Assembly: GCF_003334385.1 (NCBI RefSeq) | Contig: NZ_QOWN01000006.1 | Strand: one strand, 5' to 3' | DNA length: 64,000 nt | Origin: Escherichia coli | GTDB lineage: Bacteria > Pseudomonadota > Gammaproteobacteria > Enterobacterales > Enterobacteriaceae | In this document: positions 1 to 64,000 of the stretch, piece after piece | How the letters are laid out: each line of letters begins with the position of its first letter | Position numbering within the stretch: position 1 is the stretch's first letter | The notes under the pieces: generated by a model | Databases searched by the model: none | What the model saw: the letters and a program-made list of their open reading frames with translations, nothing else | Told to the model about the DNA's origin: nothing | Position numbers and translations under genes: made by a program

Positions 1-1164
1 TGGGCACCCATCCCTGCGGTCATCGCGGCGGGTATTCTCTCCACTTACTATTTTGGCATTACTGGCACCTTTTGGGCTGTCACGGGTGAATTTACCCGTT
101 GGGGCGGCCAGCTCCTGCAGCTGTTTGGCGTCCATGCTGAAGAGTGGGGTTATTTTAAAATTATCCATCTGGAAGGATCGCCATTAACCCGCATCGACGG
201 GATGATGATCCTCGGCATGTTTGGCGGCTGCTTTGCCGCAGCGCTGTGGGCCAACAATGTCAAACTGCGCATGCCACGCAGCCGTATCCGCATTATGCAG
301 GCCATTATTGGCGGTATTATCGCTGGTTTTGGCGCGCGTCTGGCAATGGGCTGTAACCTGGCGGCGTTCTTTACCGGTATTCCTCAGTTCTCGCTGCATG
401 CCTGGTTCTTTGCCATCGCCACTGCCATTGGTTCATGGTTTGGCGCACGCTTTACCCTGCTGCCCATCTTCCGTATTCCCGTGAAAATGCAGAAAGTTTC
501 TGCCGCCTCACCGCTGACGCAAAAACCGGATCAGGCGCGGCGTCGTTTTCGTCTCGGGATGCTGGTCTTTTTCGGCATGCTGGGCTGGGCGCTGCTCACG
601 GCGATGAACCAACCCAAACTGGGGCTGGCAATGCTGTTTGGCGTCGGCTTTGGTTTACTGATTGAACGTGCGCAAATCTGCTTTACTTCGGCGTTCCGCG
701 ATATGTGGATCACCGGACGTACCCACATGGCGAAAGCAATCATTATTGGTATGGCGGTGAGTGCCATCGGGATCTTCAGTTACGTACAGTTAGGTGTTGA
801 ACCCAAAATCATGTGGGCGGGACCAAACGCGGTAATTGGTGGTTTACTGTTTGGTTTTGGCATCGTGCTGGCAGGCGGCTGCGAAACCGGTTGGATGTAC
901 CGCGCGGTAGAAGGTCAGGTGCACTACTGGTGGGTCGGTCTGGGCAATGTGATCGGCTCAACCATTCTGGCGTATTACTGGGATGATTTCGCTCCGGCGC
1001 TGGCCACCGACTGGGACAAAATCAACCTGCTGAAAACCTTTGGCCCGATGGGTGGCCTGCTGGTGACATATTTGCTGTTGTTTACTGCGCTGATGTTGAT
1101 TATCGGCTGGGAAAAACGCTTCTTCCGCCGTGCGGCACCGCAGACTGCTAAGGAGATCGCATGA
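1..1164 (+). CDS. yedE: YedE-family inner membrane protein, 5' end truncated by window edge
   Basis: Frame 1 is open from position 1 to the stop at 1164; hydrophobic polytopic protein; position directly upstream of yedF as in E. coli. Confidence 0.8.
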   Translation, partial: WAPIPAVIAAGILSTYYFGITGTFWAVTGEFTRWGGQLLQLFGVHAEEWGYFKIIHLEGSPLTRIDGMMILGMFGGCFAAALWANNVKLRMPRSRIRIMQAIIGGIIAGFGARLAMGCNLAAFFTGIPQFSLHAWFFAIATAIGSWFGARFTLLPIFRIPVKMQKVSAASPLTQKPDQARRRFRLGMLVFFGMLGWALLTAMNQPKLGLAMLFGVGFGLLIERAQICFTSAFRDMWITGRTHMAKAIIIGMAVSAIGIFSYVQLGVEPKIMWAGPNAVIGGLLFGFGIVLAGGCETGWMYRAVEGQVHYWWVGLGNVIGSTILAYYWDDFAPALATDWDKINLLKTFGPMGGLLVTYLLLFTALMLIIGWEKRFFRRAAPQTAKEIA

Positions 1165-1394
1165 AAAATATCATTCCTGATTACCGTCTTGATATGGTGG
1201 GTGAACCCTGCCCTTATCCGGCAGTCGCAACCCTTGAGGCGATGCCGCAGTTAAAAAAAGGTGAGATCCTGGAAGTGGTGAGCGACTGTCCGCAGTCGAT
1301 CAATAATATTCCACTGGATGCTCGTAATCACGGCTATACGGTGCTGGATATTCAGCAAGACGGGCCGACCATTCGTTATTTAATTCAGAAGTAA
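1161..1394 (+). CDS. yedF: TusA-like sulfur-carrier protein YedF
   Basis: 77 aa ORF with conserved CPxP motif (GEPCPYP); start overlaps yedE stop (ATGA); RBS aaggag upstream. Confidence 0.9.
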   Translation: MKNIIPDYRLDMVGEPCPYPAVATLEAMPQLKKGEILEVVSDCPQSINNIPLDARNHGYTVLDIQQDGPTIRYLIQK

Positions 1395-1502
1395 TCCCTC
1401 ATTCCCGCTGTGGCCAACAGCGGGAATATCGTTGCCTCTGTACCACATAGATTTTACCCGCCCCCTCTCCTATTCTTTTCAGTGTGCTCTCAGGAGGTTG
1501 CT

Positions 1503-2171
1503 ATGTGTGGACGCTTTGCCCAATCCCAAACGCGTGAAGATTACCTTGCGCTTCTCGCGGAAGATATTGAACGCGATATTCCCTATGATCCCGAACCCAT
1601 TGGCAGATACAACGTCGCGCCGGGAACCAAAGTTCTTCTGCTCAGTGAACGTGATGAACACCTTCATCTGGATCCGGTTTTCTGGGGATATGCTCCCGGA
1701 TGGTGGGATAAACCGCCGCTGATTAACGCCCGCGTAGAAACTGCGGCCACCAGTCGTATGTTTAAACCGCTCTGGCAACATGGTCGGGCAATCTGTTTTG
1801 CCGATGGCTGGTTTGAGTGGAAAAAAGAAGGCGACAAAAAACAGCCTTATTTTATCTATCGTGCTGACGGACAACCTGTTTTTATGGCCGCGATAGGTAG
1901 CACACCGTTTGAGCGCGGTGACGAAGCCGAAGGATTTTTAATTGTCACTGCAGCAGCAGACCAGGGTCTGGTAGATATTCATGACCGCCGCCCGCTGGTA
2001 CTGTCGCCAGAAGCTGCGCGGGAATGGATGCGGCAAGAGATTGGCGGTAAAGAAGCATCAGAAATTGCTACCAACGGCTGTGTGCCAGCAAACCAGTTCA
2101 CCTGGCACCCGGTATCGCGCGCGGTAGGTAATGTCAAAAACCAGGGCGCGGAGTTAATTCAACCTGTTTGA
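1503..2171 (+). CDS. yedK: SOS-response-associated peptidase (abasic-site crosslinking protein) YedK
   Basis: ORF track gives 1410..2171; true N-terminus MCGRF (catalytic Cys2) at ATG 1503 preceded by RBS caggagg. Confidence 0.85.
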   Translation: MCGRFAQSQTREDYLALLAEDIERDIPYDPEPIGRYNVAPGTKVLLLSERDEHLHLDPVFWGYAPGWWDKPPLINARVETAATSRMFKPLWQHGRAICFADGWFEWKKEGDKKQPYFIYRADGQPVFMAAIGSTPFERGDEAEGFLIVTAAADQGLVDIHDRRPLVLSPEAAREWMRQEIGGKEASEIATNGCVPANQFTWHPVSRAVGNVKNQGAELIQPV

Positions 2172-2563
2172 TAAGCCAGGAGACTATTGATCAATAATAC
2201 TGCGTCATAAGAAATCTCTATTAGACAAAGTAGACGCTCCTTCCACATGCGCCACAAGAAACCTCTATTCCAGTGACACAATTACGCCTGATTATTTCCC
2301 TAGCCCGGAATATGAATAAAAACATCAACAAAGATTAAATTATTCAAACGTTACTGTTGCGTCTGCGGTCGTAACAACATCCGACGTGGTGATGTGTATC
2401 AAATGAGGCCTCTGATGATCAGAGGGTTTATCGCGTATACGGATCGTGGATGGCAGAAAACTTTCAGAATCAGGTTTCCATTTTAAACCAGAAATTGAGT
2501 GAGTTTGCCCCATCCATGCCCCACGCGGTGAGATCGGATGTAATTAACAACAGGTTACAAAAC

Positions 2564-2878
2564 CTACACCTGCATGCTCATCACTTCCTGATACGCCGCC
2601 ACCAGCTTATTACGCACCTGAATCCCCATTTGCATAGAAACTGAGGCTTTTTGCATATCGGTCATCACATCGTTTAACGCCACGCCGGGTTCACCGAGAG
2701 TGAATTTTTCTGCCTGCGTGCGGGCAGCTGTTTGTGTATCACTAATGCGATCGAGCGCGGCGTGCAGCTGCCCGGCAAAACTAATGGTCGGTTGCGGCAG
2801 TGATTCCTGCGCACGCGCACTCATCGCCGTAGCCTGTAACTGGCTGATAACCCCTTCAATCCCCTGTATCGCTGACAT
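2564..2878 (-). CDS. fliE: Flagellar hook-basal body protein FliE
   Basis: 104 aa starting [13 protein letters not shown] track ORF trimmed to the internal ATG (cat at 2876-2878 on + strand). Confidence 0.9.
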
Positions 2879-3092
2879 TCTCGTCTCCCGGATAATTTCT
2901 GGTAGCAAAGCCTACCAGTAAGTCAATAAGACAAAGGCGCTAAATAACAACAAAAAAACGGGTTTATTGGCGGATAGAAAAAAACGAAAGCACAAATAAT
3001 GGGAGCGTCAATTTTTCGAGTTTGCTGACCCGGGAGTGAGTCTTGTTCCACTTTGCCAATAACGCCGTCCATAATCAGCCACGAGGTGCGCG
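2879..3092. promoter_or_regulatory. Divergent fliE / fliF promoter region (class 2 flagellar promoters expected)
   Basis: 214-bp intergenic region between divergently transcribed fliE and fliFGHIJK; no individual boxes pinpointed. Confidence 0.45.
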
Positions 3093-6417
<3,325 letters not shown>

Positions 6418-6418
<1 letters not shown>

Positions 6419-7791
6419 TGACCACGCGCCTGACTCGCTGGCTAACCACGCTGGATAACTTTGAAGCCAAAATGGCGCAGTTGCCTGCGGTACGTCGCTA
6501 TGGGCGATTAACCCGCGCTACCGGGCTGGTGCTGGAAGCCACCGGATTACAATTGCCGCTCGGCGCAACCTGTGTCATTGAACGCCAGAACGGCAGCGAA
6601 ACGCACGAAGTAGAAAGCGAAGTCGTTGGCTTTAACGGTCAACGGCTGTTTTTAATGCCGCTGGAGGAAGTGGAAGGTGTCCTGCCCGGCGCGCGGGTTT
6701 ATGCCAAAAACATTTCGGCTGAAGGACTGCAAAGCGGCAAGCAGTTGCCGCTCGGTCCGGCGTTATTAGGTCGCGTTCTGGACGGCAGCGGTAAGCCGCT
6801 CGATGGCCTGCCCTCCCCCGATACGACGGAAACCGGTGCGCTGATTACCCCGCCATTTAACCCGTTGCAACGTACACCGATTGAACATGTGCTGGACACC
6901 GGCGTGCGCCCAATCAATGCCCTGCTTACCGTTGGGCGTGGGCAGCGTATGGGGCTGTTTGCCGGGTCCGGCGTTGGTAAAAGTGTGCTGCTGGGGATGA
7001 TGGCACGTTACACCCGCGCCGATGTCATTGTCGTGGGTTTGATTGGTGAACGCGGACGCGAAGTAAAAGATTTTATTGAGAATATCCTCGGTGCCGAAGG
7101 GCGTGCACGCTCCGTGGTGATTGCCGCTCCGGCGGATGTCTCTCCGCTTCTGCGAATGCAAGGTGCCGCCTATGCCACGCGCATTGCCGAAGATTTTCGC
7201 GATCGTGGTCAGCATGTGTTGCTGATTATGGACTCCCTCACCCGCTACGCGATGGCCCAGCGTGAAATTGCGCTGGCGATTGGCGAACCACCCGCCACCA
7301 AAGGTTATCCCCCGTCGGTGTTTGCCAAATTACCGGCACTGGTCGAGCGTGCCGGAAATGGCATTAGCGGCGGCGGATCGATTACCGCGTTTTATACCGT
7401 GCTCACCGAGGGCGATGACCAGCAGGACCCCATTGCCGACTCCGCGCGGGCAATCCTCGACGGTCACATTGTGCTGTCTCGCCGACTGGCGGAAGCCGGG
7501 CACTATCCGGCTATCGATATTGAAGCGTCGATCAGCCGCGCAATGACGGCGTTGATCAGCGAGCAACATTACGCGCGAGTGCGCACCTTCAAACAGCTGT
7601 TGTCGAGTTTTCAGCGTAACCGAGATCTGGTTAGCGTCGGCGCGTATGCCAAAGGCAGCGATCCGATGCTCGATAAAGCCATCGCCCTGTGGCCGCAGCT
7701 GGAGGGCTATTTGCAACAAGGCATTTTTGAACGCGCGGACTGGGAAGCGTCTCTCCAGGGGCTGGAGCGTATTTTCCCGACAGTGTCATAA
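6418..7791 (+). CDS. fliI: Flagellum-specific ATPase FliI
   Basis: 457 aa; Walker A GSGVGKS encoded at about 6964-6984; start overlaps fliH stop. Confidence 0.95.
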
Positions 7792-7809
7792 CCCAGGAGA
7801 TAACGGCAG

Positions 7810-8253
7810 ATGGCAGAACATGGCGCGCTGGCGACCCTGAAAGATCTGGCAGAAAAAGAGGTAGAGGATGCCGCGCGCCTGCTGGGTGAAATGCGTCGCG
7901 GGTGTCAGCAGGCGGAAGAACAGCTCAAAATGCTGATCGATTATCAGAATGAATATCGCAATAACCTCAACAGCGATATGAGTGCCGGGATGACCAGCAA
8001 CCGCTGGATCAACTATCAGCAGTTTATCCAGACGCTGGAAAAAGCCATTACTCAGCATCGCCAGCAACTTAATCAGTGGACGCAGAAAGTTGACATTGCC
8101 CTGAACAGCTGGCGAGAAAAGAAACAACGTTTGCAGGCCTGGCAGACACTGCAGGAACGGCAATCCACGGCGGCACTGCTTGCAGAAAACCGCCTCGATC
8201 AGAAAAAGATGGATGAGTTCGCCCAGCGCGCCGCCATGAGGAAACCTGAATGA
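7810..8253 (+). CDS. fliJ: Flagellar export chaperone FliJ
   Basis: 147 aa coiled-coil protein in the expected position. Confidence 0.9.
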
Positions 8254-9377
8254 TTCGCTTAGCGCCCTTAATTACCGCCGACGTTGACACCACCACATTG
8301 CCTGGCGGCAAAGCCAGCGATGCTGCACAAGATTTTCTCGCGTTGTTGAGCGAAGCATTAGCAGGCGAGACAACTACCGACAAAGCGGCCCCCCAGTTGC
8401 TGGTGGCAACAGATAAGCCCACGACAAAAGGCGAGCCGCTGGTCAGCGAGATTCTTGCCGATGCGCAACAAGCGGATTTACTGATCCCTGTGGATGAAAC
8501 ACCGCCTGTCATCAACGACGAACAATCCACATCAACACCATTAACCACCGCTCAAACGATGACGATGGCTGCGGTGGCTGGCAACAATACGGCAAAAGAC
8601 GAAAAAGCGGATGATCTGAATGAAGACGTCACCGCAAGCCTGAGCGCCCTTTTTGCGATGTTGCCGGGTTTTGACAATACGCCCAAAGTGACTGATGTGC
8701 CGTCAACCGTGTTACCGGCAGAGAAACCAACGCTCTTCACAAAACTGACTTCTGCGCAACTCACAACAGCACAGCCTGATGATGCCCCCGGCACGCCAGC
8801 TCAGCCATTAACACCGCTGGTAGCAGAAGCCCAGAGTAAAGCGGAAGTCATCAGCACACCTTCACCGGTGACCGCTGCCGCCAGCCCGCTAATCACTTCA
8901 CACCAGACACAGCCACTGCCCACCGTCGCCGCGCCTGTGTTGAGTGCACCGCTGGGTTCTCACGAATGGCAACAATCATTAAGCCAGCATATTTCGCTGT
9001 TCACCCGCCAGGGGCAACAAAGTGCAGAGTTGCGTCTGCACCCGCAGGATTTAGGTGAAGTGCAAATCTCCCTCAAAGTGGATGATAACCAGGCGCAAAT
9101 CCAGATGGTTTCACCGCATCAACACGTACGCGCCGCCCTGGAAGCAGCGCTTCCGGTACTGCGAACGCAGCTGGCCGAAAGTGGCATTCAGTTAGGGCAA
9201 AGCAACATCAGTGGCGAAAGCTTTAGTGGTCAGCAGCAGGCCGCTTCCCAACAACAGCAAAGCCAACGCACAGTAAACCATGAACCTCTGGCGGGGGAAG
9301 ACGACGATACGCTTCCGGTTCCCGTCTCTTTACAAGGGCGTGTAACAGGCAACAGCGGCGTTGATATTTTCGCCTAA
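8250..9377 (+). CDS. fliK: Flagellar hook-length control protein FliK
   Basis: 375 aa, Pro/Thr/Ala/Gln-rich central region, conserved C-terminal domain; 4-nt overlap with fliJ. Confidence 0.9.
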
Positions 9378-9444
9378 CGTCAGAGATAGCACCGTAATCC
9401 GCGTCTTTTCCCCGCTTTGTTGCGCTCAAGACGCAGGATAATTA

Positions 9445-9452
9445 GCCGATAA
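9445..9452 (+). promoter_or_regulatory. Sigma28-like -10 element GCCGATAA upstream of fliL
   Basis: Exact GCCGATAA 30 bp upstream of fliL ATG with TCAA 15 nt further upstream (consensus TAAA-N15-GCCGATAA). Confidence 0.3.
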
Positions 9453-9481
9453 GCAGTAGCGACACAGGAAGACCGCAACAC

Positions 9482-9946
9482 ATGACTGATTACGCGATAA
9501 GCAAGAAAAGCAAGCGATCGCTTTGGATCCCGATTCTGGTATTCATTACCCTCGCGGCCTGTGCCAGCGCAGGTTACAGCTACTGGCATTCGCATCAGGT
9601 TGCCGCTGACGACAAAGCGCAGCAACGCGTCGTACCCTCCCCGGTCTTCTACGCGCTGGATACCTTCACGGTCAATTTGGGCGATGCGGATCGCGTGCTT
9701 TATATCGGCATAACCCTGCGCCTGAAAGATGAAGCTACCCGCTCGCGGCTGAGTGAGTATTTGCCGGAAGTCCGTAGCCGTTTGCTGTTACTGTTTTCGC
9801 GTCAGGATGCTGCCGTACTGGCGACAGAAGAAGGCAAGAAAAACCTGATTGCCGAGATTAAAACCACGCTTTCCACCCCGCTTGTTGCCGGGCAACCGAA
9901 ACAGGATGTCACCGACGTGCTGTATACCGCTTTTATTCTGCGATAA
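9482..9946 (+). CDS. fliL: Flagellar basal-body-associated protein FliL
   Basis: 154 aa with single N-terminal transmembrane segment. Confidence 0.9.
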
Positions 9947-9950
9947 CGAC

Positions 9951-10955
9951 ATGGGCGATAGTATTCTTTCTCAAGCTGAAATTGATGCGCTGTTGAATGG
10001 TGACAGCGAAGTCAAAGACGAACCGACAGCCAGTGTTAGCGGCGAAAGTGACATTCGTCCGTACGATCCGAATACCCAACGACGGGTTGTGCGCGAACGT
10101 TTGCAGGCGCTGGAAATCATTAATGAGCGCTTTGCCCGCCATTTTCGTATGGGGCTGTTCAACCTGCTGCGTCGTAGCCCGGATATAACCGTCGGGGCCA
10201 TCCGCATTCAGCCGTACCATGAATTTGCCCGCAACCTGCCGGTGCCGACCAACCTGAACCTTATCCATCTGAAACCGCTGCGCGGCACAGGGCTGGTGGT
10301 GTTTTCACCGAGTCTGGTGTTTATCGCCGTGGATAACCTGTTTGGCGGCGATGGACGCTTCCCGACCAAAGTGGAAGGTCGCGAGTTTACCCATACCGAA
10401 CAGCGCGTCATCAACCGCATGTTAAAGCTGGCGCTTGAAGGCTATAGCGACGCCTGGAAGGCGATTAATCCGCTGGAAGTTGAGTACGTGCGTTCGGAAA
10501 TGCAGGTGAAATTTACCAATATCACCACCTCGCCGAACGACATTGTGGTTAACACGCCGTTCCATGTGGAGATTGGCAACCTGACCGGCGAATTTAATAT
10601 CTGTCTGCCATTCAGCATGATCGAGCCGCTACGGGAATTGTTGGTTAACCCGCCGCTGGAAAACTCGCGTAATGAAGATCAGAACTGGCGCGATAACCTG
10701 GTGCGCCAGGTGCAGCATTCACAGCTGGAGCTGGTCGCCAACTTTGCCGATATCTCGCTACGCCTGTCGCAGATTTTAAAACTGAAACCCGGCGACGTCC
10801 TGCCGATAGAAAAACCCGATCGCATCATCGCCCATGTTGACGGCGTCCCGGTGCTGACCAGTCAGTACGGCACTCTCAACGGTCAGTATGCGTTACGGAT
10901 AGAACATTTGATTAACCCGATTTTAAATTCTCTGAACGAGGAACAGCCCAAATGA
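9951..10955 (+). CDS. fliM: Flagellar motor switch protein FliM
   Basis: 334 aa from MGDSILSQAEIDALL (ATG at 9951); ORF track start 9849 is an upstream extension overlapping fliL. Confidence 0.9.
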   Translation: MGDSILSQAEIDALLNGDSEVKDEPTASVSGESDIRPYDPNTQRRVVRERLQALEIINERFARHFRMGLFNLLRRSPDITVGAIRIQPYHEFARNLPVPTNLNLIHLKPLRGTGLVVFSPSLVFIAVDNLFGGDGRFPTKVEGREFTHTEQRVINRMLKLALEGYSDAWKAINPLEVEYVRSEMQVKFTNITTSPNDIVVNTPFHVEIGNLTGEFNICLPFSMIEPLRELLVNPPLENSRNEDQNWRDNLVRQVQHSQLELVANFADISLRLSQILKLKPGDVLPIEKPDRIIAHVDGVPVLTSQYGTLNGQYALRIEHLINPILNSLNEEQPK

Positions 10956-11365
10956 GTGACATGAATAATCCGGCCGATGACAACAACGGCGCAATGGACG
11001 ATCTGTGGGCTGAAGCGTTGAGCGAACAAAAATCAACCAGCAGCAAAAGCGCTGCCGACGCGGTGTTCCAGCAATTTGGCGGTGGTGATGTCAGCGGAAC
11101 GTTGCAGGATATCGACCTGATAATGGATATTCCGGTCAAGCTGACCGTCGAGCTGGGCCGTACGCGGATGACCATCAAAGAGCTGTTGCGTCTGACGCAA
11201 GGGTCCGTCGTGGCGCTGGACGGTCTGGCGGGCGAACCACTGGATATTCTGATCAACGGTTATTTAATCGCCCAGGGCGAAGTGGTGGTCGTTGCCGATA
11301 AATATGGCGTGCGGATCACCGATATCATTACTCCGTCTGAGCGAATGCGTCGCCTGAGCCGTTAG
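10952..11365 (+). CDS. fliN: Flagellar motor switch protein FliN
   Basis: 137 aa; 4-nt overlap with fliM. Confidence 0.95.
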   Translation: MSDMNNPADDNNGAMDDLWAEALSEQKSTSSKSAADAVFQQFGGGDVSGTLQDIDLIMDIPVKLTVELGRTRMTIKELLRLTQGSVVALDGLAGEPLDILINGYLIAQGEVVVVADKYGVRITDIITPSERMRRLSR

Positions 11366-11367
11366 TG

Positions 11368-11733
11368 ATGAATAACCACGCTACTGTGCAATCTTCCACG
11401 CCGGTTTCTGCTGCGCCACTGCTGCAGGTCAGCGGCGCACTCATCGCCATTATTGCCCTGATCCTCGCTGCTGCCTGGCTGGTAAAACGGTTGGGATTTG
11501 CCCCGAAACGCACTGGCGTTAACGGTCTGAAAATTAGCGCCAGTGCTTCGCTGGGCGCGCGTGAACGGGTTGTGGTGGTCGATGTGGAAGATACACGGCT
11601 GGTGCTCGGCGTTACCGCAGGGCAAATCAATCTGCTGCATAAACTTCCCCCTTCAGCACCAACAGAAGAGATACCGCAGACCGATTTTCAGTCGGTCATG
11701 AAAAATTTGCTTAAGCGTAGTGGGAGATCCTGA
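11368..11733 (+). CDS. fliO: Flagellar biosynthesis protein FliO
   Basis: 121 aa from ATG 11368 (MNNHATV); alternative GTG at 11365 overlaps the fliN stop. Confidence 0.8.
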
Positions 11734-12470
11734 TGCGTCGTTTGTTGTCTGTCGCACCTGTCCTTCTCTGGCTGGTTACGCCCCTCGCCTTCGCGCAACT
11801 GCCGGGTATCACCAGCCAGCCGCTGCCTGGCGGTGGACAAAGCTGGTCGCTCCCGGTGCAGACGCTGGTGTTCATCACCTCGTTGACGTTTATTCCGGCA
11901 ATTTTACTGATGATGACCAGTTTCACCCGCATCATCATTGTTTTTGGTTTATTGCGTAACGCGCTGGGAACGCCCTCCGCGCCACCTAACCAGGTATTGC
12001 TGGGGCTGGCACTATTTTTGACCTTTTTTATTATGTCACCGGTGATCGATAAAATTTATGTCGATGCGTACCAGCCATTCAGCGAAGAGAAAATATCAAT
12101 GCAGGAGGCGCTGGAAAAAGGGGCGCAGCCGCTACGTGAGTTTATGCTGCGTCAGACCCGTGAGGCAGATTTAGGGTTGTTTGCCAGACTAGCGAATACC
12201 GGCCCGTTGCAGGGACCTGAAGCCGTGCCGATGCGCATTTTGCTCCCGGCCTACGTGACCAGCGAGTTGAAAACCGCATTTCAGATAGGCTTCACGATTT
12301 TCATTCCTTTTTTGATTATCGACCTGGTGATTGCCAGCGTGTTGATGGCATTGGGGATGATGATGGTCCCCCCCGCCACCATTGCTCTGCCCTTTAAACT
12401 GATGCTGTTTGTACTGGTGGATGGTTGGCAATTGCTGGTCGGTTCGCTGGCGCAGAGCTTTTACAGCTAG
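11733..12470 (+). CDS. fliP: Flagellar export apparatus protein FliP
   Basis: 245 aa with signal-like N-terminus and conserved membrane core. Confidence 0.95.
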
Positions 12471-12479
12471 AGAGGCAAA

Positions 12480-12749
12480 ATGACACCTGAATCGGTCATG
12501 ATGATGGGGACTGAAGCGATGAAAGTCGCGCTGGCACTGGCTGCCCCGCTGTTGCTGGTGGCGCTGGTCACGGGCCTTATCATCAGTATTTTGCAGGCCG
12601 CCACCCAGATCAACGAAATGACGCTGTCGTTTATTCCAAAAATCATCGCCGTATTTATTGCCATTATTATTGCCGGACCGTGGATGCTCAATCTGTTGCT
12701 GGATTACGTCCGCACCTTGTTCACTAACCTGCCGTATATCATCGGGTAG
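12480..12749 (+). CDS. fliQ: Flagellar export apparatus protein FliQ
   Basis: 89 aa small hydrophobic protein. Confidence 0.95.
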
Positions 12750-12756
12750 CCGTACT

Positions 12757-13542
12757 ATGTTGCAGGTGACAAGCGAACAATGGCTATCCTGGTTAAGCCT
12801 CTACTTCTGGCCGTTACTGCGCGTGCTGGCGCTCATTTCTACCGCGCCAATTCTGAGCGAACGCAGCGTGCCGAAACGGGTAAAACTGGGTCTGGCAATG
12901 ATGATCACGTTCGCAATTGCCCCATCATTACCTGCCAACGATGTTCCTGTTTTTTCGTTCTTTGCTCTGTGGCTGGCCGTGCAGCAGATCCTGATCGGCA
13001 TTGCGCTTGGTTTTACCATGCAATTTGCCTTTGCCGCTGTGCGAACCGCTGGCGAAATTATCGGCCTGCAAATGGGGCTGTCATTTGCGACGTTTGTCGA
13101 TCCGGCCAGCCATCTCAATATGCCCGTTTTAGCGCGTATCATGGATATGCTGGCGTTATTGCTGTTCCTGACATTTAACGGTCATTTATGGTTAATTTCA
13201 CTGCTGGTCGATACCTTTCACACCCTGCCAATTGGTGGCGAACCGTTGAACAGCAATGCGTTTCTGGCACTCACCAAAGCAGGGAGTTTGATTTTCCTTA
13301 ACGGGCTGATGCTGGCGTTACCGCTCATTACTCTGCTGCTGACCCTGAATCTGGCATTAGGTTTACTGAATCGTATGGCCCCGCAATTATCCATTTTTGT
13401 TATTGGATTTCCATTAACTCTGACTGTCGGTATCTCTTTAATGGCGGCATTAATGCCGTTAATTGCGCCTTTTTGCGAACATTTATTCAGTGAAATTTTT
13501 AATTTGCTGGCTGATATTATTAGTGAATTGCCATTAATATAA
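12757..13542 (+). CDS. fliR: Flagellar export apparatus protein FliR
   Basis: 261 aa from [13 protein letters not shown] (ATG 12757); ORF track start 12658 is an extension overlapping fliQ. Confidence 0.9.
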
Positions 13543-13567
13543 TTCCGTAACGTTTATCATGTTATCC

Positions 13568-13581
13568 TAAGGATTATCCGA
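13568..13581 (+). promoter_or_regulatory. Candidate RcsAB box upstream of rcsA
   Basis: taaggattatccga resembles the RcsAB box consensus TaAGaatatTCctA; lies in the AT-rich rcsA upstream region. Confidence 0.35.
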
Positions 13582-13831
13582 AAAATAATACCTACGAACA
13601 TCTTCCAGGATACTCCTGCGGCGAAATATTTGTTTTAAGCTCACTCACATATCGCAACATTTACTTTACTTTAAGACAATTCCAGGCAAATTATACAACA
13701 CTTTACGGGATAGTAAGTCCGCCTGAAAAATCGCGAGAGTAGCGCATTAGGTGACCCATGTTGTTCCGTTTAGTCATGATGAAATATTCAGGTAAGGGGA
13801 ATTATCGTTACGCATTGAGTGAGGGTATGCC

Positions 13832-14455
13832 ATGTCAACGATTATTATGGATTTATGTAGTTACACCCGACTAGGTTTAACCGGGTATCTGTTGAGTAGA
13901 GGGGTTAAAAAAAGAGAAATCAACGACATTGAAACCGTTGATGACCTTGCCATAGCTTGTGATTCACAGCGCCCTTCAGTGGTGTTTATTAATGAGGACT
14001 GTTTCATCCATGATGCTTCTAACAGTCAGCACATCAAGCACATCATTAATCAACATCCCAATACGTTATTTATCGTTTTTATGGCAATTGCCAATGTTCA
14101 TTTTGATGAATATCTATTGGTCAGAAAAAATTTATTGATCAGTTCTAAATCGATTAAACCGGAATCTCTCGACGATATCCTTGGCGATATTCTGAAAAAA
14201 GAGACAACGATAACCTCGTTTTTAAATATGCCGACGTTATCATTGAGCCGAACCGAATCGAGTATGTTGCGAATGTGGATGGCAGGTCAGGGAACCATTC
14301 AAATCTCTGACCAAATGAATATCAAAGCCAAGACCGTTTCATCGCATAAAGGTAATATTAAACGTAAGATCAAAACGCATAATAAACAGGTTATCTACCA
14401 TGTCGTCCGACTGACGGATAATGTGACTAATGGTATTTTTGTCAACATGCGCTAA
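13832..14455 (+). CDS. rcsA: Capsule synthesis co-regulator RcsA (LuxR-type)
   Basis: 207 aa starting [25 protein letters not shown]-terminal LuxR-type HTH. Confidence 0.95.
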
Positions 14456-14462
14456 CACATTC

Positions 14463-14488
14463 TGACTGGTGGTTTCCCACCAGTCAGG
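14463..14488. terminator. Bidirectional hairpin between convergent rcsA and dsrB
   Basis: ctgactggtgg-tttc-ccaccagtcag perfect inverted repeat between the two stop codons. Confidence 0.5.
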
Positions 14489-14498
14489 CTGAATAAGA

Positions 14499-14777
<279 letters not shown>

Positions 14778-14849
14778 CTATACTTAAGAGATGCCAGGCG
14801 GACTTAACGACTGGCGGCAACAACAGAGTAACGGTTGCGAGGAAAGATG

Positions 14850-15077
14850 ATGAAAACCGCAAAAGAGTACAGCGATACCGCAAAACGTGAGGTCAGCGTC
14901 GATGTCGATGCCCTGCTGGCGGCGATCAATGAAATTAGCGAAAGCGAAGTTCATCGCAGCCAGAACGATTCTGAACACGTTAGCGTCGATGGACGTGAAT
15001 ATCATACATGGCGTGAATTGGCGGATGCCTTCGAACTGGATATTCATGACTTCAGCGTCTCTGAAGTGAATCGTTGA
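14850..15077 (+). CDS. yodD: Small stress-induced protein YodD
   Basis: 75 aa from MKTAKEYSDTAKREV; tandem ATG codons, second chosen; start uncertain by one codon. Confidence 0.8.
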   Translation: MKTAKEYSDTAKREVSVDVDALLAAINEISESEVHRSQNDSEHVSVDGREYHTWRELADAFELDIHDFSVSEVNR

Positions 15078-15090
15078 ATGCACAATAAAA

Positions 15091-15177
15091 AAATCCCGAC
15101 CCTGAGGGGGTCGGGATGAAACTTGCTTAAGCAAGAAGCACTTAAAAAATTCGTTACACCAGGAAATCTGATGTGTT
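15091..15177 (-). ncRNA. dsrA: DsrA small regulatory RNA (Hfq-dependent regulator of rpoS and hns)
   Basis: Reverse complement reads AACACATCAGATTTCCTGGTGTAACGAATTTTTTAAGTGCTTCTTGCTTAAGCAAGTTTCATCCCGACCCCCTCAGGGTCGGGATTT, matching the recalled DsrA sequence including the terminal GC hairpin and U-tract. Confidence 0.9.
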
Positions 15178-15356
15178 CATCACCTTATCCGCAATTTTTT
15201 TCGCTGACAAGAAAATATTCGCGATATGAATGATTAACGCTACTTATGAATAGAAATGTGACGTGCGTCACCCCTTGGTGGCTCTGGCGTCAACGGGATC
15301 GCTCCCGAAAAAATCATCTTTGATTATTTGTGCTGTTTTGAGAATCATCCTGGTAA

Positions 15357-17881
<2,525 letters not shown>

Positions 17882-17966
17882 CCTGACGACTCCCAACCTG
17901 CTTTTTTATGATTCTGGCATAACCTGGCGATAGCGTACCGCAAAACAGCGATAATTTTATAATGGT

Positions 17967-18103
17967 GGCATGATAAGACGCGACAGACATCGATAGTTTT
18001 ATAACGTAGGCATGATAAGACGCGATAGCGTCGCATCAGGCAATTCAGTGCAGACACTGGCACACCCGACCGGATGCGACGTGAGCGCCACATCCGGTCG
18101 GGT
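17967..18103. repeat. Extragenic repeat cluster: two direct copies of a 17-mer plus a 13-bp-stem palindrome (REP/BIME-like)
   Basis: ggcatgataagacgcga at 17967-17983 and 18009-18025; perfect inverted repeat acccgaccggatg / catccggtcgggt at 18064-18103. Confidence 0.45.
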
Positions 18104-18118
18104 GTTAATGATACCCTT

Positions 18119-18301
18119 TCAAACTTCTTCCGCAGGACGACTTCCCTCCCCCGGAACAAGCTCGGTTTCATGAAAAGCTTCCCGCTTGACCCCGTAACCG
18201 TCATACCAACGACACTCAACCATACCGCTGGAGTATCCGGTGACAATCATCCGCGGGCCGCCCTCTTTAACCGTAACTTCCTCACTAACCATAAAGCTCA
18301 T
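18119..18301 (-). CDS. yodC: Small protein YodC (DUF2158)
   Basis: 60 aa MSFMVSEEVTVKEGGPRMIVTGY. Confidence 0.85.
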   Translation of the reverse strand: MSFMVSEEVTVKEGGPRMIVTGYSSGMVECRWYDGYGVKREAFHETELVPGEGSRPAEEV

Positions 18302-18379
18302 ACTCGCCTCCTTTTTTCGAGTGAAACTTGTTCACCTTAGTTGAAGATGGCGAATTTTGCATAATAGCCTGTGCGAGTA

Positions 18380-19297
18380 TTAATGTGCCTGACCGCGTAT
18401 TTTCGCTACGGCTTTCACTCCCAGCACCACGATGCCGCCGATGATAAATCCAAGAATCAGATTTAAAACAGTCGGTAATATCATCGCCACCACTGCACTT
18501 TGCTGCCCGGCGAAATGTTCAATGGCGTGATGCAGCGGCGCAATACCATGTACCACAATCCCGCCGCCGACGAGGAACATCGCCAGCGTGCCGACAATCG
18601 ATAACGCTTTCATCAGCCAGGGCGCGATAATCAATAATCCTTTACCTAATGCCTGCATCAGCGCGCTGGATTTTTCCGCCAGCCAATACCCCAGGTCATC
18701 AATCTTAACGATAACCCCTACCAGACCGTAGACGCCCACGGTCACTACCAACGCGATGCCTGAAAGCACCAGCACCTGATTAAGCAACGGCGCTTCGGCC
18801 ACAATCCCCAGCGTGATGGCGACGATTTCGGCAGACAATATAAAATCGGTACGAATCGCCCCTTTTATTTTGTCCTTTTCAAACTTCAGCGGATCCTGCG
18901 CCGCCAGCTTCTCCAGACGCTGCTGGCTCTGCGCCGGATCTTCTTTATGTTTACGCGCCTCCAGCATATGCAGCACTTTCTCTACTCCTTCAAAGCAGAG
19001 AAACGCGCCACCAATCATCAACAGAGGCGTAATCGCCCACGGGATAAACGCACTGATGATCAGCGCCAGCGGCACCAGAATCACTTTATTAATCAGCGAT
19101 CCTTTCGCCACGCCCCAGACCACGGGAAGTTCCCGGTTGGCCCGCACGCCTGAAACTTGTTGCGCATTGAGCGATAAGTCATCCCCTAATACACCGGCGG
19201 TTTTCTTCGCCGCCAGTTTGCCCATCACGGAGATATCGTCCAGCAGTGTGGCGATATCATCGAGCAACGTCAGTAAACTACTCCCGGCCAAAAGCAT
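18380..19297 (-). CDS. yedI: DUF808 inner membrane protein YedI
   Basis: 305 aa polytopic membrane protein. Confidence 0.9.
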
Positions 19298-19469
19298 TCC
19301 CTCTCATTTTTATTGTTGAAGGGTGTAAGTATGAAGCAAAAACGGCAGCTCTGATACTTGCTTCACAGGTCAACATTTTTTTAACAATCAAGTGCAATTA
19401 TATCTCTCGCCAGCAGAATGATTTTCACGTTTACTATGAACCACCTTTTTATTTCCACCGTGAGGGATT

Positions 19470-20390
19470 ATGCGTTTCCGCCAGTTGTTACCGCTTTTTG
19501 GCGCGCTGTTTGCGTTGTATATCATTTGGGGCTCAACCTATTTTGTCATTCGGATTGGCGTGGAAAGCTGGCCTCCGTTAATGATGGCAGGCGTTCGATT
19601 CCTGGCAGCCGGTATTTTATTGATGGCATTTTTGCTACTGCGCGGACACAAACTCCCCCCGCTACGTCCGCTGCTCAATGCCGCGCTGATTGGCCTGTTA
19701 TTGCTGGCTGTCGGTAATGGCATGGTGACGGTTGCCGAACATCAAAATGTTCCTTCCGGCATCGCCGCCGTAGTGGTTGCAACCGTGCCCCTCTTTACCC
19801 TGTGCTTCAGCCGCCTGTTTGGCATTAAAACGCGCAAACTGGAATGGGTGGGTATTGCCATTGGGCTTGCCGGAATCATCATGCTCAATAGCGGTGGAAA
19901 TTTAAGCGGCAATCCGTGGGGCGCGATTCTGATTTTAATCGGCTCGATTAGCTGGGCGTTTGGCTCGGTTTATGGCTCGCGCATTACCTTACCTGTAGGG
20001 ATGATGGCGGGTGCGATTGAGATGCTGGCGGCAGGCGTGGTGTTAATGATCGCGTCGATGATTGCAGGTGAAAAACTGACGGCACTCCCTTCCCTTTCAG
20101 GCTTCCTTGCGGTCGGCTATCTGGCGCTGTTTGGTTCGATTATCGCCATTAACGCTTATATGTATTTAATCCGCAACGTCAGTCCGGCTCTCGCCACCAG
20201 CTACGCCTACGTTAACCCGGTGGTCGCGGTCTTGCTGGGTACGGGACTGGGCGGAGAAACGCTGTCGAAGATTGAATGGCTGGCGCTCGGCGTAATTGTC
20301 TTCGCGGTGGTACTGGTCACGTTGGGAAAATATCTCTTCCCGGCAAACCCCGTAGTTGCGCCAGTTATTCAGGACGCATCAAGCGAGTAA
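19470..20390 (+). CDS. yedA: EamA/DMT-family transporter YedA
   Basis: 306 aa, about ten predicted transmembrane segments. Confidence 0.9.
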   Translation: MRFRQLLPLFGALFALYIIWGSTYFVIRIGVESWPPLMMAGVRFLAAGILLMAFLLLRGHKLPPLRPLLNAALIGLLLLAVGNGMVTVAEHQNVPSGIAAVVVATVPLFTLCFSRLFGIKTRKLEWVGIAIGLAGIIMLNSGGNLSGNPWGAILILIGSISWAFGSVYGSRITLPVGMMAGAIEMLAAGVVLMIASMIAGEKLTALPSLSGFLAVGYLALFGSIIAINAYMYLIRNVSPALATSYAYVNPVVAVLLGTGLGGETLSKIEWLALGVIVFAVVLVTLGKYLFPANPVVAPVIQDASSE

Positions 20391-20849
20391 ATGAATCCCC
20401 TGCGTGTCGATCTGCGCGCTGGCACCTTCGCCGCAGATCCACTCTTCCAGACGCTCGCTAAGCGCTTCATCCGTCAGCTTCTCGCGCCCACGTAATGCAC
20501 ACTCCCAGACAATCAATACGCGCCAGCCGAGTTCCTGCAAACGACTGATATCGCGGCGATCGCGTTCAACATTTTTACCTATCTTCTCCAGCCAGAACTC
20601 GGTTCGAGTCGCAGGCACTTTAAACAGATAGCAGTGATGATGATGCCAGAAGCAGCCGTGGGTAAATATCACGCAGCGATATTCATCAACGACAAAATCC
20701 GGGCGTCCGGGCAGACTGGCGTCCTGAACGCGAAATGCCAGGCCCTGCCCGGTTAACAGACTGGCGAGGCGCTTCTCTATCGCCGTATCACGCGTGGCAA
20801 TCGCGCGCATATTTTTGCTGCGAGTGGCCTTATCGTGAACGTCGGCCAT
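20379..20849 (-). CDS. vsr: Very-short-patch repair endonuclease Vsr
   Basis: 156 aa from [17 protein letters not shown] (start codon at 20849); overlaps the dcm 3' end in another frame; ORF track 20379..21011 is an extension. Confidence 0.9.
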
Positions 20850-22248
20850 GTTGTGCCTCTTGCTGACGCAACGCCACCGCCTGTTTGATTTTTGGCTCAA
20901 GCAGTTTTGCCACCGCGGCAAAGACCGGCACGACCACCGAGTTACCGAACTGGCGATAGGCCTGAGTGTCCGAAACCGGAATGCGGAATTTCGCTTCTCC
21001 CGGCGCTTCAAAACCCATTAAGCGCGCGCATTCCCGAGGCGTTAACCGACGTGGACGATGTTGCTGATTCAGCGGATCGTCAAAGTCTTTCTCACCCGTG
21101 GCCATATCCCAGCCGCGATCGATTAAAATTTCCGCGCCATCTTTGTAATAACGCGCAGACAGCGTACGCGTGACGCTTTGCGGATTGTTAGGATAGACCA
21201 TTCCATAACCGAAGCCGTTACCGCGCGCCTGATGTTTTTTCGCATAACGATAGAGGTACTTCCACAGCACCGGCGTCAGGATATATTTCGCCTCGACCAT
21301 CGGGTCCAGCAGCTGTGCCAGCGTCACTCGCTGTGCAGGGAAACATTCGCTGATATCACGCAGAGTAAAATCGGCTTTCAGATTCAGATCGCGACGAAAA
21401 CCCACCAGCACGATGCGTTCACGGTGCTGCGGCAGAAAATGTTTACCATCGATGATTTTCGGATCGTCCGGCCCGTTATCTTCTGCATCAGCCACGTCAT
21501 AGCCCAGTTCGTCCAGCGTCTGCATGATGATGCGGAACGTTTTACCCTGGTCGTGGCTTTTCAGGTTTTTGACGTTTTCGAGCACAAACATCGCCGGACG
21601 ACGCGCGTCGATAATGCGCACCACATCAAAGAACAGCGTGCCCTGAGTATCGCAGGCAAAACCGTGCGCCCGCCCGAGCGAGTTCTTTTTCGATACGCCA
21701 GCCAGCGAAAATGGCTGACAAGGGAAACCGGCCAGTAAAACATCGTGTTCAGGAATGTGTTTACGAATATGTTCCGCCGCCGCCTCATCACTCACGCCTT
21801 CTTTATGGCTGAGGGTGATGTCGCGGATATCTTCATTAAAATGATGCGTCGCCGGGTCGCAATAATGATTGGCTTTATAAGTGCGTACCGCATGTTTGTT
21901 CCATTCGCTGGTAAACACGCATTGTCCGCCAATCGATTCAAAACCGCGACGGATGCCGCCAATTCCGGCAAATAGATCGATAAAGCGAAACGCATAATGC
22001 GGATGATGTGCCGGTGGTTTGGGTAACAACGTTTGCAGATGGGCGAACTCTTTCTCACTTAAACGGTGCCATGCCGAGTCATTCGCCAGCGCACGTTTTA
22101 AAATTGCCGCGCTCCAGTGATTCTCACCCACACCATTAAGCTGCGCCACCAGCGTTTTAACATCATAAATTTGCAGCAGTTTCTCCAGCATTGCCTGTGC
22201 GGCATTCCCGGTGCTGTATGAATCGGTTACTGATATATTTTCCTGCAT
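20830..22248 (-). CDS. dcm: DNA-cytosine C5 methyltransferase Dcm
   Basis: 472 aa from [12 protein letters not shown]5-MTase motifs FAGIGG and PCQPFS, ENV motif. Confidence 0.95.
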
Positions 22249-22314
22249 AGATTTCACCGGCCATCTGAGATGGCCGACAGGTTAACATAATTACAGCCAT
22301 TTAGGGCCACGCGC

Positions 22315-23010
22315 TCAGCCAGCGGATGAAAACGCATCTATCACCTTGTGATCGACACCTTCATTCTCCCCCGCCAGTTCGGCACTGAGCTTCGCCATAA
22401 ACTCGACTAAAAAATGCGCGTTGTGCTGCGCCAGCTGCTTGCCTCTTGCGGTTTGCATGGTTTGCGGTAGCTTCAGCAACTTAGTCTGGAAATGATCCAG
22501 CGCGTAGCGTTTATCATCAAGCGGGCGATGCTGTGCGAGCGGATCTTCACCATCAAACAGCGCCACGCCCAATGCCCCTGAAACGGCAAACACGCGCGCC
22601 AGGCCAATCGCTCCCAGGGCTTCCAGCCGATCTGCATCCAGGACGATTTTAGCTTCCGTGGTTAAGGGGGCGATTTGCGCGCTGAAACTGTGAGCGGCAA
22701 TGGCATGACAAACGGCCTCAATTTTCTCCGCCGGAAATTGCACGAACTCTTCACGGAGCAGGCGACGCGTCTCTTCTGCTGCCAGGATTGAAGAACGCTG
22801 CCTTTGCGGATGATTTTTCGCCAGGCTCACAATATCGTGAAAATAACAGGCGGTTAAAATCACCAGCATATCGACGTCGTCATCTGCCGCCAGCTTCTGT
22901 GCCGTAGCCCAGACGCGGCGAAAATGACACACGTCATGGGCCGCGTCCTGGTGCTGATGATGGTTTTTCAACCAATTTTCGAACTGTGCCTGCCAGTGTT
23001 GTAAGTCCAT
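22315..23010 (-). CDS. yedJ: HD-domain phosphohydrolase YedJ
   Basis: 231 aa with HD motif (YFHDIV). Confidence 0.9.
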
Positions 23011-23049
23011 ACGCGCTCCGTTGCCAAAGAGTCGCCACCTTAGCAGTTT

Positions 23050-23415
23050 TTATTCATAGCGTCTGCTACGTGCGGGACGAGGTCGGGTGTACCAGGCAAT
23101 GCTGCCTAACAATGCCCCGACCAGAGCCATAAATAAAAATCCGACCAGTGCCCCTAACCACTTTCCCGCGGTAGAGCCTAAATCGCTTTCAAATCCCGAC
23201 ACGGGGGCATCGGGGATCCGGCTCATCACCCAGATGTAACGCGCCATTGCCCAGACGAAATAGCCACACCATGTATAGAAAGCCCACAAAGCCAGTTTGC
23301 CGCCAGGGCTGCGAGAGAGTCTCTCTTCCATCTTTGTCGAACCGTATTCCATTTTGAGATAACCCGGAAAATTCAGACTTAGTACTATTATGTGATAAAA
23401 GTCACATTTTTCCAC
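23050..23415 (-). CDS. yedR: Inner membrane protein YedR
   Basis: Two transmembrane segments; start ambiguous (TTG 23433, GTG 23415, or internal ATGs); no clear RBS. Confidence 0.5.
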   Translation of the reverse strand: MEKCDFYHIIVLSLNFPGYLKMEYGSTKMEERLSRSPGGKLALWAFYTWCGYFVWAMARYIWVMSRIPDAPVSGFESDLGSTAGKWLGALVGFLFMALVGALLGSIAWYTRPRPARSRRYE

Positions 23416-23578
23416 ATTGGATGAGCCAGTCAAGACTCACTCATTTTTTGAACAAATAGATAATTTTTGCGCAACGGCAGTGAATACAGGAAAAATCGTT
23501 TTGAGCGATTTTATTTATCTTTGATATCGGCTTTATTAATTCATTTAATCAATATATTAGCACTGATTACAATTATAC

Positions 23579-23669
23579 CTTTTTATTATTCTGTGTCATG
23601 ATGCTTACGTTATTAGCCTTTTATCGTCTTGTTTATATTTTTTGGGCCGGCATGATGCCGGCTTTTTTT
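23579..23669 (+). ncRNA. rseX: Candidate RseX-like small RNA in the yedR-porin intergenic region
   Basis: Intrinsic terminator (gccggca-tga-tgccggc then seven T) at 23646-23669 with no + strand CDS to terminate; I recall RseX mapping between yedR and yedS; 5' end is a guess. Confidence 0.4.
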
Positions 23670-23980
23670 ATACCTTCATTAATGTGCGCGTGATCACACC
23701 AAGTGTTTAGCGCAACAATCATTGATACTCCCTATCTTTCCGCTTAACTCATAACATATTGATATACATTTATAATTTTCATGAATATTTATATTTGGAA
23801 TTCATGATTCTGAATTATATTAAATAGATTAGAAACATTTTGAAATCTTTTAAATACATTTGTTGCATGTAATCCTTAAAATAAAATGAAGTTCATAGAA
23901 TAGTATCCAAATGTGCTTTTTTTTGGATAACGGCACTTATTGATATATTCATGAAGATTATAATCACAAGGGAATACATA

Positions 23981-25039
23981 ATGAAAAGAAAAGTTCTGGC
24001 AATGCTGGTCCCGGCGTTATTAGTTGCTGGCGCAGCAAATGCGGCTGAAATTTATAATAAAAATGGCAATAAACTGGATTTGTACGGCAAGATGGTTGGT
24101 GAGCGCATTCTGACCGACCGTGAAAATGGTGAAAAAGGCGATAATTCTCAAGATACCTCTTATGCCCGTGTAGGCGTGAAAGGTGAAACTCAGATCAACC
24201 CTGAATTGACTGGTTACGGTCAGTTTGAACTAGACCTGGAAGCATCAAACAGACACAACCCTGACCAAACTCGTTTGGCTTATGCTGGTTTGAGTTACAA
24301 AGATTTTGGTTCATTCGACTATGGTCGTAATGTCGGTGTCGCGTATGATGCAGAAGCATTTACTGATATGTTTGTTGAGTGGGGCGGTGATTCATGGGCT
24401 GGTACTGACCTGTTCATGACCAACCGTACCAACGGTGTTGCAACCTATCGTAACACAGATTTCTTTGGCATGGTTGAAGGTCTAAATTTTGCTCTGCAAT
24501 ATCAGGGTAAAAATGAAGGTACAGGCAACTACAAAGCAAATGGCGATGGCCATGGTTTATCTGTAACTTACACTATTGACGGTTTCTCATTTGCTGGTGC
24601 TTACGCAAACTCTGATCGTACTGATTTCCAGTCTAGTGATAGTAAAGGTGAAAAAGCAGAAGTTTGGGCACTGTCAACAAAATATGATGCCAACAACGTC
24701 TATGCTGCTGTGATGTACGGTGAATCTCACAACATGAATTCCGACGACGGTGATGTTGTGAACAAAACACAAAACTTCGAAGTTGTTCTGCAATATCAGT
24801 TCGACTTCGGTCTGCGTCCATCCATCGGTTACTCCTATTCTAAAGCACTGGACGTAGCAGGTTACAAAGATTCTGATCGTCTGAACTACATTGAAATCGG
24901 TACCTGGTATTACTTCAATAAGAACATGAACGTATATACCGCTTATCAGATCAACCTGCTTGATAAGAGTGATTATGTTCTCGCTCATGGACTGAACACC
25001 GACGACCAACTCGCATTTGGTATCGTCTACCAGTTCTAA
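23981..25039 (+). CDS. yedS: General-diffusion porin of the OmpC/OmpF family (yedS-type), apparently intact
   Basis: Signal peptide MKRKVLAMLVPALLVAGAANA, beta-barrel repeats, C-terminal YQF; ORF track start 23951 trimmed to ATG 23981 with RBS. Confidence 0.8.
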   Translation: MKRKVLAMLVPALLVAGAANAAEIYNKNGNKLDLYGKMVGERILTDRENGEKGDNSQDTSYARVGVKGETQINPELTGYGQFELDLEASNRHNPDQTRLAYAGLSYKDFGSFDYGRNVGVAYDAEAFTDMFVEWGGDSWAGTDLFMTNRTNGVATYRNTDFFGMVEGLNFALQYQGKNEGTGNYKANGDGHGLSVTYTIDGFSFAGAYANSDRTDFQSSDSKGEKAEVWALSTKYDANNVYAAVMYGESHNMNSDDGDVVNKTQNFEVVLQYQFDFGLRPSIGYSYSKALDVAGYKDSDRLNYIEIGTWYYFNKNMNVYTAYQINLLDKSDYVLAHGLNTDDQLAFGIVYQF

Positions 25040-25081
25040 TCAGCCAACGCGCCGCGGCGTGTTACTGTAAAACTTAACACT

Positions 25082-25118
25082 AGCCTGAGTTCGTCCCTCA
25101 TCGAACTCAGGCTTTTTT
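25082..25118 (+). terminator. Intrinsic terminator after the porin gene
   Basis: agcctgagttcg ... cgaactcaggc inverted repeat followed by a T-run. Confidence 0.55.
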
Positions 25119-25630
25119 ATTGGCATTTTATCTCCCTCTGCGGCACGCGCAATTGCCAAAGCATATCGATACAGCACCTTACCCTGCCCCTGCTGGCACA
25201 ATAACATCTACCAGCGACTCTTCCAGCCAAGACCCAAATGCATTTCTTTATGAATTAATCTGCAACAAAACCGCCTCCCATATAGAAATATTTGCAAAAA
25301 TAGTGCATGAAATACGCTTTTTCTCTACCAATCCGGGATATAAATATTCATCAGCACCACAATATTCCACAGCACTAAATCTCTCCCCGTCGCCCCGTAC
25401 CTCTGATAATGGTCTAAAATCATTGAGGCCACTTGCGACGACGTTGCTCAATAAGGAAAATTTGGCGTGAATAATATTCAACACCAGTGCAGCATCATCA
25501 TTACATACTTACACCCGCCGACGACCGCTTTCGATATATTGACTCAATTTTCCAGCCTGGTTAAAAATAGCGACCAGCTCAGTCGAAAATATAGTGACTA
25601 CCCTAACTAAGCAACAATAAGGAATACACT

Positions 25631-26482
25631 ATGACTGTTCAAACAAGTAAAAATCCGCAGGTCGATATTGCTGAAGATAATGCATTCTTCCCTTCAGAAT
25701 ATTCGCTTAGCCAATATACCAGTCCCGTCTCTGATCTTGATGGCGTGGACTATCCAAAACCGTATCGCGGTAAGCATAAAATTCTGGTGATCGCCGCGGA
25801 CGAACGTTATTTGCCAACCGATAACGGAAAACTGTTCTCGACCGGTAACCATCCGATTGAAACGTTGCTGCCGTTGTATCATCTCCATGCTGCAGGTTTC
25901 GAATTCGAAGTGGCGACCATTTCCGGTCTGATGACCAAGTTTGAATACTGGGCTATGCCGCACAAAGATGAAAAAGTAATGCCATTCTTTGAGCAGCATA
26001 AATCGTTGTTCCGCAATCCGAAGAAACTCGCGGATGTTGTCGCCAGCCTCAACGCTGACAGCGAATATGCAGCAATCTTTGTTCCTGGTGGTCATGGCGC
26101 ACTTATTGGTTTACCAGAAAGCCAGGACGTAGCTGCTGCTTTGCAGTGGGCAATCAAAAATGACCGTTTTGTTATCTCCCTTTGCCACGGCCCGGCGGCT
26201 TTTCTGGCGCTTCGCCACGGCGATAACCCACTGAATGGTTATTCCATTTGCGCATTCCCAGACGCCGCAGACAAACAAACGCCAGAGATAGGCTATATGC
26301 CGGGTCATCTCACCTGGTACTTCGGCGAAGAGCTGAAGAAAATGGGCATGAACATTATTAATGACGACATCACCGGGCGAGTACATAAGGACCGTAAAGT
26401 TCTCACCGGCGACAGTCCTTTCGCAGCGAATGCGTTGGGTAAACTGGCGGCGCAGGAAATGCTGGCAGCTTATGCGGGTTAA
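25631..26482 (+). CDS. hchA: Glyoxalase III / chaperone Hsp31
   Basis: 283 aa, DJ-1/PfpI fold with catalytic Cys in SLCHGPAA. Confidence 0.95.
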   Translation: MTVQTSKNPQVDIAEDNAFFPSEYSLSQYTSPVSDLDGVDYPKPYRGKHKILVIAADERYLPTDNGKLFSTGNHPIETLLPLYHLHAAGFEFEVATISGLMTKFEYWAMPHKDEKVMPFFEQHKSLFRNPKKLADVVASLNADSEYAAIFVPGGHGALIGLPESQDVAAALQWAIKNDRFVISLCHGPAAFLALRHGDNPLNGYSICAFPDAADKQTPEIGYMPGHLTWYFGEELKKMGMNIINDDITGRVHKDRKVLTGDSPFAANALGKLAAQEMLAAYAG

Positions 26483-26517
26483 TCCCTGTTACGTATGAAT
26501 GTAAGCGCATAATCAAT

Positions 26518-26557
26518 CGCAGCCACGTTAATACTCACGACGTGGCTGCGTTTTTTC
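26518..26557 (+). terminator. Intrinsic terminator after hchA
   Basis: gcagccacg ... cgtggctgc stem followed by gtttttt. Confidence 0.5.
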
Positions 26558-26589
26558 ATGGTTGATTTATGGCGTACTGAAGCCCTATG

Positions 26590-27948
26590 TTAATTTCTTT
26601 GCGGTAACATAATCCGGAACACATTATGCTTATTGAGATAGTGATACGTAGCACTTCCCCCATGTAATTCGGCAATCGCTTTGACTAAAGAAAGACCAAG
26701 TCCCTGACCTACGGAATGACGCGAATTATCTCCCCGCCAAAATCTACGGAAGAGTTTTTCAGGCTCATGAATTTTCGTTCCAGGACTGGCGACATCAATA
26801 TTAAGATAGCCGTTGGTATCAAGAAAACTGGTTATCTCAATACGCGATTTTTCTGGTGAATATCTAATGGCATTAACAATAAGATTCGATAACATTCGTT
26901 GCAGTAAAATTTTATCCGCAAAGATTTGCTGATTGCACTCGACCTTAAAGCAAATCTCTTTCTCGTCTGAAAGGTATTCAAGATAATCCAACAAATTTTC
27001 GACTTCCTTATTGAGAGAAAGCGAGTCCAGTTTCACCAAAACATTGTTTTTATCTGCCCGGGCAAGAAACAGTATGTTCTCTGTTAACCGCGAAATATTT
27101 TCCAGCTCTTCAATGTTACCGGCAATTGTTTTTTGATATTCAGCGATACTTCTGGTTTGACTGAGCGTAACCTGATTCTGACCCAGTAATGCATTAATGG
27201 GCGTTCTAAGTTCATGAGCGAGATCGTCAGCAAATTGACTTAGGCGTTCAAAATCTTTGACTAAAGCATGATGCATTTTATTCAACGCCTGCCCAAGAGG
27301 TTTTAGTTCTCTCGGTAATGCGCTAACCTCAACAGGCTCCCGGCTATCGTTATAATTCAGCGCTTCCGTTACACCACTCAACTTTTTGATCTCTCGTAAC
27401 CCCGTTCGGATTAACAGCGGACTTAATACTGAGCACAGTATAATGGCGACAATGCAAATTATAATGCTATTGATTTTATACTGTTCAAGCATGTTATGTC
27501 TGGCTGAAGCCAATTTAGCCACAGTAACCGTTAATGATGGCGAAACTTCATCAATATTAATTCGTAAAGCATCTATCTCTGTATCATTAATAATGCTTCT
27601 GTAAATGCCAGCTGCGCTGATTGTCTCACTAGCAGGTATGTTATTTAACATGCCATCACTGACATTTGTCCGGTTAACAATTTTATTGATGCTATCACCA
27701 TGAATGATCAAGATATCCTGACTAACATCCATCATCCGGTTAAAGTACACAGGTAACGTATCTGGATTTACCCCATCAATTAACAACTGCTTGATCTGTG
27801 CTGTCCGGTTAATGAGTGTTGTATCATCGCGCCATTTCAACTCACTTGCCAGGCCATTATAGAGAGTCCAGACAATTCCAGCACCAGCAACAGACAGTAG
27901 CAATATAAAAAGCAAGGTTAAACGGACGGTTATAGACAATCTTTTCAT
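26590..27948 (-). CDS. hprS: Sensor histidine kinase HprS (YedV)
   Basis: 452 aa; two transmembrane segments, HAMP, H-box HELRTP, HATPase domain. Confidence 0.9.
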   Translation of the reverse strand: MKRLSITVRLTLLFILLLSVAGAGIVWTLYNGLASELKWRDDTTLINRTAQIKQLLIDGVNPDTLPVYFNRMMDVSQDILIIHGDSINKIVNRTNVSDGMLNNIPASETISAAGIYRSIINDTEIDALRINIDEVSPSLTVTVAKLASARHNMLEQYKINSIIICIVAIILCSVLSPLLIRTGLREIKKLSGVTEALNYNDSREPVEVSALPRELKPLGQALNKMHHALVKDFERLSQFADDLAHELRTPINALLGQNQVTLSQTRSIAEYQKTIAGNIEELENISRLTENILFLARADKNNVLVKLDSLSLNKEVENLLDYLEYLSDEKEICFKVECNQQIFADKILLQRMLSNLIVNAIRYSPEKSRIEITSFLDTNGYLNIDVASPGTKIHEPEKLFRRFWRGDNSRHSVGQGLGLSLVKAIAELHGGSATYHYLNKHNVFRIMLPQRN

Positions 27949-48625: not shown

Positions 48626-51600
48626 ATGGATAACTTGCGCTTCTCTTCTGCGCCGACAGCAGATTCCATTGATGCATCGATCGCTCAACACTACCCGGAC
48701 TGCGAACCTGTCGCGGTTATCGGCTACGCCTGCCATTTTCCTGAATCGCCGGATGGCGAAACGTTCTGGCAAAATCTGCTGGAAGGTCGTGAATGCAGCC
48801 GACGCTTTACGCGCGAAGAGCTTCTGGCCGTCGGTCTGGATGCCGCCATCATTGACGATCCTCATTATGTCAATATCGGTACGGTGTTAGACAACGCCGA
48901 CTGCTTCGACGCCACCCTGTTTGGCTATTCGCGACAGGAAGCGGAGTCGATGGACCCGCAGCAGCGCCTGTTTTTGCAGGCGGTCTGGCATGCGCTGGAA
49001 CATGCCGGTTATGCCCCCGGCGCCGTCCCCCATAAGACCGGCGTTTTCGCCTCTTCCCGGATGAGTACCTACCCCGGTCGCGAAGCATTGAACGTGACAG
49101 AAGTCGCGCAGGTAAAAGGTCTGCAATCTCTGATGGGCAATGATAAAGACTATATTGCCACCCGCGCCGCGTACAAACTCAACCTGCACGGCCCGGCGTT
49201 ATCGGTACAGACCGCCTGCTCCAGCTCGCTGGTTGCCGTGCATCTGGCCTGTGAAAGCCTGCGCGCTGGCGAATCCGATATGGCGGTTGCCGGCGGCGTG
49301 GCGCTCTCTTTCCCCCAGCAGGCAGGCTACCGCTACCAGCCCGGAATGATTTTCTCTCCTGATGGTCACTGTCGTCCCTTTGACGCCTCGGCTGAGGGCA
49401 CCTGGGCCGGTAACGGTCTCGGCTGCGTGGTGCTGCGTCGCCTGAGAGACGCGCTGCTGTCAGGCGATCCGATTATCTCGGTGATCCTCTCCAGCGCGGT
49501 CAACAACGACGGCAACAGAAAGGTCGGCTATACCGCCCCTTCCGTCGCAGGGCAACAAGCAGTCATCGAAGAGGCGTTAATGCTGGCGGCCATCGACGAC
49601 AGGCAGGTAGGTTACATTGAAACCCACGGCACCGGCACACCGCTGGGCGACGCGATTGAAATTGAAGCGTTACGCAACGTCTATGCGCCTCGCCCGCAGG
49701 ATCAGCGCTGTGCGCTCGGTTCCGTGAAAAGTAACATGGGCCATCTGGATACCGCGGCGGGCATTGCCGGACTGCTGAAAACCGTTCTGGCAGTCAGTCG
49801 CGGGCAAATTCCTCCCTTACTGAATTTTCACACCCCCAACCCGGCGCTGAAACTTGAAGAGAGCCCCTTTACCATACCGGTGTCGGCACAGGCATGGCAG
49901 GACGAAATGCGCTATGCGGGCGTCTCCTCCTTTGGTATTGGCGGCACCAACTGCCATATGATCGTCGCCTCGCTGCCCGACGCGCTCAACGCGCGCCTCC
50001 CCAATACGGATAGCGGCAGAAAAAGTACCGCGCTGCTGCTCAGCGCCGCCAGCGACAGCGCGTTGCGGCGGCTGGCGACGGATTATGCCGGGGCGCTGAG
50101 AGAGAATGCGGATGCCAGCTCTCTGGCCTTCACAGCCCTGCACGCGCGCCGTCTCGATCTCCCCTTCCGCCTGGCGGCGCCATTAAACCGTGAAACCGCC
50201 GAGGCGCTCAGCGCCTGGGCTAGTGAGAAATCGGGGGCGCTGGTTTACAGCGGCCACGGCGCCAGCGGCAAGCAGGTGTGGCTGTTTACCGGCCAGGGCT
50301 CGCACTGGCGCACTATGGGTCAAACGATGTACCAGCACTCAACGGCGTTTGCCGACACGCTGGATCGCTGTTTTTCCGCCTGTAGCGAAATGCTCACGCC
50401 GTCACTGCGCGAAGCGATGTTTAACCCCGATTCGGCGCAGCTGGACAATATGGCCTGGGCGCAGCCGGCGATTGTCGCGTTTGAAATCGCGATGGCGGCG
50501 CACTGGCGTGCTGAAGGACTGAAGCCAGACTTCGCCATTGGGCATTCCGTCGGTGAATTTGCCGCTGCCGTTGTCTGCGGACACTATACGATTGAACAGG
50601 TCATGCCACTGGTTTGTCGGCGCGGCGCGCTAATGCAGCAGTGCGCAAGCGGCGCGATGGTGGCGGTATTTGCAGACGAAGACACGCTGATGCCGCTGGC
50701 TCGCCAGTTTGAGCTGGATCTCGCCGCCAACAACGGTACGCAACATACGGTATTTTCCGGGCCGGAAGCCCGTCTCGCGGTATTTTGCGCCACGCTCTCG
50801 CAGCATGACATTAACTATCGTCGCCTGAGCGTAACCGGTGCGGCGCACTCCGCTTTACTGGAGCCGATACTCGATCGGTTCCAGGACGCCTGCGCGGGAC
50901 TGCACGCGGAGCCGGGGCAAATACCGATTATTTCCACGCTCACCGCCGACGTCATTGATGAGTCAACGCTCAACCAGGCGGATTACTGGCGCCGACACAT
51001 GCGCCAGCCGGTGCGTTTTATCCAGAGTATTCAGGTGGCGCATCAGCTCGGCGCCCGCGTTTTTCTGGAGATGGGGCCCGATGCCCAGTTGGTTGCTTGC
51101 GGGCAGCGCGAATACCGCGATAACGCATACTGGATAGCCAGCGCCCGGCGTAACAAAGAGGCGAGCGATGTCCTCAATCAGGCCCTGCTCCAGCTTTACG
51201 CTGCCGGCGTCGCCCTACCGTGGGCCGACCTGCTGGCGGGCGATGGACAACGTATCGCTGCGCCATGTTATCCGTTTGATACTGAACGTTACTGGAAAGA
51301 GCGCGTCTCCCCGGCCTGCGAGCCTGCCGACGCAGCGCTGTCTGCCGGGCTGGAGGTGGCGAGTCGCGCCGCGACAGCGCTCGATCTCCCTCGCCTGGAA
51401 GCGCTTAAACAGTGCGCCACGCGACTGCACGCCATCTACGTCGATCAACTGGTACAACGCTGTACCGGCGATGCCATTGAGAACGGCGTGGACGCCATGA
51501 CCATCATGCGCCGTGGACGTCTGCTGCCCCGCTACCAGCAGCTACTCCAGCGCCTGCTGAATAACTGCGTGGTCGACGGCGATTACCGCTGCACCGACGG

Positions 51601-54600
51601 GCGATACGTCCGCGCCCGCCCCATTGAACATCAACAGCGGGAATCACTGCTGACGGAACTTGCCGGTTATTGTGAAGGTTTTCAGGCTATTCCCGACACC
51701 ATCGCCCGTGCCGGCGATCGGTTATATGAAATGATGAGCGGCGCGGAAGAACCGGTGGCGATTATCTTCCCGCAAAGCGCCTCCGACGGCGTGGAAGTGC
51801 TGTATCAGGAATTCAGCTTTGGCCGCTATTTCAACCAAATCGCCGCCGGGGTATTACGCGGCATTGTCCAGACGCGTCAGCCCCGCCAGCCGTTGCGTAT
51901 TCTTGAAGTTGGCGGCGGAACCGGCGGCACCACCGCGTGGCTGCTGCCGGAACTCAACGGCGTTCCGGCACTGGAGTACCATTTCACCGATATCTCGGCG
52001 CTGTTCACCCGTCGCGCCCAGCAGAAATTCGCCGACTACGATTTTGTGAAGTATAGCGAGCTGGATCTCGAAAAAGAGGCGCAGTCTCAGGGTTTCCAGG
52101 CACAGTCTTACGATCTTATCGTGGCAGCGAACGTGATTCACGCCACCCGCCATATTGGCCGCACGCTCGATAATCTGCGCCCCCTGCTCAAGCCGGGCGG
52201 GCGCCTGCTGATGCGCGAAATCACCCAGCCAATGCGTCTGTTTGACTTCGTTTTCGGCCCGCTGGTTCTTCCGCTACAGGATCTCGACGCCCGCGAAGGT
52301 GAGTTATTCCTCACCACCGCTCAGTGGCAACAACAGTGCCGCCACGCCGGATTCAGCAAAGTGGCGTGGCTACCGCAGGATGGCAGCCCGAACGCCGGGA
52401 TGAGCGAACATATCATTCTCGCCACGCTGCCCGGTCAGGCGGTTAGCGCCGTAACATTCACCGCGCCATCAGAACCCGTGTTGGGGCAGGCGCTGACGGA
52501 TAACGGTGATTATCTCGCCGACTGGTCTGATTGCGCAGGTCAGCCCGAACAGTTTAACGCCCGCTGGCAGGAGGCATGGCGTCTGCTTTCACAGCGTCAT
52601 GGCGACGCTCTGCCTGTGGAACCGCCCCCCGTCGCCGCCCCGGAGTGGCTGGGGAAGGTTCGCTTAAGCTGGCAAAACGAAGCCTTTTCCCGCGGTCAGA
52701 TGCGCGTTGAAGCCCGTCATCCTGCTGGCGAGTGGCTGCCGCTATCGCCCGCCGCGCCTCTTCCTGCGCCGCAAACGCATTATCAATGGCGCTGGACGCC
52801 CCTCAACGTCGCCAGCATTGACCATCCGCTTACCTTTAGCTTCAGCGCCGGTACGCTTGCGCGCAGCGACGAGCTGGCGCAATACGGCATCATTCACGAT
52901 CCGCACGCCTCTTCACGACTGATGATTGTTGAGGAGAGCGAGGATACGCTGGCCTTAGCGGAGAAAGTGATAGCAGCGCTCACCGCCAGCGCAGCCGGGT
53001 TGATTGTGGTTACTCGCCGCGCGTGGCGAGTCGAGGAAAATGAAGCACTCTCTGCATCCCATCACGCGCTATGGGCCTTGCTTCGCGTCGCGGCCAACGA
53101 ACAGCCGGAACGGTTGCTTGCCGCCATCGATCTCGCCGAAAACACCCCGTGGGAAACGCTGCATCAAGGGTTGAGCGCAGTCTCACTATCACAGCGCTGG
53201 CTCGCCGCACGGGGTGACACCCTTTGGCTTCCTTCACTGTCGCCCAATACGGGATGCGCCGCTGAATTACCGGCAAACGTGTTTACCGGCGATAGCCGCT
53301 GGCATCTGGTGACCGGAGCGTTTGGCGGATTAGGCCGCCTTGCCGTGAACTGGCTCAGAGAAAAAGGGGCGCGACGCATCGCCCTGCTGGCGCCGCGCGT
53401 GGATGAGTCATGGCTACGCGACGTGGAGGGCGGGCAGACGCGCGTCTGCCGTTGTGATGTGGGCGATGCCGGGCAACTGGCCACGGTTCTTGACGATCTG
53501 GCGGCCAACGGCGGCATTGCCGGAGCGATTCATGCCGCTGGCGTATTGGCTGACGCGCCCTTGCAGGAGCTTGATGACCACCAGCTGGCTGCCGTTTTCG
53601 CGGTAAAAGCGCAGGCGGCAAGCCAGCTGTTGCAAACCCTGCGCAACCACGACGGACGCTATCTTATTCTCTACTCTTCCGCTGCCGCCACCCTCGGCGC
53701 GCCGGGTCAGAGCGCCCATGCGCTGGCCTGCGGCTACCTGGACGGGCTGGCCCAGCAGTTTTCCACCCTTGATGCGCCGAAAACGCTCTCTGTCGCCTGG
53801 GGCGCATGGGGAGAAAGCGGTCGGGCGGCCACGCCGGAAATGCTGGCGACGCTCGCCAGCCGAGGTATGGGCGCGTTAAGCGATGCCGAAGGCTGCTGGC
53901 ACCTGGAACAGGCGGTGATGCGCGGCGCCCCGTGGCGACTGGCGATGCGCGTTTTTACCGACAAAATGCCCCCGTTACAACAGGCTCTGTTTAACATCAG
54001 CGCCACAGAAAAAGCCGCAACGCCGGTCATTCCTCCTGCTGATGACAACGCCTTTAACGGCAGCCTGAGCGATGAAACAGCGGTGATGGCATGGCTGAAA
54101 AAGCGGATTGCGGTTCAGCTAAGGCTGAGCGATCCGGCGTCACTGCATCCAAACCAGGATCTGTTGCAACTCGGCATGGACTCGCTGCTCTTCCTTGAAC
54201 TCAGTAGCGATATTCAGCACTACCTGGGTGTACGCATCAATGCGGAACGGGCGTGGCAGGATCTGTCTCCTCATGGACTCACGCAGCTTATCTGTTCTAA
54301 GCCAGAGGCGACGCCTGCCGCTTCGCAGCCGGAAGTGTTGCGGCACGACGCCGACGAGCGTTATGCGCCCTTCCCTTTGACGCCCATTCAGCACGCCTAC
54401 TGGCTGGGGCGAACCCACCTCATTGGCTATGGCGGCGTCGCCTGTCACGTCCTGTTTGAGTGGGATAAACGCCACGATGAGTTCGATCTCGCCATACTGG
54501 AGAAAGCATGGAACCAGCTCATCGCACGCCACGATATGTTGCGTATGGTGGTTGATGCCGACGGGCAGCAGCGAATCCTGGCGACAACGCCGGAGTATCA

Positions 54601-57600
54601 CATCCCGCGTGACGATCTGCGCGCGCTTTCCCCGGAAGAACAGCGCATCGCGCTGGAAAAACGGCGGCATGAACTGAGCTATCGCGTTTTGCCTGCCGAC
54701 CAGTGGCCTCTTTTTGAGCTGGTGGTCAGCGAAATCGACGATTGCCATTACCGTCTGCATATGAACCTCGACCTTTTGCAGTTTGATGTGCAGAGTTTTA
54801 AAGTCATGATGGACGACCTGGCGCAGGTCTGGCGCGGTGAAACGCTGGCACCGCTCGCTATTACCTTCCGTGATTATGTGATGGCTGAACAGGCGCGCCG
54901 ACAGACATCGGCATGGCACGATGCCTGGGATTACTGGCAGGAAAAACTGCCGCAACTGCCCTTAGCGCCAGAGCTGCCGGTGGTTGAGACGCCCCCGGAA
55001 ACGCCACACTTCACCACCTTCAAATCGACGATCGGCAAGACAGAATGGCAGGCCGTGAAACAGCGCTGGCAGCAGCAAGGCGTCACACCGTCTGCCGCGC
55101 TGCTCACGCTGTTTGCCGCCACCCTTGAGCGCTGGAGCCGTACCACAACATTTACGCTGAACCTGACGTTCTTCAATCGCCAGCCGATCCATCCGCAAAT
55201 CAACCAGTTGATTGGTGATTTTACCTCCGTCACGCTGGTTGATTTTAACTTCTCAGCGCCGGTGACGTTGCAAGAGCAGATGCAACAGACCCAACAGCGC
55301 CTCTGGCAAAACATGGCGCACAGTGAAATGAACGGTGTTGAGGTGATCCGTGAGCTGGGCCGCCTGCGCGGATCACAACGTCAACCGCTGATGCCGGTAG
55401 TGTTTACCAGTATGCTGGGGATGACGCTGGAAGGCATGACTATCGATCAGGCGATGAGCCATCTGTTCGGCGAACCCTGCTATGTATTCACGCAAACGCC
55501 GCAGGTCTGGCTGGATCATCAGGTCATGGAGAGCGACGGCGAGTTGATGTTTAGCTGGTACTGCATGGACAACGTGCTGGAACCCGGCGCTGCCGAGGCG
55601 ATGTTTAATGACTATTGCGCCATCCTGCAAGCCGTCATCGCCGCCCCTGAAAGCCTGAAGACTCTCGCCAGCGGCATCGCCAGGCACATTCCCCGCCGAC
55701 GCTGGCCGCTGAACGCGCAGGCGGACTACGACCTGCGGGATATTGAGCAGGCGACGCTCGAATACCCCGGCATCCGGCAGGCCAGAGCGGAAATAACCGA
55801 ACAGGGCGCGTTGACGCTGGATATCGTGATGGCCGACGATCCTTCGCCATCAGCGGCGATGCCTGATGAGCACGAACTTACCCAACTGGCGCTGCCGTTG
55901 CCTGAGCAGGCGCAGCTTGATGAGCTGGAGGCGACCTGGCGCTGGCTGGAGGCGCGTGCGCTACAGGGGATCGCGGCTACGCTAAATCGTCACGGCCTGT
56001 TTACCACGCCGGAGATCGCCCATCGCTTTAGCGCAATAGTACAGGCGCTGTCCTCGCAAGCATCTCACCAGCGTCTGCTGCGCCAGTGGCTACAGTGTCT
56101 GACGGAAAGAGAGTGGTTAATCCGCGAAGGTGAAAGCTGGCGCTGCCGCATTCCGCTCAGCGAGATTCCTGAGCCTCAGGAAGCGTGCCCGCAAAGCCAA
56201 TGGAGCCAGGCGCTGGCGCAGTATCTGGAAACCTGCATCGCCCGGCACGACGCCCTCTTCTCCGGGCAGTGTTCTCCGCTGGAATTGCTGTTCAACGAGC
56301 AGCATCGCGTTACCGACGCGCTGTATCGCGACAACCCCGCCAGCGCCTGTCTGAATCGCTATACCGCGCAGATTGCCGCCTTGTGCAGCGCAGAACGGAT
56401 TCTGGAGGTTGGCGCCGGAACCGCAGCCACTACCGCGCCGGTGCTGAAGGCCACGCGGAACACGCGACAGTCGTACCACTTCACGGACGTCTCCGCGCAG
56501 TTCCTCAATGACGCCAGAGCCCGTTTCCATGATGAATCGCAGGTGTCTTATGCCTTGTTCGACATCAACCAGCCGCTGGATTTCACCGCCCACCCGGAGG
56601 CGGGTTACGACCTGATCGTTGCCGTCAATGTGCTCCACGACGCCAGCCATGTCGTCCAGACGTTGCGCAGATTAAAACTGTTGCTGAAAGCCGGCGGACG
56701 TTTGCTGATCGTTGAAGCGACGGAGCGAAACAGCGTATTCCAGCTGGCGAGCGTGGGCTTTATTGAGGGATTAAGCGGATACCGCGATTTCCGCCGCCGG
56801 GATGAGAAACCGATGCTCACCCGCTCCGCATGGCAGGAGGTTCTCGTTCAGGCCGGGTTTGCAAACGAGCTGGCGTGGCCCGCGCAGGAATCGTCGCCGC
56901 TGCGCCAGCATCTGCTGGTAGCGCGTTCGCCTGGCGTAAATCGCCCGGATAAAAAAGCCGTGAGCCGCTATTTACAGCAGCGCTTTGGCACCGGTCTGCC
57001 CATTTTACAGATCCGGCAAAGAGAAGCGTTATTTACGCCGCTGCATGCCCCGTCTGATGCGCCGACTGAGCCAGCCAAACCCACGCCAGTTGCCGGGGGG
57101 AATCCGGCACTGGAAAAACAGGTGGCTGAACTCTGGCAATCGCTGCTGTCTCGCCCCGTGGCAAGGCATCACGACTTTTTCGAACTGGGCGGCGACAGCC
57201 TGATGGCGACAAGGATGGTCGCGCAGCTAAACCGGAGAGGGATTGCCAGGGCTAACCTTCAGGATCTGTTCAGCCATTCGACGCTGAGCGACTTCTGCGC
57301 CCATCTACAGGCGGCTACGTCAGGAGAGGACAACCCGATACCCCTTTGCCAGGGCGACGGTGAGGAAACCCTGTTTGTCTTCCACGCTTCAGACGGCGAT
57401 ATCAGCGCCTGGCTGCCGCTCGCTAGCGCGTTGAACAGGCGCGTTTTCGGCCTGCAAGCAAAATCGCCGCAGCGCCTTGCCACGCTCGACCAGATGATCG
57501 ATGAGTATGTCGGGTGCATCCGTCGTCAGCAGCCTCACGGCCCTTATGTGCTGGCGGGTTGGTCGTATGGCGCGTTTCTTGCGGCGGGCGCCGCACAACG

Positions 57601-58117
57601 CCTGTACGCCAAAGGCGAGCAGGTTCGGATGGTGTTAATCGATCCCGTGTGCCGACAGGATTTCTGTTGCGAAAACCGGGCGGCCCTGCTGCGCCTGTTA
57701 GCCGAAGGACAAACGCCTCTGGCACTGCCCGAACATTTCGACCAGCAGACGCCCGACAGCCAGCTTGCCGACTTTATCAGCCTCGCTAAAACGGCCGGTA
57801 TGGTGTCGCAAAACCTGACGCTGCAAGCGGCAGAAACGTGGCTCGACAACATCGCGCATCTGCTGCGTTTACTGACTGAGCATACGCCGGGCGAAAGCGT
57901 TCCGGTCCCCTGTCTCATGGTGTATGCCGCCGGGAGACCCGCGCACTGGACGCCAGCAGAAACCGAGTGGCAGGGCTGGATAAACAACGCCGACGACGCT
58001 GTGATTGAAGCCAGCCACTGGCAAATCATGATGGAAGCCCCCCACGTTCAGGCTTGTGCGCAACACATTACGCGCTGGCTTTGCGCAACCTCAACGCAAC
58101 CGGAGAACACGTTATGA
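48626..58117 (+). CDS. irp1: Yersiniabactin PKS/NRPS hybrid HMWP1
   Basis: 3163 aa; KS active site TACSSS (about 49211-49228), AT GHSVGE (about 50540-50557), ACP GMDSL, Cy domain, PCP GGDSL, C-terminal thioesterase GWSYGA (about 57558-57575). Confidence 0.95.
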   Translation: MDNLRFSSAPTADSIDASIAQHYPDCEPVAVIGYACHFPESPDGETFWQNLLEGRECSRRFTREELLAVGLDAAIIDDPHYVNIGTVLDNADCFDATLFGYSRQEAESMDPQQRLFLQAVWHALEHAGYAPGAVPHKTGVFASSRMSTYPGREALNVTEVAQVKGLQSLMGNDKDYIATRAAYKLNLHGPALSVQTACSSSLVAVHLACESLRAGESDMAVAGGVALSFPQQAGYRYQPGMIFSPDGHCRPFDASAEGTWAGNGLGCVVLRRLRDALLSGDPIISVILSSAVNNDGNRKVGYTAPSVAGQQAVIEEALMLAAIDDRQVGYIETHGTGTPLGDAIEIEALRNVYAPRPQDQRCALGSVKSNMGHLDTAAGIAGLLKTVLAVSRGQIPPLLNFHTPNPALKLEESPFTIPVSAQAWQDEMRYAGVSSFGIGGTNCHMIVASLPDALNARLPNTDSGRKSTALLLSAASDSALRRLATDYAGALRENADASSLAFTALHARRLDLPFRLAAPLNRETAEALSAWASEKSGALVYSGHGASGKQVWLFTGQGSHWRTMGQTMYQHSTAFADTLDRCFSACSEMLTPSLREAMFNPDSAQLDNMAWAQPAIVAFEIAMAAHWRAEGLKPDFAIGHSVGEFAAAVVCGHYTIEQVMPLVCRRGALMQQCASGAMVAVFADEDTLMPLARQFELDLAANNGTQHTVFSGPEARLAVFCATLSQHDINYRRLSVTGAAHSALLEPILDRFQDACAGLHAEPGQIPIISTLTADVIDESTLNQADYWRRHMRQPVRFIQSIQVAHQLGARVFLEMGPDAQLVACGQREYRDNAYWIASARRNKEASDVLNQALLQLYAAGVALPWADLLAGDGQRIAAPCYPFDTERYWKERVSPACEPADAALSAGLEVASRAATALDLPRLEALKQCATRLHAIYVDQLVQRCTGDAIENGVDAMTIMRRGRLLPRYQQLLQRLLNNCVVDGDYRCTDGRYVRARPIEHQQRESLLTELAGYCEGFQAIPDTIARAGDRLYEMMSGAEEPVAIIFPQSASDGVEVLYQEFSFGRYFNQIAAGVLRGIVQTRQPRQPLRILEVGGGTGGTTAWLLPELNGVPALEYHFTDISALFTRRAQQKFADYDFVKYSELDLEKEAQSQGFQAQSYDLIVAANVIHATRHIGRTLDNLRPLLKPGGRLLMREITQPMRLFDFVFGPLVLPLQDLDAREGELFLTTAQWQQQCRHAGFSKVAWLPQDGSPNAGMSEHIILATLPGQAVSAVTFTAPSEPVLGQALTDNGDYLADWSDCAGQPEQFNARWQEAWRLLSQRHGDALPVEPPPVAAPEWLGKVRLSWQNEAFSRGQMRVEARHPAGEWLPLSPAAPLPAPQTHYQWRWTPLNVASIDHPLTFSFSAGTLARSDELAQYGIIHDPHASSRLMIVEESEDTLALAEKVIAALTASAAGLIVVTRRAWRVEENEALSASHHALWALLRVAANEQPERLLAAIDLAENTPWETLHQGLSAVSLSQRWLAARGDTLWLPSLSPNTGCAAELPANVFTGDSRWHLVTGAFGGLGRLAVNWLREKGARRIALLAPRVDESWLRDVEGGQTRVCRCDVGDAGQLATVLDDLAANGGIAGAIHAAGVLADAPLQELDDHQLAAVFAVKAQAASQLLQTLRNHDGRYLILYSSAAATLGAPGQSAHALACGYLDGLAQQFSTLDAPKTLSVAWGAWGESGRAATPEMLATLASRGMGALSDAEGCWHLEQAVMRGAPWRLAMRVFTDKMPPLQQALFNISATEKAATPVIPPADDNAFNGSLSDETAVMAWLKKRIAVQLRLSDPASLHPNQDLLQLGMDSLLFLELSSDIQHYLGVRINAERAWQDLSPHGLTQLICSKPEATPAASQPEVLRHDADERYAPFPLTPIQHAYWLGRTHLIGYGGVACHVLFEWDKRHDEFDLAILEKAWNQLIARHDMLRMVVDADGQQRILATTPEYHIPRDDLRALSPEEQRIALEKRRHELSYRVLPADQWPLFELVVSEIDDCHYRLHMNLDLLQFDVQSFKVMMDDLAQVWRGETLAPLAITFRDYVMAEQARRQTSAWHDAWDYWQEKLPQLPLAPELPVVETPPETPHFTTFKSTIGKTEWQAVKQRWQQQGVTPSAALLTLFAATLERWSRTTTFTLNLTFFNRQPIHPQINQLIGDFTSVTLVDFNFSAPVTLQEQMQQTQQRLWQNMAHSEMNGVEVIRELGRLRGSQRQPLMPVVFTSMLGMTLEGMTIDQAMSHLFGEPCYVFTQTPQVWLDHQVMESDGELMFSWYCMDNVLEPGAAEAMFNDYCAILQAVIAAPESLKTLASGIARHIPRRRWPLNAQADYDLRDIEQATLEYPGIRQARAEITEQGALTLDIVMADDPSPSAAMPDEHELTQLALPLPEQAQLDELEATWRWLEARALQGIAATLNRHGLFTTPEIAHRFSAIVQALSSQASHQRLLRQWLQCLTEREWLIREGESWRCRIPLSEIPEPQEACPQSQWSQALAQYLETCIARHDALFSGQCSPLELLFNEQHRVTDALYRDNPASACLNRYTAQIAALCSAERILEVGAGTAATTAPVLKATRNTRQSYHFTDVSAQFLNDARARFHDESQVSYALFDINQPLDFTAHPEAGYDLIVAVNVLHDASHVVQTLRRLKLLLKAGGRLLIVEATERNSVFQLASVGFIEGLSGYRDFRRRDEKPMLTRSAWQEVLVQAGFANELAWPAQESSPLRQHLLVARSPGVNRPDKKAVSRYLQQRFGTGLPILQIRQREALFTPLHAPSDAPTEPAKPTPVAGGNPALEKQVAELWQSLLSRPVARHHDFFELGGDSLMATRMVAQLNRRGIARANLQDLFSHSTLSDFCAHLQAATSGEDNPIPLCQGDGEETLFVFHASDGDISAWLPLASALNRRVFGLQAKSPQRLATLDQMIDEYVGCIRRQQPHGPYVLAGWSYGAFLAAGAAQRLYAKGEQVRMVLIDPVCRQDFCCENRAALLRLLAEGQTPLALPEHFDQQTPDSQLADFISLAKTAGMVSQNLTLQAAETWLDNIAHLLRLLTEHTPGESVPVPCLMVYAAGRPAHWTPAETEWQGWINNADDAVIEASHWQIMMEAPHVQACAQHITRWLCATSTQPENTL

Positions 58118-59214
58118 TGCCGTCCGCCTCCCCAAAACAACGCGTACTGATTGTGGGCGCCAAATTTGGCGAAATGTACCTGAATGCCTTTATGCAGCCC
58201 CCGGAGGGGCTGGAACTGGTCGGCCTGCTGGCGCAGGGAAGCGCCCGTTCAAGAGAGCTGGCTCATGCGTTTGGCATTCCGCTGTATACCTCGCCGGAAC
58301 AGATAACCAGGATGCCGGATATCGCCTGTATTGTCGTGCGTTCGACCGTCGCCGGAGGAACCGGTACGCAGCTTGCCAGACACTTTCTGACGCGCGGCGT
58401 ACACGTCATTCAGGAGCATCCCCTCCACCCGGATGACATCAGTTCCTTACAAACGCTGGCGCAGGAACAGGGCTGCTGCTATTGGGTAAACACGTTTTAT
58501 CCGCATACGCGCGCGGGACGCACATGGCTTCGCGATGCGCAGCAGCTGCGTCGCTGTCTGGCTAAGACGCCGCAGGTGGTCCACGCCACCACCAGCCGAC
58601 AGTTGCTCTACTCCACTCTGGATTTGTTGTTGCTGGCTCTGGGCGTTGATGCCGTCGCCGTGGAGTGCGACGTGGTTGGCAGCTTTAGCGATTTTCACTG
58701 TCTGAGACTCTTCTGGCCGGAGGGAGAAGCCTGCCTGCTGCTTCAGCGCTATCTCGATCCTGACGATCCAGATATGCATAGCCTTATCATGCACCGCCTG
58801 CTGCTGGGCTGGCCGGAAGGTCATCTTTCGCTGGAGGCGAGCTACGGCCCCGTCATCTGGTCATCCAGCCTGTTTGTCGCAGACCATCAGGAGAACGCCC
58901 ACAGCCTCTACCGCAGACCGGAGATCCTGCGCGATCTGCCGGGTCTGACGCGCAGCGCGGCGCCCCTGAGCTGGCGCGACTGCTGCGAAACCGTCGGGCC
59001 GGAGGGCGTCAGCTGGTTGCTACACCAGTTGCGCAGCCATCTGGCGGGCGAACATCCACCAGCGGCCTGCCAAAGCGTACATCAGATCGCGTTATCACGT
59101 TTATGGCAGCAGATTTTACGTAAGACCGGCAATGCGGAGATCAGACGCCTGACGCCGCCGCACCACGACCGGTTAGCCGGTTTCTACAACGATGATGATA
59201 AGGAGGCGCTGTGA
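58114..59214 (+). CDS. ybtU: Thiazolinyl-imide reductase YbtU
   Basis: 366 aa from MMPSASPKQRVLIVGAKFG (Rossmann-like N-terminus); ATG overlaps the irp1 stop (ATGA); ORF track start 58054 is an extension. Confidence 0.9.
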   Translation: MMPSASPKQRVLIVGAKFGEMYLNAFMQPPEGLELVGLLAQGSARSRELAHAFGIPLYTSPEQITRMPDIACIVVRSTVAGGTGTQLARHFLTRGVHVIQEHPLHPDDISSLQTLAQEQGCCYWVNTFYPHTRAGRTWLRDAQQLRRCLAKTPQVVHATTSRQLLYSTLDLLLLALGVDAVAVECDVVGSFSDFHCLRLFWPEGEACLLLQRYLDPDDPDMHSLIMHRLLLGWPEGHLSLEASYGPVIWSSSLFVADHQENAHSLYRRPEILRDLPGLTRSAAPLSWRDCCETVGPEGVSWLLHQLRSHLAGEHPPAACQSVHQIALSRLWQQILRKTGNAEIRRLTPPHHDRLAGFYNDDDKEAL

Positions 59215-60014
59215 CGCAATCTGCAATGTGCATACCGCTGTGGCCCGCCCGGAACGGCAATACTGCGCATCTGGTCATGTGCCCTTTCGCTGGCGGCAGC
59301 AGTAGCGCGTTTCGCCACTGGCAAGCTGAGCAACTGGCTGATTGCGCGCTTTCTCTGGTGACCTGGCCGGGGCGCGATCGCCTTCGCCATCTGGAACCGC
59401 TCAGAAGCATTACACAACTGGCGGCACTGCTGGCGAACGAGCTGGAAGCATCCGTATCGCCTGACACGCCGCTTTTACTCGCCGGGCACAGCATGGGGGC
59501 GCAGGTGGCGTTTGAAACCTGCCGACTTCTGGAGCAACGGGGGCTTGCGCCACAAGGACTGATTATTTCCGGGTGCCATGCCCCGCATCTGCATTCTGAA
59601 CGCCAGCTCAGCCATCGCGATGATGCCGACTTTATCGCTGAGCTGATAGACATTGGCGGATGTTCTCCTGAACTGCGGGAAAACCAGGAATTAATGTCGC
59701 TGTTTCTTCCTCTTCTGCGCGCTGATTTTTACGCCACCGAGAGCTATCACTACGACTCGCCCGACGTCTGTCCGCCGCTGCGCACGCCTGCGCTGTTATT
59801 GTGCGGCAGCCACGATCGCGAAGCCTCCTGGCAGCAGGTCGATGCCTGGCGTCAGTGGCTGAGCCACGTTACAGGCCCGGTGGTGATTGACGGCGATCAT
59901 TTCTATCCCATTCAACAAGCCCGGTCCTTTTTTACGCAGATTGTCCGCCATTTTCCCCACGCATTTTCTGCAATGACCGCGTTGCAAAAACAGCCCAGTA
60001 CTTCAGAAAGGTGA
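59211..60014 (+). CDS. ybtT: Type II (editing) thioesterase YbtT
   Basis: 267 aa; GHSMG serine hydrolase motif; GTG start 6 nt after RBS aaggagg, overlapping the ybtU stop. Confidence 0.9.
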   Translation: MTQSAMCIPLWPARNGNTAHLVMCPFAGGSSSAFRHWQAEQLADCALSLVTWPGRDRLRHLEPLRSITQLAALLANELEASVSPDTPLLLAGHSMGAQVAFETCRLLEQRGLAPQGLIISGCHAPHLHSERQLSHRDDADFIAELIDIGGCSPELRENQELMSLFLPLLRADFYATESYHYDSPDVCPPLRTPALLLCGSHDREASWQQVDAWRQWLSHVTGPVVIDGDHFYPIQQARSFFTQIVRHFPHAFSAMTALQKQPSTSER

Positions 60015-60017
60015 CGC

Positions 60018-64000: not shown

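Follow-up and report, generated by a model that had tools for sequence, protein, structure and literature searches.

Phage 21 and e14 integrate into the 3′ end of icd and leave a duplicated gene end. The locus described here resembles these systems in that a lambda-type integrase acts at the 3′ end of a protein gene, the gene end supplied by the phage saves the host protein, and a pseudo gene-end lies at the far junction, as in Enterobacter cloacae (locus L056). It differs from them in that the target is fliE and not icd, and that the far-junction copy is gone in E. coli. The intG/yedL/yedN region of E. coli K-12 is the same locus with the same integrase stub, and its flanks are 95-97% identical. 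In the K-12 record (NC_000913.3), the pseudogene intG is tagged "cryptic prophage PR-G", so that this part is already known as a cryptic prophage remnant; the label is on intG only, and the att core is undefined in the record. The phages IdasGreatGrand and CobraSix and the prophage of E. coli UTAK-1 have an integrase family in common with the stub (Arm-DNA-bind_2 plus Phage_integrase). These elements are intact and 38-48 kb in size, whereas only 45 int codons are left at our locus. IdasGreatGrand and the UTAK-1 prophage share one and the same attP core, of which CobraSix has a diverged version. Gifsy-2 (sseI and an SRAP pseudogene) and PHB10 (int-attP-SRAP-umuDC) both carry an SRAP gene with the same upstream region as yedK beside att, and in Gifsy-2 the effector gene lies beside the SRAP gene on the opposite strand, but both differ from our locus in integrase and att site. 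In the open-access literature searched, an incomplete corpus, neither fliE as a site of phage attachment nor yedK as a component of this relic was found described. SRAP genes in prophages were noted earlier by Aravind and colleagues (PMC3765255).

A stretch of 64,000 nucleotides of E. coli DNA (the window) was analysed, and its features are listed in Table 1. We consider it very probable that the segment from the yedF hairpin to the fliE stop codon (about 1428-2563) is what has been left by the collapse of at least one lambdoid prophage. In the proposed course of events, phages would have integrated into the last codons of fliE by tyrosine-integrase recombination. Of the integrase end, only a stub of 45 codons (intG), joined to the att core, would have been left, and of the far end the cargo gene yedK; the middle would have been lost. 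K-12 and O157 would keep more of the cargo, namely the acetyltransferase gene yedL and LRR effector genes of the EspR type, and in the lineage of the window two further deletions, of 603 bp and about 1,212 bp, would have produced a 392-bp mosaic. The intact core would still work as attB, and an attP with the same 36 bp would be expected to recombine within about 2579-2583 and to rebuild the fliE end Met-Ser-Met-Gln-Val-stop. The junction is an ordinary prophage relic and a common allele of a known variable locus, and a new mechanism is not needed.

An earlier note on this DNA had described a short gap between the convergent genes yedK and fliE without an ORF. The gap is indeed short (2172-2563, 392 bp) and contains no real gene, the small ORFs in it not being credible as genes. 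The note had also proposed a search for a cryptic tRNA or sRNA. In 1300-3200, ARAGORN predicted no tRNA gene and no Rfam model matched at E ≤ 1, and the consensus scan found no promoter-like or terminator-like sites inside the spacer. The GC content of the spacer is 41.8% versus 53.8% for the whole window, which was counted as support for a prophage origin. The Rfam scan of the whole window gave DsrA, RseX and two tRNA genes, as expected for this part of the E. coli chromosome.

Table 1. Features of the window and related coordinates. Positions are those of the window unless a locus is named; "(.)" means that no strand is assigned.
Feature	Position (strand)	Remark
yedE	ends at 1164	
yedF	1161-1394	
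Hairpin just 3′ of the yedF stop	1401..1427 (.)	self-complementary in blastn
Putative far-side junction zone, degenerate (attR expected)	1428..1460 (.)	core copy not recognisable
Conserved region upstream of the SRAP gene	1461..1502 (+)	travels with yedK-like genes in prophages
The same conserved stretch, other loci	L089 6955-7000; L090 about 1772-1813; L056 11826-11865	
yedK, SOS response-associated peptidase	1503..2171 (+)	inferred att-proximal cargo gene of old prophage
yedK 3′ flank and truncated upstream flank of lost yedL module	2172..2230 (+)	= K-12 L003 2491-2549
Remnant of yedL-yedN intergenic region	2231..2297 (+)	= K-12 L003 3153-3219, 94% identical
Remnant upstream of yedN/EspR-type LRR gene	2298..2410 (+)	contiguous with K-12 L003 4436 onward; no coding similarity found
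Hairpin	2409..2425 (.)	at 5′ truncation edge of integrase remnant
3′ remnant of lambda-type tyrosine integrase gene (= K-12 intG)	2411..2545 (+)	residues 387-431 of 434
att core, attB	2548..2583 (.)	overlaps fliE stop codon and last six codons
fliE	2564..2878 (-)	stop codon 2564-2566; 3′ end = phage target
fliF	3093-4751	
Rfam/tRNA matches, whole window	15091-15177 (-), 23580-23669 (+), 32494-32580 (-), 33572-33644 (+)	

The earlier note had placed accessory genes and a defective integrase at this junction in K-12. This layout was right. NC_000913.3 has yedK, yedL, yedN (pseudogene), intG (pseudogene) and fliE at the locus; yedK and fliE are not adjacent there and are separated by 2,210 bp. 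The blastn comparison showed that all 392 bp of the spacer are present in K-12, as three pieces. Positions 2172-2230 are the 59 bp after K-12 yedK, positions 2231-2297 are the 67 bp between yedL and yedN, and positions 2294-2563 are the last 270 bp before fliE, intG included. The K-12 surplus consists of two separate segments, one of 603 bp that holds yedL and one of about 1,212 bp that holds yedN, and it is these that the window lacks. The integrase-associated cluster, which had been thought to be missing from the window, is absent only as far as yedL and yedN are concerned; the intG remnant is present at 2411-2545. At the same place, PGAP calls a partial "integrase" in near-identical compact strains.

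When the spacer was compared with a phage collection by blastn, the integrase gene of IdasGreatGrand matched at 86.7% over 2400-2583 and CobraSix matched more weakly. The matches were to the integrase and the fliE end only, and 2172-2399 remained unmatched in this collection. In both phages, the matched region is the 3′ end of an integrase gene that lies after an excisionase gene. By blastx of 2411-2545, 40 of 45 residues (89%) were identical to the Int of Escherichia phage IdasGreatGrand (E = 4e-23) and 36 of 43 to that of Enterobacter phage CobraSix, and no integrase codons were found upstream of 2411. The intact Int of IdasGreatGrand has the domains PF12167 (Arm-DNA-bind_2) and PF00589 (Phage_integrase). 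The remnant is not an intact integrase; it holds only the last 45 of 434 codons and is a pseudogene stub. An 11-nt deletion took out the integrase stop codon. The 64-aa ORF at 2450-2644 (+) is the "intG" frame of K-12 (b1936), and it runs antisense through the 3′ end of fliE because this deletion removed the stop. The part of the ORF that overlaps fliE is not integrase sequence. The nucleotide homology runs 37 nt beyond the phage int stop, across the fliE stop.

An att core was found at 2548-2583, where 34 of 36 positions match phage attP. It consists of CAACAGGTTACAAAACCTACACCTGCATG (2548-2576), two mismatches and CATCA (2579-2583), and the similarity ends abruptly after 2583. The integrase stub followed by the core (2411-2583) places an att core at the int end of the phage-derived sequence. 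DNA annotated as "intergenic" can thus be described as an integrase stub and a 36-bp attB overlapping the fliE stop codon. The insertion point lies outside the spacer, in the last codons of fliE (2579-2583). The earlier note had proposed a search for att-like repeats, and such a search gave the core but no second copy in the window: with a 21-nt core and ≤5 substitutions, only the copy at fliE was found, and none near yedF. A short match, 'TGTGGTACAGA', at 1428..1460 to other Escherichia loci was too weak to interpret. The likeness of 'ATGTGGTACAG' near yedF to the fliE end was a visual resemblance and was set aside as too weak. The similarity between K-12 L003 4471-4492 and 4674-4695 (22/17-nt; window 2333-2354 and 2536-2557) was also considered as an att relic, and it was at chance level.

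E. coli UTAK-1 carries a complete P22-like prophage of 38.7 kb inserted exactly at the core. The order of genes is fliE, int-xis, the prophage ending in a tailspike gene, an old int remnant, an intact LRR gene, yedK and yedF. The integrase of this prophage is intact, and it is 98% identical to the IdasGreatGrand gene. The four junction sequences fit the products of attP × attB recombination exactly. The host CT (2577-2578) stays at the far junction, and the phage GA now lies beside fliE. This reciprocal exchange indicates a crossover in or near CATCA, and we infer that it occurred within 2579-2583. At the fliE-side junction, ...EVMSMQV-stop is still encoded, and the fliE coding sequence is kept. 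The complete prophage with its reciprocal junctions shows that the insertion spot is still in use. Since the window and the attB implied for UTAK-1 are one base apart, the core of the window should be usable as attB. Strains with the compact allele should then be lysogenisable by phages with an IdasGreatGrand-type integrase, with fliE unharmed. Four more E. coli genomes have a 78%-identical integrase adjoining fliE.

Empty and occupied sites were compared across genera. FliE was scanned in one genome per species; 80 loci were retrieved and then searched by tblastn, the species representatives of E. coli and E. fergusonii not being among them. A full-length integrase of the same family adjoins fliE in 12 of the 80 representatives, and integrase remnants are present at fliE in 7 more; prophages next to fliE occur in representatives of Citrobacter, Enterobacter and Leclercia. 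The empty state was seen in 15 of the 80 loci, where the convergent genes fliE and yedF are only 52-100 bp apart and the spacer usually has a single hairpin. Many Citrobacter species have this short spacer, as do Kosakonia, Phytobacter, Dryocola, Buttiauxella and others. About 11 loci, from Enterobacter, Leclercia and relatives, have yedD after fliE at a distance of ~75-90 nt. The tblastn search showed that yedK is absent from all empty-site loci. The hairpin at 1401..1427 of the window corresponds to the single hairpin of the empty yedF-fliE spacers, and a similar fliE-yedF hairpin is present in Citrobacter braakii (L025) and in locus L029.

In five other Escherichia genomes (E. whittamii, E. 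albertii, Escherichia sp. E1V33 and two divergent genomes that carry the label "E. coli"), the fliE-yedF interval is filled with different sequence, and yedK is absent from it. Their homology to E. coli stops at the yedF hairpin (K-12 L003 1744, about 1425 in the window) and resumes only at the integrase remnant or the core. The proposed far boundary of the prophage rests on this comparison with other species and not on a repeat in the window.

A relic of this kind is present in Enterobacter cloacae DSM 26481 (L056), where a decayed fliE prophage at 7309-12215 has both junctions readable. From fliE onward there follow remnants of an integrase, an acyltransferase-like ORF, a fragment of umuC, yedK, the far junction and yedD. 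The yedK of this relic is 86% identical (aa) to that of the window and lies just inside a clean attR. The far junction consists of a P′ arm that matches the attP of CobraSix, the duplicated fliE end TGATGGGCCCGCAGGTGTAA, a normal host spacer and yedD. The window yedK is 85% identical to the PHB10 gene beside int-attP and 80% identical to the gene at the right end of Gifsy-2. Once integrated, the int-attP-SRAP order of PHB10 would give the same order and orientation as in the window. In Gifsy-2, the SRAP gene is near the right end, beside the effector gene sseI. PHB10 itself was rejected as a fliE-targeting carrier of yedK: its Int is only 44% identical, and the int-SRAP interval is without the fliE core. 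In the regions fetched of the two free phages with a window-type integrase, no SRAP gene was found. Overall, yedK probably arrived with a phage as att-proximal cargo, and the integration that brought it may be another than the one that left the integrase stub. E. coli, PHB10, Gifsy-2 and the E. cloacae relic have in common a conserved stretch of ~40 nt upstream of their yedK-like genes (...CTGCCCTATACTTTCAGTCTGAC...GGAGGTTTCTATG). Nucleotide homology upstream of yedK starts at 1461 in comparison with Gifsy-2 and at 1463 in comparison with the E. cloacae relic. This stretch could be a promoter or a regulatory site common to these genes.

E. coli yedK is the standard bacterial model of the SRAP/HMCES proteins, which crosslink to abasic sites. 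We find it reasonably likely that yedK is stranded cargo of a fliE prophage and not an ancestral repair gene, and that the fliE 3′ end is a widespread, undescribed att site in Enterobacteriaceae. The gene would have been stranded when the far att site was deleted, and it is now nearly universal in E. coli, although truncated in about a fifth of the genomes. If this is true, the native role of YedK may be related to the phage; it might, for instance, protect or sense damaged single-stranded DNA when the prophage is induced. The comparison points to prophage cargo as the source of yedK, yedL and the EspR-type effector genes. Such an origin would matter for the interpretation of the weak or absent phenotypes of E. 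coli yedK mutants and for taking yedK as a "chromosomal" HMCES model.

A full-length yedK is present in 4,257 of the 5,426 complete E. coli genomes, and a truncated one in about 1,120. Such a pattern is more like that of a decaying relic than that of a core gene. In the truncated genes (about 21% of the complete genomes), the break is at nt 437, or at 363 by IS1. In many of these strains, emrE-ybcL-ybcM lie between the integrase stub and the truncated or IS-disrupted yedK (L004 16494-19803, L005 8001-13392); in K-12, these genes are part of the DLP12 prophage. At L005 8657-10253, an IS200/IS605 element (TnpB and TnpA pseudogenes) overlaps the last yedK codons and gives a YedK variant of 223 aa in some strains.

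The exact compact junction, with both segments absent, was present in 1,015 of the 5,426 complete genomes (19%). CP53 is a strain with this junction, and O103-type and bovine strains appear among those that have it. The yedL-absent junction was found in the same 1,015 genomes. The yedN-absent junction was found in 1,148 genomes, so that about 133 (e.g. PD4) have yedL without yedN. The deletion junctions are blunt or have ≤4 nt of microhomology, and the junctions alone do not show the direction of change. Evidence on direction comes from another Escherichia species (L013), in which yedL is 79% identical and yedK is absent. The block of homology in this species starts 88 nt before yedL, and the motif 'CATAAGAAA.CTCTATTAGACAAAG' continues directly into the yedL leader. 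The window keeps this motif (2206-2230) and then breaks off. The break where L013 continues indicates that the window holds a truncated yedL module. In K-12, the order SRAP(+), acetyltransferase(+), effector(-) mirrors the right end of Gifsy-2. With moderate confidence, we believe that the compact form is probably a deletion derivative, which is likelier than two precise insertions.

The reverse direction would make the compact relic the older state within E. coli, with yedL and the LRR gene inserted later as cassettes at 2230/2231 and 2297/2298. We regard this as unlikely. The homology block of the other species reaches 37 nt into sequence that the window keeps, although the junctions are precise and without microhomology and the 22-nt imperfect repeat flanks the yedL position, as might be expected of insertions. 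The SRAP(+), effector(-) order shared with the right end of Gifsy-2 suggests a joint arrival. Intermediates do exist, since PD4 has yedL without yedN and UTAK-1 has the LRR gene without yedL, but the yedL-absent junction never occurs without the yedN-absent one, both being seen in the 1,015 genomes. Two deletions from a longer relic remain the preferred reading of the compact junction.

The imperfect direct repeat is 22 nt long with 19 of 22 positions identical, and its copies are TGCGTCATAAGAAATCTCTATT at 2201-2222 and TGCGCCACAAGAAACCTCTATT at 2248-2269, 47 nt apart in the window. In K-12, the copies are at L003 2520-2541 and 3170-3191, on either side of yedL. UTAK-1, in which yedL is absent, has one copy. 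By our estimate, ~3e-4 such pairs are expected by chance in 550 bp. No further copies were found elsewhere in the 64-kb window. An origin of the repeat by tandem duplication was rejected, the 25 nt after each copy being unrelated.

The small hairpin that the earlier note had pointed out at 2409-2425 is real: it is a perfect palindrome of 8+8 nt (2409-2416/2418-2425). When folded, it gives a stem of 7 bp and a loop of 3 nt, at -14.1 kcal/mol with its flanks and z = -3.15 versus shuffled sequences. The hairpin falls in the H-S-D-A-Q codons of the integrase remnant, and intact phage int genes already have a version of it with a 5-bp stem (TCTGA-TGC-TCAGA). The simplest reading is that the integrase coding sequence produces it as a by-product. 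That the spacer is a selected non-coding element, be it a small RNA or a terminator formed by this hairpin, is very unlikely. The stability above shuffled controls would suit such an element, and the stem is longer in the lineage of the window than in the phage coding sequence, but a 5-bp stem pre-exists in the coding sequence of the intact phage int, and the K-12 copy of the hairpin differs in sequence. The terminator scan gave no U-tract or site at 2409-2425, only three U on the + strand following the stem. Likewise, the absence of Rfam matches at E ≤ 1, of promoter-like sites in the scanned region and of terminator-like sites in the spacer speaks against a non-coding element.

The earlier note had suggested that the compact junction may be the unoccupied form of an insertion hotspot. 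The hotspot stands, with intact prophages at fliE in some E. coli and in 12 of the 80 species representatives, and the junction varies among strains and is tied to an integrase. The unoccupied form does not stand: the 3′ remnant of an integrase is fused to the att core, and truncated flanks of the yedL and yedN modules are also kept. An ancestral unoccupied site, to which K-12 added yedL, yedN and intG as one integrase-borne island, is extremely improbable, for although the extra genes are indeed in K-12 and the locus is a genuine integration site, intG is present in the window, the K-12 surplus lies in two separate segments and not in one island, and truly empty sites are without yedK and without the int stub.

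In E. coli O157:H7 F7349 (L091), part of the locus is present twice. A 1.96-kb tandem duplication, with copies that are 95% identical, occupies 6428-8369 and 8386-10326. Within the duplicated unit lie a portion of yedL, an LRR gene of the EspR type and the integrase stub, and the duplication has given rise to espR3 and espR4 together with a second integrase remnant.

Follow-up and report, generated by a model that had tools for sequence, protein, structure and literature searches.

The sigma-28-like element upstream of fliL in the 64-kb stretch of Escherichia coli DNA analysed here (the window) is very probably the known secondary FliA (sigma-28) promoter of the E. coli fliLMNOPQR operon, interleaved with the primary FlhD4C2/sigma-70 class 2 promoter. 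Nothing in this identification is new: a sigma-28 promoter of fliL has been known since 1996 and is mapped by ChIP-seq, and we attach little weight to it as a discovery. The remaining interest lies in how strongly, and in which direction, FliA acts at fliL, for which the evidence divides into additive activation in reporter kinetics, a null effect of fliA deletion, and repression on FliA overexpression.

The stop codon of fliK (TAA, 9375-9377) and the start codon of fliL (ATG, 9482-9484) are separated by an intergenic gap of 104 nt, read directly from the sequence. Gene names were taken from strain SCEC020022, which is 100% identical to the window over 9000-10000 and whose locus coordinates equal those of the window plus 1. 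Many complete E. coli genomes likewise match the kilobase around the site at 100% identity, with the genes annotated fliK, fliL and fliM. For comparison we assembled 67 fliL upstream regions, from 66 species-representative Enterobacterales genomes and the window itself, 65 of which could be aligned. The parts of the region are as follows.

9376-9419, plus strand: conserved block AACGTCAGAGATAGCACCGTAATCCGCGTCTTTTCCCCGCTTTG directly 3' of the fliK stop, where FlhD4C2 presumably binds at the class 2 promoter
9426-9433, plus strand: sigma-28 -35-like element TCAAGACG (consensus TAAAGTTT, 4/8 matches), lying in the spacer of the sigma-70 promoter
9437-9442, plus strand: GATAAT, sigma-70 -10 hexamer of the FlhDC-dependent class 2 promoter, invariant in 65/65 alignable regions
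9445-9452, plus strand: sigma-28 -10 element GCCGATAA, positions 20-27 of the published fliLMNOPQR FliA motif
9453-9481, plus strand: fliL 5' leader, with a Shine-Dalgarno sequence AGGAAG at 9466-9471
9482-13543, plus strand: fliLMNOPQR operon, from fliL (9482-9946) through fliR, from open reading frames and the annotation of strain SCEC020022

The -10 element is an exact match to the sigma-28 consensus. Its last A lies 29 nt from the fliL ATG, and TCAA (9426-9429) precedes it across a spacer of exactly 15 nt (9430-9444), in agreement with the original prediction, which had described an exact GCCGATAA about 30 bp upstream of fliL with TCAA 15 nt further upstream. The GATAAT hexamer sits between both sigma-28 elements.

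The 28-mer TCAAGACGCAGGATAATTAGCCGATAAG, listed as the FliA ChIP-seq motif of fliLMNOPQR with a fold-above-threshold of 18 (Fitzgerald et al. 2014, Table 2, PMC4183435), is letter-for-letter the sequence at 9426-9453 of the window; the motif is the same, its position relative to fliL is the same, and the core shows no difference. K-12 MG1655, on which the published experiments were done, matches the window at every base between 9387 and the ATG; the sole difference in the fliK-fliL gap is at 9386 (A in the window, G in K-12). This base falls within the conserved presumed FlhDC-binding block, and it is G in every other genome of a ten-sequence alignment as well (CAGAGATAGC versus CAGAGGTAGC). 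The centre of the FliA ChIP peak maps to approximately 9467, 28 bp 3' of the motif centre, as at other FliA:RNAP sites. PMC4183435, citing Liu & Matsumura 1996, states that FliA is able to drive the operon, and fliL appears as a standard target of the FlhDC/FliA coherent feed-forward loop, whose logic is OR/SUM (Kalir 2005, as described in PMC2855527). It also serves as a class 2/3 reporter in PMC10578931, and goes unmentioned in Zhao 2007 (PMC1935009). The cautious suggestion made from the window, that the operon receives FliA input beside its class 2 promoter, is thus borne out by ChIP-seq on the identical 28-mer and by FliA-driven transcription.

As a pattern match, the fliL site beats chance but is surpassed by other sigma-28-like positions in the window. 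The octamer GCCGATAA is common by itself, with 8 copies in the 64-kb window versus 2.3 expected, a count of 8 being reached in 1 of 100 shuffles, whereas the composite TMAA-N15-GCCGATAA has a single match in the window versus 0.02 expected. A position weight matrix built from 24 published FliA sites (fold-above-threshold >4, fliL excluded) gives the fliL site 14.4 bits over -35 and -10 combined; this ranks 6th of approximately 128,000 window positions, with five positions outscoring it, and about 0.33 matches at 14.4 bits are expected per shuffled window. The score is unevenly divided. The -10 half contributes 11.8 bits, a value that falls among those of bound sites, and the -35 half 2.6 bits, versus approximately 8-12 in most class 3 promoters (tar, tsr, flgMN). 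Compared with TAAA(GTTT), TCAAGACG has the exact spacing and matches 3/4 positions in TAAA and 4/8 overall, and similarly weak -35 elements are present at two sites that FliA binds, those of fliA and flgKL (2.8 bits at flgKL).

The top match to the matrix, TAAATATGGCGTGCGGATCACCGATATC at 11299-11326 on the plus strand (18.2 bits), lies inside fliN in the sense orientation, and K-12 MG1655 has the identical sequence; Fitzgerald 2014 (Table 2, PMC4183435) lists no FliA ChIP-seq peak at this position. An exact GCCGATAA at 11294-11301 overlaps it and reads in frame as Ala-Asp-Lys. The further exact copies in the window are listed below.

1100-1107, minus strand: GCCGATAA, antisense within yedE
13058-13065, minus strand: GCCGATAA, antisense within fliR
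17252-17259, plus strand: GCCGATAA, antisense within dgcQ
29857-29864, minus strand: GCCGATAA
38640-38647, minus strand: GCCGATAA
48717-48724, minus strand: GCCGATAA

The excess of octamers probably reflects codon usage. We rejected its interpretation as several FliA sites: the other 7 copies have no TMAA -35 at the consensus spacing, the 4 copies examined are intragenic, and no other published ChIP peak falls in the interval. The abundance of GCCGATAA and the five higher matrix scores, including the fliN match that is conserved in K-12 and carries no published peak, might also suggest that the fliL element is a chance resemblance to which FliA does not bind at all. That reading is extremely improbable and is already refuted by the published ChIP-seq, in which a FliA peak at a fold-above-threshold of 18 falls on the exact sequence with the offset typical of holoenzyme (PMC4183435), and it is difficult to square with a composite pattern expected only 0.02 times per window. 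Sequence alone would not establish the function of this element; its position and the experiments do.

The second promoter in the gap was placed by conservation of GATAAT and not by the sigma-70 consensus scan, which does not locate it: between 9200 and 9600 the scan detected no complete sigma-70 promoter with a -35, as expected at an activator-dependent class 2 promoter. The 9376-9419 block is kept in nearly all of the 65 alignable upstream regions. Putative FlhDC half-sites were assigned within it from the FlhDC consensus (Stafford 2005). The hallmarks of class 2 found here are the invariant GATAAT, the lack of a usable -35, and, upstream, the conserved block with its published FlhDC peak and a putative match to the FlhDC consensus. 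The centre of the FlhD/FlhC ChIP-seq peak, at 2017573, is 28 bp 5' of the FliA motif centre at 2017601 (PMC4183435) and maps to approximately 9411 of the window, coinciding with the block. Fitzgerald 2014 likewise puts the sigma-70 promoter 5' of the FliA promoter (PMC4183435). From the usual spacing, sigma-70 transcription would start near A9449 and sigma-28 transcription near 9459-9461, about 7-9 nt past its -10; fliL is missing from the supplementary data of Kim 2012 (TSS profiling) and of Cho 2014 (sigma-factor network), so for both starts we infer the position.

Among other known promoters, that of fliAZY has the same interleaved layout. In both, GATAAT is followed after 2-3 nt by the sigma-28 -10 element (GATAAT-CAT-GCCGATAA at fliA, GATAAT-TA-GCCGATAA at fliL), the sigma-28 -35 is poor, and FlhDC and FliA both bind. 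The fliA site is more strongly occupied by FliA (fold-above-threshold 91 vs 18), and expression of fliA falls from 1257 to 15 in the fliA mutant, partly through the deletion itself, while fliL shows no change. Class 3 promoters (tar, tsr, motA, fliC, flgMN) have the -10 GCCGATAA and the -35 spacing in common with fliL; they differ from it in their strong -35 (TAAAGTTT, at approximately 8-12 bits vs 2.6), in FliA-dependent expression and in conservation across genera. The flgMN, flgKL and fliDST operons resemble fliL in that their transcription depends on both FlhDC and FliA, with a moderate effect of fliA deletion on the three. Their FliA promoters, however, are separate from the class 2 promoter, whereas that of fliL overlaps it; they reach wild-type output on FliA overexpression, whereas the output of fliL is the smallest; and they are conserved in Salmonella, whereas the fliL site is not.

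Published expression data show an input that is real and small, and whose sign is ambiguous. Mid-log RNA-seq in LB gives 989 for fliL in wild type vs 980 in a fliA deletion, a null effect that the authors ascribe to masking by the strong FlhDC/sigma-70 promoter (PMC4183435). Plasmid-borne fliA raises fliL RNA significantly but weakly in an flhD deletion, and lowers it 2.1-fold in a fliA deletion (PMC4183435). With lacZ fusions, no FliA-dependent activity was found at fliL, for which the authors again point to the strong sigma-70 promoter (10.1101/188474). The original prediction stands, both in its identification of the element and in its guarded claim of a FliA input. It had named unchanged fliL expression in a fliA mutant as one outcome that would count against it, and the mid-log data show just this outcome. 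That test is too blunt for a promoter overlapping a stronger one, and a fliA deletion is uninformative alone, since fliL does not change in it although the element is a genuine FliA site.

FliA-RNA polymerase binds the fliL site, as published ChIP-seq on the identical sequence shows. If the element is the secondary FliA promoter that we favour, this polymerase would start a transcript approximately 10 nt 3' of the sigma-70 start, taking both starts at their predicted positions. A weak FliA input would then be added to the FlhDC input on the operon, which corresponds to the OR/SUM feed-forward loop of Kalir and colleagues. The two promoters share approximately 30 bp, so two holoenzymes should be unable to occupy the site jointly, and with its poor -35 the Eσ28 holoenzyme would be a weak initiator at fliL. 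At native FliA levels the sigma-28 contribution would be masked; at high FliA, the stronger sigma-70 promoter could face competition from Eσ28. The FliA input at fliL is accordingly described here as weak, and possibly negative at high FliA.

Such competition could be the main effect of the site, with a poorly initiating FliA polymerase occluding the FlhDC/sigma-70 promoter so that late, high FliA lowers the C-ring and export-apparatus genes. We regard this as rather doubtful. It would account for the 2.1-fold decrease of fliL with FliA overexpressed in the fliA deletion and for fliL levels that stayed under wild type on FliA overexpression in both the flhD and the fliA deletion strains, and it fits a weak sigma-28 -35 and an arrangement in which the sigma-28 -35 and -10 flank the sigma-70 -10 within 27 bp, making joint occupancy implausible. 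This interpretation must be tempered by the fact that repression is seen only with plasmid overexpression. Deletion of fliA does not raise fliL (989 vs 980), which leaves no sign of braking at native FliA levels; FliA overexpression without FlhDC raises fliL; and the input in Kalir 2005, as described in PMC2855527, is positive and additive.

Conservation of the sigma-28 elements is limited. An exact GCCGATAA occurs in 9/67 upstream regions, namely the window, 2 E. coli, 1 Escherichia sp., E. albertii, E. whittamii and 3 members of the C. amalonaticus group, and so the fliL site lies outside the core class 3 promoter set, which is conserved across Enterobacteriaceae. The -35-like TCAAGACG, which makes up nt 1-8 of the FliA motif as published, is not kept outside Escherichia. 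At 9448, 38% of the regions retain the G of the CGA core, and all four bases are found there; variants at the GCCGATAA position include GCCCATAA in C. sedlakii, GCCAATAA in C. koseri and GCCTATAA in Escherichia sp. ESNIH1, and the sigma-28 motif is absent from the Enterobacter fliL upstream regions. This lineage pattern matches published work, in which fliLMNOPQR has the sole flagellar FliA promoter whose sequence is not conserved, and in which that promoter is unbound by FliA in S. Typhimurium (10.1101/188474). Our own scan of genome contigs with FliL and a protein search returned no Salmonella locus. Within E. coli, the 50-nt core (9416-9465) is 100% identical in 5076/5172 genomes.

The ATAAGC flanking the variable base and the remainder of the leader are conserved, and the sigma-28 -10 looks like a one-base variant of a leader conserved for other reasons. 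On this comparison, a G at the freely varying position 9448 completes GCCGATAA in Escherichia and the C. amalonaticus group as a lineage-limited variant. The leader segment 9450-9471 (TAAGCAGTAGCGACACAGGAAG) lies in a block, TAAGCnGTAcCGAaACAGGAAG, that is conserved across many genera even where the sigma-28 motif is missing. Conservation of this block may reflect constraints from translation initiation, or a regulator or sRNA target that has gone unrecognised. An Rfam scan of 9200-9700 at a permissive threshold found no family in the leader, and two sub-threshold matches to eukaryotic snoRNA families were rejected as chance.

Two anomalies were encountered in the comparison set. Buttiauxella agrestis and B. 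massiliensis (L024 and L054) lack both GATAAT and the FlhDC-box block and have unrelated sequence upstream of fliL, suggesting either a rearrangement or an additional set of flagellar genes; the usual layout is found in another B. agrestis assembly (L042). The record titled Chryseobacterium sp. 18061 (L018) has a fliL upstream region identical to that of Citrobacter sp. 18056 (L014) and is probably mislabelled, or derives from a contaminated assembly from the same study.

The restricted distribution raises the question of whether the site has been selected at all. It could be a near-neutral match produced by drift within a conserved leader, bound by FliA in the manner of dozens of intragenic sites and serving no selected function. 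Its confinement to Escherichia and the C. amalonaticus group, the free variation at the core G, its status as the only non-conserved flagellar FliA promoter, unbound in Salmonella (10.1101/188474), the unchanged fliL expression in the fliA deletion, and the many E. coli FliA sites without detectable regulatory output (PMC4183435) are all in keeping with this. We nevertheless judge it unlikely, as the element has measurable promoter capacity in the absence of FlhDC, and FliA is required for the delay in fliL shut-off (Kalir 2005, as described in PMC2855527). Every Escherichia species sampled, E. albertii and E. whittamii among them, also has the site, and 98% of E. coli genomes are 100% identical over it, which short divergence times make a comparison of little power. 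For the secondary FliA promoter itself, the lack of conservation and of FliA binding in S. Typhimurium argue against an important conserved role.

A further proposal combines the negative sign with the recent origin. The site would be a young, Escherichia-specific device arising from one base change (the G at 9448), its main role being negative feedback through occlusion of the class 2 promoter by Eσ28. The chances of this being correct are, in our estimate, low. Negative feedback was raised earlier as speculation by Fitzgerald et al. 2014 (PMC4183435), and only the single-base evolutionary origin is added here. If the proposal were true, high FliA would shut off synthesis of the C-ring and export gate, and the textbook reading of fliL as a coherent feed-forward target would be reversed. 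What is at stake at this locus is whether the textbook fliL feed-forward loop is a selected function of E. coli or a weak, recently arisen side-promoter.

Follow-up and report, generated by a model that had tools for sequence, protein, structure and literature searches.

The 14-mer TAAGGATTATCCGA in the spacer between fliR and rcsA of Escherichia coli is very probably the RcsAB box of the rcsA promoter, at which RcsA together with phosphorylated RcsB would activate rcsA in a positive feedback loop for the colanic-acid capsule. This is an already described site and not a new one. We identify the 14-mer with it because of the published Salmonella orthologue and because of its conservation in 79/79 rcsA loci, a count that overstates the number of independent events, the loci being related.

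The analysis covered a stretch of 64,000 nt of the E. coli chromosome (the window), in which the gene order is fliR, spacer, rcsA, dsrB, yodD, DsrA, and yedP (Table 1). The string that the initial annotation had flagged as resembling the rcsA autoregulation site, taaggattatccga, is present on the + strand at 13568-13581, where it had been placed. Compared with K-12 MG1655, the window differs at 23 positions across an aligned 2.3 kb. Only two of these, 13620 and 13741, lie inside the spacer, and both fall elsewhere than in the known rcsA site; the 14-mer itself shows no difference and corresponds to positions 2,023,704-2,023,717 of the K-12 sequence (NC_000913.3 position = window position + 2,010,136). 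Of 5426 complete E. coli genomes, 5201 contained a 501-nt query spanning the spacer (13400-13900), and 181 gave no match to it. In at least one, NZ_CP195351.1, the match was limited to the first 52 nt, inside fliR, suggesting that some E. coli strains carry a deletion or an insertion at rcsA. Small open reading frames in the spacer (22 to 38 aa) were dismissed, being located in poorly conserved sequence. The 38-codon frame at 13758-13874, which opens within the leader and runs across the rcsA start out of frame with it, occupies the leader's least conserved stretch and is probably not a gene.

Table 1. Features of the rcsA control region and its surroundings, in coordinates of the 64,000-nt window
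Feature	Position	Strand	Remarks
fliR	stop codon ends at 13542		
AT-rich domain (no more than 38% GC in 300-bp windows)	13287-14408	.	probably bound by H-NS; includes the fliR 3' end, the spacer, and the larger part of rcsA
YdaT (Rac prophage regulator) footprint core TGAATTGCCATTAATATA	13524-13541	+	-176 to -159; found verbatim in the window
Weak box-like copy TAATATAATTCCGT	13535-13548	+	9/14, without G4; overlaps the fliR stop codon and the YdaT site
fliR-rcsA intergenic spacer	13543-13831	+	289 bp, 39.4% GC
RcsAB box of the rcsA promoter (very probable), TAAGGATTATCCGA	13568-13581	+	-132 to -119 from the TSS, -264 to -251 from the ATG
Conserved block CATCTTCCAGGATACTCCTGC	13597-13617	+	palindrome CAGGA-TAC-TCCTG, about -103 to -83
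Inferred -35 hexamer TTTACT (4/6)	13665-13670	+	placed from the TSS; invariant across 79 loci
Box-like motif TAAGACAATTCCAG	13672-13685	+	10/14, 5/5 capitals; -28 to -15, in the promoter spacer
Inferred -10 hexamer AATTAT (4/6), 18-bp spacer	13689-13694	+	placed from the TSS; invariant across 79 loci
rcsA transcription start site (TSS)	13700	+	Kim et al. 2012, PMC3415461, supplementary file 2
rcsA 5' untranslated leader	13700-13831	+	132 nt; Shine-Dalgarno GAGGG at 13821-13825
rcsA coding sequence	13832-14455	+	207 aa, GerE/LuxR-type regulator; ATG at 13832
dsrB	14499-14687	minus	
DsrA small RNA	15091-15177	minus	Rfam RF00014, 102.5 bits, E = 1e-19; annotated dsrA in K-12

Measured against the RcsAB consensus TaAGaatatTCcta (quoted in PMC4325325), TAAGGATTATCCGA agrees at 10 of 14 positions, among them the five that the consensus gives in capitals (T1, A3, G4, T10, and C11). 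Taken alone, the motif match does not exceed chance, the pattern being too degenerate for significance. The loose form TAAGN5TCNNA occurred four times in the window against 4.41 expected, 65 of 100 shuffled sequences did as well, and two of the further loose matches lie within 120 bp of the flagged one, at 13636 and 13672. A scan with the full RcsAB consensus allowing at most three mismatches did not recover the site at 13568-13581. These counts are what one would see if the 14-mer were a loose match that had arisen by chance in AT-rich DNA and had no regulatory role. We nevertheless regard that explanation as extremely unlikely, given how the site has been kept in other genera and that the Salmonella orthologue is bound by phosphorylated RcsB (PMC5758874).

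For the comparison across genera we collected 80 rcsA loci, one genome per species, encoding RcsA proteins 80 to 97% identical to the query; 79 of them had enough upstream DNA. The genera include Escherichia, Citrobacter, Salmonella, Enterobacter, Lelliottia, Kosakonia, Trabulsiella, Phytobacter, Leclercia, Cedecea, Buttiauxella, Yokenella, and Pluralibacter; an earlier protein search had returned E. coli RcsA alone and thus no diversity. Six positions of the box, T1, A3, G4, T10, C11, and A14, were invariant in every one of the 79 loci (2.0 bits each), among 19 variants of the box with the consensus TGAGGATATTCCTA. The neighboring bases have diverged: conservation was 0.80 bits over the 20 nt upstream and 0.57 bits over 13585-13596, and mean pairwise identity was 0.84 in the box versus 0.52 in the next 15 nt. 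With flanks so divergent, enough time has elapsed for the conservation of the box to be informative. The loose match at 13636, in contrast, was kept in just 15 of the 79 loci, which also speaks against a chance origin of the flagged site. Within the box the outer half-sites are invariant and the center is variable, which at the sequence level is the pattern to be expected of a putative dimeric helix-turn-helix site. Its distance to the rcsA ATG ranges from 187 to 350 bp among the loci, a spread of 163 bp. More distant RcsA homologues also have one good upstream box, namely, TAAGAGTTGTCCGA in Sodalis (62% identity) and TAAGAATATTCCCA upstream of a homologue with 44% identity.

The position of the box in our window points to the same site. 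Searched with the box strings, the literature gave two papers containing the Salmonella box. In the first, Casino et al. 2018 (PMC5758874) used a Salmonella probe, CCTGTTTTACTAAGGTTTATCCGAAAATA, spanning rcsA -275 to -247, which, following Wehland & Bernhard 2000, they named the RcsAB box; in the second, Huesa et al. 2021 (PMC7913699) place the same Salmonella box at -264 and give no other rcsA site. The window box begins at exactly -264 from the ATG of the same gene, is identical to that of K-12, and differs from the Salmonella box by one non-consensus base, so the earlier proposal that the 14-mer is the rcsA autoregulation site is supported. Phosphorylated RcsB shifts the Salmonella rcsA probe in electrophoretic mobility shift assays (EMSA), and the RcsB variants K180A and Q185A do not (PMC5758874). 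Binding of phosphorylated RcsB is thus directly documented for the Salmonella orthologue and, by analogy, would carry over to the E. coli box. The 14-mer reads as two half-sites around a variable center. In E. coli itself, Wehland and Bernhard in 2000 reportedly found that mutating conserved bases of the rcsA box reduces Rcs-dependent expression.

That RcsB by itself shifts the Salmonella probe also raises the question of the binding partner, and the site might chiefly serve RcsB alone, or RcsB with another partner, rather than the RcsA-RcsB heterodimer. The box does resemble the RcsB homodimer consensus TN(G/A)GAN4TC(T/C)NA, given in PMC7913699. The shift was, however, weaker than that obtained with flhDC, and its authors blame the absence of RcsA (PMC5758874). 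Position 5 of the box is moreover a G, versus A in the homodimer consensus. High levels of RcsA are also said, from work by Ebel and Trempy in 1999, to raise rcsA expression about 100-fold. Taken together, these points make it very unlikely that the site chiefly serves RcsB alone or with another partner, and the RcsA-RcsB heterodimer remains the preferred occupant. The flhDC RcsB/RcsAB box, TAGGAAAAATCTTA, offers a comparison: like the rcsA box, it is a 14-bp pseudo-palindrome with TnAGGA-type half-sites, which RcsB K180 and S184 contact in a crystal structure (PMC5829831). The two differ in placement and effect, the flhDC box lying downstream of its TSS and repressing, the rcsA box lying far upstream (-125.5) and activating.

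To place the box relative to the promoter, we used the genome-wide TSS map of Kim et al. 2012 (PMC3415461), in which rcsA starts at NC_000913.2 position 2021860, 132 nt before the ATG. The 51-mer upstream of that start is identical to window positions 13650-13700, so that +1 is 13700. As a cross-check, the center of the YdaT core then computes to -167.5, in agreement with PMC11879457, which gives the core sequence and puts it some 170 bp upstream of the rcsA start. Set against the mapped K-12 promoter, the box is thus centered at -125.5, upstream of the TSS and in nontranscribed DNA. The initial annotation had described the whole region as a long AT-rich leader; the AT-richness stands, but part of the region lies upstream of the TSS and the leader measures only 132 nt. 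A weak second TSS within fliR, at window position 13149 (NC_000913.2 2021309, 683 nt before rcsA), is also assigned to rcsA by Kim et al. 2012 (PMC3415461).

A scan of the spacer with the sigma-70 consensus returned no promoter on the + strand, the inferred promoter (8/12) falling below threshold; such a weak promoter fits one that is activator dependent and silenced. The block around it, 13648-13717, is nearly invariant over the 79 loci (mean, 1.66 bits), and so, in most genera, are the last 37 nt of the leader. We rejected the idea of a structured leader: the fold compared with shuffled sequences gave z = -0.89, and there was no Rfam hit in the spacer. The inverted repeat AATTATCGTT (13800-13809)/AACGATTATT (13837-13846), which surrounds the Shine-Dalgarno sequence and the AUG, was likewise set aside, as it showed no covariation. 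Its 5' arm, AATTATCGTT, is missing in Buttiauxella and Cedecea.

Other box-like sequences lie close by. PMC11879457 describes two RcsAB boxes at rcsA, with "box1" over 13524-13541 and no coordinates for "box2," and states that their separate roles are not known. The weak copy TAATATAATTCCGT is a direct repeat of 13671-13683 (85% identical) and is possibly this box1. Between the known box and the promoter sits the palindromic block of Table 1, whose first part (13597-13612) averages 1.61 bits over the 79 loci. Its subsequence CCAGGATACTCCTG, at 13604-13617, was also weighed as an additional box but discarded, the TC half being one base off in most genera.

It is conceivable, then, that the box at 13568 is accessory and that autoregulation runs mainly through the motif at 13672-13685 or through a box1 over 13535-13548. 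The two boxes of PMC11879457 would allow this, and the promoter-proximal motif equals the main box in conservation and in its agreement with the consensus (10/14, 5/5 capitals). The -264 box is, however, the one singled out as the rcsA RcsAB box in two independent papers, PMC5758874 and PMC7913699. The copy at 13535-13548 lacks G4 and is poorly conserved, with only C13545 and C13546 invariant across genera, and -28 to -15 would be an unusual location for an activator site. We therefore consider an accessory role of the 13568 box very unlikely and retain it as the principal site.

The promoter-proximal motif deserves attention in its own right. The pattern T.AG.....TC is present there in 78 of the 79 loci, and as in the known box, the half-sites (T, A, G, A and T, T, C) are invariant and the three central bases are variable; an A/G polymorphism at position 2 is common to both. 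Of 79 informative loci, 77 have it at a distance of exactly 104 bp from the RcsAB box. The exceptional cases are L026, with 103 bp, and L064, which has a poorer anchor match and also shows 104 bp. The Buttiauxella version of the motif, TGAGAAGTTTCTTA, agrees fully with the RcsB homodimer consensus. The pair formed by box and proximal motif is absent from Sodalis and from more distant RcsA homologues. A literature search with the motif strings, whose scope did not extend to the primary E. coli papers, did not find the motif in an rcsA context; it may be new, and we do not claim novelty.

Judged from this conservation, T[AG]AGAnnnTTC[CT]T[GA] at 13672-13685 is a tentative candidate for a second RcsB-family operator in the rcsA control region of the Enterobacteriaceae, a reading that we regard as possible but rather doubtful. 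If it were true, RcsAB or RcsB bound at both sites could cooperate through a phased loop, 104 bp being about ten helical turns; or else the proximal site could act by remodeling the 18-bp promoter spacer or by limiting the feedback loop. On a plainer view, the motif simply belongs to the invariant core promoter, and activation from the single known box, being phase dependent, accounts for the constant spacing.

The base composition of the region is in line with silencing by H-NS. The GC content falls from 53.8% in the whole window to 39.4% in the spacer and 35% upstream of the TSS, and 300-bp windows with at most 38% GC make up only 3.4% of the window. By this measure the AT-rich domain is larger than the spacer, to which the earlier description had confined it, and the tract 13287-14408 is probably bound by H-NS. 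Comparable stretches occur at 23253-24175, 26710-29340, and 30892-32237. H-NS shifts an rcsA promoter fragment by EMSA (PMC2686267), and in a strain lacking both hns and hha, rcsA is highly expressed, derepressed, and without response to YdaT (PMC11879457). A bioinformatic study proposed a likely curved H-NS target at -130 to -400 (PMC6070653), an interval that coincides with the GC minimum found here. With 35% GC upstream of the TSS and published repression by H-NS, the claim of an AT-rich, H-NS-silenced promoter holds. The high-affinity H-NS nucleation motif TCGATAAATT, which favors silencing but does not define it, had no match with two or fewer mismatches in 13543-13831. Three near-matches to it lie in the rcsA coding sequence (14067-14172), the best, with one mismatch, at 14129-14138.

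DsrA, which the initial annotation had put about 1.3 kb downstream, lies 1.26 kb beyond the rcsA ATG. Its sequence covers the full length of the RF00014 model (1-85), with a score of 102.5 bits versus a gathering score of 60. Its anti-silencing effect was described by Sledjeski & Gottesman 1995, as summarized in PMC12152304, and DsrA pairs with hns mRNA, so that its effect on rcsA is indirect, through hns mRNA, and not exerted on rcsA DNA. The rcsA/DsrA pair is the paradigm of H-NS-silenced promoters relieved by a small RNA, and the window locus is that paradigm, with its AT-rich promoter region, its derepression when hns is mutated, and the adjacent DsrA gene.

These elements would combine as follows. 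A heterodimer of RcsA and phosphorylated RcsB would bind the box and raise transcription from the promoter at 13700, giving positive autoregulation. The promoter on which it would act is a weak sigma-70 promoter (TTTACT, 18 bp, AATTAT, +1 at 13700) lying within an AT-rich tract silenced by H-NS, and DsrA, encoded on the opposite strand, would lower H-NS synthesis and thereby relieve silencing indirectly. Degradation of RcsA by Lon limits the feedback loop (PMC11014345). We infer that activation from -125 depends on helical phase, and the -35 and -10 assignments are of the same kind. Into this scheme the binding of phosphorylated RcsB (to the Salmonella orthologue), repression by H-NS, and anti-silencing by DsrA enter from the literature, and the sequence, its position relative to the published TSS, its identity to K-12, its conservation, and its near-fixed spacing to the core promoter come from the present comparison.

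Production of the colanic-acid capsule is set by the RcsA positive feedback loop, of which the site is the cis element. This is textbook Rcs material, and confirmation of the rcsA RcsAB box in itself adds nothing new. The comparison makes two small additions: the operator lies upstream of the transcript and not in the leader, and across genera the arrangement of box and promoter is constant to the base pair, so that a helical-phasing or a two-site model of rcsA autoregulation can be tested directly.

Follow-up and report, generated by a model that had tools for sequence, protein, structure and literature searches.

A dsrA small RNA gene identical to the K-12 copy in the yodD–yedP spacer of an Escherichia coli chromosome

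Introduction

The small RNA DsrA has been under study since 1995. Its activation of rpoS, the gene for the stress sigma factor RpoS, by an 'anti-antisense' mechanism is published (PMC5766208, PMC6537650), and DsrA–rpoS chimeras have been recovered by rGRIL-seq (PMC8545128). Induction at low temperature, dependence on Hfq, and roles in acid resistance and in antagonism of H-NS have also been described (PMC4152358, PMC8544407, PMC8545128), and the dsrA promoter is more active at low temperature (PMC4152358, PMC8544407). Structural work on the RNA has provided an NMR structure for nucleotides (nt) 4–22 and has shown that stem-loop 2 (SL2) is dynamic, with a plasticity between Fold A and Fold B in which 'Fold B' (nt 42–59) forms once a target engages the 5′ side (PMC5766208).

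Two other Hfq-dependent RNAs, RprA and ArcZ, activate rpoS as DsrA does: they pair with the upstream arm of its leader hairpin and free the ribosome-binding site (PMC4152358, PMC3937726). Their sequences are unrelated to that of DsrA, however, and they lie at other loci and answer to other signals (the Rcs phosphorelay and ArcAB/oxygen); unlike DsrA, neither represses hns.

Here we describe the dsrA locus in a stretch of 64,000 nucleotides from E. coli (RefSeq assembly GCF_003334385.1, contig NZ_QOWN01000006.1), referred to below as the window, whose positions are used throughout. The closest described copy, K-12 dsrA (b1954), has the same 91 nucleotides, core promoter, flanking genes and spacing, and predicted target complementarities; it differs from the window copy only outside the RNA, at −46 (15223) and at several positions in the dsrA–yedP spacer. 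The gene is an already known, textbook one, and its RNA, identical to that of the laboratory strain, holds nothing new. The copy, which does not differ from the reference, has no importance as a discovery. It is of practical use in annotation, since a small RNA scan fills the otherwise 'gene-less' 297-bp yodD–yedP spacer (15078–15374).

Results and discussion

Identification of the dsrA gene

The whole 64-kb window was scanned with cmscan against Rfam 15 at gathering thresholds. Four matches were returned, the best to DsrA and the others to rseX and two tRNAs; RprA and ArcZ were not among them. The DsrA family (RF00014, gathering threshold 60 bits) matched the minus strand from 15177 to 15091 with a score of 102.5 bits (E = 1.5e-18), covering model positions 1–85 of 85 without truncation. 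Read in the same direction, the letters of this interval are AACACAUCAGAUUUCCUGGUGUAACGAAUUUUUUAAGUGCUUCUUGCUUAAGCAAGUUUCAUCCCGACCCCCUCAGGGUCGGGAUUU. Direct string comparison of 15087–15177 (minus strand) with dsrA of K-12 MG1655 (b1954, NC_000913.3 2025223–2025313, 91 nt) gave identity at 91 of 91 positions. The 3′ end is placed slightly differently by the two sources: the Rfam match stops at 15091, while the K-12 annotation adds four U's, to 15087, within the U-run. The gene was therefore delimited as follows.

15087–15177, minus strand: dsrA small RNA gene, nt 1 at 15177 (RF00014 match and identity to K-12 b1954)

By every criterion open to testing, the locus is a member of RF00014, and 15087–15177 is almost certainly the E. 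coli dsrA gene, which encodes the Hfq-dependent small RNA DsrA of about 87–91 nt. A sequence-only reading of the window had called DsrA base for base on the minus strand and had proposed alignment to the Rfam DsrA model or to K-12 dsrA as a check. Both comparisons were run and both agree, with the Rfam match at exactly the interval that had been proposed. Substitutions in the rpoS- or hns-pairing regions, which that reading had named as evidence against itself, are absent, as the RNA carries no substitution at any position. Its description of the locus as known biology also stands, the mechanism being documented in the literature (PMC5766208, PMC6537650, PMC4152358).

Gene order and annotation

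The genes surrounding dsrA were located from the open reading frame (ORF) list, the K-12 annotation and the annotation of a near-identical strain, cM8a.

13832–14455, plus strand: rcsA, syntenic block (ORF list, K-12 and cM8a annotation)
14499–14687, minus strand: dsrB, syntenic block (ORF list, K-12 and cM8a annotation)
14850–15077, plus strand: yodD, convergent neighbour of dsrA (offset from K-12 b1953; annotated in cM8a)
15375–16190, plus strand: yedP, divergent neighbour on the promoter side of dsrA (ORF list, K-12 b1955, cM8a)
16187–17881, minus strand: dgcQ, syntenic block

Gene order and spacing in the block fliR–rcsA–dsrB–yodD–dsrA–yedP–dgcQ are the same as in K-12. The core synteny rcsA–dsrB–yodD–dsrA–yedP, asserted from the sequence earlier, is confirmed by the position of these five genes at one constant offset (+10863) from the K-12 annotation. 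The earlier placement of dsrA downstream of yodD is right as to position; the two genes are, however, convergent and not co-directional, lying tail-to-tail on opposite strands with 9 nt between the yodD stop codon and the dsrA 3′ end. E. coli strains cM8a and LF3-1 match a 5-kb block around dsrA at 100% identity. The gene also marks the window as part of the core E. coli chromosome, beside the asnT-inserted yersiniabactin island described below.

In 15 of 15 sampled RefSeq records, no annotated feature lay under the dsrA match, and the annotation of cM8a has a gap between yodD and yedP. Among the records inspected, only the curated K-12 record carries dsrA as an annotated ncRNA. The remark that a view restricted to ORFs would miss dsrA therefore applies to the RefSeq/PGAP records inspected (the 15 sampled and cM8a), all of which are empty at this site.

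Distribution of dsrA

Of 5426 complete E. coli genomes searched with megablast, 4974 contain the identical 87-nt sequence and 5339 a copy of at least 95% identity; 87 gave no match to dsrA. The gene is almost always single per E. coli chromosome. One natural disruption was seen, in E. coli B-1109 (L083, NZ_CP117971.1, 2088–2954), where an IS1A element lies inside dsrA. It is flanked by a 9-bp target duplication, AAAAATTCG, corresponding to DsrA nt 25–33, and parts stem-loop 1 (SL1) and the linker from SL2, stem-loop 3 (SL3) and the terminator.

Beyond E. coli, an exact-pattern scan with DsrA nt 8–30, covering one genome per GTDB species, yielded 76 loci in about 20 enterobacterial genera. These include Escherichia, Salmonella, Citrobacter, Enterobacter, Leclercia, Lelliottia, Buttiauxella and Atlantibacter, as well as Trabulsiella, Pseudocitrobacter, Superficieibacter, Siccibacter, Franconibacter, Phytobacter and others. 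When the window's proteins were used as tblastn queries, the same fliR–rcsA–dsrB–yodD–dsrA–yedP–dgcQ block was found in most of the 76 loci, so that DsrA of other Enterobacteriaceae lies, as here, between yodD and yedP/dgcQ. Exceptions occur on both sides of the gene. Several loci of the Citrobacter freundii complex (L005, L009, L013, L016, L020, L031) have no yedP/dgcQ beyond dsrA despite ample flank, and in Pseudescherichia and relatives (L011, L026, L067) yodD was not detectable by tblastn.

For comparison of the RNAs, 74 full-length homologues were aligned with the window copy (75 sequences), and base pairs were counted for the minimum-energy structure of the window copy. DsrA of other Enterobacteriaceae (Salmonella, Citrobacter, Enterobacter, Buttiauxella, Atlantibacter and others) shares with it nt 5–28, corresponding to SL1 and the first part of the linker, together with the CUUGC/GCAAG core of SL2, the basal part of SL3 and the U-tail. 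An AAC start and a linker of six U's are typical of Escherichia, whereas the linker has five U's or fewer in other Enterobacteriaceae, and the upper stem and loop of SL3 differ there through compensatory changes.

Fold, stem-loops and terminator

The 87-nt RNA folds at −31.9 kcal/mol, compared with −16.7 ± 3.3 kcal/mol for 200 dinucleotide-preserving shuffles (z = −4.67; 0 of 200 as good). The minimum-energy fold consists of three hairpins. Together with the minus-strand hairpin called in a terminator scan, it substantiates the stem-loops and terminator that had been recognized from the sequence at the outset.

15156–15174, minus strand: SL1 (DsrA nt 4–22), 7-bp stem with an AUUUC loop, in the minimum-energy fold and the Rfam consensus structure
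15122–15135, minus strand: core hairpin of SL2 (nt 43–56, CUUGC-UUAA-GCAAG), conserved; 'Fold B' in the literature
15087–15117, minus strand: SL3 and U-tail, a Rho-independent terminator (terminator scan), with the stem at 15093–15117 and the U-run at 15087–15092

The SL3 hairpin (15117–15093) has 10 bp, of which 7 are G-C, followed by a T-run, and the scan called an intrinsic terminator here for the minus strand alone. Across genera, compensatory double changes occur in 5 of its 10 pairs, and 94.4% of the alignment cells are paired. The overall covariation score was 0.100, compared with 0.053 ± 0.003 for shuffled alignments (0 of 500 reached 0.100) and at most 0.040 when pairing partners were slid. 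SL1 is invariant in the 75 aligned sequences; its invariance and covariation are uninformative, because the retrieval pattern fixed nt 8–30. Match, fold and terminator are far beyond chance.

In the SL2 region, the consensus structure calculated with RNAalifold for the 75 sequences keeps only a 5-bp helix, C43–G56 (CUUGC NNNN GCAAG), which is paired in 74–75 of 75. This core agrees with the 'Fold B' defined by NMR (PMC5766208). The longer SL2 of the minimum-energy fold, when the window structure was projected onto the 75 sequences, had only 77.5% of its cells paired, with many unpaired; its AAGUGC...GCUUAA extension pairs well in Escherichia only. The long form was accordingly rejected as the family structure, and the 5-bp core was preferred.

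Promoter and 5′ end

The region upstream of dsrA was examined by phylogenetic footprinting, using 73 distinct upstream sequences from about 20 genera anchored on +1. Two motifs, CTTGTCA and GATAaGGT/GATAaTGT, are conserved at fixed spacing and delimit a core promoter.

15182–15210, minus strand: core promoter, TTGTCA (15205–15210), a 17-nt A/T-rich spacer and TAAGGT (15182–15187), from the footprint

We take TTGTCA and TAAGGT to be the probable functional hexamers, in keeping with Repoila and Gottesman (2003). Between −45 and +1 the sequence does not differ from K-12, and the closest difference is the one at 15223 (−46), where the variant is common to another Escherichia lineage (L052). A generic sigma-70 consensus scan of 14700–15500 called no promoter, a result that is expected because the −10 hexamer matches the consensus at three of six positions; the footprint shows a conserved TTGTCA-17-TAAGGT, and the miss was rejected as evidence against a promoter. 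From these elements, dsrA would be transcribed from its own non-consensus sigma-70 promoter, with transcription ending at SL3 and the U-run. The hexamers (−33 to −28 and −10 to −5) stand 2 nt nearer than is canonical to the +1 of the annotation, and the AAC with which DsrA begins is not kept in genera other than Escherichia; the 5′ end given by the sequence is for these reasons approximate.

Further upstream, about 80 nt from the dsrA start, a small GC hairpin (GTGACGCACGTCAC, then ATTTCTATTC; 15258–15271, minus strand) was flagged as terminator-like. Two of the differences between K-12 and the window (15264 and 15265) fall inside it. The hairpin is probably a chance match, given that three terminator-like sites were found where 1.0 ± 1.2 were expected.

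Predicted target pairing

The genes rpoS, hns and hfq lie outside the window, and target tests were made with K-12 rpoS and hns. RNAduplex runs with full-length DsrA gave implausibly long, loop-ridden duplexes with both targets, and a weak result for rpoS (14 of 500 shuffles as good). These runs were discarded and replaced by runs limited to known single-stranded or pairing segments, from which, together with complementarity to hns, two regions were defined.

15138–15168, minus strand: rpoS-pairing region (DsrA nt 10–40: 3′ half of SL1, linker and start of SL2; RNAduplex)
15135–15147, minus strand: hns-pairing core (DsrA nt 31–43, UUUUAAGUGCUUC; complementarity to K-12 hns)

With DsrA nt 1–40 and K-12 rpoS from −200 to +30, the predicted duplex joins nt 10–40 to −127 to −96 at −31.8 kcal/mol, and 1 of 1000 shuffles was as good; the segment given in the literature is −119 to −95 (PMC5766208). 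Folded alone, the K-12 rpoS leader is predicted to pair −124 to −96 with −16 to +12, which covers the Shine–Dalgarno sequence and the AUG, and DsrA would therefore compete for the very arm by which the ribosome-binding site is closed. For hns, DsrA nt 31–43 form a perfect run of 13 Watson–Crick base pairs with K-12 hns +7 to +19.

These predictions fit the following scheme. In the presence of Hfq, the 3′ half of SL1 and the A/U-rich linker would unfold and anneal to the rpoS leader at about −120 to −96, SL1 being unwound in the process. That segment of the leader would form the upstream arm of a hairpin sequestering the Shine–Dalgarno sequence and the AUG, and pairing by DsrA would free the ribosome-binding site and raise RpoS synthesis. 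The linker and the 5′ side of SL2 would pair with codons 3–7 of hns, leading to a block of translation or to decay of the message, and may pair likewise with mreB and rbsD mRNA.

The usual Hfq contact elements, an A/U-rich linker (AAUUUUUUAA) and a 3′ U-tail, are present, and binding to Hfq is known for the identical K-12 RNA (PMC5766208, PMC6537650). On the strength of the literature, dsrA would be expressed in this strain as a discrete RNA of about 85–90 nt, with Hfq dependence and thermoregulation. Of 5426 E. coli genomes, 5417 have an rpoS leader of at least 95% identity, and because of this species-wide conservation it is safe to infer that the strain's own rpoS carries the DsrA target. 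The integrity of its hns and Hfq is presumed on the same grounds of conservation across the species.

Alternative explanations for the locus

The proximity of yodD raises the question of which gene the 3′ hairpin belongs to. The hairpin and U/A-tract at 15087–15117 might primarily be a terminator or 3′-end stabiliser of yodD, with the DsrA-like sequence as its incidental 3′ flank. Between the yodD stop codon (15077) and the dsrA 3′ end there are only 9 nt, the terminator scan found no other plus-strand terminator-like site between yodD and yedP, and the tight convergent arrangement is kept in most of the 76 loci. The covariance model, however, matches all 85 of its positions on the minus strand, well beyond the hairpin; the hairpin has its T-run on the minus side alone, the plus strand having GAAACTTG after it and no terminator called there; and the upstream 60 nt, which include a conserved promoter, make sense only for a minus-strand transcript. 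We consider this explanation very improbable. The hairpin may additionally serve yodD by stabilizing its 3′ end, which would not displace the identification as DsrA. A protein-coding origin has a probability close to nil. The mechanical ORF list does contain a 116-aa minus-strand ORF (14784–15134) with a TTG start inside dsrA, but this ORF is wholly antisense to the conserved, annotated yodD coding sequence, its start lies within SL2, and its expression would need read-through of the dsrA terminator. Neither the K-12 record nor PGAP annotates it, chance is expected to produce such ORFs on the strand opposite a real gene, and it was rejected as a gene on account of its antisense position and its absence from all annotations.

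A different possibility is that the sequence has been kept while the gene is unexpressed or non-functional in this strain. A promoter-proximal difference from K-12 does exist at −46, and natural loss of dsrA occurs, as seen with the IS1 insertion in B-1109 and the 87 of 5426 genomes that had no megablast match. Against such silencing or decay, the 91-nt RNA has no difference from K-12 while nine are found at flanking intergenic sites within 200 bp upstream, a disparity consistent with purifying selection on the RNA. In addition, K-12 and the window have the same core promoter between −45 and +1, the −46 variant is shared with the L052 lineage of Escherichia, and dsrA contains no insertion or truncation. 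A silent copy is thus extremely improbable, and an intact dsrA gene remains our reading of the locus.

Possible coupling of yodD and dsrA

Between 15078 and 15120, yodD (plus strand) and dsrA (minus strand) share a hairpin that has a T-run on the dsrA side only, and the terminator scan found no plus-strand terminator-like site before yedP. In a comparison of four promoters, that of yodD has been reported as the 'most purely RpoS dependent' (bioRxiv 10.1101/2023.11.09.566509). One could imagine that the tail-to-tail arrangement is functional, with read-through past the one-sided hairpin producing an RNA antisense to DsrA, or causing polymerase collision, and so imposing an RpoS-driven negative feedback on the activator of RpoS itself. 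Three things suggest this idea, namely the geometry, the conservation of the arrangement and the reported RpoS dependence of yodD; we regard it as unlikely.

Other features of the window

The rseX small RNA (RF01401) was matched over its full length at 23580–23669 (plus strand) with 96.8 bits, compared with a threshold of 50. Relative to the consensus, this copy has deletions of 3 nt and 1 nt immediately ahead of its terminator hairpin. A porin gene lies downstream of rseX (about 23979–25037 according to the cM8a annotation). The two tRNA matches are a tRNA-Ser at 32494–32580 (minus strand) and a tRNA-Asn at 33572–33644 (plus strand).

The spacer between dgcQ and yodC (17985–18090) is 67 bp longer than in K-12. 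An additional REP-like palindromic unit (…GCATGATAAGACGCGATAGCGTCGCATCAGGCA…) is present, and a REP hairpin is longer by 13 bp (CCGGATGCGACGTGAGCGCCACATCCGG); the difference is ordinary REP copy-number variation.

A yersiniabactin high-pathogenicity island follows tRNA-Asn and reaches the window end (33572–64000). Its genes (int, ybtS, ybtX, ybtQ, ybtP, ybtA, irp2, irp1, ybtU, ybtT, ybtE and fyuA) run to that end, and hence the strain carries the island. By blastn, collinearity of the window with cM8a fails beyond about 33.9 kb, with two indels. The island integrase gene (about 33798–34724, plus strand) lacks 347 bp relative to cM8a (cM8a locus 33930–34276), a length that is not a multiple of three, and its remnant is a 308-aa ORF with a GTG start, compared with 420 aa in cM8a. 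Because the 347-bp loss leaves only this ORF, the integrase is probably inactive, and the island probably fixed. At about 42244–42260, the window is without the 1.3-kb IS421 element (IS4-like) that cM8a has between ybtA and irp2, and owing to the absence of this insertion the ybtA–irp2 spacer is intact here.

Follow-up and report, generated by a model that had tools for sequence, protein, structure and literature searches.

The window analysed here, 64,000 nucleotides of an Escherichia coli chromosome, contains a cluster of repeats within the 237-bp spacer between yodC (18119-18301, minus strand) and the start of dgcQ (17881, minus strand). The yodC stop codon, TGA on the minus strand, occupies positions 18119-18121. 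Because both flanking genes are on the minus strand, the cluster would be transcribed as the 3' UTR of yodC, upstream of dgcQ. The dgcQ product is a diguanylate cyclase (c-di-GMP cyclase) that regulates cellulose synthesis; the longest dgcQ open reading frame has a TTG start at 17896 and is thereby five codons longer than with the RefSeq start in other genomes (17881). The RefSeq record of MG1655 has no repeat features annotated anywhere, not even after msrQ, and neither the supplements of the RepRanger paper nor the 2026 REP preprint (bioRxiv 10.64898/2026.03.23.713779) mention yodC or dgcQ.

Repeats and hairpins of the yodC-dgcQ spacer

The initial annotation had noted two direct copies of a 17-mer 42 bp apart. 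This 17-mer, GGCATGATAAGACGCGA, is indeed found exactly at 17967-17983 and 18009-18025, the distance being measured from start to start, and the window contains two exact copies in all. A chance origin of the pair was rejected, as only ~0.13 matches are expected in the window even when up to three mismatches are allowed. The 17-mer is the conserved core of a larger tandem unit of 42 nt, the two copies of which (17945-17986 and 17987-18028) are 86% identical; TRF reports a period of 42, 1.9 copies and a score of 127. On the plus strand, copy 1 consists of an AT-rich flank (17945-17963), the tetranucleotide GGTG (17964-17967) in the position of a GTAG motif, and the left arm of a Z2 REP, formed by the 17-mer at 17967-17983. 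Copy 2 consists of the AT-rich flank followed by GTAG and a Z2 left arm with the 17-mer at 18009-18025. The AT-rich half of the unit is single-copy in each genome, so that the tandem itself is a local duplication; the possibility that the whole 42-nt unit is a dispersed repeat was rejected on the same grounds.

The second 17-mer pairs with positions 18028-18041 to form a hairpin of its own, which had been overlooked. This hairpin (18006-18041, plus strand) has the sequence GTAG-GCATGATAAGACGC-GATA-GCGTCGCATCAGGC, with GTAG at 18006-18009, arms at 18010-18023 and 18028-18041, and the loop GATA at 18024-18027. E. coli REPs are imperfect palindromes of 30-40 nt, preceded on the 5' side by a conserved GTAG and interrupted in the stem by two mismatched bases (Ton-Hoang et al., PMC3333891); the mismatch is required for TnpA_REP binding. 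With a length of 36 nt, 11 of 14 stem positions paired and a 4-nt loop, the hairpin fits this description, and it is extragenic, lying between the yodC stop and the dgcQ start. GTAG is present 5' of its foot, where copy 1 of the tandem has GGTG instead, and the stem contains AA (18017-18018) opposite GC (18033-18034), the double mismatch characteristic of the family. A third mismatch, A.G, results from a C-to-A change specific to this locus.

The motif is not confined to the yodC-dgcQ spacer. BLAST with a 37-mer containing the hairpin found at least 40 places per genome in all of the complete E. coli genomes (5,426/5,426), and in genomes that do not have the arrangement of the window the best matches elsewhere are still 90-99% identical. 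Near-identical hairpins have been printed for the nrdB and nrdG loci (PMC3009722). The GTAG, the stem mismatch, the high-copy relatives and the likeness to the nrdB and nrdG hairpins together identify 18006-18041 as a Z2-type REP. Judged by these features, the second 17-mer and the next 16 nt are a canonical member of the family, and the earlier statement that the repeat is not the canonical REP seen after msrQ does not hold. There is a canonical REP after msrQ, as stated, and it is of Y type, but this difference in type does not place the Z2 REP outside the family. The msrQ element is a single REP at 30948-30981 (GCCGGATGCGGCGCGAGCGCCCTATCCGGCCTAC, three mismatches to the published consensus) with no inverted partner nearby. 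An exact search of the window with a Z2 consensus gave no match, the local copy having the C-to-A change and a different loop; a looser core pattern found the hairpin.

A linker of 20 nt (18042-18061, plus strand; AATTCAGTGCAGACACTGGC), which forms a small 5-bp hairpin in the minus-strand RNA, leads from the Z2 REP to a palindrome at the 3' end of yodC (18062-18105, minus strand; arms 18062-18081 and 18086-18105, loop 18082-18085). The palindrome had been described as a perfect 13-bp stem ending at 18103. It is real, but it is longer, with 15 consecutive perfect pairs, or 20 pairs when two A.C mismatches on the plus strand are included. In the minus-strand RNA, which is the sense strand of yodC, these mismatches become G.U pairs, resulting in an uninterrupted 20-bp helix. 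A spacer of 13 nt (18106-18118, minus strand) separates the base of this hairpin from the yodC stop codon.

The Y-type core of the palindrome, CCGGATGCGACGTGAGCGCCACATCCGG, matches CCGGATGCGRCG..CGYCWYATCCGG; the published Y consensus, for comparison, is GCCGGATGCGGCGTGAACGCCTTATCCGGCCTAC. The GTAG/CTAC motif has been lost: the minus strand reads ACACCCGA-CCGGAT, compared with an expected GTAGG-CCGGAT. At the foot of the corresponding hairpin, unit A of E. whittamii reads GTAGGCCGGATAAGG. The canonical double mismatch has been lost as well, and the stem is 8 bp longer than that of a canonical Y REP. Elsewhere the hairpin has between one and six partial matches per genome (84-89% identity, E values of 0.2-8); at full length it is found only at the yodC-dgcQ locus. 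Its orthology to the canonical Y REPs of SCPM and of unit A in E. whittamii supports descent of the palindrome from a Y-type REP. Going by the motifs present, the Z2 hairpin retains the GTAG and the mismatch needed by TnpA_REP and the Y-derived hairpin does not, from which we infer that any residual transposase activity would be limited to the REP on the plus strand.

With the Z2 REP in REP orientation and the Y-derived REP in iREP orientation on the plus strand, on either side of the 20-nt linker, the spacer has the arrangement of a BIME. This arrangement and the many relatives throughout the genome bear out the likeness to REP/BIME-type repeats that had been proposed. We consider it probable that the cluster is a partly decayed BIME (Z2 REP, linker and inverted Y-derived REP) preceded by the stump of an older unit, and that it serves to protect the yodC transcript and to attenuate read-through. 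The kind of element is already known; it is an ordinary, partly eroded member of the REP/BIME family. Like the E. coli REPs (Y, Z1, Z2), BIME-2 and atypical BIMEs, it features a 36-nt imperfect palindrome with a 5' GTAG and an AA/GC mismatch, an extragenic location and membership of a high-copy family. With BIME-2 and atypical BIMEs it further shares the inverted pairing across a linker and a copy number that varies between strains and species. It differs from typical members in the third mismatch of its Z2 REP, in having a Y partner without GTAG or double mismatch, and in that one of its two units is only a stump. Pseudomonas REPINs, hairpin-forming REP doublets mobilised by RAYTs, are likewise amplification units of two inverted REPs linked to a domesticated Y1 transposase family, but they belong to a different sequence family and host.

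A described counterpart is modelled in Rfam as naRNA4 (RF02564), which represents one Y+Z2 unit of the REP325 array (PMC4550694). The model aligns end to end with 18009-18099 on the minus strand (43.3 bits, E ~1e-6), its Z2 half with the Z2 hairpin and its Y half with the Y-derived hairpin, but the alignment requires a 13-nt insertion in the linker and the score is below the Rfam gathering threshold of 59.5 bits. REP325, located between yjdM and yjdN, resembles our locus in placing a Y + Z2 pair between tandem genes, in the transcribed 3' UTR of the first gene. It differs in having six tandem units, compared with ~1.3 at our locus, and a linker that is ~13 nt shorter. The match of naRNA4 to the yodC-sense strand, together with an E. 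whittamii ortholog that scores above the gathering threshold, could be taken as a sign that the locus is a small RNA gene in its own right, of the naRNA type, encoding an HU-binding, nucleoid-associated RNA processed from both hairpins. We regard such a gene as very improbable, given that naRNA4 amounts to a description of any Y+Z2 REP pair, that the score of the window itself is below the threshold, and that a sigma-70 scan found no promoter on the minus strand of the spacer.

Orthologous units in Escherichia and alleles of E. coli

When 100,044 species genomes were scanned for a degenerate yodC pattern, 37 loci were obtained. In other Escherichia, DsrA is located at the expected syntenic distance from yodC (L041 4731-4817, L031 191-278, L007 7-94), which confirms that the Escherichia loci retrieved are orthologous. 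Every Escherichia sequence contains, in this order, the AT-rich flank, a Z2 REP, a linker of ~25 nt, a Y REP and the yodC stop. Two complete units stand in tandem in E. whittamii; a single unit is present in each of E. albertii, E1V33, SCPM and MOD1-EC7003, the window has ~1.3, and K-12 has a decayed single unit. The naRNA4 scores fall from 61.4 bits in E. whittamii unit B, which is above the gathering threshold, to 55.1 in SCPM, 54.6 in E. albertii and 51.1 in E1V33, followed by the window and by the internally deleted unit A of E. whittamii (38.2); a search of the orthologous loci of K-12 and MOD1-EC7003 gave no match to naRNA4. The Escherichia species have orthologous units at a single locus, and we saw no evidence of recent mobility.

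The two tandem copies in the window can be traced individually. Over the first 31 nt, copy 1 differs from E. whittamii unit A at 1/31 positions and copy 2 differs from E. whittamii unit B at 2/31, whereas copies 1 and 2 differ from each other at 5/31. The K-12 unit is identical to copy 1 over the same 31 nt. This matrix of mismatches reveals the orthology of the units, so that the duplication must be older than both E. coli alleles (see below). By this comparison, the direct repeat is the relic of an old two-unit array, in which the stump of unit A now adjoins unit B: copy 1 is what is left of the ancestral unit A, its right arm, linker, Y REP and spacer having apparently been deleted, and copy 2 is the left part of the ancestral unit B. 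The junction of the stump reads ...GACGCGACAG|ACATCG..., with CAG common to both end-points of the deletion. In the history we propose, the ancestral array would have lost ~90 nt of unit A, from the Z2 right arm to the spacer, at the CAG microhomology, giving the allele present in the window (long allele). A second allele (short allele; K-12, O157) would have originated by collapse to a single unit and deletions of 12 nt and 13 nt. A full two-unit junction as in E. whittamii was not found in the complete E. coli genomes searched. A set of 187 full-length matches of 76% identity was considered as an intermediate allele and rejected, as they represent a different BIME located between smrB and yfcO. 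Over 90 nt, this BIME (spacer of NZ_CP032515.1, L044 401-489; 187 genomes) shares 76% identity with the junction between the two units of E. whittamii, and the likeness includes the spacer between the REPs, a hint that BIME spacers may be shared between loci.

Among the 5,426 complete E. coli genomes, 1,215 have the long allele (~23%) and 4,146 have the short, K-12-type allele (~77%), which is also that of O157. The spacer of the short allele measures 170 bp. Compared with the long allele, it has lost the 54 nt that make up copy 2 and the right arm of the Z2 REP, as well as 13 nt from the apex of the Y hairpin; a 14-bp hairpin remains, equally far from the yodC stop. Between the alleles, the outer stem shows two compensatory pair changes (CCCGACC/GGTCGGG in the one, CCAGGCC/GGCCTGG in the other). 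Divergence between the alleles amounts to 14-17% in the BIME-derived segment and to 1-6% in the flanking genes. The loss of the Z2 hairpin and the Y apex from 77% of E. coli implies that intact REPs are dispensable at this locus.

Three further observations concern individual genomes. In the search of E. coli genomes with the spacer (17897-18118), 2 of 5,375 matching places are in records labelled as plasmids, which may reflect chromosomal segments carried by plasmids or replicons with a wrong label. In strain PEC1009 (NZ_CP160468.1, positions 1-755 of the locus), an IS30 element adjoins the BIME relic ~25 nt upstream of unit copy 1, at about window position 17920, and no dgcQ is annotated on the IS30 side, so that in this strain the insertion has disrupted or displaced dgcQ. 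The 5' part of dgcQ in strain EC22 (1-685) differs from window 17197-17881 at 44/685 positions (6.4%), which is two to three times the divergence of K-12, O157 or FDAARGOS_1288 and suggests a divergent or recombinant allele.

The AT-rich flank, TTTTATAA, is nearly invariant across Escherichia. As it is also single-copy in the genome, and as the unit is located 64-147 nt upstream of the annotated dgcQ start behind a conserved leader (17882-17944), the tandem might be viewed as a regulatory duplication, in which the AT-rich part is a promoter or operator of dgcQ and the long allele has gained a second promoter or site. However, a sigma-70 scan of the minus strand from 17882 to 18118 revealed no promoter-like site, and in E. 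whittamii the flank has been duplicated together with whole REP units, that is, it behaves as part of the BIME. The dgcQ literature yielded no information on a promoter or transcription start. We consider a regulatory duplication improbable.

The hairpin at the 3' end of yodC

The RNA of the intergenic region folds far better than shuffled sequences (z = -6.3). The hairpin is found 13 nt after the yodC stop in both E. coli alleles and persists in every Escherichia lineage, its stem being extended by 8 bp in E. coli and MOD1-EC7003. In seven sequences, covariation is modest (score of 0.181, compared with 0.123 in shuffles; 6/500 shuffles reach the score); at one position of the stem, five sequences have a GC pair and two have AU.

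Of the 30-odd loci outside Escherichia, nearly all have a CGCCCGG...CCGGGCG hairpin with a T-run within 0-12 nt of the yodC stop, and in most of them dgcQ is the next gene after this intrinsic terminator. The terminator takes the form AAACGCCCGG-loop-CCGGGCGTTTTT in Klebsiella, Enterobacter, Kosakonia, Buttiauxella, Cedecea, Phytobacter and Yokenella. It agrees with the Escherichia hairpin in position, in dgcQ synteny in most loci and in being a stable, GC-rich hairpin, but it has a T-run and no sequence similarity to REPs, whereas the Escherichia hairpin has no T-run. In two outgroup loci, a simple terminator scanner found nothing, although folding predicts GC hairpins followed by T-runs; the scanner probably misses these terminators by absorbing the T-run into the stem.

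The very stable hairpin directly after the yodC stop codon, where other genera have their intrinsic terminators, could be read as a classical Rho-independent terminator of yodC. We think it most unlikely that the Escherichia hairpin acts in this way, as no T-run follows it on either strand (the minus strand continues with GCCAGTGTC) and a terminator scan of the locus found no Rho-independent terminator.

The main alternative to our preferred reading is that the element is a purely neutral relic, a selfish or neutral REP doublet that was spread or amplified by TnpA_REP (RAYT) and is now eroding without any role for yodC or dgcQ. Both E. coli alleles are deletion derivatives, the majority allele now lacking the right arm of the Z2 hairpin and the apex of the Y hairpin, and the naRNA4 scores form a decay series across the lineages. 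The BIME-derived segment also evolves 5-10 times faster than its flanks, and in the literature both the copy number and the linkers of BIMEs are variable between strains at a given locus. Pure neutrality does not readily account for the survival, in both alleles and in every Escherichia sequence, of a strong hairpin 13 nt after the yodC stop, for the compensatory changes and the lineage-specific extension of the stem by 8 bp, or for the placement of the hairpin exactly where other genera have their intrinsic terminator. A functionless relic is therefore possible, but we are inclined to doubt it.

Possible roles of the element

REP hairpins block exonucleases. If the BIME is functional, the 20-bp Y-derived hairpin would block 3'-to-5' exonucleases and thereby stabilise the yodC mRNA. 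Together, the Y-derived and Z2 hairpins would attenuate read-through into dgcQ, in part in a Rho-dependent manner, as in REP325. The REP325 element of yjdM-yjdN stabilises the upstream mRNA and is a partial Rho-dependent attenuator, and REP-containing tandem gene pairs show a genome-wide bias towards expression of the upstream gene (bioRxiv 10.64898/2026.03.23.713779). Our locus matches this geometry, the hairpin base being 13 nt from the stop codon, and we therefore propose the same dual role. A function is also in keeping with the published finding that translation is reduced by REPs located less than 16 nt away from a stop codon (PMC12306157). Against the proposal, the legend to Figure 4 (panels G-H) of the 2026 preprint states that REPs have no general effect on mRNA half-life (bioRxiv 10.64898/2026.03.23.713779). 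The transcript-stabilising function suggested in the initial annotation fits the location in the yodC 3' UTR and the published biology of REPs. By analogy with REP325, the element likely stabilises the yodC mRNA and partially attenuates transcription into dgcQ.

A more far-reaching possibility is that the long and short alleles constitute a functional regulatory polymorphism, in which a REP pair replaced the yodC terminator in the Escherichia ancestor and its differential decay (an intact Z2 and a 20-bp Y hairpin in ~23% of E. coli, a 14-bp stump hairpin in ~77%) sets the stability of yodC mRNA and the read-through into dgcQ. We consider this unlikely; if true, strains would differ in biofilm behaviour in part through the effect of these alleles on dgcQ.

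Beyond correct annotation the importance of the element is small, since the variability of REPs and BIMEs and their roles in 3' UTRs are well documented. The locus does provide a clean, datable example of BIME decay, from a two-unit array to a 1.3-unit allele and a stump allele, with units that can be traced across Escherichia. It is also an example of a REP hairpin in the slot occupied by an intrinsic terminator in sister genera. Finally, the two E. coli alleles (~23% and ~77%) are a natural pair on which the stabiliser/attenuator model could be tested, in front of a gene for a c-di-GMP cyclase.

Follow-up and report, generated by a model that had tools for sequence, protein, structure and literature searches.

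In Escherichia coli, the gene for the T:G mismatch endonuclease Vsr begins inside the gene for the cytosine methyltransferase Dcm, and this locus raises the question of whether that junction is intact here and how vsr is expressed from a start codon embedded in another reading frame. An earlier note on this DNA had placed the vsr start codon at 20849, within the dcm coding sequence, and described a 20-nt overlap (20830..20849) with vsr in a different frame. Sequence and translation bear out these positions exactly. Both genes lie on the − strand, which the note had left implicit. The features of the locus are given below, with positions counted along the window, that is, the whole stretch of DNA that was analysed (64,000 nt).

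20830..22248, − strand: dcm, DNA-cytosine (C5) methyltransferase, 472 aa, stop codon TAA at 20832..20830, translation uninterrupted
20379..20849, − strand: vsr, T:G mismatch endonuclease of very-short-patch repair, 156 aa, start codon ATG at 20849..20847, translation uninterrupted
20830..20849, − strand: overlap of dcm and vsr, 20 nt, from sequence, translation and K-12 alignment
20856..20861, − strand: AAGAGG, Shine-Dalgarno-like, 6 nt before the vsr ATG and within dcm codons 463-465
20379..20390: 12 nt shared by the convergent genes vsr (− strand) and yedA (+ strand) at their 3' ends, from the list of open reading frames
19470..20390, + strand: yedA, 513 bits against NF008432

What the junction shows is the usual dcm–vsr arrangement of E. 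coli in intact form, already known and on record since 1990. The identities that the note had given to the two genes are supported by family profiles scored above cut-off, near-identity to the K-12 proteins and, for Vsr, a match to PDB entry 1CW0. In profile searches, Dcm reached 951.4 bits against NF007772 (curated cut-off 710) and 350.8 bits against TIGR00675 (curated cut-off 100.65). The motifs of a C5-methylase are all in place: FAGIGG at residue 93 (the AdoMet-binding FxGxG), PCQ at 176 (the catalytic Pro-Cys, with Cys177), ENV at 224 and GNS at 435 (motif X). Identity with K-12 Dcm at 471 of 472 residues suggests that the enzyme acts at CCWGG. The start of dcm is taken to be the ATG at 22248, in agreement with the K-12 annotation. 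A GTG farther upstream, at 22257, was dropped as a candidate because it lacks conservation: the corresponding sequence is GGTTAAA in both Salmonella and E. coli 1190.

For Vsr, the profile TIGR00632 gave 182.7 bits (cut-off 97.85), with residues 1-118 aligned to profile positions 1-119, and 155 of 156 residues are identical to chain A of 1CW0, which is named DNA mismatch endonuclease and whose crystallised active enzyme comprises residues 2-156. The profile score, the alignment from residue 1 and the match to 1CW0 together argue that vsr is not a chance open reading frame. The protein carries D51, T63, H64, C66, F67, W68, H69, H71, C73, W86, D97 and C117, most of which are invariant in an alignment of four diverse Vsr sequences. 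We take the catalytic Asp/His, the Cys/His zinc site and the intercalating aromatic residues to have the roles assigned to them in the Vsr structures of 1999. From its near-identity to K-12 Vsr, the enzyme would nick 5' of the T in C(T/G)WGG. The ATG at 20849 is the sole ATG of the open vsr frame until codon 14 (20810), and homologues at 42-44% identity start at an aligned M-A/P-D. Alternative starts at TTG 21011, 20921 and 20900 were rejected because alignment of homologues, the crystallised construct and the TIGR00632 profile all point to the ATG at 20849.

On the − strand, the junction reads ...CAGCAAGAGGCACAAC-ATG-GCC-GAC-GTT-CAC-GAT-AAG..., with CAG CAA GAG GCA CAA C preceding that ATG in codon view. 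The vsr ATG starts at dcm nt 1400, which puts vsr in the +1 frame of dcm. On the vsr side, the 20 nt hold codons 1-6 and two bases of codon 7 (M-A-D-V-H-D-K); on the dcm side, they hold codons 467-472 and the stop (H-G-R-R-S-R-*). The overlap lies past the conserved methylase domain, the TIGR00675 match stopping at Dcm residue 450, and the Dcm tail beneath it looks dispensable because residues 467-472 fall beyond that point.

Comparison with K-12 MG1655 indicates that nothing has disturbed this arrangement. There, vsr (b1960) is annotated at 2030448..2030918 and dcm (b1961) at 2030899..2032317, again with a 20-nt overlap, in line with the note's description of the arrangement as a known one. 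Gene order, strand relationship and the +1 frame are common to both, as are the neighbours, with yedA convergent (12-nt overlap) and yedJ upstream. Over 1,942 nt, the alignment of dcm–vsr with K-12 holds 31 substitutions and no indel (~98.4% identity). The 24 nucleotide differences in dcm and the seven in vsr each lead to a single amino acid change, Q163K in Dcm and T131S in Vsr, both outside the overlap and outside the catalytic motifs, and around the junction a stretch of 101 nt matches K-12 at every position. A frameshift separating the two frames, the event that would have undone the note's statement that the junction is intact, was looked for in this alignment and is absent; both reading frames run uninterrupted and the catalytic motifs are kept.

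The operon is also widespread within the species. A 2-kb query found the dcm–vsr operon in 5,368 of 5,426 complete E. coli genomes, where the annotation was always dcm and vsr, and a 70-nt junction query was identical in 3,283 of 5,320 genomes, the remainder being 1-2 nt off. In the two variant alleles that were examined (E. coli 1190 and F8111-1SC3), the changes fall outside the 20 nt and the overlap is still 20 nt long. Two records filed as plasmids in PLSDB, NZ_OL790696.1 and CP148763.1, also contain dcm–vsr in its chromosomal surroundings: a 4.8-Mb sequence from E. coli and a non-mobilizable 500-kb sequence from Salmonella, the latter with the gene order drpB–yedJ–dcm–vsr–yedA–yedI–yodC. 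Both are probably mislabelled or misassembled chromosomal DNA.

Salmonella enterica shows the same 20-nt dcm/vsr overlap and the same 12-nt vsr/yedA overlap, the latter also annotated in K-12 and other E. coli, within the synteny drpB–yedJ–dcm–vsr–yedA–yedI–yodC that is found in the window. Its Vsr is identical at 135 of 156 residues with the N-terminus MADVHDK unchanged, whereas its Dcm, at 476 aa, is identical at 397 of 477 aligned positions and ends in …VDGGRSR instead of the …QHGRRSR of E. coli. The Shine-Dalgarno region is GAGAGAGA, purine-rich and at -5.3 kcal/mol, where E. coli has AAGAGG. The one change in the overlap itself, GCC→GCG, is silent in vsr and turns an Arg of the Dcm tail into Gly. 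A conserved Vsr N-terminus thus seems to overlie a dispensable-looking Dcm tail, and from this single substitution the constraint on the overlap appears to be carried by the vsr frame.

An overlap in the +1 frame also invites a quite different reading, in which ribosomes would shift into the +1 frame within the 20 nt and Vsr would form the C-terminal portion of the resulting Dcm–Vsr fusion. The geometry is compatible with such an event: besides lying in the +1 frame of dcm, the vsr frame is open for 56 codons upstream of its ATG, from 21017. The fusion is effectively refuted by what is known of the protein, since the Vsr profile begins at residue 1 of the product that starts at ATG 20849, the active crystallised enzyme is residues 2-156, and even distant homologues start at the aligned M-A/P-D; no slippery motif is evident within the 20 nt either. 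Dar and Bhagwat are said to have found in 1993 that Vsr is a separate polypeptide and to have excluded a fusion. A separate Vsr, begun at its own start codon, is the reading carried forward here.

How general the overlap is was examined at 80 vsr loci in IMG/VR contigs, 32 of which have a C5-methylase reading frame ending beside the vsr start. In loci without annotation, vsr starts were placed by alignment to residue 1, and the overlap lengths are approximate because several of these starts are TTG and could lie a few codons away from the true ones. With that limit, 22 of the 32 pairs overlap. The 8-nt form is found in 11, mostly as NTG-GCT-GA in the +1 frame; 1 nt is shared in six pairs, 4 nt in two, and 11 nt and 16 nt in one each, while the 20-nt form occurs once, in an E. 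coli-like contig (L011). The other 10 pairs do not overlap, with gaps of 2-35 nt in nine and 133 nt in one. Since 22 of the 32 pairs overlap, most often by 8 nt, overlap would be the majority state and the 20-nt length an enterobacterial version of a widespread arrangement, specific to that lineage and longer than the common form.

Plasmid and phage cassettes in which methylase (M), vsr (V) and restriction endonuclease (R) genes follow one another resemble E. coli in having a C5-methylase followed by vsr on the same strand, with the vsr start overlapping the methylase 3' end, for the most part in the +1 register. They differ in the length of the overlap, 8 or 1 nt instead of 20, and in what comes next: a restriction endonuclease gene follows vsr in the cassettes, whereas Dcm of E. 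coli is a solitary methylase and vsr is followed by a convergent transporter gene. Cassettes on Neorhizobium and Acidithiobacillus plasmids have 8-nt overlaps (ATGGCTGA and GTGCCTGA) in the +1 frame; a Pseudomonas plasmid methylase–vsr pair overlaps by 1 nt, as does the pair in Burkholderia phage KL3 by its published coordinates (PMC3091744). The 8-nt forms read GCT-GA, with the methylase stop TGA, where E. coli reads GCC-GA, with CGA for Arg, and E. coli Dcm continues four codons (RRSR) past the stop of the 8-nt form to its TAA. A single T→C change, silent in vsr codon 2, would be enough to turn the 8-nt form into the 20-nt form.

Vsr genes also occur in other company. In some viral or prophage contigs (IMG/VR loci L049, L065, L057 and L033), vsr directly follows not a methylase but genes resembling those of defence systems, whose reading frames end at about position 2500 of each locus. 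These include a gene for an MzaE-like AIPR protein (921 bits, just below the cut-off of 1050), one for a Z1-domain MzaC-like protein and one for a HerA-like helicase. At L066, L072, L073 and L078, the gene before vsr is a 540-aa reading frame that has no family match; L071 shares their junction sequence but has an open frame of 397 aa.

Turning to expression, we are highly confident in the following account: the locus is a chromosomal dcm–vsr operon in its standard, intact form, with one mRNA for both genes and with vsr initiated separately and in dependence on dcm. Dcm would methylate CCWGG at the inner cytosine; a 5-methylcytosine that is deaminated would leave a T:G mismatch, Vsr would nick 5' of the T, and DNA polymerase I and ligase would then restore C:G. 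A single mRNA begun upstream of dcm would serve both genes, and translation of Vsr would begin at an AUG of its own (20849) and yield a separate protein, with the AAGAGG inside the last dcm codons as its Shine-Dalgarno sequence. Because ribosomes ending dcm cross the vsr initiation site, the AUG lying 20 nt before the end of the dcm stop codon, expression of vsr would depend on transcription and translation of dcm, with either unmasking of the vsr site or re-initiation as the presumed coupling step.

The account agrees with the published descriptions. Two papers that cite Sohail et al. 1990 (PMC12907096 and PMC4924334) place dcm and vsr in one operon, and PMC4444293, citing Dar & Bhagwat 1993, describes dcm as partially overlapping vsr and reports that dcm-6, a nonsense mutation at dcm codon 45, abolishes Vsr activity as well. 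Vsr nicks the T:G mismatches that deamination of Dcm-methylated cytosine leaves in CTWGG/CCWGG, and it needs its first 14 residues to be fully active and to be stimulated by MutL (PMC2715241). A literature search on translational coupling of vsr to dcm turned up nothing specific, and the dependence on dcm could reflect either translational coupling or transcriptional polarity; the effect of dcm-6 in particular could arise by Rho-dependent polarity. The note's further claim, that the arrangement couples methylation with repair, therefore stands as gene linkage and co-expression (one operon, and loss of Vsr activity in dcm-6) and not as equal or constant levels of the two proteins. Vsr levels reportedly change with growth phase (PMC2715241), so that expression of Dcm and Vsr is not strictly locked; Vsr is reported to be low during growth, with VSP repair occurring mainly in stationary phase.

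Should vsr instead be translated independently from its own Shine-Dalgarno sequence and AUG, the overlap would be compact packing, uncoupled from translation of dcm. The initiation site is reasonable enough for this: the duplex of AAGAGG with the 16S anti-Shine-Dalgarno sequence is worth -5.8 kcal/mol, within the strongest 3.2% of the operon's 10-mers, at a canonical spacing of 6 nt. Equally good sequences stand at 8 of the operon's 95 start-like codons, however, so this one counts as supportive and no further. Nor is there significant RNA structure to be opened. A hairpin predicted at ~20877..20824 holds the Shine-Dalgarno sequence, the vsr AUG and the dcm stop, but the fold of the 131 nt around the junction (20930→20800), at -42.5 kcal/mol, is indistinguishable from those of shuffled sequences (z = -0.39), and computation thus lends no support to structural masking of the vsr start. 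Additionally, the 10 sampled pairs that do not overlap (gaps of 2-133 nt) fit independent initiation, as does Caulobacter crescentus, where the solitary cytosine methylase ScmA is functionally tied to the Vsr-like endonuclease VsrA although the two genes are unlinked, at near-opposite chromosomal positions, and share neither an overlap nor an operon (PMC12907096). On the other side are the loss of Vsr activity through a nonsense mutation as early as dcm codon 45 (PMC4444293) and the overlap geometry common to E. coli and Salmonella. With these in view, independent initiation is unlikely. Dar and Bhagwat reportedly found in 1993 that the vsr transcript begins upstream of dcm and that efficient synthesis of Vsr requires translation of dcm; the latter finding also speaks against it.

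A promoter inside dcm would likewise make the overlap irrelevant to vsr expression, and the growth-phase differences between Vsr and Dcm (PMC2715241) could in principle derive from one, although they point to nothing specific. A consensus scan of 20000..23700 found no sigma-70-like promoter inside dcm; the three sites in that range all lie at 23.39-23.60 kb, against 3.6 in shuffled sequences. The scan covers the sigma-70-type consensus, and sigma-S or weak promoters fall outside its reach. The polar effect of dcm-6 and the one-operon descriptions, in the papers already cited, further argue against an internal promoter, which we consider very improbable. Dependent expression of vsr from a shared mRNA remains the preferred account.

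Within that account, the 20-nt overlap may be imagined as a growth-phase-sensitive translational valve that operates through the predicted hairpin. We regard this reading as doubtful, along with the related one in which the 20-nt overlap arose from the 8-nt form. If the valve were real, the difference between Dcm and Vsr levels would be set at the overlap, with Vsr initiation following ribosome traffic at the end of dcm.

Two further elements lie in or next to the operon. The 66-nt spacer between yedJ and dcm holds a perfect 9-bp palindrome, CGGCCATCT-G-AGATGGCCG (22258..22276), that ends 10 nt before the dcm ATG. K-12 and E. coli 1190 have it unchanged, and Salmonella only in part; it could be a putative RNA hairpin or protein-binding site acting on dcm–vsr expression. 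On the + strand, antisense to vsr, a terminator-like hairpin with a T-run (CGCGTGGCAATCGCGCG CATATTTTTG) lies at 20791..20817, 13 nt away from the dcm/vsr overlap and ~400 nt past the stop codon of yedA. It may serve to terminate yedA read-through within vsr, or the match may be due to chance; the scan that found it gave nine terminator-like sites against 4.6 in shuffled sequences.

The composition of the window carries a possible trace of this repair chemistry. CTAGG occurs once and CCTAG twice in all 64,000 nt, which makes them the two rarest of the 1,024 pentamers relative to base composition, and CTTGG (11 occurrences) and CCAAG (nine) rank 11-12 from the lowest, while CCAGG is present 81 times and CCTGG 87 times. 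The depleted pentamers are the products expected from deamination of Dcm sites. Third-order Markov ratios are only 0.48-0.67, which places most of the depletion in the constituent tetramers. The pattern fits the idea, for which PMC5337935 cites Bhagwat & McClelland 1992, that oligonucleotide abundance has been shaped by VSP repair. The depletion extends to an acquired island at the end of the window, with eight occurrences observed against ~122 expected. The remainder of the window is laid out as follows.

1-14 kb: yedE/F/K and fliE–R
Next, in order: rcsA, then DsrA (15091..15177, − strand), dsrB, yodD, yedP, dgcQ, yodC, yedI, yedA, vsr, dcm, yedJ, drpB
23580..23669, + strand: RseX
After RseX, in order: a porin gene, hchA, hprRS, hiuH, msrPQ, zinT, tRNA-Ser, mtfA, tRNA-Asn
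33572..64000: yersiniabactin high-pathogenicity island, from 33.6 kb to the window end, inserted at tRNA-Asn (33572..33647)

Following RseX, an intact 362-aa reading frame (23951..25039) lies where K-12 has yedS, a porin pseudogene, and where a porin is annotated in LR-50 (a positional match). The island carries ybtS, ybtX, ybtQ, ybtP, ybtA, irp2 (2041 aa), irp1 (3163 aa), ybtU, ybtT, ybtE and fyuA. Strain 4/2-1 and E. coli NCTC10444 each match the region at 99.9% identity, and 80% or more of it is found in 2,233 of 5,426 complete genomes. The integrase is broken into a 53-aa N-terminal reading frame (33809..33970) and a 308-aa reading frame in another frame (33798..34724), the remains spanning ~916 nt, whereas the asn-tRNA-associated integrase pseudogenes that LR-50 has in its annotation measure ~1,263 nt; in strain 4/2-1, PGAP labels the equivalent 'tyrosine-type recombinase/integrase, frameshifted'. 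Because its integrase is broken, the island is probably fixed in place. Additionally, yodB (cytochrome b) is missing between zinT and tRNA-Ser (31822..32043), where 222 bp stand in place of ~995 bp in LR-50. A query with the layout that lacks yodB is matched over 80% or more of its length in 2,286 genomes, a total near the 2,233 for the island, and the two totals fit flanking DNA having spread along with the island.

The dcm–vsr overlap belongs to textbook knowledge of E. coli and is annotated as such, correctly, in genomes by the thousand; finding it once more carries little weight as a discovery. It serves as a positive control, in that a real 20-nt out-of-frame overlap was read from raw sequence with exact coordinates. 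The comparison with other systems adds a small amount of context: the overlap of a methylase stop with a vsr start is the majority pattern among the sampled pairs, and the enterobacterial 20-nt overlap would be a lengthened version of the 8-nt form that is commonest among them.

Follow-up and report, generated by a model that had tools for sequence, protein, structure and literature searches.

The segment 23580..23669 on the + strand of the window (the whole stretch of 64,000 nucleotides of Escherichia coli DNA analysed here) is very probably the E. coli rseX gene, ending in its own Rho-independent terminator and with a functional capacity carried over from K-12; we would give this reading a probability of about 96%. 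The identification is based on a match to the Rfam model RF01401, on near-identity to the annotated K-12 gene and on an orthologous position. The gene has already been described, and nothing about it is new here. The gene and its flanks are as follows.

23580..23669 (+): rseX, RseX small RNA gene; 90 nt here and 91 nt in K-12 (RF01401; alignment to b4603)
23050..23352 (-): drpB (yedR), left flank, divergent from rseX (open reading frame; annotated drpB in near-identical genomes and in K-12)
23981..25039 (+): yedS-type porin gene, right flank, intact here (open reading frame; 352-aa porin in E. coli 1919D62, yedS pseudogene in K-12)

Identification of rseX between drpB and the porin gene

We have scanned the whole window with the Rfam models under curated thresholds, which returned four matches in all. 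The rseX model matched 23580..23669 (+) with 96.8 bits and an E value of 4.9e-12 (gathering score of 50), and the match spanned model positions 1-94 of 94 without truncation. The scan also reported the DsrA sRNA at 15091..15177 (-), with 102.5 bits, and tRNA genes at 32494..32580 (-) and 33572..33644 (+). The distance from DsrA to rseX is 8.4 kb in the window and likewise 8.4 kb in K-12 (PMC9426594).

The K-12 reference (NC_000913.3) annotates the ncRNA rseX (b4603) at 2033649..2033739, between drpB (b1963, formerly yedR) and the yedS pseudogene. This interval aligned exactly with window 23580..23669, the 5' and 3' ends being identical and 89 of the 91 positions the same. The two differences are an A at 23607, which is nt 28 in the 5' hairpin loop, where K-12 has C, and a tail of seven T against eight in K-12. 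Both were also seen in other E. coli strains and, on this comparison, the C-to-A change and the 7-U tail are ordinary polymorphisms. The order dcm-yedJ-drpB-[rseX]-porin-hchA was common to the window, K-12 and the 99.7%-identical E. coli strain 1919D62, with rseX lying on the same strand as yedS, between drpB (yedR) and yedS, as in K-12.

The preliminary description of this DNA had placed RseX between yedR and yedS and had proposed an alignment with the K-12 sequence. The placement was borne out by three independent tests (RF01401 match, K-12 alignment and shared gene order), the alignment giving only 2 differences in 91 nt and identical ends. That description had also seen no + strand gene for the terminator to end; on the present identification, the gene that it ends is rseX. 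The terminator had seemed orphan because rseX is unannotated in the RefSeq/PGAP records that we checked (NZ_CP097883.1 and NZ_CP046009.1, both PGAP-annotated RefSeq records without an rseX feature). The importance of the result beyond a correct annotation is small: the strain has a K-12-like rseX allele beside an intact yedS-type porin gene. It also illustrates that a known sRNA is recoverable from sequence alone, without tools.

The spacer that holds the gene had been described as AT-rich and 540 bp long. Its AT-richness was confirmed, with a GC content of 0.295 versus 0.538 for the whole window. The length was not: about 628 bp separate the annotated start of drpB, placed at 23352 from NC_000913.3, and the porin ATG at 23981, and the 540-bp figure fits the TTG start at 23433 of the longest open reading frame (ORF).

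Terminator and predicted fold of the RNA

A consensus terminator scan of 23000..24100 found one terminator-like site on the + strand. Its stem (23644..23664) has 9 bp, including six G-C pairs, and a 3-nt loop, and is followed by seven T at 23663..23669. This is the same element as the + strand terminator that had been placed at 23646-23669, and it was found by both scan and fold. The scan on its own is not above chance, one site being found versus 0.8 expected in shuffles; the terminator is considered beyond chance because of the covariance-model match (E = 4.9e-12) and its presence in 4880/5426 complete E. coli genomes. The parts of the RNA are listed below.

23580..23592 (+): RseX nt 1-13, the U-rich 5' end (without pairs in either the Rfam consensus or the predicted fold)
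23593..23617 (+): nt 14-38, a weak 5' hairpin whose loop is nt 24-29 (Rfam structure line and minimum-free-energy fold)
23630..23643 (+): U-rich single-stranded tract preceding the terminator (UUGUUUAUAUUUUUU region; no pairs in either fold or Rfam structure)
23644..23669 (+): rseX Rho-independent terminator, with its stem-loop at 23644..23664 and its T-run at 23663..23669 (terminator scan and fold)

A U-rich tract combined with the U-tail of the terminator is the usual Hfq-binding module of enterobacterial sRNAs. Folding of 23580..23669 gave a centroid structure made of the terminator hairpin alone (-14.6 kcal/mol), to which the minimum-free-energy structure added the weak 5' hairpin. The whole-RNA fold was marginally more stable than shuffles (z = -1.56). 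Across 14 Escherichia sequences the terminator stem was invariant, save for one G-U to A-U change. Nearly all variation within the RNA fell in the loop of the 5' hairpin, with single strains breaking two of its stem pairs. A covariation test on the Rfam structure with the 14 Escherichia sequences found no pair changed on both sides, the stems being almost invariant and hence uninformative. The unpaired nt 1-13 are identical to K-12 in the window, bases 6-9 differing between lineages, and the 5' "region 1" of RseX has been assigned a toehold role for fimB and ihfB (PMC8313858).

Conservation and distribution of rseX

Of 5426 complete E. coli genomes, 4880 carried the 651-bp spacer over 80% or more of its length. 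In E. coli S1-CAM-01-C drpB and hchA are separated by an IS3-family element (3051..4800 of that locus) that takes the place of rseX and the porin gene, and a replacement of this kind is one route to the absence of the spacer from about 10% of complete E. coli genomes. Variable loss of rseX in the E. coli-Shigella group has been reported (PMC3318445).

We have aligned the spacers of 11 E. coli strains, which shared 91-100% identity. Variation was found in 11 of the 91 RseX columns. They all lie in nt 6-9, in nt 21-28 (one stem base of the 5' hairpin and its loop) or where the T-tail varies in length; the tail has seven T in six strains, the window included, and eight T in the other five. The 55 nt from nt 29 to nt 83 (window 23608..23662), which hold the target-pairing region, the U-rich tract and the terminator stem, were invariant in 11/11 strains and the same as in K-12. 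In the rest of the spacer, 46/240 columns varied upstream of rseX and 46/312 downstream (about 15-19%). When 14 Escherichia sequences were compared, the block of nt 29-83 had four variable columns (nt 31, 58, 59 and 66).

A 24-nt core pattern was searched in one genome per prokaryotic species and occurred in five species representatives, all Escherichia; the pattern was exact with one free position and misses diverged homologues, so that this Escherichia-only result is a lower bound on the distribution. RseX homologues have been mentioned in Shigella or Citrobacter (PMC8313858). The five Escherichia representatives scored 89.6-95.2 bits with RF01401, and E. whittamii keeps the yedJ-drpB-rseX-porin order. 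The T6 run that precedes the hairpin (23638..23643) is T5 in four of the five.

Two E. coli strains, E10 and 160-11H1, presented a strongly diverged block (window ~23480..23607) that begins about 100 bp upstream of rseX and stops exactly in the loop of the 5' hairpin, the sequence beyond being identical to the window. In their 5' end (UGAU) and loop (AACCC) the RseX alleles of these strains are similar to those found in Escherichia sp. MOD1-EC7003 and E. whittamii. The pattern may reflect a recombination mosaic in which the 5' third of RseX exists in two classes of allele.

Predicted pairing with target mRNAs and proposed action

Pairing was tested against the K-12 ompC and ompA leaders (-40..+20) by a helix scan and a seed-restricted duplex prediction, which pointed to the two regions below.

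23609..23622 (+): predicted ompC pairing region GUUAUUAGCCUUUU, nt 30-43 (helix with ompC -14..-1)
23625..23633 (+): candidate ompA pairing region CGUCUUGUU, nt 46-54 (predicted helix with ompA -15..-7)

RseX nt 30-43 and ompC -14..-1 (AGAGGGUUAAUAAC) are predicted to form 14 consecutive pairs, G-U included, with a dG of -14.4, and the ompC stretch involved covers the Shine-Dalgarno sequence. With the seed region (nt 25-45) the duplex energy was -16.5 kcal/mol, a value that none of 1000 dinucleotide-shuffled seeds equalled. In the four-column count over the 14 Escherichia sequences nt 30-43 vary at nt 31 only, and elsewhere in our analysis they are given as invariant in all 14.

For ompA, RseX nt 46-54 are predicted to form nine pairs with -15..-7 (AACGAGGCG), across the Shine-Dalgarno sequence (dG -9.9), an alternative helix being that of nt 29-36 with -19..-12 (8 pairs, dG -5.9). 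The seed region gave -11.1 with ompA, which is no better than shuffles, 12.5% of them doing as well. The candidate ompA-pairing sequence is identical to that of the K-12 RNA, for which repression of ompA has been shown experimentally (PMC8313858). The earlier statement that RseX represses ompA and ompC is supported by the literature on the K-12 RNA, with the ompC pairing also predicted here and the ompA pairing at shuffle level.

Two other pairing calculations were set aside. Duplexes of whole-length RseX with the full ompA/ompC leaders were meaningless, extending over about 80 nt and being no better than shuffles. The neighbouring porin was also tried as an RseX target, and pairing with 23921..24000 was at shuffle level for any third of the RNA.

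The K-12 literature can be applied to the RNA of the window because the two sequences are virtually identical. RseX was discovered because, in multicopy, it suppresses the lethal effect of deleting rseP (Douchin et al. 2006, via PMC8313858; PMC1851643), it represses ompC and ompA and also fimB and ihfB, and its binding to Hfq is known (PMC8313858). It is a primary transcript, not detectable in wild-type cells, and bands of about 91 nt and about 75 nt appear once H-NS is removed (PMC8313858). Even in K-12, expression of the chromosomal gene can hardly be detected as long as hns is present (PMC8313858; PMC1851643).

By analogy with K-12, the action of the gene may be pictured as follows. A sigma-70 promoter would yield a primary transcript of about 91 nt, the size known from the K-12 literature. 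This promoter would normally be silenced by H-NS, with StpA as a backup, because the spacer is very AT-rich. The transcript would bind Hfq through its U-rich tract and the U-tail of the terminator, and would pair with the translation-initiation regions of ompC, ompA, fimB and ihfB, the pairing blocking ribosome binding and lowering the levels of the target mRNAs. Overproduced RseX would rescue cells without the RseP protease because of this decrease in target mRNAs. The regulatory capacity of the allele in the window should equal that of K-12 RseX, since the 11 E. coli strains do not vary in nt 29-83, which are identical to K-12.

Promoter region and a promoter-like site on the opposite strand

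The region immediately upstream of rseX was compared with K-12.

23540..23579 (+): rseX promoter region, -40..-1 (hexamers read from the sequence; 23541-23579 identical to K-12)

The 39 bases that precede the rseX start are thus the same in both genomes. The -10 hexamer is likely TACAAT at 23568..23573, with a weak -35 (TTAATC/TTTAAT) around 23544..23550. A simple promoter scan did not call the rseX promoter, because its -35 matches the consensus at 3/6 positions. In K-12 a sigma-70 promoter is backed by 5' RACE, and an H-NS site has been located at -42..-32 (PMC8313858).

A near-consensus sigma-70 promoter-like site was also observed on the minus strand, with a -35 ATGACA (23599..23594), a 16-nt spacer and a -10 TATAAT (23577..23572), giving 11/12 matches. 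Directed toward drpB, ~210 nt off, the site shares positions with the rseX -10 and with nt 1-20 of that gene. The -35 hexamer was invariant in the 14 Escherichia sequences, and the -10 was altered only in Escherichia sp. E1V33. The site could work as a bidirectional promoter or be a spurious one, within AT-rich DNA bound by H-NS. We consider it rather doubtful that it forms with the rseX promoter a back-to-back overlapping pair, firing toward drpB and into rseX. If it did, RNA polymerase bound on the minus strand would compete with rseX initiation, which, alongside H-NS, could help to explain the difficulty of detecting chromosomal RseX, and part of the conservation of the RseX 5' end would reflect promoter DNA rather than RNA function.

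The overlapping open reading frame and other readings of the hairpin

The preliminary description had listed a 31-codon ORF without an obvious ribosome-binding site. This ORF is present in the ORF list.

23598..23693 (+): 31-codon ORF overlapping rseX, judged non-coding (ORF list; MMLTLLAFYRLVYIFWAGMMPAFFIPSLMCA)

In the 20 nt upstream of its ATG (CCTTTTTATTATTCTGTGTC, pyrimidine-rich) we have found no Shine-Dalgarno or other purine-rich motif. Among 16 Escherichia sequences the C-terminus occurred in three frames, because the length of the T-run changes, with ORF lengths of 31, 37, 42, 54 or 18 aa. Strains with seven T have the 31-aa form, ending in ...FF(I/M)(P/S)SLMCA, and E. coli SCPM, also with seven T, has 54 aa owing to a changed stop codon; in 8-T strains, K-12 included, the ORF reads ...FFYAFINVR... 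and has 37-42 aa; in the four Escherichia species representatives with T5 instead of T6 before the hairpin it stops at 18 aa. The frame diverges between strains and species after codon 15-24. Start codons also varied, with ATC in place of the first ATG in BCE-1 and the O25:H4 strain, and ATA in place of the second in seven other sequences.

The conserved N-terminal part of the ORF had zero nucleotide changes in the 11 E. coli strains, third codon positions included, and in the 14 aligned Escherichia sequences a change or gap was found in three columns only (nt 31, 58 and 59). This conservation is best read as a constraint at the RNA level, and not as that of a coding sequence drifting at third positions.

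Protein-level searches agreed with this. NCBIfam gave no family match for the 31-aa form, and for the 42-aa form only a meaningless weak one (E 0.045, 12 bits against a cut-off of 569). The exact 31-aa sequence was absent from a collection of 15 billion proteins, where the 42-aa form of the K-12 frame occurs only as automatic "membrane protein" or "hypothetical protein" GenBank calls. Such calls on the overlapping ORF were made because rseX had been left unannotated, and the "membrane protein" label in some GenBank records is an annotation artefact. At the position of the ORF there was no CDS in the K-12 reference or in the RefSeq records checked, and a literature search for ribosome profiling returned no report of translation within rseX. 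The ORF is very unlikely to be translated to any functional end.

The alternative offered by the preliminary description, a translated 31-aa hydrophobic peptide that would replace the sRNA function or add to it in the manner of the dual-function SgrS/SgrT, must be weighed on these data. Two tandem ATG codons are present, the first 15 or so codons (xxLLAFYRLVYIF) are kept in 16/16 Escherichia sequences, and the peptide is hydrophobic, as many genuine small membrane proteins are; yet the conserved part lacks synonymous variation, as expected from RNA constraint. The "membrane protein" and "hypothetical protein" names that some GenBank records give to the 42-aa K-12 version might speak for a protein, but they come from automatic gene calling, and no NCBIfam family stands behind them. 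Together with the missing Shine-Dalgarno, the three C-terminal frames and the variably lost start codons, this led us to abandon the peptide, to which we would leave only a very slight probability. It is also conceivable that the hairpin attenuates transcription within a long 5' leader belonging to the yedS-type porin gene, instead of ending an sRNA. The hairpin does have the orientation of the porin gene, lies 311 nt upstream of its ATG and belongs to a kind of neighbourhood in which regulatory RNAs are often found, that of omp genes (PMC1851643). However, the hairpin is a strong terminator whose tail has 7-8 U, neither scan nor fold showed an alternative anti-terminator structure, and the 311 nt from hairpin to porin ATG vary to the same degree as the remaining spacer (46/312 columns). 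The K-12 product is discrete, of about 91 nt, with a 5' end that indicates a primary transcript (PMC8313858). Furthermore, RseX is kept, and invariant, in K-12 although yedS is a pseudogene there, and its pairing with the ribosome-binding region of the porin is no better than shuffles. We regard an attenuator as even less probable than the peptide.

A functionless hairpin and T-run, arisen by chance in AT-rich H-NS-bound DNA, would be in line with the terminator scan (1 found versus 0.8 expected in shuffled sequence) and with native RseX expression being hard to detect (PMC8313858; PMC1851643). Chance does not account for a 55-nt block that is invariant in 11 E. coli strains while about 15-19% of the spacer columns vary, with only four variable columns across 14 Escherichia sequences, or for a covariance-model match with E 4.9e-12. 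Regulatory activity has also been published, as well as a Northern signal in delta-hns cells (PMC8313858). This reading, the least probable of all, is effectively already refuted by the conservation and the published experiments, and rseX is the reading that we retain.

Comparison with known small RNAs

RseX of the window has the same locus, ends, promoter region, pairing region, U-rich tract and terminator stem as K-12 RseX (b4603; RF01401). It differs in having A for C at nt 28 (23607), seven U instead of eight, and an intact yedS-type porin gene as neighbour instead of a pseudogene.

With MicA and MicC, RseX shares Hfq-aided antisense pairing at the ribosome-binding sites of porin mRNAs, and also targets, namely ompA for MicA and ompC for MicC (PMC1851643; PMC1804206). 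MicA is induced by sigma-E, whereas RseX is silenced by H-NS and has no known envelope-stress regulator (PMC8313858). MicA and MicC are unrelated to RseX in sequence and are assigned to different Rfam families. Both are widespread among enterobacteria, whereas the exact pattern used here detected RseX in Escherichia alone.

Dual-function sRNAs of the SgrS/SgrT type, like RseX, are Hfq-dependent and contain a short ORF. In the case of SgrT this ORF comes with a ribosome-binding site, and its reading frame is conserved. The ORF within RseX has neither feature.

Variation in the flanking genes

The yedS-type porin of the window has 352 aa and starts with MKRKVLAML..., whereas the K-12 copy is a frameshifted pseudogene. 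In other strains the gene is truncated or IS-interrupted, and its PGAP names vary ("porin" or "ompC"). On the other side, drpB of E. coli MRSN346647 is annotated as two overlapping CDS fragments (19..313 of that locus), suggestive of a frameshift that lies either in the gene itself or in its assembly.

Follow-up and report, generated by a model that had tools for sequence, protein, structure and literature searches.

An intact yedS allele, probably encoding an OmpF/OmpC-type general porin, at a highly polymorphic locus of Escherichia coli

Among the described systems closest to the gene reported here, OmpK35 corresponds to OmpF in Klebsiella and is encoded at the ompF locus, and OmpS1 of Salmonella enterica is a quiescent porin regulated by H-NS, LeuO and OmpR. 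The E. coli K-12 gene has been listed as 'yedS (ompS1)', an equivalence of names alone (PMC2731931), and in K-12 the yedS transcript went down 2.5-fold upon sigma-E induction, together with those of ompF, ompC and phoE (PMC2731931). The K-12 copy is a pseudogene: compared with the 397-aa allele of strain O177:H21, which is intact and of the K-12 class, it has a TAG triplet at codon 162 and lacks 1 bp at nucleotide 663; the yedS copy of O157:H7 is also frameshifted. Because the K-12 copy is dead, the K-12 reference is uninformative for yedS. An active yedS porin gene has been reported in the carbapenem-resistance mechanism of a clinical isolate, in an account that, as relayed, leaves the allele family unspecified (Warner et al. 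2013, AAC 57:1935, via PMC4048246). In addition, a putative porin called "50% homologous" to K-12 YedS was detected by proteomics in the membranes of a Shiga-toxin-producing strain.

The gene analysed in this work lies at 23981..25039 on the + strand of a 64,000-nucleotide stretch of an E. coli contig (NZ_QOWN01000006.1), which we refer to as the window. The order of genes in the window, yedA-vsr-dcm-yedJ-drpB-rseX-porin-hchA-hprS-hprR-hiuH, is the order found around yedS (b4496) in K-12 MG1655, and the porin gene sits between drpB (yedR)/rseX and hchA and has the orientation of both rseX and hchA. The initial annotation had placed the gene at the yedS position and had taken yedS to be a pseudogene in K-12; the shared gene order agrees with the first statement, and the K-12 annotation together with the direct comparison of alleles agrees with the second. 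As argued below, the gene is very probably an intact, selectively maintained yedS allele that encodes a 16-stranded general-diffusion porin of the OmpF/OmpC type, minor and conditionally expressed.

The coding sequence, which belongs to the allele group that we call family A, consists of 1059 nt, that is, 352 codons followed by TAA. Reading of the ORF and its translation revealed 0 internal stops and 0 frameshifts and a protein terminating in ...GIVYQF, such that the earlier description of an uninterrupted 352-aa ORF ending in YQF was correct, and the gene is free of both the amber codon and the frameshift of the K-12 copy. The NCBI pipeline calls the identical 1059-nt CDS in near-identical genomes, under the label 'porin'. 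The Pfam model Porin_1 (PF00267) was matched over its entire length (1-337 of 337) by residues 27-352, with an E value of 1.6e-110. A signal peptide had also been claimed, and we found it in the first 21 aa (23981..24043, + strand), where the OmpC-type sequence MKRKVLAMLVPALLVAGAANA, followed by AEIYNK, aligns position by position with the precursors of OmpF and OmpC and was also aligned with the remaining yedS alleles; it is identical across all the allele families compared. Cleavage is predicted to occur after Ala21, at an Ala-Ala site carried over from OmpF and OmpC.

A Shine-Dalgarno-like AAGGGA (23968..23973, + strand), invariant across the allele families, is placed 7 nt upstream of the ATG at 23981. 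An alternative in-frame ATG, 10 codons upstream at 23951, would produce a 362-aa protein by adding MKIIITREYI; we rejected it as the start, as it is devoid of a Shine-Dalgarno sequence and used in none of the annotations examined, and its presence in all allele families is due solely to the conservation of the whole upstream region. Beyond the stop codon, a strong intrinsic terminator begins after 43 nt (25082..25118, + strand), with a 12-bp stem (25082-25113) containing 7 G-C pairs followed by the T-run TTTTTATT.

We then examined the completeness of the barrel. An AlphaFold2 model of the window protein, built from an alignment of 29 sequences (mean pLDDT 76.6, pTM 0.74), contained 16 beta-strands and was of low confidence solely in the signal peptide, part of loop L1 and residues 137-150 of loop L3 (pLDDT <50). 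When superposed on OmpK35 (5o77), the model gave TM-scores of 0.83/0.87 with 59% identity, and TM-scores of about 0.8 were obtained with the OmpF, OmpC and OmpK36 structures. Insertions and deletions relative to K-12 OmpF and OmpC are confined to loops L1, L2, L4, L5, L6, L7 and L8 and spare the strands. The continuous beta-barrel proposed from the first inspection, for which a lack of strands relative to intact family members had been named as the refuting observation, is thus complete: no strand is absent with respect to OmpF, OmpC or OmpK35. The pore-lining residues of OmpF, K16, R42, R82, R132, D113 and E117, correspond to K37, R63, R98, R149, D129 and E133 in the window protein, so that all six are conserved. 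D129 and E133 are part of L3, the constriction loop (residues ~116-154; 24326..24442, + strand), delimited by alignments to OmpF/OmpC and OmpK35, whose motif reads VEWGG in place of PEFGG; VEWGG is also found in OmpK35.

From these features a porin pathway can be proposed. The precursor would be exported by the Sec system and cleaved after Ala21, and the mature protein would be inserted by BAM through the C-terminal ...YQF signal, to form, presumably as a trimer, a channel filled with water. In it, L3 would produce the constriction, the acidic D129 and E133 lying opposite the basic K37, R63, R98 and R149, and hydrophilic solutes of small size, beta-lactams and carbapenems among them, could diffuse through the pore. 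Nothing in the sequence speaks against export, insertion by BAM or general diffusion. We also considered a more specialised role for the protein, such as that of a PhoE-like porin selective for anions or phosphate. The NCBIfam PhoE model scores the protein at 407.8 bits, close to the 414.9 bits of the OmpF model, and PhoE structures rank right after OmpK35 in the sequence search; however, that score is far under the 599-bit cut-off of the PhoE model, the pore residues match those of the general porins, and the gene has no pho-regulon context. Moreover, the position of PhoE Lys125, the residue behind the anion selectivity of PhoE, is occupied by Asn in the window protein (FMTNR), and this counts against a PhoE-like channel. 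A specialised function is therefore very unlikely, and a general-diffusion porin remains the reading that we follow.

Comparing alleles chosen as representatives from complete genomes of E. coli, we could distinguish no fewer than five deeply divergent families in the yedS slot, with 59-70% amino-acid identity between them, which we labelled A, B, C, D and D2 for this analysis. Family A (352 aa) includes the window, Nissle 1917 and NC101 alleles, with 97-100% protein identity to the window; family B (357 aa; FXCREC035 and a15) is 69% identical to the window protein, family C (371 aa; NRZ106056) 68%, family D (387 aa; 702/18 and CX05) 59%, and family D2 (397 aa; O177:H21, with the K-12 and O157:H7 pseudogenes being of similar type) 60%. 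The differences in length sit in loops L4 to L7, family A having the shortest loops, and the proteins of families D and D2 are named "porin OmpC" by the NCBI pipeline. Loop L3 of the intact family D allele of 702/18 has LPVFGG in place of the LPEFGG of OmpF; Val thus takes the position of OmpF E117 in this allele, and the change could alter the charge and selectivity of its channel.

The resemblance of the window gene to K-12 yedS is limited in extent. Positions 1-107 of the window CDS match K-12 2034051-2034157 at 96.3%, whereas over the protein the identity to the K-12-type alleles (D and D2) is 59-60%, with dS >1.2, and the window protein does not belong to the K-12 family. It is 35-45 residues shorter than the K-12-type alleles, and the difference lies in the surface loops. 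This divergence marks the window gene as a member of a different allele family residing in the same locus, and not as a repaired or unbroken version of the K-12 gene.

Pairwise identity profiles and breakpoints, drawn between the window and loci L004, L006, L009, L011 and L001, delimited an allele-specific divergent block at 24050..25024 (+ strand). Within the block the DNA identity between families is 41-84% per 100 nt, and in the flanks it is 84-100%; the left edge falls at 24050-24100, just past the signal peptide, and the right edge at 25016-25024, before the stop codon, varying with the family compared. The conserved flanks include the 310-nt regulatory region, the last codons and the terminator. 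Synonymous divergence between families reaches dS values of 1.2-2.1, with 1.7 in the comparison with the Klebsiella oxytoca gene and 0.09 within family A, and the corresponding dN/dS ratios are 0.16-0.25 between families, 0.12 against the K. oxytoca gene and 0.13 within family A. Ratios of 0.13-0.25 indicate purifying selection on a working protein.

Such divergence led us to weigh whether the window gene is a foreign OmpK35/OmpF-like porin gene, recently transferred horizontally, that replaced yedS. The families are as divergent from each other as genes of different genera (dS 1.2-2.1), the best match among solved structures is Klebsiella OmpK35, and the G+C content is 43%, against roughly 53% in the genes to the left. 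However, the sequences point to no recent source of family A: outside E. coli, the closest relatives come from K. oxytoca, whose porins are only 69% identical and, in the one look-up made, occupy the same dcm-yedJ-drpB-porin position, which implies that the locus is old. Besides, the promoter region, signal peptide, last codons and terminator are common to all the other alleles, no mobile element or repeat was found at the borders of the block, and the internal DNA diversity of family A, about 3%, is typical of a long residence in E. coli. We consider a recent transfer improbable, and the gene is better regarded as a long-resident allele of yedS under purifying selection.

The arrangement of the families suggests, tentatively, that the yedS slot is an old balanced polymorphism in which cassettes are exchanged behind one regulatory region under frequency-dependent pressure on the surface loops; we offer this as a speculative reading. 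The cassettes would be bounded by breakpoints close behind the signal peptide and shortly ahead of the stop codon, and the pressure on the loops could come from phages, colicins or host antibody. The repeated loss of the gene, as in K-12, O157:H7 and the IS-disrupted copies, would represent an alternative escape route, and family A could be an escape form with minimal loops. In the searchable literature, whose coverage is incomplete, we found no description of the allele structure of the yedS slot.

Intactness of the gene was next placed in the context of the species. The exact window protein has already been deposited as "porin [Escherichia coli]" (e.g., OWD68853.1), recurs on 4 contigs in independent records, and is one of 2,356 sequences clustered at 90% identity; it differs from the common WP_000824370.1 by a single substitution, A268V. 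The CDS found a match somewhere in 5,026 of 5,426 complete E. coli genomes, many of them solely over the shared signal-peptide region. As these short matches inflate the 95-99% identity band, the band is unusable for counting, and we set the identity bands aside and estimated the share of family A from rows taken at even intervals along the ranking: 14 of these 60 rows were family A, that is, an estimated one fifth or so of the 5,426 genomes. The gene measured exactly 1059 nt in one piece in 13 of these 14 rows and was split by IS2 in the fourteenth. All seven full-length family A copies that were fetched are annotated as intact with a normal protein accession, and the five of them that were fetched as CDS-only loci also translate without an internal stop. 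Intact copies were found in families B, C, D and D2 too, and one frameshifted porin gene beside an IS30 was seen among the fetched loci. Since intactness is usual in family A, it is not a distinguishing feature of the host strain. The observation of an intact yedS is therefore correct but ordinary, the protein and the contrast between an active YedS and the dead K-12 copy being already known. In several genomes, including NC101, K-15KW01 and Nissle 1917, the yedS query matched at a second place as well, which points to a further related porin gene at another chromosomal site.

These frequencies also bear on the idea that the ORF, although intact in appearance, is a very young pseudogene, inactivated by a missense change or by a lesion in its regulation. 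Loss of yedS occurs readily, as the K-12 and O157:H7 frameshifts and the IS2- and IS30-associated disruptions attest, and A268V separates the window protein from its common relative WP_000824370.1. Yet the 5' region shows about 96% identity with the other alleles, the exact protein recurs in the independent records mentioned above, and residue 268, placed in a strand of the model, is also Val in an intact family D2 allele. A recent death of the gene is thus hardly probable, and we continue to regard the allele as probably functional.

The expression of yedS was approached through its regulatory region, which extends from rseX to the yedS start (23670..23980, + strand), has a G+C content of 28-31% and is about 96% conserved between families. 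The small RNA gene rseX itself (23580..23669, + strand; Rfam RF01401, 96.8 bits against a gathering score of 50, E 2e-13) ends in its own terminator at 23644-23664; it lies directly upstream of yedS, in the same strand, and is kept beside every allele family examined. A consensus scan of the + strand from rseX to the yedS ATG found no consensus sigma-70 promoter. Given this and the very AT-rich upstream sequence, yedS may be largely silent. Codon usage is intermediate, with a Fop of 0.67 for yedS, 0.81 for ompF, 0.92 for ompC and 0.36-0.60 for the neighbouring genes. Such an intermediate bias, together with the AT-rich upstream region lacking a consensus promoter, suggests a minor and conditional porin, maybe silenced under standard conditions; YedS is thus most likely, as far as these sequence features can tell, a conditionally expressed minor porin rather than a major one.

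Candidate regulatory elements were searched in the same region. A CRP-type site, TAATGTGCGCGTGATCACACC (TGTGC-N6-TCACA; 23680..23700, no strand assigned), is predicted just past the rseX terminator and is the counterpart, with one spacer difference, of the site at K-12 2033766 that a Footprint-seq preprint assigns to yedS (PMC12871828). At 23835 the 11-mer ACATTTTGAAA matches the C1 box of ompC; nevertheless, a match of this length was reached in 38 of 500 shuffles and is not above chance, so that the putative OmpR box is no more than a lead. Warner et al. are said to have linked MarA, MicF and YedS. Direct pairing of the MicF 5' end with the translation-initiation region of yedS received no computational support: the predicted duplex (-12.6 kcal/mol) is no better than those of shuffled targets (mean -13.2 kcal/mol, with 169 of 300 as good or better), whereas the MicF-ompF duplex used as positive control reached -27.4 kcal/mol, a value attained by none of 300 shuffles. 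Pairing of MicF elsewhere, or an indirect control of yedS, is possible.

How much protein is made is the one point on which a further reading departs from ours. In this reading, which otherwise overlaps with our explanation and differs solely in the amount of protein, yedS is intact but quiescent, for example through silencing by H-NS bound to the AT-rich upstream region, and would make an ordinarily near-zero contribution to permeability; the Salmonella quiescent porins OmpS1 and OmpS2 serve as its model. The low G+C content of the upstream region (28-31%), the lack of a consensus promoter in the + strand and a codon bias well under those of ompF and ompC are in favour of it, as is the repression of the neighbouring rseX by H-NS/StpA (PMC8313858). 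On the other hand, the codon bias exceeds that of the neighbouring genes, and selection at dN/dS values of 0.13-0.25 implies that the protein is made under some conditions. Furthermore, even K-12 contains a detectable, regulated yedS transcript (PMC2731931), an active yedS has been reported in a clinical isolate in the account relayed by PMC4048246, and a YedS-like porin, 50% homologous, was detected in the Shiga-toxin-producing strain. We hold quiescence to be a possible, rather doubtful state of the gene and retain a low, conditional expression as the preferred one.

The surroundings of yedS deserve some observations of their own. Between the yedS terminator and hchA there is a 116-aa ORF with a TTG start (25120-25470, + strand), whose equivalent is, depending on the genome, the 'hypothetical protein' WP_072647715.1, unannotated, or replaced by a hypothetical ORF in the opposite strand. 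Further to the right, hprS-hprR-hiuH (about 26500-29300) has a G+C content of 36-46%, against roughly 53% in yedA-dcm-yedJ, and in strain 1919D62 the hprS gene is split by an ISVsa5 insertion. In genomes matching the right-hand part of 14000-36000, a tyrosine recombinase gene and ybtS, for yersiniabactin synthesis, are found under the match, and from these two genes the window appears to enter a yersiniabactin island not far downstream of yedS.

The practical message of this work is modest, as the host strain has a common intact family A allele of a gene that pipelines label just "porin". The suggestion of the initial annotation that an intact copy could matter for outer-membrane permeability agrees with the active yedS gene reported by Warner et al., as cited in PMC4048246. 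In cells that have lost OmpF and OmpC, beta-lactams and carbapenems can still enter through an additional, third or fourth, general porin, and because an extra porin can admit these drugs, the intactness and the allele of yedS are relevant to the prediction of resistance from genomes. The extreme allelic diversity of the slot pertains to the species and is nothing particular to the window, and it may merit a study at the population level; this cassette-like hyper-polymorphism, analysed here from representative alleles, is the only mildly interesting point.

In relation to the known porins, YedS of the window resembles OmpF, OmpC and PhoE of K-12 in its fold, type of signal peptide, pore residues and C-terminal insertion signal. 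It is 56% identical to OmpF and 54% to OmpC, and it differs from them in its locus and in a weaker codon bias. Its filing under any of the three was rejected, as the protein falls below all the NCBIfam cut-offs: 414.9 bits of 583 for OmpF (NF007446), 407.8 of 599 for PhoE (NF007544) and 391.8 of 484 for OmpC (NF007841). With scores under the cut-offs, YedS is to be regarded as a separate porin to which the properties of OmpF, PhoE and OmpC are not simply transferable. OmpK35 of Klebsiella pneumoniae (PDB 5o77, 9hn1) is the closest solved structure both by sequence (E 1e-131) and by fold, and with respect to it L2, L4, L6 and L7 of YedS are shorter and L1 is longer. The K. oxytoca porin at the yedS-like position, 69% identical to the window protein, is distinct from OmpK35. 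To Salmonella OmpS1 the likeness, drawn from the yedS sequence alone, is that of an AT-rich upstream region lacking a consensus promoter, as expected of a silenced porin gene. Finally, with K-12 YedS (b4496) the window gene shares the slot, the start codon, the 5' untranslated region and the signal peptide, and very nearly the last codons and the terminator.

Follow-up and report, generated by a model that had tools for sequence, protein, structure and literature searches.

The stretch of Escherichia coli chromosome analysed here (the window, 64,000 nucleotides) raises the question of what occupies the spacer between a yedS-type porin gene and hchA. The locus reads yedJ (22315-23010, minus strand), drpB/yedR (23050-23433, minus strand), RseX (23580-23669, plus strand; Rfam RF01401, 96.8 bits, E = 3e-13), an intact porin gene encoding 362 aa (23951-25039, plus strand), the spacer (25040-25630), hchA (25631-26482, plus strand, with its ATG at 25631) and hprS (26590-27948, minus strand). 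RseX, an Hfq-binding sRNA, sits between drpB/yedR and the porin gene, as it does in K-12. A preliminary description had put the spacer at 590 bp and favoured upstream regulatory DNA of hchA, large enough to hide a small gene or an sRNA; the spacer is real, and its length is 591 bp. Our analysis indicates that it is very probably a composite of three parts, namely the porin terminator, the relic of a dead UspF/G-like gene with a deletion scar, and a functional hchA regulatory region.

The first part, 25040-25119, is the 3′ end of the porin gene with its intrinsic terminator. A terminator scan of the window places the porin 3′ untranslated region and terminator here on the plus strand, with a 12-pair hairpin at 25082-25113 running into a T-run (TTTTTT, 25114-25119), and the hairpin is kept in all seven Escherichia sequences of a whole-spacer alignment (A1). 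The porin gene itself is variable. It is a frameshifted pseudogene in K-12 (L001, 1808-3000) and in several other strains (L002 and L048 were compared), and porin alleles diverge strongly among strains and species, spanning 352-418 aa with differing loop regions. The strain 'E. coli' SCPM-O-B-8794 has a porin allele close to that of the window, yet its spacer is of the long ancestral type.

The origin of the middle part emerges from a comparison of hchA loci, with one genome per species. Four non-coli Escherichia lineages, E. whittamii (L006), Escherichia sp. E1V33 (L007), 'E. coli' E69 (L005) and 'E. coli' SCPM-O-B-8794 (L008), have a porin-hchA gap of about 1.1-1.2 kb, and an intact minus-strand ORF of 134 aa (405 bp) lies inside it. 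The same usp-like gene occupies the same position in further assemblies (L052-L055). The L007 orthologue matches the Pfam Usp family (PF00582) with E = 2.6e-9 over residues 1-124, and the best NCBIfam models for the intact protein are UspG (NF012000, 62.9 bits) and UspF (NF011581, 36 bits), over residues 1-115. These scores fall far below the equivalog cut-offs of 189 bits for UspG and 166 bits for UspF, so the protein is a separate paralogue. The nearest solved structures are the UspF proteins 3fdx, 3fh0 and 4r2l, over residues 5-114.

Like the UspF/UspG class of the Enterobacteriaceae (also PF00582), the intact orthologue is a single-domain protein of about 134 aa. Unlike that class, it has a shortened C-terminus (VLGATQELGFIDMLRQFSVPLLVI) and, by inspection, lacks G-x2-G-x9-G(S/T), the ATP-binding motif of UspFG proteins; it is also confined to a few Escherichia lineages, and the window keeps only a disabled 250-bp remnant. 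Because dN/dS among the four intact copies is 0.18-0.36 with zero indels, against 0.04-0.12 for hchA in the same pairs, the ORF is a real gene under purifying, though weaker, selection. The paralogue is narrow: a search of 5.8 billion proteins returned only eight clusters at 90% identity, and the gene is not beside hchA in the other genera retrieved (Citrobacter, Enterobacter, Pluralibacter, Pantoea and Stenotrophomonas). In L007, the only minus-strand promoter-like sites are those at 3551-3524 and 3477-3450, both in the segment lost from E. coli, and the porin hairpin is scored as a terminator on either strand, as would be anticipated where two genes converge. On the far side of hchA, L052-L055 (125-1189) and L007 (5132-6217) carry an ORF of about 354-361 aa, not the convergent hprS/hprR of E. 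coli; in L052-L055 this ORF is called glycosyltransferase family 9-like.

The window retains 250 of the 405 bp as an unannotated minus-strand pseudogene remnant at 25126-25375. Local BLAST pairs three segments of the spacer with the long version: 25040-25214 (or to 25229) with the porin terminator and the 3′ end of the usp-like gene, 25284-25366 with the 5′ end of that gene, and 25408-25630 with the hchA-proximal 222 bp or so. The 25284-25366 segment is 78.8% identical to the L006 gene (E = 5e-14), and a gene-only alignment (A2) of the relic with the intact gene gives 63% identity over 249 aligned columns. In blastn the two halves of the relic score 62.6 and 36.5 bits against the intact genes, where the maximum for shuffled sequences was 28.3 (n = 200). 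The placement of the relic is taken from the local BLAST and A2. These correct A1, a MAFFT global alignment of whole spacers in which 25245-25400 is misplaced opposite upstream intergenic DNA. A custom long-gap global alignment yielded many tiny spurious blocks, and only three robust blocks were used. The plus strand is also poor in G across 25100-25450 (GC skew -0.29 to -0.46), a hint of an old minus-strand coding region.

What is left of the gene falls into a 5′ fragment (25264-25375, codons 1-37), a middle fragment (25230-25263, about codons 83-92) and a 3′ fragment (25126-25229, about codons 101-134), all on the minus strand. A 131-bp deletion at the junction 25263/25264 removed codons 38-82 and a 22-bp deletion at 25229/25230 removed codons 93-100, so that 153 bp of the gene are missing. 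The ancestral start codon has changed from ATG to GTG (25375-25373), the stop codon is lost (25128-25126), and smaller lesions comprise a 1-bp insertion at 25341, 1-bp deletions at 25315/25316, 25295/25296 and 25184/25185, and an in-frame TAG in the 5′ fragment. In tblastn the fragments align with the intact protein collinearly, scattered over three frames: NIVVLMNIYIPDW*RKSVFHALF corresponds to residues 4-26, FANISIWEAVLL to residues 27-38, IHKEMHLG to residues 85-92 (IHTYV[HY][FL]G in the intact proteins), EESLVDVIV to residues 103-111 and IDMLWQLRVP to residues 121-130. The relic no longer holds an unbroken reading frame of about 130-150 codons running from a start to a stop codon. Significant, collinear and syntenic homology is thus found together with disabling lesions and a loss of constraint, the combination that marks a pseudogene relic.

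The stitched minus-strand translation of the window has no Pfam match even at E ≤ 10 and no relevant NCBIfam match, so the assignment to Usp rests on orthology to the intact gene. Judged by that orthology, the window sequence is best described as a descendant of a Usp family member and not as a member itself. A minus-strand motif with the look of GNAT motif A, VDVIVPAGAGQGKVLYRYALAIA, was considered as a trace of an acetyltransferase gene and rejected: it has no Pfam or NCBIfam match, and it is the Usp C-terminal 'ADVIVLGATQE...' region read in mixed frames.

Between the relic and the hchA-proximal region, block mapping defines a deletion scar at 25376-25407, where about 440 bp of ancestral intergenic DNA (L007, 3300-3778) have shrunk to 32 bp. 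A promoter scan finds no minus-strand promoter-like site left in the window spacer. We propose that a minus-strand UspF/G-like gene formerly faced the porin gene tail to tail and used the same terminator, and that the ancestor of E. coli sensu stricto lost it through the 131- and 22-bp deletions, frameshifts and a stop codon. The deletion of about 440 bp would have taken the upstream and promoter region of the gene and left the scar. On this model 25126-25407 would be dead DNA, with the remnant drifting almost neutrally ever since and indels of 1-2 bp making and breaking chance ORFs strain by strain. The adjacent yedS porin pseudogene of K-12 is a close parallel, being likewise intact in relatives, syntenic, disabled by deletions, frameshifts and stops, and near-neutral. 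It is still full length, whereas the usp-like relic is older and more eroded. Unlike annotated pseudogenes, the relic lies below the detection limit of annotation pipelines, and RefSeq gives either nothing at the spacer (K-12 included) or an occasional, spurious 'hypothetical protein'.

The distribution of the two spacer types dates the loss. Of 5426 complete E. coli genomes, 4872 carry the short spacer (93-99.8% identity), and none has the long intact version at a threshold of at least 80%, with coverage never exceeding 36%. The two large deletions are identical in the window, K-12 and O8:H8, and 12 aligned E. coli spacers, picked to span the 93-99.8% identity range, differ by gaps of 1-2 bp only. 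Shared large deletions, small differences and the lack of any intact copy among the 5426 genomes together indicate that the gene died before E. coli sensu stricto diversified. In E. coli TUM2820 (L049, 3001-4233), an insertion of ISKpn26 (IS5 family) or a deletion replaces nearly all of the spacer and the 5′ end of hchA, and an event of the ISKpn26 type probably accounts for some of the E. coli genomes, roughly 550 in number, in which the spacer is not matched in full.

Decay was not confined to E. coli. A different, independent decay is seen in an E. marmotae assembly and in a metagenome contig closely related to it (P0049 and P0051; L056 and L057), with an in-frame loss of about 81-90 bp (around codons 75-101) and N-terminal frameshifts, the upstream DNA being kept. 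In E. albertii the whole usp-like gene is gone, and the terminator and the hchA-proximal 270 bp are kept. Escherichia has therefore lost the gene on three or more occasions (E. coli, the E. marmotae assembly and E. albertii), and these independent losses indicate that it is dispensable.

We then compared nucleotide diversity along the spacer, calculated from 11 E. coli strains chosen for their spread of spacer identity. The relic (25126-25375) has a π of 0.072 and the scar (25376-25407), where E. coli spacers vary most, 0.090, compared with 0.041 for the porin 3′ untranslated region and terminator (25040-25125), 0.024 for the hchA-proximal region (25408-25630) and 0.014 for the last 110 bp before hchA. 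Synonymous and non-synonymous sites of hchA give 0.10 and 0.006, respectively. Diversity in the hchA-proximal part is therefore 3-7 times below that of neutral sites, and this part is clearly constrained, while the relic evolves at nearly the neutral rate. The gap between 0.072 in the relic and 0.10 at synonymous sites could come from noise, a mutational difference or weak constraint.

A rival reading is that the relic DNA has been exapted for hchA regulation, for instance with its AT-rich core (25240-25350, 33-37% GC) serving as an H-NS nucleation or silencing platform or as a binding region for other nucleoid proteins; the long spacer would then be regulatory along its whole length, in line with the preliminary description. 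hchA is reportedly transcribed by both the sigma-70 and the sigma-S holoenzymes and silenced by H-NS, and an AT-rich trough does cover 25200-25350 of the spacer; together with a diversity slightly under the synonymous level, these features are compatible with such a role. However, the relic accumulates frequent indels of 1-2 bp and about 25% of its sites vary across 12 E. coli strains, its conservation outside E. coli is no greater than homology to the gene explains, and E. albertii has none of the relic DNA yet keeps a 98%-identical hchA and proximal region. We consider exaptation of the relic unlikely. Decay of a dead gene accounts better for these patterns, and we infer that the relic is untranscribed and functionless, although it could still yield a low-level transcript or have been exapted for protein binding (for example by H-NS).

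The third part of the spacer, 25408-25630, is probably the functional promoter and regulatory region of hchA together with a short 5′ leader. These 223 bp on the plus strand are conserved in all Escherichia species examined (77-90% identity to L004-L008), and no indels occur in 25400-25630 among the 12 E. coli strains. The preference for hchA upstream regulatory DNA in the preliminary description thus holds for this low-diversity, indel-free and genus-conserved segment, the rest of the spacer being accounted for by the usp relic. The segment resembles the hchA (Hsp31) promoter region of E. coli K-12, in that it carries sigma-70-like -35 and -10 hexamers and a good Shine-Dalgarno sequence and is under constraint. 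In A1, genus-wide invariant blocks contain a -35-like TTGACT (25539-25544), a -10-like AAAAAT 18 bp after it (25563-25568) and a second -10-like element, TATAGT (25590-25595), all on the plus strand. The TTGACT-18-AAAAAT pair is the only promoter-like match in a scan of the spacer, and the Shine-Dalgarno sequence AAGGA, likewise in an invariant block, follows at 25619-25623. An invariant inverted repeat, CGACCAGCTCAGTCG (CGAC-N7-GTCG, 25571-25585), sits between the two candidate -10 elements; it is flagged as a weak minus-strand terminator (25585-25571), and by its sequence it looks more like an operator than a terminator.

These hexamers are candidates, matched to real promoters by inference. 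The accessible literature yielded no transcription start site for hchA: a Term-seq supplement lists at hchA only an antisense site inside the gene, a ROSE supplement has no hchA entry, and the supplements of the EttA paper give no hchA primer sequences. Translation of hchA reportedly depends on EttA through an acidic motif at the N-terminus of the protein (…DIAEDN…; PMC11282234), and this motif is conserved in hchA (codons 1-20, 25631-25690) of the window and L004-L008.

Two further blocks, CTGA(T/A)AATGG(T/A)CTAAAAT at 25404-25420 and ATAAGGA with a start codon at 25451-25469, are invariant in all Escherichia species examined. Located some 165-225 bp before hchA, they could represent an upstream promoter or leader, or transcription-factor sites. 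The second block opens a 47-codon plus-strand ORF (25467-25610) with a GTG start and the SD-like ATAAGGA at 25451-25457. Such an arrangement would fit a gene for a small regulatory RNA in the spacer, or else a long, structured leader of hchA in which a uORF at 25467-25610 is translated. All six Escherichia lineages keep ATAAGGA and, 9-11 nt after it, a GTG or ATG start codon; none of the 12 E. coli strains has a broken copy of the ORF, and the conserved 25404-25420 block could supply an upstream -10 element.

The 47-codon ORF has a pN/pS of 0.45 among E. coli strains and of 0.67 when E. albertii and E. whittamii are added, values not clearly distinct from those of the other two frames, so that no coding signature is seen. 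In E1V33 and SCPM-8794 a 2-bp indel shifts its frame beyond codon 14. It also overlaps the conserved hchA promoter elements, which alone explain its preservation. Gene finders call it in only a handful of genomes, where it is unnamed, and neither hchA nor the 47-codon peptide appears in the 'Cryptic Bacterial Microproteome' tables. Measured as a small-protein gene, it is thus conserved and preceded by an SD-like sequence, but its pN/pS is undistinguished and its frame is broken in two lineages.

Signatures of an RNA gene are lacking as well. The spacer has no Rfam match at E ≤ 1, scans of 25120-25630 detect no plus-strand terminator and no additional promoter-like site, and folding energies reveal no excess of RNA structure over shuffled sequences in the relic or the proximal region (z-scores are +0.27 for one strand of the relic, +1.15 for the other, and +0.95 in the proximal region). 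The earlier suggestion that the spacer may hide an sRNA is not borne out by these results, and a small RNA or a structured leader with a translated uORF is in our view highly improbable. Translation of the 47-codon ORF as a leader is likewise given little weight. The broader proposition, that 25451-25469 begins a translated 47-codon uORF or leader peptide on a long hchA transcript starting from the TAAAAT at about 25415-25420, or else that the dead usp gene was exapted as an H-NS silencing platform, we regard as very unlikely on the sequence evidence. If the uORF reading were true, hchA would gain a previously unrecognised layer of translational or attenuation-type control. Most likely, the 47-codon ORF is a by-product of regulatory conservation.

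The two overlapping ORFs that first drew attention to the spacer are present exactly as the preliminary description gave them, a plus-strand ORF of 116 aa (25120-25470, TTG start) and a minus-strand ORF of 78 aa (25248-25484, GTG start). Its remark that neither has a ribosome-binding site or a recognisable fold also agrees with our data: sequence inspection finds no Shine-Dalgarno sequence ahead of either start codon, and translations of the window spacer, both ORFs included, match nothing in Pfam or NCBIfam. When the spacer was shuffled 3000 times with dinucleotides preserved, the mean length of the longest ORF was 66 aa; 2.1% of the shuffles reached at least 116 aa, and 1.2% had an ORF of 78 aa or more on each strand. 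The flagged ORFs are thus modestly longer than chance, which fits formerly coding DNA; the excess is no proof of a live gene, since other E. coli strains have not retained these ORFs.

Conservation among the 12 aligned E. coli spacers is poor for both. The 116-aa ORF is intact in three strains and broken in K-12, and the 78-aa ORF is intact in five. Eight indel events separate these spacers, all of 1-2 bp, none a multiple of three and all within 25112-25392. The 116-aa ORF runs antisense to the usp-like relic and starts within the porin terminator tail. The 78-aa ORF is a chimera that joins once-intergenic DNA to a frame-shifted N-terminus and then to 12 codons in the true frame; these last 12 codons (FANISIWEAVLL) are its sole stretch in the ancestral frame. 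Predicted proteins at the spacer (P0001-P0043, WP_001752740.1 of 65 aa and WP_001325374.1 of 136 aa) are fusions of three minus-strand frames that differ between strains. In strain ECCHD184 (L003), whose spacer is 99.8% identical, the locus tags skip from D3W51_RS14020 (porin) to RS14030 (hchA), which suggests that a spacer feature was once annotated and dropped in a later PGAP run.

That one of the two flagged ORFs is a real lineage-specific small protein gene is barely credible: both ORFs exist, with lengths in the top 1-2% of shuffles, and PGAP now and then calls hypothetical proteins such as WP_001752740.1 and WP_001325374.1, but the ORFs survive in only 3/12 and 5/12 strains with the plus-strand ORF broken in K-12, every indel shifts the frame, the called proteins are different frame fusions by strain, ribosome-binding sites and family matches are missing, and the plus-strand ORF begins inside the porin terminator tail. 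The idea that the spacer might hide a small gene thus fails for both ORFs, which, together with the sporadic RefSeq hypothetical proteins, are chance products of decaying DNA and not genes.

The finding is an ordinary one, a gene relic that reveals no new mechanism, and its value lies mainly in annotation. It explains an unusually long intergenic region beside a well-studied stress gene, and it identifies the RefSeq 'hypothetical proteins' at this site (WP_001752740.1 and WP_001325374.1) as artefacts of a decaying gene. It also narrows the probable regulatory region of hchA to about 220 bp. For the genus, the comparison documents a lineage-restricted Usp paralogue, and its losses could serve as markers that separate E. 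coli sensu stricto from some of its sister lineages.
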